Shown: positions 1 to 17,134 of the stretch, piece after piece
Numbering within the stretch: the first letter of the stretch is position 1
How the letters are laid out: every line of letters begins with the position of its first letter
Origin: Octopus sinensis
Lineage: Eukaryota
Direction of reading: 5' to 3'
Length of the DNA stretch: 17,134 nucleotides
Assembly (NCBI RefSeq): GCF_006345805.1
Contig: NW_021824976.1
Location: 1 to 17,134, forward strand
Program-made: the position numbers and the translations under genes
Notes under the pieces: generated by a model
The model's database searches: none
The model's input: only the letters and a program-made list of their open reading frames with translations
Told to the model about the DNA's origin: nothing

Positions 1-63
1 TTTTGATGCACATATTAATATTGAATTTTGTATTATATTAGATCCATTAAATGTGTATGTAAA
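1..63 (+). pseudogene. Host Helitron Rep fragment 1 (approach to HUH motif 3)
   Basis: Reads FDAHINIEFC from base 2, then after a 1-nt frameshift RSIKCVCK (AAA = 61-63). It continues as YINKGSD at 2792. Confidence 0.85.
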
Positions 64-84
64 TCTTAATAATAAAATGGTATG

Positions 85-113
85 GTGTGTGTCTGTCTGT
101 CTGTCTGTGTGTG
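85..113. repeat. (GT)n/(CTGT)n microsatellite near the Helitron 5' end
   Basis: gtgtgtgtctgtctgtctgtctgtgtgtg; simple repeats at this position are common in non-autonomous Helitrons. Confidence 0.85.
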
Positions 114-134
114 CACACCAACTTCAAATTGGCA

Positions 135-1310
135 ATACGATGTCCTCGACTTACATGATGAGGTCCTTAAAACCTTCCCCCCAAAAAAAATTTAAAAAAA
201 ATTTTCTGCATTTTGGTTAAAATGAACAACTACAATGTCCTCGACTTACATGATGAAGTCCTTAAAACCTTCCCCCCAAAAAAAAATTAAAAAAAAATTT
301 TCTGCATTTTGGTTAAAATGAACAACTACAATGTCCTCGACTTACATGATGAAGTCCTTAAAACCTTCCCCCCAAAAAAAATTTAAAAAAAATTTTCTGC
401 ATTTTGGTTAAAATGAACAACTACAATGTCCTCGACTTACATGATGAAGTCCTTAAAACCTTCCCCCCAAAAAAAATTAAAAAAAATTTTCTGCATTTTG
501 GTTAAAATGAACAACTACAATGTCCTCGACTTACATGATGAAGTCCTTAAAACCTTCCCCCCAAAAAAAATTTAAAAAAAATTTTCTGCATTTTGGTTAA
601 AATGAACAACTACAATGTCCTCGACTTACATGATGAAGTCCTTAAAACCTTCCCCCCAAAAAAAATTAAAAAAAAATTTTCTGCATTTTGGTTAAAATGA
701 ACAACTACAATGTCCTCGACTTACATGATGAAGTCCTTAAAACCTTCCCCCCAAAAAAAAATTAAAAAAAAGTTTTCTGCATTTTGGTTAAAATGAACAA
801 CTACAATGTCCTCGACTTACATGATGAGGTCCTTAAAGCCTTCCCCCCAAAAAAAATAAAAAAAAAGTTTTCTGCATTTTGGTTAAAATGAACAACTACA
901 ATGTCCTGACTTACATGATGAAGTCCTTAAAACCTTCCCCCCAAAAAAAATTAAAAAAAAATTTCTGCATTTTGGTTAAAATGAACAACTACAATGTCCT
1001 CGACTTACATGATGAGGTCCTTAAAGCCTTCCCCCCAAAAAAAATAAAAAAAAAGTTTTCTGCATTTTGGTTAAAATGAACAACTACGATGTCCTCGACT
1101 TACATGATGAGGTCCTTAAAATCTTCCCGCCAAAAAATCAAAAAATTATTTTCTGCATTTGATTAAAATGAACAACTACGATGTCCTCGACTTACATGAT
1201 GAGGTCCTTAAAACCTTCCGCCAAAAAATCAAAAAAATATTTTCTGCATTTGATTAAAATGAACAACGTTAATGTCCTCGACATTCATGATGAGGTCCAT
1301 TAAAACCTTC
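135..1310 (+). repeat. Tandem repeat, 91-96 bp unit, about 13 copies
   Basis: AAAATGAACAAC recurs at 219, 315, 410, 504, 599, 694, 790, 885, 978, 1073, 1165 and 1256, plus a partial first copy from ~135. Length variation lies mainly in the A/C/T homopolymers. Confidence 0.97.
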
Positions 1311-1663
1311 GAGGCAAAAATCTCACGTATTAAGAATATCCTTGATGAAAACGACAGCGAGAATATTAACAATGATGAACTCCCAATTATTCGCGATAAA
1401 GAAATTCAATTCATCTATGTTTTTCTCTTAAAATTAATGCATATATCATTATCGACCATGAATCAAAATTAAAGCTATTATCATATTTGACTTTGACAGA
1501 ATGTGCAATTACAGATTGCACGACCTTGAATAGAGTGTGCAATTAACAGATTTTGAAAAACACTTTGATAGTTGAAACCACATTAGCACAATCATTAACA
1601 CAATTTACCACCAATTGACAGCGCAATCAGAAGAATTTGCGTAAAAATATTAACTATTTAGTT

Positions 1664-1899
1664 AAGTTTTTCGTAAAGATAGAATTTATTTTCGGTATGC
1701 CTCTTTTCCTAAACTTTTTTATTATTCAAAAATAATTTTTTCAATAGATAACCGAAGGAGGGAAGACGACCTTAAGAAAAGAAGTTTTTCGTAAAGATAG
1801 AATTTATTTTCTGTATGCCTCTTTTTTCCTAATTTTTTTATATTCAAAAATAATTTTTTAAATAGATAACCGAAGGAGGAAAAACGAAGCTGAAGAAAA
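1664..1899 (+). repeat. Two-copy tandem duplication, ~118 bp unit
   Basis: AAGTTTTTCGTAAAGATAGAATTTATTTTC...TAGATAACCGAAGGAGG starts at 1664 and again at 1782. Confidence 0.9.
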
Positions 1900-2214
1900 A
1901 ACGGTCAGCTTAATGAATTAATTAAATCTTTTTTGTGTGTCGCTTTTTTGGCTGCTGCTACTCTGCCTGCCGCATCTCCGCCAGTGGTTTGTCTAATCAA
2001 GGTCACTAAGCTAAATCTCCGGACTATAAAGGCTCTTAAGCATTATCTTAATTGGCTGTTAAAAAATTAGACTGGTTGTTGCCGTGGCGGCAGAGATTTT
2101 TTTTGTTTATACTATTTTACAAATTTTTAAAGTTTTTTTTTTGTTTTTTTTATTTTTAAATTATTCATTTTTATTTGTTTTCTTATTTTTTTTGTTATTT
2201 TCTAAAAATTCAAC

Positions 2215-2679
2215 CGGATTGAATTTTTAAACTCCTTAGATCCCTCTGGAATGCCGAATCATCTTTTAAAGTTAAAGATAGGCGTTCCAGTGGTTTTATT
2301 ACGAAATCTTGCGCCACCTAAATTATGCAACGGAACGAGGTTAGTTATCAAAAATTTGATGGCTAACTTAATAAAGGCGACGATATTAACAGGTAAGTAT
2401 AGAGGTGAGGATGTTTATATTCCACGAATTCCGATAATTTCTGATGAATTACCATTTAGATTTAAAAGGCTGCTTTCCTTTGAGGATGAGTTTTGCAATG
2501 ACAATAAACAAGGCCCAGGGACAGTCATTAAAGGTAGTTGGGTTATTTTTAGAGAGTGAGTGCTTTTCACATGGACAGCTGTATGTGGGATGCTCGAGGG
2601 TAGGCAGAAGAGAAAATTTATTCATATATGCCAGGAAGGACGGACGACAAACATCGTTTATCAACAGGCGATAGAATAG
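2215..2679 (+). pseudogene. Helitron PIF1-like helicase, C-terminal remnant with two frameshifts
   Basis: [37 protein letters not shown], then [33 protein letters not shown], then [13 protein letters not shown]. Frameshifts near 2473 and ~2632. Confidence 0.95.
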
Positions 2680-2791
2680 GGTTACATTAAACCAGGTAGT
2701 TTTATACATCTACATAAACTTATAGTTGTTTGATGAAACAGGCCCTCCGCAGGAGCTAGGTCGCGGTGAGCGAAGCGAGCTGCCGAGCTAG

Positions 2792-3111
2792 TACATTAAT
2801 AAAGGGTCGGATCAAGCAATTTTTACAATTGAGCAACATGACGAGCCAAGTTTTTTCCAGCATAGACGATTCATCTGCAGTAATAAAGGAACATGGAGAA
2901 TTTTTGGATATCCGATTTATGAAAGATAACCATTAGTAATGCATTTAGGGGTGCACCTGGAAAATGGGCAAAGAATATATTTTACAGAAGAAACTACCCG
3001 TAATCCAGTTATGAATCCAAGAAATTCAACGCTTATGACCTACTTTGAATTATGTCGGACAGATGAATTTGCGAAGAAAATTTATTACGTGGATGTTCCT
3101 ACTAGATATTA
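2792..3111 (+). pseudogene. Host Helitron Rep fragment 2
   Basis: YINKGSDQAIF..WRIFGYPIYER*PLVMHLGVHLENGQRIYFTEE..STLMTYFELC..DVPTRY. Confidence 0.92.
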
Positions 3112-3414
3112 TGTCACATGGGTGATCAGACCCCTATGGGCAACCTGGCCTTTACGTGTTTCCATGGCAACTACATAGCAAATATTTACTAAAAGGCCAA
3201 CTAATATAAAGTCAAACGATTCGAACTAATGATTGAACTTTAAATTTTTGAGAAAATGATGTTTTATATTTGAACCATGCTTGCTTTAAAATAGTAAAAT
3301 TATTTACAACATTAGCAAATTATAATGTGAATTATTTTTATTTTTGATAATATAAATTGCAACATTAGCAAATTATAATTTACATCAAATTTTTTGCAAA
3401 GTTTGTAACAACTT

Positions 3415-5831
3415 TAACTCTAACCTTAACCCAAACCCTAACGTTGGCAAGTGACAACATAAATATATTCAAAATCAACCCTACGTTGGCAAGTGACAAA
3501 TAAATATTCAAAATCTAACCCTAACGTTGGCAAGTGACAACTAAATATTCAAAATCTAACCCTAACCCTAACGTTGCGAGTAGTGACAACATAAATATTC
3601 AAAATCTAACCTTAACCCTAACGTTGGCAAGTGACAACATAAATATTCAAAATCTAACCCTAACCCTAACGTTGGCAAGTGACAACATAAATATTCAAAA
3701 TCTAACCCTAACCCTAACGTTGGCAAGTGACAACATAAATATTCAAAATCTAACCCTAACGTTGGCAAGTGACAACATAAATATTCAAAATCTAACCCTA
3801 ACCCTAACGTTGGCAAGTGACAACATAAATATTCAAAATCTAACCTTAACCCTAACGTTGGCAAGTGACAACATAAATATTCAAAATCTAACCCTAACGT
3901 TGGCAAGTGACAACATAAATATTCAAAATCTACCTAACCCTAACGTTGGCAAGTGACAACATAAATATTCAAAATCTAACCCTAACGTTGGCAAGTGACA
4001 ACATAAATATTCAAAATCTAACCCTAACGTTGGCAAGTGACAACATAAATATATTCAAAATCTAACCCTAACGTTGGCAAGTGACAACATAAATATTCAA
4101 AATCTAACCCTAACCCTAACGTTGGCAAGTGACAACATAAATATTCAAAATCTAACCCTAACCCTAACGTTGGCAAGTGACAACATAAATATATTCAAAA
4201 TCTAACCCTAACGTTGGCAAGTGACAACATAAATATTCAAAATCTAACCCTAACCCTAACGTTGGCAAGTGACAACATAAATATTCAAAATCTAACCCTA
4301 ACCCTAACGTTGGCAAGTGACAACATAAATATTCAAAATCTAACCCTAACGTTGGCAAGTGACAACATAAATATTCAAAATCTAACCCTAACCCTAACGT
4401 TGGCAAGTGACAACATAAATATATTCAAAATCTAACCCTAACGTTGGCAAGTGACAACATAAATATTCAAAATCTAACCCTAACGTTGGCAAGTGACAAC
4501 ATAAATATTCAAAATCTAACCCTAACGTTGGCAAGTGACAACATAAATATTCAAAATCTAACCCTAACGTTGGCAAGTGACAACATAAATATTCAAAATC
4601 TAACCCTAACGTTGGCAAGTGACAACATAAATATTCAAAATCTAACCCTAACCCTAACGTTGGCAAGTGACAACATAAATATTCAAAATCTAACCCTAAC
4701 GTTGGCAAGTGACAACATAAATATTCAAAATCTAACCCTAACGTTGGCAAGTGACAACATAAATATTCAAAATCTAACCCTAACGTTGGCAAGTGACAAC
4801 ATAAATATTCAAAATCTAACCCTAACGTTGGCAAGTGACCAACAAAATATTCAAAATCTAACCCTAACCCTAACGTTGGCAAGTGACAACATAAATATTC
4901 AAAATCTAACCTTAACCCTAACGTTGGCAAGTGACAACATAAATATTCAAAATCTAACCCTAACCCTAACGTTGGCAAGTGACAACATAAATATTCAAAA
5001 TAAACCCAAACCCTAACGTTGGCAAGTGACAACATAAATATATTCAAAATCTAACCCTAACGTTGGCAAGTGACAACATAAATATTCAAAATCTAACCCT
5101 AACCCTAACGTTGGCAAGTGACAACATAAATATTCAAAATCTAACCCTAACCCTAACGTTGGCAAGTGACAACATAAATATTCAAAATCTAACCCTAACG
5201 TTGGCAAGTGACAACATAAATATTCAAAATCTAACCTTAACCCTAACGTTGGCAAGTGACAACATAAATATTCAAAATCTAACCCTAACCCTAACGTTGG
5301 CAAGTGACAACATAAATATTCAAAATCTAACCCTAACGTTGGCAAGTGACAACATAAATATTCAAAATCTACCCTAACGTTGGCAAGTGACAACATAAAT
5401 ATATTCAAAATCTAACCCTAACGTTGGCAAGTGACAACATAAATATTCAAAATCTAACCCTAACCCTAACGTTGGCAAGTGACAACATAAATATATTCAA
5501 AATCTAACCTAACGTTGGCAAGTGACAACATAAATATTCAAAATCTAAAAACCCTAACGTTGGCAAGTGACAACATAAATATATTCAAAATCTAACCCTA
5601 ACGTTGGCAAGTGACAACATAAATATTCAAAATAACCCTAACGTTGGCAAGTGACAACATAATATTCAAAATCTAACCCTAACGTTGGCAAGTGACAACA
5701 TAAATATTCAAAATCTAACCCTAACGTTGGCAAGTGAACATAATATATTCAAAATCTAACCCTAACCCTAACGTTGGCAAGTGACAACATAAATATTCAA
5801 AATCTAACCCAAACCCTAACGTAACCCTAAC
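3415..5831 (+). repeat. Telomere-like minisatellite, 42/48-bp unit, 53 copies
   Basis: Unit AACGTTGGCAAGTGACAACATAAATATTCAAAATC(TAACCC)1-2T; 53 copies counted from 3441 to 5771. It is bordered by degenerate TAACCC runs (3415-3441, 5806-5831). The minus strand reads TTAGGG. Confidence 0.97.
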
Positions 5832-5879
5832 TCGAAATTAAATGATGTTTCTGCTGACGATTCTTCAGACATTTTTGAC

Positions 5880-6066
5880 AAAAATTGGAAGCCTTTTTGG
5901 CCAACCGGTGTTTGCTTCGAGCATTCATATCCTCCGGGAATATCCCGATTAACGCTTCCTTAATTTGATTGTATTCGTTAATATTTCTGACGTAACCCTT
6001 AAACCCAGACATCACAAAGTGTGAGTAACCACGCTGTTAAAATTAATATACTTTTGGGTAAGCCAT
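5880..6066 (-). pseudogene. Possible N-terminal remnant of a Ginger/Gypsy-type integrase
   Basis: EYNQIKEALIGIFPEDMNARSKHRLAKKASNF resembles the Y..I...L.G.YP......K..LR.KA..F region preceding the integrase zinc-binding domain. A candidate ATG at 6066 would need an 18-nt intron (6034-6051). Recognised by eye only. Confidence 0.45.
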
Positions 6067-6232
6067 TTTTAAAAGATAATTCAATGTAATTTTAATTAGA
6101 ATAATTGATTAATCTACACTCTTCCATATATAAATGCAATATTCAATATTTAATACCTTTTCTGCGGTTTCCATAGAAACACGTAAAAGGACTGGCTGCC
6201 CATAGCGACATAGTCGCCCATGTGACATATTA

Positions 6233-6784
6233 TACGTAGGATGTGGCCAGAAAGAAACTTTAAAGAAGGATAAGAAAAGAGCCAGTAAACGGTATTGTAA
6301 GTACGGATGCATTGGGTAGAGTATTATACCGTGCATCCGAATAATTTTGAATGTTATTTTGTTAAATTACTTTTGCACAAAATTCGAGGGCCAGAATTAT
6401 TTACTGATCTCCGGGCTGTCAATTGTGTACTCTGCAAAACATACAGAGAAGCCTGTTTTAAATTAGGTCTTTTAGATGATGACCACCACTGGAATCAGAC
6501 TTTAACAGAAGCCGCGATTGCAGATTCTCCATCGCGACTAAGGTATTTATATACTTTGATGCTAGCCCATTGTAGGTTAGAAAATCCTAAGTAATTGTGG
6601 GAAGGTCATCGAGAAAGCATGTGCGAAGATATATTAAGAGAGAAGAATAGATCAAGTTTTGATGAAGAGATTTTCAACATTTGATTAATCATGATAGACA
6701 GATTGTTAATATCTGTCGTAGGCAAGAGTGTAAGTGAATTTGGTTTTAAAAATCAGCGATATTCATAATATAAATACTTTAGAT
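6233..6784 (+). pseudogene. Host Helitron RepHel fragment 3
   Basis: DALGRV(frameshift)YTVHPNNFECYFVKLLLHKIRGP..TYREACFKLGLLDDDHHWNQTLTEA..NPK*LW. Confidence 0.92.
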
Positions 6785-7477
6785 CAGTGGTTCTTAACCT
6801 TTTTAAGTCAGCGCCCCCTTTTGACACAATTCGAAGCTTAAAATTTCAGCGCCCCCCTATTATTTAATTTATTTTTTTTCAATTATAGATTTATTTGGCA
6901 ATTTTTTCGCCAATTGTTTCATTTTAATATTTTCGAATATTACTTATTATTTTTTTAGAATTAAAAAGGGTATTCACAAACCAAACTTTTTTATATAAAA
7001 AAATTTTAGTGACTGCCTTGTGCTTGATGGGAATTTGTCAATCGTTTTATGTCAGCTTCAATAGTCGACAGACTTAGTCTCAAATCTCCTCTATTCACAT
7101 TTGTAATTTATTTCTTTTTTTGGTCAAAATATTAGAGACTGCACTAAATCCTCTTTCAAACTAGATGATGTTGAAGGAAATGCTATTATAAGTGTTTCAA
7201 TTTCATTCCACAATAAAGGATATTTTTCTATGAGTAACCCAGAATTGTTGATATCCATATTTGTTGAAAATGACTTTAGCTTCAAAGTCATATTTCAGAT
7301 TTAATAAATTTTCTGTTATTTCTTGAGATAAATTAACGTTTTCAGTTTCAAATGGATTATATACCAATCAAAAAAATTTAAATTTTCTAAATCTTCAAAG
7401 CGGATTTTCATGTCATCTTTTAACATTTTTAGATGCAAGCAAAAGCATTCACAGTCAGAATCCGTTAATTTTTCGAC

Positions 7478-7504
7478 CTAATAAATATTATTACAAAAAA
7501 TAAC
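7478..7504 (-). other. Predicted 27-nt GT-AG intron
   Basis: GTTATTTTTTGTAATAATATTTATTAG ends in an in-frame TAG. Removal gives QKFG|VEKLTDSD and the downstream HLKMLKDDMKIRFEDL. Confidence 0.7.
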
Positions 7505-7711
7505 CCCAAATTTTTGTAGATTTGGAAAATTAATAAAAATCTTTTTCTTAATATTGTTTTCATAAAGTTGTAATTTTTCAATAAAAGGCATAATAATTCC
7601 TTTTACATTTATTAAATTGATATTGTTTCCTTGCAAGCTAATATTTACTGGTTGATTTTATAAAAAATATCAGCTAGATAAGCTATATCAGCTTTCAATA
7701 AAATCAACTTA

Positions 7712-7735
7712 CTAAAATGATTAAGGAATAATTAC
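7712..7735 (-). other. Predicted 24-nt GT-AG intron
   Basis: GTAATTATTCCTTAATCATTTTAG contains an in-frame TAA. Removal gives QRIFS KLILLKADIAYLADIF. Confidence 0.72.
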
Positions 7736-9095
7736 CTAAAAATTCTCTGCTCATGTAACTGACAAAATTCTAAGATTGAATCATACATTCAAAAAATCGA
7801 CACAAACAGTTTCCTTTTGAAAGCCATCTAACATGGGTATGCAAAAGAAGTCGTCATAATGCTCATCGTTTTGTTCACAAATATGTCGAAATATTCTCGA
7901 ATTCAATGGGTGCATTTTAATACGATTTATTGCACATATGACAACATTTAGTGATTCATTCAGCCTCTCACTTAAATTTTTCGCAGCTAAATGCTGTCTG
8001 TGAATGACGCAATGGATTGTAAAATATTCGGTACTTTTTCCTTCATATATGCCAAAAACCCACGATGAACTCCAACCATCGCAGGTGCCCCATCTGTTGA
8101 ACAAGCAAAAAATTGCTAAGGGGTATTTCATGTTTCAAAAAATATTGTTCAACAGTTTTGAAAATTGTTAATCCTCTTGTATCGAGTTCAAGGTGTTCAG
8201 AAAATAAAAATTCTTCTTGAATTACATCATTTTGATTAATATAACGTACGTAAACTAATAAAAGTGCCAACACTATCGTTGAATGTCGATTCATCAATCT
8301 GAATTGAAAATTTTGTTGTTCTTAAAAATGCACATAGGGTTTCTTCGATATCAAATGCCATTCATCAATTCTGGAAGAAACAGAACTATTACTCAAAGGA
8401 ATTGATGAAATTATTTTTCAGAATCACAATCAACCATTGAATTTAACACTTCTTTGATAGCTGGTAATATTAATGACTCTCCAATAGTATGAGGTTTTCC
8501 TGATTTCGCTATCAATTGCGATATTTTGTATGATGCTAATAGGCCTTTTTCAAGCATCTTCGAAATTTTTTGTAAATAGTTGATTAATCATAAGACGATT
8601 TTCATAATTATTATTTCAGATTAGAAAAATAATTGATATCCGCATCAAGTTTGTCAGGATGACAAATCTTAAGATGATTTAGCATTCTTGAGGCTTCATT
8701 CCTTCATTTGTAAAGACCTTTTTACACATAAGACACATTGGAAGTGAATTGTTATGGTCGTAGGGTATCACTCCAAACTTTAGGTATTCATCCGAATATA
8801 TACGTCGTTTTACTTTTTATCAGACATCTATTAAAAATAATTAAAATATTTATTAAAAAGTTCTAAAATATTAAATACAATTAACAAATATTTATAAATA
8901 TTATCAGTGAATAATTTTTTTACGTACACACAGACAATTTGAATTTAGAATTAATAGAAAAGCACGTGATAATGATTTACAAAACTAATAAAATATTTAT
9001 AATAATTAAAAAAAATTAAAATTCCAGCGCCCCCTAATATGTTCCAGCGCCCCAGGGGGGCGCCAGCGCCCCCGTTAAGAATCACTGCTTTAGAT

Positions 9096-9237
9096 GAACA
9101 TTATAATTTAGAAGAACTCCGAACAATTGTGGAGGAAAGAGAACATAAATTATTAGCTGATCAGTTGGAAATATACAAAGAAATTAACCTAGTCATCCAA
9201 TAAGAAAATGGTTCTATCATTTTATTGATGCACCGGG
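9096..9237 (+). pseudogene. Host Helitron helicase fragment 4, up to Walker A
   Basis: EHYNLEELRTIVEEREHKLLADQLEIYKEI..GSIIFIDAPG. Confidence 0.88.
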
Positions 9238-10501
9238 CAGTGTTCCCTCTAAGCTGCGCGCGTGCGCGGCCGCGCAGCAGTTTGCACCTTGCTGCGCAGC
9301 GAAATTTTTTCTGCGCAGTAGAAAGTATATATATTAAAATTGAAATATTACTCCGGACTGTTTATACTGTTTTCAGTCGATCAAGTATAAAAAAGCTGCA
9401 TTTCAGGACCTGGCTAATGTTGTTGTTGAAGATGTCGTTTCATTTAAGCCACTAATGAAGTGAGATGGATGTCTCGGCATTTTGCTGTTAAAGCTTTGAT
9501 AAAAAAAACTACACATTTTAATGAATATTTCAAGAAACAGGTTGAAGATTGATAATGATCCGATTGCAAAATATTGCTTAAAACAACTTCAAAATCCTCT
9601 TATTCATGTTGCTTTAAGTCTTAAATGAAATTTTGGCTGAATTAGCAGATTTGTGCACCGTTTTCCAAAGAAGCTGTATATCGACCATAGAAGCTGTACA
9701 GTTTACCAGAGCAAAAATTTCGAAGCTGAAATCTCAATATTTGGATGGAAATGAAATTACTGGAGTGACAGTGTGAAGATGTTGTTATCAACAACTGGTT
9801 ATGGAGATACAAATACAGATGAAATCCTATGCTTTATCGAGCATGTTTATCTGCATTTACAAGAAAGATTTCCAGCTGACGAATTAAGAGAATGGGTAGC
9901 ATTTGACACTCAAGCAATTCAAATCACACAAACTTGAATTTGGAAAAGAGGAGATAATAAATTAGCGAAAAAATATGAAAATTTACTCTCTTCAGAAGTC
10001 CCACTCATAAAACTGCAGTCGGAATATACAGATCTCAAGTTTATTTTAAAAGAAAAACTGCACTCTGGTGCTTTGAAAACATTTGAAGATGTAATTTACT
10101 ATATACTAGCGGAGAAAAAATTTTCAGCCACTGCAACATTTGTGGATATTTGTGGCACATTTCAAGCGTCGAGTGCTGATGCTGAACGTGGATTTAGTTT
10201 GATGAACTGTATCAAAACTAAACTACGTAATAGACTTGAGATTGACCATTTGGAGATGATCATGCGAATCAAGTTCTATTTAACAAGTGGGAATACAGTG
10301 GATCTTGATCGAGTATACAAATTTTGGATACAAAATAAAAACAGAAGAGAATATCCAATTGACTAGACCTATTTTTTAACCATTGGTTTTTTAATTGTAA
10401 AATTTCCCCCCCCAAAAATTTTTTGCACACGTCACTTTATAACGCTGCACAATGCAATGTGCCCAGCGCGCATAGCTACCACTCGCTTAGAGGGAACACT
10501 G
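9238..10501 (+). mobile_element. Internally deleted hAT transposon with a ZNF862-like transposase
   Basis: Perfect 17-bp TIRs CAGTGTTCCCTCTAAGC / GCTTAGAGGGAACACTG. 8-bp TSD GCACCGGG at 9230-9237 and 10502-10509. Confidence 0.96.
9337..10366 (+). pseudogene. hAT transposase C-terminal half including the dimerisation domain
   Basis: IEILLRTVYTVFSRS, EVRWMSRHFAVKAL, DPIAKYCLKQL, TFQASSADAERGFSLMNCIKTKLRNRL. Several frameshifts; the N-terminal zinc finger and first catalytic aspartates are missing. Confidence 0.88.
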
Positions 10502-10509
10502 GCACCGGG

Positions 10510-11121
10510 TGGTACAGGTAAGAACTATCTTCCAAATTTATTGTTAGCGAAGGTGGGAAGCGACAATTAAATAGCAGTAGCATCCTCTGTAATTCCTTTA
10601 ACTCTTTTAGATGGCGGACGAACAGCACATTCAACATTCCGTTAAATCTTTCTTACAATACTGAACCGGTTTGTAATGTGAAAAAAATTTAGTTGCGGGT
10701 CATAGAATTATGAATTCTACGTTAATCGTTTGGGTTGAATCCACAATGGCTCATAAAGGCGCATTTGAAGCAGCGACAGAACATATAGAGATACCAAAAA
10801 TTGTGAAGAACTGTTGTTTGGGGGAGCAATAGTTGTATTAGCAGGTGCTTTTAGACAAACTCTGCCGATTATTCCAAAAGGGACGCCTGCGGATGATTTG
10901 AATGCCTCCTTCAAATCTTCATACTTGTGGACATACGTCAAAAGGTAAGCTTAGATGTAAATGTATGTGCACATTTACAAGTGGTCGATAGCATATTTTC
11001 AAAGATCTTTTTAGATATTGGAAATGGGGCAATTACTTTAGATTTACAAGATCAGAAAATTAGGCTACCGGAGGAATTATGTATATATGTGAATACAGTA
11101 GAATTATTCAGTTCGTTGAAT
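10510..11121 (+). pseudogene. Host Helitron PIF1 helicase fragment 5
   Basis: GTGK..NLLLAKV..AVASS..LLDGGRTAHSTF; LIVWVESTMAHK (Walker B DE changed to VE); FGGAIVVLAGAFRQTLPIIP; FLDIGNG. Confidence 0.92.
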
Positions 11122-11571
11122 CGATCGTGTCAACTTGTATAAAGAAAATCAATTTTGTGAAAGCTTTCTTTGGAACAGTGGGAGAACTTGTCCGCCAGGG
11201 GTAGAGACCCTTTACAAGCAGTATATCGAGCCAACAATAGGCTATGCATGTGCTGCTTGGGGCTGTAACCTGGCGGCAACGAACCAACTAAAAATCGAGA
11301 AAATCCAAGAAAAATCCATAAACCTACTGAAGGACCATACCGACAGGAAAATTGTTCATCGAACACTGGAGTCTCTTGTAGAGGCAAGTAGGAGGGATCG
11401 TGGAGATGGACCACAAGCATTTCACCGTACATACAGAAAGTGTGTGGGGTCACGGTCTGAACATCGTGAAAAGATGGCTCGACTGTTGAGAAGTGTCGGA
11501 ATCACCTGAACACGTTAGTTAATGGTTAAGACGGTGATTCTGTTTTTGGCTTAAATAATAATAATAATAAT
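11122..11571 (+). mobile_element. 5'-truncated non-LTR retrotransposon 3' fragment (Jockey/CR1/I-like RT thumb region)
   Basis: ORF 11135-11509 contains LYKQYIEPTIGYACAAWG..KIEKIQ. A short 3' UTR and an (AAT)6 tail (11554-11571) follow, then the host Helitron frame resumes. The left boundary is approximate and no clear TSD is visible. Confidence 0.7.
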
Positions 11572-12097
11572 GAACTATCAGAACACTACAGGAACTTCGA
11601 CTGGCTTTCTGAACAAGTTATATTAGCTCCTTTAAATTATGACGTATTTATATAAATTTAGATTTATTAATCAAAATCCCTGTAGAAGAAAGAATATATA
11701 AATTGGTGGACGTTATTATGCGAATATCCAGTTGAATTTTTAAATTCATTAGATCCTTCTGGGATGCAGAATCATCTTTTAAAGTTAAAGATAGACGTTC
11801 CAGTGTTTTTATTGCGAAATCTTGCCCCACCTAAATTATGCAAAAACCGAGGTTAGTTATAAAAAAATTGATGGCTAACGTAATAGAAACGATAATTTTA
11901 ACAGGTAAGTATAGAGGTAAAGCTGTTCATATCCCATGAATTCCCATTATTTATGATGAATTACCATTTTGATTTGAAAGGCTGCAATTTCCTTTGAGGA
12001 TGAGTTTTGCGATAACAATAAACAAGGCTCAGGGATAGTCATTAAATATAGTTGGCTTATTTTTAGAGAGCGAGTGCTTTTCACGTGGACAACTATA
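11572..12097 (+). pseudogene. Host Helitron PIF1 helicase fragment 6
   Basis: [69 protein letters not shown]. Closely similar to 2221-2583. Confidence 0.93.
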
Positions 12098-12665
12098 CAG
12101 CGATACAAATAAAAAACGGAACAGCCAATTTCTCAATTTCTTTCTATATAATGCTTAATTTCTTTTAATAAAAAATCGAATTTCAAGCTATAATCTTAAC
12201 TTTTGCCTTTTATAAAAATCCAAACGTCAAAGATTTTAATATGTATCTAAACCAAATTTTTTTCAAACAAAATAAAAAAGAGAACAATGGTAGTTCAAAA
12301 TTTAGTATGACCCCCCTGAGCATTAATTGCGTCTAAAATTCTGTTCCGCATTATTCCAACAAGGGATGTCGCATATTCTATTGAAAGATCATTCCAAATA
12401 TTTTTTAATTCCTCAAATAGGTCACTCTTTTTTTTAAATTCAGTCCCTTTTATTTTATGTTTCATGAAGGCCCACACCTGCTCGATTGGATTCAAATCGG
12501 GACTTTGAGGAGGCCATTGTAATAACTCAATTCGGTGTTCATTAAAAAAATCTTTAGCCACCTTGCATGTGTGCTTTGGATCATTATCTTGCTGATAAAT
12601 TGGAGACCGGATTCCGGTTTTCTCCAAAAAAGGCAACAAATAGTCCGCTAAGATACTTACATACA
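12098..12665 (-). mobile_element. Truncated Tc1 (DD34E) element: 3' arm and transposase C-terminus only
   Basis: TA (12096-97) is followed by a CAGCGATACAAAT.. end. Minus-strand ORF 12295-12666: QQDNDPKH..WPPQSPDLNPIEQVW..GGHTKF*, with 34 residues between D and E. No second TIR. Confidence 0.92.
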
Positions 12666-12762
12666 TGTGGGATGCTCAAGGGTACGCAGAAGAGAAAATT
12701 TATTCGTATATGCCCAGGAAGGACGGACGACAAACATCGTTTATCAACAGGTATTAAAATAG
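12666..12762 (+). pseudogene. Host Helitron helicase C-terminus
   Basis: [31 protein letters not shown]. The 3' UTR matches 2680-2750 up to 12831. Confidence 0.92.
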
Positions 12763-13338
12763 TGTTGCGTCAAACCAGGTCGTTTTATATATTTACATAA
12801 ACTTAGTTGATTGATGAAACATGCCCTACGCTAAAATTACATCATGAAAATATGATGTTTAACAAGAAAATAGATAGAATATATCATCAATCCGAAATGC
12901 TAACAATATATCATCAATAGGGCAACCAATTGCAATTTTTTGCAATTAAATATAATTTAATTAAAATTCGATAAATAATAAAGTAATGAATAGACATTAA
13001 TTTTAATTATATTTTTATTCGATTTAAATTGCAATTTTTTGCAATTTTTGTAGTCATTTTACAATTTTTTGCAATTTTTTTAAATTAAAAAAAAATTTTT
13101 TTATTAAAAAATAATATAATTATAAGTAAAAGATTATTAAAACGTGTTTTAGTTGTTTGTTGTAATGGGTAAAAGGACAGTGTCACAGAAAATTTCATTT
13201 TATGCAAAGAAATTCCCCGAGTTGTTATTGACAGTGAAGGGAATTTATTTTGCTCCAATTGCTCAACTGTTGTACGGTGTGACACAAAATTTTTTGTTGA
13301 TGCGCACCGTTCTTCAAAAAAACATTTAAAAGCACACA

Positions 13339-13364
13339 GTATTTCTTTGAATTTAAATTTATAG
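13339..13364 (+). other. Predicted 26-nt GT-AG intron
   Basis: GTATTTCTTTGAATTTAAATTTATAG; removal deletes an in-frame TAG and shifts into the frame of ORF 13457 (AHK WTNSS). Confidence 0.8.
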
Positions 13365-13611
13365 AATGGACAAATTCATCTCAGAGTTCACAAACATTTC
13401 TTTCGGCGATAACGGATACTCGAAAGGATTGGGGGATCAAAGTAACACAAGCGTTTTTGGAGGCAAACATACCAATTTATAAAATCAGACATCCTTCCCT
13501 CATACGGCTTTTTGAGCAGGAAACATATCCTTTGCCATCTGAATCATCTTGCAGGTTAAATGTTAAAGAAATATCAAAATATAAAATTAATACCATTCAG
13601 ACTCATTTACT

Positions 13612-13637
13612 GTTGTTTTTTTTAAGTTATTCAATAG
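13612..13637 (+). other. Predicted 26-nt GT-AG intron
   Basis: GTTGTTTTTTTTAAGTTATTCAATAG; removal puts the catalytic FFVCDEAQ motif in frame. Confidence 0.78.
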
Positions 13638-13878
13638 TGGGGAATGTGTTTTTTTTGTTTGTGATGAAGCCCAATCAATGGAACTCGTTTTTTAATTACT
13701 TTGATTGGGAAAATCTCCACTCCAAAAAATCTTCATTTAGTATCGTGTACCAATCTATATTATCCGCCTACTACTTCAACAATTTGTGTTGAGGTGGACA
13801 AAGTAATAAAGAAATTTTCTATTGAACGTGAAAATTTTATATTATTCGTTACAGATGGGGCGAGATATATGACCAGTG

Positions 13879-13904
13879 GTATATATAAATAAATTTAATT
13901 TTAG
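13879..13904 (+). other. Predicted 26-nt GT-AG intron
   Basis: GTATATATAAATAAATTTAATTTTAG; removal joins ORF 13701 to ORF 13916 as TDGARYMTSAGASMKLIY. Confidence 0.85.
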
Positions 13905-14215
13905 CTGGGGCATCAATGAAATTGATATACCAAAATCTTTTCCACGTGACTTGCGTGTCACATTTATTGCACAACTGTGCTCTAAAGATTAAGGCATACT
14001 TCGCAGATGTTGATGAATTGATTTCGTCTATAAAGGCTGCCACAGTCAAAAACAAGAGACGTTTGGAGATGTTTTCACGAATCGGAAATCCACCCGAAGT
14101 TGTGGTTACAAGATGGGGAAGCTGGCTAAAAGCAGCAAAATATTACTCCCAGAATCTTCCAGAAATTATTAAAATCGTATCTGAATTTGAAGGAGATGGA
14201 GTTTTAATACAAAAT

Positions 14216-14238
14216 GTTTTAGTTTTTAATTATTTTAG
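14216..14238 (+). other. Predicted 23-nt GT-AG intron
   Basis: GTTTTAGTTTTTAATTATTTTAG; removal joins ORF 13916 to ORF 14251 (IQNAKKSVNNP). An alternative donor at 14222 (17 nt) is also in frame. Confidence 0.75.
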
Positions 14239-15102
14239 GCAAAAAAATCAGTGAATAATCCTACGTTGTTTCCAAGCTTAACCCAAATCAGTTCAAATTA
14301 TTTGGGATTAATTGAAATGATTTCAAATACTGAATTGCTTGATTACTCCATTGCAACAGCTTATGGTGATCTAAACACCCTAGACTTTACATCAGATCCA
14401 TGCGACATAAAATCCTATATATCAAAAAAGCTTGAGAAATCAGGAATACTAAGTATTCTTGAATTCTCAAATAAGAATCTATCGCCAGAAGTTTATTCAC
14501 ATCTCAGAAAATGTAGCGCAAGTTCAGCATCTATCGAAAGGGCAATATCTCTTTTGACGAAAATTCTTAGTAAAGAGAGGAACTTTAAACCTGAAAATGT
14601 TCAGGAATATTTGATTTCCTATTACAATAAATAATTTCGTTAATTTTTTGCATAATGTAATGTTTACAATTAAAAAAAATTATTTTTGCAATTTTTTACA
14701 ATTTTTAAAATTCATTTTTGCAATTTTTTTTATTAAAAAGTGCAATTTTTTGGTTGCCCTAATCATCAACAATTAATTTTATTCTTTTGAAGCATACTGA
14801 TGTACATGTTACTAAAATATCCAGGAAACATGGCAAAATGACCTTTCTAGTACAGGAGTGGAAGAGCGCAGTGAGTTTTTGAGTCGAAAATAATATCATT
14901 AATTTTGTGATCTGACTTATGCCATTTTTATGCTTTTTAATAAAAAGTTAATAAATATTTTTCAATCTTGAGTTTTAATAATTCATAATTTCATTTTTTA
15001 AAAATTTACAAAAAAATATTTTAAAACTCTTGTACAGTAAAACCTCTCGAATCCGCCAAATTTGGGATCTGGGAAATTACGGCGGATTCGAGAGGTTTTA
15101 CT

Positions 15103-16262
15103 ATTATTATTAGCACTGTCATAGGAACATAATGTAATTTAAACTAATTAAGTTCCCACATGTGCCACATATGAGACTATCTTTTCGGTCATAATTTTCC
15201 ATGATGTGCGGTTGTATGCTATACTCCTGAGAGTATCTAGGTCGTCTCCATTTTTCAGTTGTCTTTTAACGCGTTGTAGTTCTTTTGAGATTACAATAGG
15301 TAATGTATTTCGTGGGCGTCCTCGGGACGCAGATCTTTCGTCCTTTGCGTAATATGATTCCATTGCCCAGTTAGCATAAACATCCTGGTCGAGTCTTAGA
15401 ATGTGGCCCAATAGGCGCCAACGTGCTTCGGTAATGTCCACACTGACGGGTCTGCTGTTGCAGATATTGTATAGGGTGGAGTTCTTGATTTTCTTTGGCC
15501 AGTTGATGCCAATAAGAATTCTTAACTGTCTTCTATGGAATGCATCAAGAGATTTTGATTCAGACTCAGATATTCCCCATGTTCCTCCGTTGTACAAAAG
15601 TATGGGTTTAATAAAAGCATTGTATAATTTGGCACGTAAGGCCGTTCCAACCTCGCGGTTTCGTAGCCAAGTGGTCCGCAGTTTGTTAAGTGCAACAGTC
15701 GATAGCATCTTTCTCCTCATAATGTCTTCACTATCTCCTAAAAGAGTTCCAACTTTTTTCGAGTTTCGCCATTTTTCGTCTGTTCTATTTGCCTCCCGGT
15801 TGATTGTTACATATTCGGTTTTTTCTATGTTCACTTTTAAGAACCATTTTTCCAGTGCCTGGGGAGCAATGTTCAGCAGTTCTTCGAGTGTCGACTTATC
15901 ATGAGACAAAAAGTCTACATCGTCGGCATATATCACTTCAGTTATTGAAGTGGTCTTCACTAGTTTTCTCAGATCTCTTAGTGCCGCTTCAAGATAGACA
16001 ATGAATAGTACAGGTGATATTGAATCACCTTGGGGCGTTCCAATGCTTGTTTTGAAAGATCTTGATTGTACGGGTCCGATCTTCACCGTTAACTCGGTGT
16101 CTATAAGTAGTGCTCGAACCATTCTGATCGAGTCATTGTCAAGAATAGTTTTGAGGATCTCCATTAGCTTGTCTCTGCGGATTGTATCAAATGCCCTGCT
16201 CATATCAATGCCCAATATTGTGGTCGCCATTTTAAATTTCTGAGATATGGCACAGATCCATC
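15103..16262 (-). mobile_element. 5'-truncated RTE-clade non-LTR retrotransposon
   Basis: 12-bp TSD AGAGGTTTTACT at 15091-15102 and 16263-16274. Short (TAA)n tail at ~15103-15112. The RT ORF begins mid-domain. Confidence 0.93.
15148..16230 (-). CDS. Reverse transcriptase, RTE clade, uninterrupted but 5'-truncated (no endonuclease)
   Basis: LGIDMSRAFDTI, GTPQGDSISPVLF, YADD, LKVNIEKT, LYNAFIKPILLY, RWRLLGHILR, RGRPR. The frame stays open to the insertion boundary at ~16260. Confidence 0.93.
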   Translation of the reverse strand: MATTILGIDMSRAFDTIRRDKLMEILKTILDNDSIRMVRALLIDTELTVKIGPVQSRSFKTSIGTPQGDSISPVLFIVYLEAALRDLRKLVKTTSITEVIYADDVDFLSHDKSTLEELLNIAPQALEKWFLKVNIEKTEYVTINREANRTDEKWRNSKKVGTLLGDSEDIMRRKMLSTVALNKLRTTWLRNREVGTALRAKLYNAFIKPILLYNGGTWGISESESKSLDAFHRRQLRILIGINWPKKIKNSTLYNICNSRPVSVDITEARWRLLGHILRLDQDVYANWAMESYYAKDERSASRGRPRNTLPIVISKELQRVKRQLKNGDDLDTLRSIAYNRTSWKIMTEKIVSYVAHVGT

Positions 16263-17134
16263 AGAGGTTTTACTGTATCTCATAAAAGAACAATTCTTGA
16301 TTATTTGGCTTTATTGAGTTTGACAGATTTTATGAAATTAACATTTACTCAAAAAACTCACAAAAAATTTGATCGTCATTTCATCATCAAAAAGCTAGTC
16401 AAAATAACAATTAGTCAACATTATTTCACTCTGGAAACATGTTTGTTGAGGAAACATTAGATATTGATTAATAAAAAGATAAATAAAAATTTTATAAAAA
16501 AATTTTCACTCAGGTTTAAGCATTTGAAGGAAATCAAGTTTGGTAAGTGCCTTAGAACTGTTCTTCCTTTTATTTGGAGATTTTTCACGTCCTTGCTTAT
16601 CCTCTGGTTCTGCAGATAGTTCGGCCTTTCTTTTCTTAGCCTGGGACACAAATTTGAGAATAAATAAAAAAGATACAAGGTCTTAAATTTGAACTTGTTC
16701 CATTTTTTAGAGAAAAGCCATTTTCTTTCGCACGTGAGATAAAATTGTTAGAAGGATATATTTTATTTTTTACTTTACTTTCATAAGACAAAAAATGCTC
16801 AAAATATTTTTCATATTCGATCATTTTTTTTTTTTTTAGTTTTAATAATCCATTAATTTACAAAAACAACTAACACCGAAAATCGTTAAGTTCCAGCGGC
16901 GAGGACGCAGTGTGCGTTGCCCCGAACAATGGCCAGGCGTTGCCCCGAATTCGATCAATTATATTCAAAATGAAACTTTTCTACAAACTCAAAAATTGCA
17001 AAATTTAAATATTTTTTGTTATAAACGCGGAAAAATTTTATCCTACTAATTATTTTCATGGGTGGTTTTTTGACAAATTTGAGAATTTTAGGAGATGGCC
17101 GACCACGTTGAGCTGTGACAAATACCTCGAATTT

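Follow-up and report, generated by a model that had tools for sequence, protein, structure and literature searches.

Some transposons are known to carry introns within their transposase genes. The third intron of the Drosophila P element is retained tissue-specifically, and the transposase genes of maize Ac and medaka Tol2 also contain introns. The element described here resembles these systems in that transposase would be made only after splicing, which makes the splicing machinery of the host a precondition for mobility. It differs from them in that its introns are 2-10 times shorter and that all four of them would have to go. P-element-like control of mobility, in which a retained intron yields a truncated repressor, is purely speculative for this element.

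In sequence, the element is best compared with hAT-19 and other CGGBP-like hATs (Yellan et al. 2021, PMC8097297) and with relatives that encode DUF659-type transposases of ~457 aa. The hAT-19/CGGBP1-like subclass is defined by a CGGBP1 domain model that unites a zf-BED with a Hermes-type DNA-binding domain (PMC8097297). Common to these elements and to ours are the 8-bp target duplication, ends that read TAGGG(CA), an N-terminal CxxC..H..H finger with a conserved DNA-binding region after it (whose membership in the CGGBP1 domain class is putative), the DDE, CxxH and RW motifs, a putative C-terminal ER..S dimerisation region, and a length of ~457 aa. Unlike the DUF659-type relatives, which have one continuous open reading frame (ORF), our copy has four introns of 23-26 nt, and several of its otherwise invariant residues are altered.

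O. sinensis harbors a dicyemid as a kidney (renal) parasite. The median intron length in Dicyema sp. is 27 bp (PMC6543705), and introns of less than 30 bp are reported among animals only in dicyemids and myxobolids (PMC13644364). The introns described for dicyemid cellular genes (Ogino et al. 2010; Lu et al. 2019, PMC6736024; Zverkov et al. 2019, PMC6543705) are like those reported here in their GT..AG ends, their length of 23-29 nt, their high AT content, and their weak splice-site consensus (GTW.., ..TTTAG). The difference is that the present introns lie in a mobile element, at places where its relatives have none, and are apparently new insertions and not old introns that have been shortened. 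Our overall reading, which we consider probable, is that this locus is a complete hAT transposon with four spliceosomal miniature introns, that the DNA is most likely that of a dicyemid, and that the introns were gained there.

A structurally complete hAT transposon

The window, by which we mean the whole stretch of 17,134 nt that was analyzed, is the entire contig VCDQ01009439.1 of the Octopus sinensis assembly GCA_006345805.1. It contains a structurally complete hAT transposon of 1,842 bp (12920-14761), within which positions 13165-14634 are the coding region. The element is a class II transposon of the hAT superfamily and belongs to a widespread group with ~457-aa, DUF659-domain transposases. 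It shows the 8-bp target duplication and the short inverted ends beginning YARNG that characterize hAT elements, and its parts outside the coding region are as follows.

12912-12919, no strand: left copy of the 8-bp target-site duplication, ATCATCAA; the same 8-mer abuts both inverted ends
12920-12931, plus strand: left terminal inverted repeat, TAGGGCAACCAA; 12/12 complementary to 14750-14761; fits the hAT YARNG start
12931-13079, plus strand: 5' subterminal region; holds four TGCAATTTTT repeats, to which transposase likely binds
14687-14750, plus strand: 3' subterminal region; holds three TGCAATTTTT repeats
14750-14761, minus strand: right terminal inverted repeat, TTGGTTGCCCTA; pairs with 12920-12931
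14762-14769, no strand: right copy of the 8-bp target-site duplication, ATCATCAA; identical to the left copy

The TGCAATTTTT motif occurs seven times in the 17-kb window, each time within one of the element's two ends. An intronless relative, L004, has the inverted end TAGGGCATTTCAA, the first 7 nt of which (TAGGGCA) are also the first 7 nt of the window element. Because both the ends and the target duplication are perfect, a recent insertion is indicated.

Exons and conserved domains of the transposase

The coding region comprises five exons separated by four short segments.

13165-13338, plus strand: exon 1; start ATG at 13165; CxxC..H..H zinc finger; 1-nt deletion at ~13216-13226
13339-13364, plus strand: candidate intron 1, GTATTTCTTTGAATTTAAATTTATAG; 26 nt, GT..TAG, phase 1; joins frames
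13365-13611, plus strand: exon 2; DNA-binding/N-terminal region (..AFLEANIPIYK..LPSESSCR..); aligns to relatives' residues ~70-140
13612-13637, plus strand: candidate intron 2, GTTGTTTTTTTTAAGTTATTCAATAG; 26 nt, GT..TAG, phase 2; gapless junction with one split-codon column
13638-13878, plus strand: exon 3; encodes the first two catalytic aspartates (VCDEA, FVTDGARYM); 1-nt deletion at ~13669-13677
13879-13904, plus strand: candidate intron 3, GTATATATAAATAAATTTAATTTTAG; 26 nt, GT..TAG, phase 1; the split codon is the conserved A of YMxxAG
13905-14215, plus strand: exon 4; insertion domain with CxxH and TRW motifs
14216-14238, plus strand: candidate intron 4, GTTTTAGTTTTTAATTATTTTAG; 23 nt, GT..TAG, phase 0
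14239-14634, plus strand: exon 5; encodes the catalytic E (SIERAIS) in a putative C-terminal hAT dimerisation region; the stop, TAA, is at 14632-14634

An AATAAA at 14626-14631 lies within exon 5, just before the TAA. The exons total 1,369 nt, and the addition of two nucleotides gives 457 codons, which is the length of the relatives.

The CxxC..H..H zinc finger is present in the window transposase, and a fragment alignment to 26 relatives shows that D148, D212, E423, C236, H239, R289, and W290 have all been kept. Overall, the copy retains 61 of the 71 columns with a conservation of at least 90%, and several otherwise invariant residues are changed (for example, VERSFS to IERAIS). Exon 5 aligns with the relatives end to end. 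Its match to the Pfam family Dimer_Tnp_hAT (PF05699) is weak (15.7 bits, E = 0.014, under the 21.4-bit cut-off), and full-length relatives themselves score 16-19 bits against this family. This was the single match, and a weak one, when the separate exon pieces were run against Pfam. A sequence search of the PDB with exon 4 gave no match, and a CGGBP1 chain sought in the same database was not found. The finger of the family profile weakly matches the U1-C zinc finger (E = 0.025).

If the gene works as this arrangement suggests, the host spliceosome would have to excise all four introns, joining the five exons, before transposase could be made. The zinc finger at the N-terminus of the product may bind the subterminal TGCAATTTTT repeats. 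Its core is predicted to adopt an RNase-H-like DDE fold with an inserted CxxH/RW domain, and its C-terminus would be the hAT dimerisation region.

Four candidate miniature introns

A sequence-only reading of this locus had proposed a transposase split by four miniature introns. All four segments end in TAG (4/4), none (0/4) is a multiple of three in length, and each shifts reading from one ORF fragment into the next. Their GC content is 8-19% (about 14%), compared with 32-38% in the exons. A scan for open frames on both sides and an ORF-chaining program were both undiscriminating, because control boundary dinucleotides performed about equally well, and homology was therefore used instead. For this purpose, exon pieces were kept separate in the alignment with MAFFT --addfragments; plain MAFFT misplaced the fragments.

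When the exon pieces are set against 37 full-length relatives, junctions 2, 3, and 4 are gapless, and a split codon fills a single column. In tblastn, residue 221 of the relative extends to 13877 and residue 222 begins at 13904 (junction 3). At junction 4, the alignment stops at 14215 with residue 325 and resumes at 14239 with residue 326. Against the relative P0002, exon 4 runs to alignment column 323 and exon 5 begins at column 324. The relatives thus align without the intervening residues at junctions 2-4, which bears out the proposal. Junction 1 falls in a linker of variable length, so that homology does not fix the length of intron 1; of the deletions tried there, all within +/-12 nt, only the segment listed has GT..AG ends.

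We also carried out a profile scan in which all frame-restoring deletions within +/-12 nt of the junctions were tried and the short junction peptides were scored. The scan chooses deletion lengths of 26, 26, and 23 nt for introns 2-4, with the GT..AG placement lying ~1-3 bits or less off the best score. For intron 2, the profile favors the 26-nt deletion over a 23-nt alternative, and the competing lengths for intron 3 (29 nt) and intron 4 (17 nt) are worse by 8.5 and 10 bits, respectively. In this sequence, the chance that a given placement has GT..AG ends is only 0.2-0.4%, and four of four is therefore far beyond chance. The segments look like real spliceosomal introns, and they are presumably removed from RNA.

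Against this reading, a protein nearly identical to the spliced product was absent among 5.8 billion protein clusters, in which exon 4 was matched at 64% and exon 5 at 51% at best. Short ORF fragments resembling exon 5 were sought without a match, and an alignment query for a spliced transcript, made of one relative with exons 4 and 5 as separate rows, recovered distant relatives only. Exact look-ups of the exon ORFs in the assembly index returned no gene record, in keeping with the earlier expectation that naive ORF calling would mislabel such a gene.

Two ciliate systems were considered and set aside. Ciliate miniature introns and the 26-28-bp internal eliminated sequences of Paramecium are similar in length and AT-richness, but the segments found here have ends of GT..AG and not TA..TA. 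A ciliate reading is also excluded by the ORFs, in which TAA, TAG, and TGA all act as stops, and by transposon and gene content that is animal-like.

Cellular genes on linked contigs carry introns of this class

The 299-kb contig VCDQ01005136.1 of the same assembly has a LINE copy that shares 99.74% identity with the LINE of the window (15099-16262), the two differing by three substitutions and no indels. This larger contig carries a NOL9 gene with six GT..AG segments of 23-29 nt, excision of which yields one ORF of 524 aa. After excision, the Pfam matches become longer and contiguous, and their scores rise from 51.7 to 82.4 bits for CLP1_P and from 21.6 to 32.4 bits for NOL9_C. In addition, a SMARCAL1-like gene on contig VCDQ01007225.1 has introns of 28 and 27 nt within one contiguous HARP match. 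It had been suggested from the window alone that the host possesses a spliceosome adapted to miniature introns, and that its own genes should then include introns of 20-30 nt. The six NOL9 introns and the two of the SMARCAL1-like gene, all in the 23-29-nt range and from the same assembly, independently bear this suggestion out; the tie between the window and that genome is an indirect one.

An exact look-up of NOL9 exon 1 in the assembly index returned no record, and the NOL9 of the linked contig is missing from the called genes. Candidate tiny introns in three other transposons received no confirmation from Pfam; they lie in a Merlin/IS1595-like gene (L001 12350-12375), in another hAT (L001 6368-6394), and in a second hAT of the window (7478-7504). 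Tiny introns in cellular genes are seen on the 299-kb and 360-kb contigs of the assembly.

Two 1-nt deletions

Reading in exon 1 switches from frame 3 to frame 2 at the deletion, the resulting pieces align to residues 1-60 of the relatives, and the spacing PE..LFC agrees with theirs once one base is allowed for. Exon 3 shows another switch from frame 3 to frame 2, and the length of DEAQ|INGTRFLITLIG again equals that of the relatives once one base is allowed for. These frame switches and alignments confirm the two residual 1-nt deletions that had been noticed earlier. As assembled, the copy consequently cannot make transposase and would be mobile only with transposase from another copy. No second copy of the hAT element was seen, and the two frameshifts may be due either to mutation or to assembly error.

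It is rather unlikely, although well worth considering, that both deletions are errors of long-read assembly and that the copy is really intact and autonomous. Both deletions adjoin short homopolymers, a contaminant would be expected at low coverage and with poorer polishing, and the perfect ends and target duplication, together with the 61/71 conserved columns kept, would suit an intact element. Against this, the NOL9 gene on the linked contig is open for 524 codons with no frameshift after intron removal. The two LINE copies also differ in substitutions alone, which is a weak argument against rampant indel error.

Intronless relatives and the case for intron gain

A phmmer search with the exon 4 piece returned 1,501 representatives (best E = 4.6e-39). 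Among the relatives, 40 are full length (~440-480 aa) and come from metagenome-style, that is, prokaryote-style, gene calls. The two examined as DNA, P0001 and P0002, have uninterrupted ORFs on contigs of ~2.1 kb. None of the fragmentary matches has exon-shaped ends, and many begin at the conserved internal Met of YMxxAG. The sequence-only reading had allowed for introns that were either gained or shrunk within a long-resident element. Because the window copy has introns and both relatives checked as DNA are uninterrupted, gain is likelier than the shrinkage of old introns. Prokaryote-style gene calls are biased toward intronless copies, so that gain is favored by this comparison without being proved by it.

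We consider it unlikely that this hAT lineage had the introns ancestrally and that they have only shrunk in the dicyemid. Such a history would parallel that of dicyemid cellular introns, which are described as shortened at conserved positions (Ogino et al. 2010, cited in PMC6543705), and the sample of relatives is skewed toward uninterrupted ORFs, as metagenome gene callers cannot join exons. Nevertheless, the 40 full-length proteins in prokaryote-style call sets, the continuity of both relatives checked as DNA, and the lack of any fragment with exon-shaped ends all count against it.

In the preferred account, which is one of gain, the element would have entered the lineage first, and short AT-rich insertions would then have become introns, relatives elsewhere being intronless. 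A more specific version, which we offer tentatively, is that the four introns were born de novo as AT-rich insertions of ~23-26 nt after the element entered the dicyemid lineage. If this is true, intron birth would be ongoing in an animal thought only to shrink its introns at conserved positions, and copies of the element, along with its sister families, would constitute a dated series of intron births. As a by-product, the element would need a tiny-intron spliceosome in its host, would be "locked" to such hosts, and would not be expressed after a jump into octopus.

Most likely a dicyemid contig in an octopus assembly

The window holds transposon remnants and satellites only, with no cellular gene, and an Rfam scan of the window and L001 found no match. 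Its assignment to the tiny-intron organism therefore rests on the shared LINE and the hAT introns. At an identity of at least 49%, all named relatives of the LINE ORF are labeled O. sinensis, and none is from O. vulgaris or O. bimaculoides. Dicyema japonicum has been collected from O. sinensis (PMC6736024). Given this association, the presence of tiny-intron contigs in the assembly, and the restriction of animal introns <30 bp to reports from dicyemids and myxobolids, a dicyemid contaminant is the most likely source. We thus regard the organism of the window as most likely a dicyemid and the contig as a contaminant of the octopus assembly, on the basis of intron class, host association, and the literature. 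More generally, the RefSeq-annotated O. sinensis assembly appears to hold long contigs of a tiny-intron animal, most likely a dicyemid parasite.

It seems improbable that the contig is truly octopus and that its hAT and LINE arrived by horizontal transfer from a dicyemid parasite, in which case the hAT would have been dead on arrival, its 23-26-nt introns being beyond the reach of the octopus spliceosome. In favor of this, the deposited contig bears the name O. sinensis and is annotated as such in RefSeq, contact between parasite and host is intimate (PMC6736024), hAT-19-type elements are suspected of moving horizontally (PMC8097297), and without a cellular gene the window is anchored to neither genome. 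However, the same assembly demonstrably includes large contigs of the tiny-intron, compact-gene type, which makes contamination more than a hypothesis, and two unrelated elements, the LINE and the hAT, link the window to that genome. The perfect target duplication implies that the element transposed where transposase could be made by the cell, and the LINE relatives lack O. vulgaris and O. bimaculoides members.

It is very improbable that the four segments are chance insertions in a decaying pseudogene and not introns: the copy does have two frameshifts, and frame-chaining threads an ORF with other, arbitrary boundary dinucleotides, so that ORF joining alone proves little, but GT..AG ends in 4/4 (chance 0.2-0.4% per placement), lengths that all fall in the 23-26-nt class as in cellular genes of linked contigs, 8-19% GC in the segments against ~35% in the exons, gapless excision relative to the relatives, and otherwise well-preserved coding sequence all speak for introns.

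Implications

A transposase gene that carries the smallest class of animal introns, and whose relatives are intronless, suggests that transposons could report how, and how fast, the tiny introns of dicyemids arise. Genes with introns of 23-29 nt escape the usual gene finders and ORF callers. It may be possible to recover long-read dicyemid sequence from the O. sinensis assembly, and contaminant contigs matter for claims on gene families, transposons, and horizontal transfer that are drawn from it. At least one transposon ORF of the tiny-intron contigs carries an O. sinensis protein name (LOC115230848).

A compact hAT transposon with an interrupted transposase gene

The interrupted transposase gene at 13165-14634 is enclosed by a compact element of 1,842 bp. 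An 8-bp target-site duplication and ends that begin with TAGGG are hallmarks of hAT transposons, and both are present here. The element also carries seven copies of the repeat TGCAATTTTT, four by its left end and three by its right end, and the 17-kb window has no copy of this motif outside these ends.

Features of the element and its transposase gene
12920-14761: complete element, whose inverted ends TAGGGCAACCAA and TTGGTTGCCCTA match perfectly over 12 nt
12912-12919 and 14762-14769: perfect 8-bp direct target-site duplication, ATCATCAA
13165: start ATG of the transposase reading frame
14632-14634: stop TAA, directly preceded on its 5' side by AATAAA
13339-13364: intron i1, 26 nt, GT..TAG
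13612-13637: intron i2, 26 nt, GT..TAG
13879-13904: intron i3, 26 nt, GT..TAG
14216-14238: intron i4, 23 nt, GT..TAG

As the sequence-only reading had proposed, just two frame changes remain after removal of i1-i4, each a 1-nt deletion (at ~13216-13226 and ~13669-13677). When these are allowed for, the exons sum to 457 codons, which is the usual size of this transposase family. Of 71 columns with conservation of 90% or more, the product retains 61, among them D148, D212, E423, CxxH, and RW. The copy as assembled, with its two frameshifts, is most likely a recent insertion that has become non-autonomous and can still be mobilised in trans; that the frameshifts are errors of assembly seems somewhat doubtful.

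Judging from the hAT family, a tiny-intron spliceosome of the host would have to remove all four introns from the primary transcript to yield a transposase of ~456 aa. The N-terminal finger region of this protein would bind the subterminal repeats and its C-terminus would mediate dimerisation, with cutting and pasting of the element then yielding 8-bp duplications. That regulated splicing gates transposase expression here, as for the P element, is speculation.

Protein homology and GT..AG ends support an intron reading of the four segments

The GC content of i1-i4 is 8-19% vs 32-38% for the exons, and each segment shifts reading from one ORF fragment into the next. Joining of ORFs alone is weak evidence for introns: when arbitrarily chosen control dinucleotides serve as boundaries, an ORF-chaining program threads the region about equally well, and a simple scan for flanking ORFs performs no better than its own controls. 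The real test is homology.

Exon pieces were entered as separate fragments into an alignment of 37 relatives of full length. No gap falls at junctions 2, 3, or 4, where the split codon takes exactly one column, and the conserved A of YMxxAG comes from the split codon at junction 3. Searches with tblastn place the same boundaries: across i3, residue 221 of a relative ends at 13877 and residue 222 starts at 13904, and across i4, residue 325 ends at 14215 and residue 326 starts at 14239. In the alignment with P0002, a relative checked at the DNA level, column 323 is the last of exon 4 and column 324 the first of exon 5.

The family profile was also used to score all deletions that restore the frame and lie within +/-12 nt of a junction. 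The best deletion lengths for i2-i4 are 26, 26, and 23, and the GT..AG placements fall ~1-3 bits from the best-scoring deletion, with other GT..AG options (23, 29, and 17 nt) 5-10 bits lower. The linker around junction 1 varies in length, and such scoring does not fix the length of i1. GT..AG ends occur at any given placement with a frequency of 0.2-0.4% in this sequence, and chance does not explain their presence on all four segments, which moreover share one narrow class of length. Chance insertions are rejected by the gapless junctions 2-4, the profile-picked lengths, and the rarity of GT..AG ends. The same gapless junctions, tblastn boundaries, and profile-picked lengths for i2-i4 bear out the original proposal of four miniature introns (26, 26, 26, and 23 nt), and the alignments at junctions 2-4 have no need of the intervening residues.

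Relatives of the transposase and apparent intron gain

A search with exon 4 alone matches 1,501 representatives (E = 4.6e-39 for the best), and many of these proteins are 455-460 aa long, with the matching part at about residues 221-323. Pfam matches of the relatives are to DUF659 and, weakly, to the hAT dimerisation domain. The name "CGGBP1-like" denotes the hAT-19 subclass in the literature (PMC8097297). Some clusters have hundreds of members and lie on megabase contigs, as expected for a transposon. The N-terminal finger of the family (profile A3, positions 30-95) weakly matches a zinc finger of the U1-C / matrin type (PDB 3cw1_L, E = 0.025), not a BED finger model.

Relatives within reach seem to be intronless. 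P0001 and P0002 each have one uninterrupted ORF on contigs of ~2.1 kb, and L004 is a complete element of 2,078 bp whose inverted ends start with the same TAGGGCA. Because split genes escape prokaryote-style gene calling, the sample is biased; no exon-shaped pieces were seen among the fragmentary matches. Comparison with these sequences suggests that all four introns were gained, within a transposon family that otherwise lacks them. That i1-i4 are instead ancestral introns that later shrank is unlikely.

Dicyemid tiny introns, hAT elements, and transposase genes with introns are each already known separately. In the library searched, no paper was found on intron-bearing dicyemid transposons or on dicyemid contigs in the octopus assembly. 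Wider interest lies in the apparent four-intron gain and in the contaminant contigs within a RefSeq assembly.

Genome of origin

The window makes up all of contig VCDQ01009439.1 in assembly GCA_006345805.1, which is filed under Octopus sinensis. Its LINE segment (15099-16262) shares 99.74% identity with a copy close to the end of VCDQ01005136.1 (299 kb); three substitutions and no indels separate the two. Compact cellular genes lie a few kilobases from that copy. Among these, NOL9 spans just 1.7 kb, and removal of six GT..AG segments (29, 26, 27, 27, 23, and 27 nt) yields a single 524-aa ORF. With the segments removed, its CLP1_P Pfam match covers profile positions 1-140 at 82.4 bits instead of 1-52 at 51.7 bits, and its NOL9_C match covers 3-90 at 32.4 bits instead of 50-90 at 21.6 bits. 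Likewise, a SMARCAL1-like gene on VCDQ01007225.1 (360 kb) has introns of 28 and 27 nt within one contiguous HARP match. Assembly GCA_006345805.1 thus holds long contigs of a tiny-intron animal with standard stop codons, and the earlier suggestion that the host has a miniature-intron spliceosome gains support from cellular genes. Another contig of this assembly is VCDQ01002209.1 (491 kb).

Animal introns below 30 bp are known only in myxobolid myxozoans and dicyemids (PMC13644364). The median dicyemid intron is 27 bp (PMC6543705), and Dicyema japonicum was taken from O. sinensis kidneys (PMC6736024). Introns i1-i4 resemble those of the cellular genes: they have GTW at the 5' end, are T-rich, and in many cases show TTAAT a few bases upstream of (T)TTAG. 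Such features agree with the weak motifs described at splice sites of D. japonicum.

From the shared LINE, the cellular tiny introns, and this literature, we infer that the window is dicyemid DNA inside the octopus assembly; long contigs such as VCDQ01005136.1 and VCDQ01007225.1 are most likely dicyemid contaminants. The labels of LINE ORF relatives fit. RefSeq lists the ORF as "uncharacterized protein LOC115230848 [Octopus sinensis]", and named relatives down to 49% identity are all labelled O. sinensis; neither O. vulgaris nor O. bimaculoides is among them. Entry of the element into the octopus genome by horizontal transfer is improbable: it requires two unrelated elements to have moved, and it is less economical than contamination, which is demonstrable in this assembly.

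Other contents of the window and of VCDQ01005136.1

The window contains only transposon remnants (Helitron helicase, two more hATs, Tc1/mariner, and LINE) and two satellites.

Other features of the window
136-1310: satellite, 12.4 copies of a 95-bp unit, 95% identity
2251-2674 and 12665-12757: two C-terminal fragments of a Helitron-type Pif1 helicase
3434-5814: satellite, ~53 units of 42-48 bp, telomere-like AACCCTAAC(CCTAA) core adjoining GTTGGCAAGTGACAACATAAATATTCAAAAT
7478-8297 (-) and 10073-10366 (+): remnants of other hAT elements
12295-12666 (-): Tc1/mariner transposase, C-terminal half, Pfam DDE_3 E = 2e-13
15037-15102: inverted repeat with perfect 22-nt arms, AGTAAAACCTCTCGAATCCGCC ... 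GGCGGATTCGAGAGGTTTTACT, and a loop of 22 nt

The two helicase fragments end alike, with GCSRVRRRENLFVYA in the ending of that at 12665-12757, and the fragment at 2251-2674 has a frameshift. The Tc1/mariner half is truncated beside the Helitron fragment, and the inverted repeat lies at the edge of the LINE segment common to the window and VCDQ01005136.1. A candidate 27-nt GT..AG intron at 7478-7504 (-) links two open stretches of ~50 codons; Pfam confirmation of it was not obtained.

On VCDQ01005136.1, two ORFs of TELO2 (Telomere_reg-2), read in different frames, overlap at ~14600-14720 (-). No GT..AG tiny intron joining them was found, and the break could reflect a non-canonical intron or an error in the local assembly. 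The same contig carries candidate introns of 26 nt in a Merlin/IS1595-like transposase (12350-12375, -) and of 27 nt in another hAT (6368-6394, -), which suggests that tiny introns may be common among the DNA transposons of this genome.
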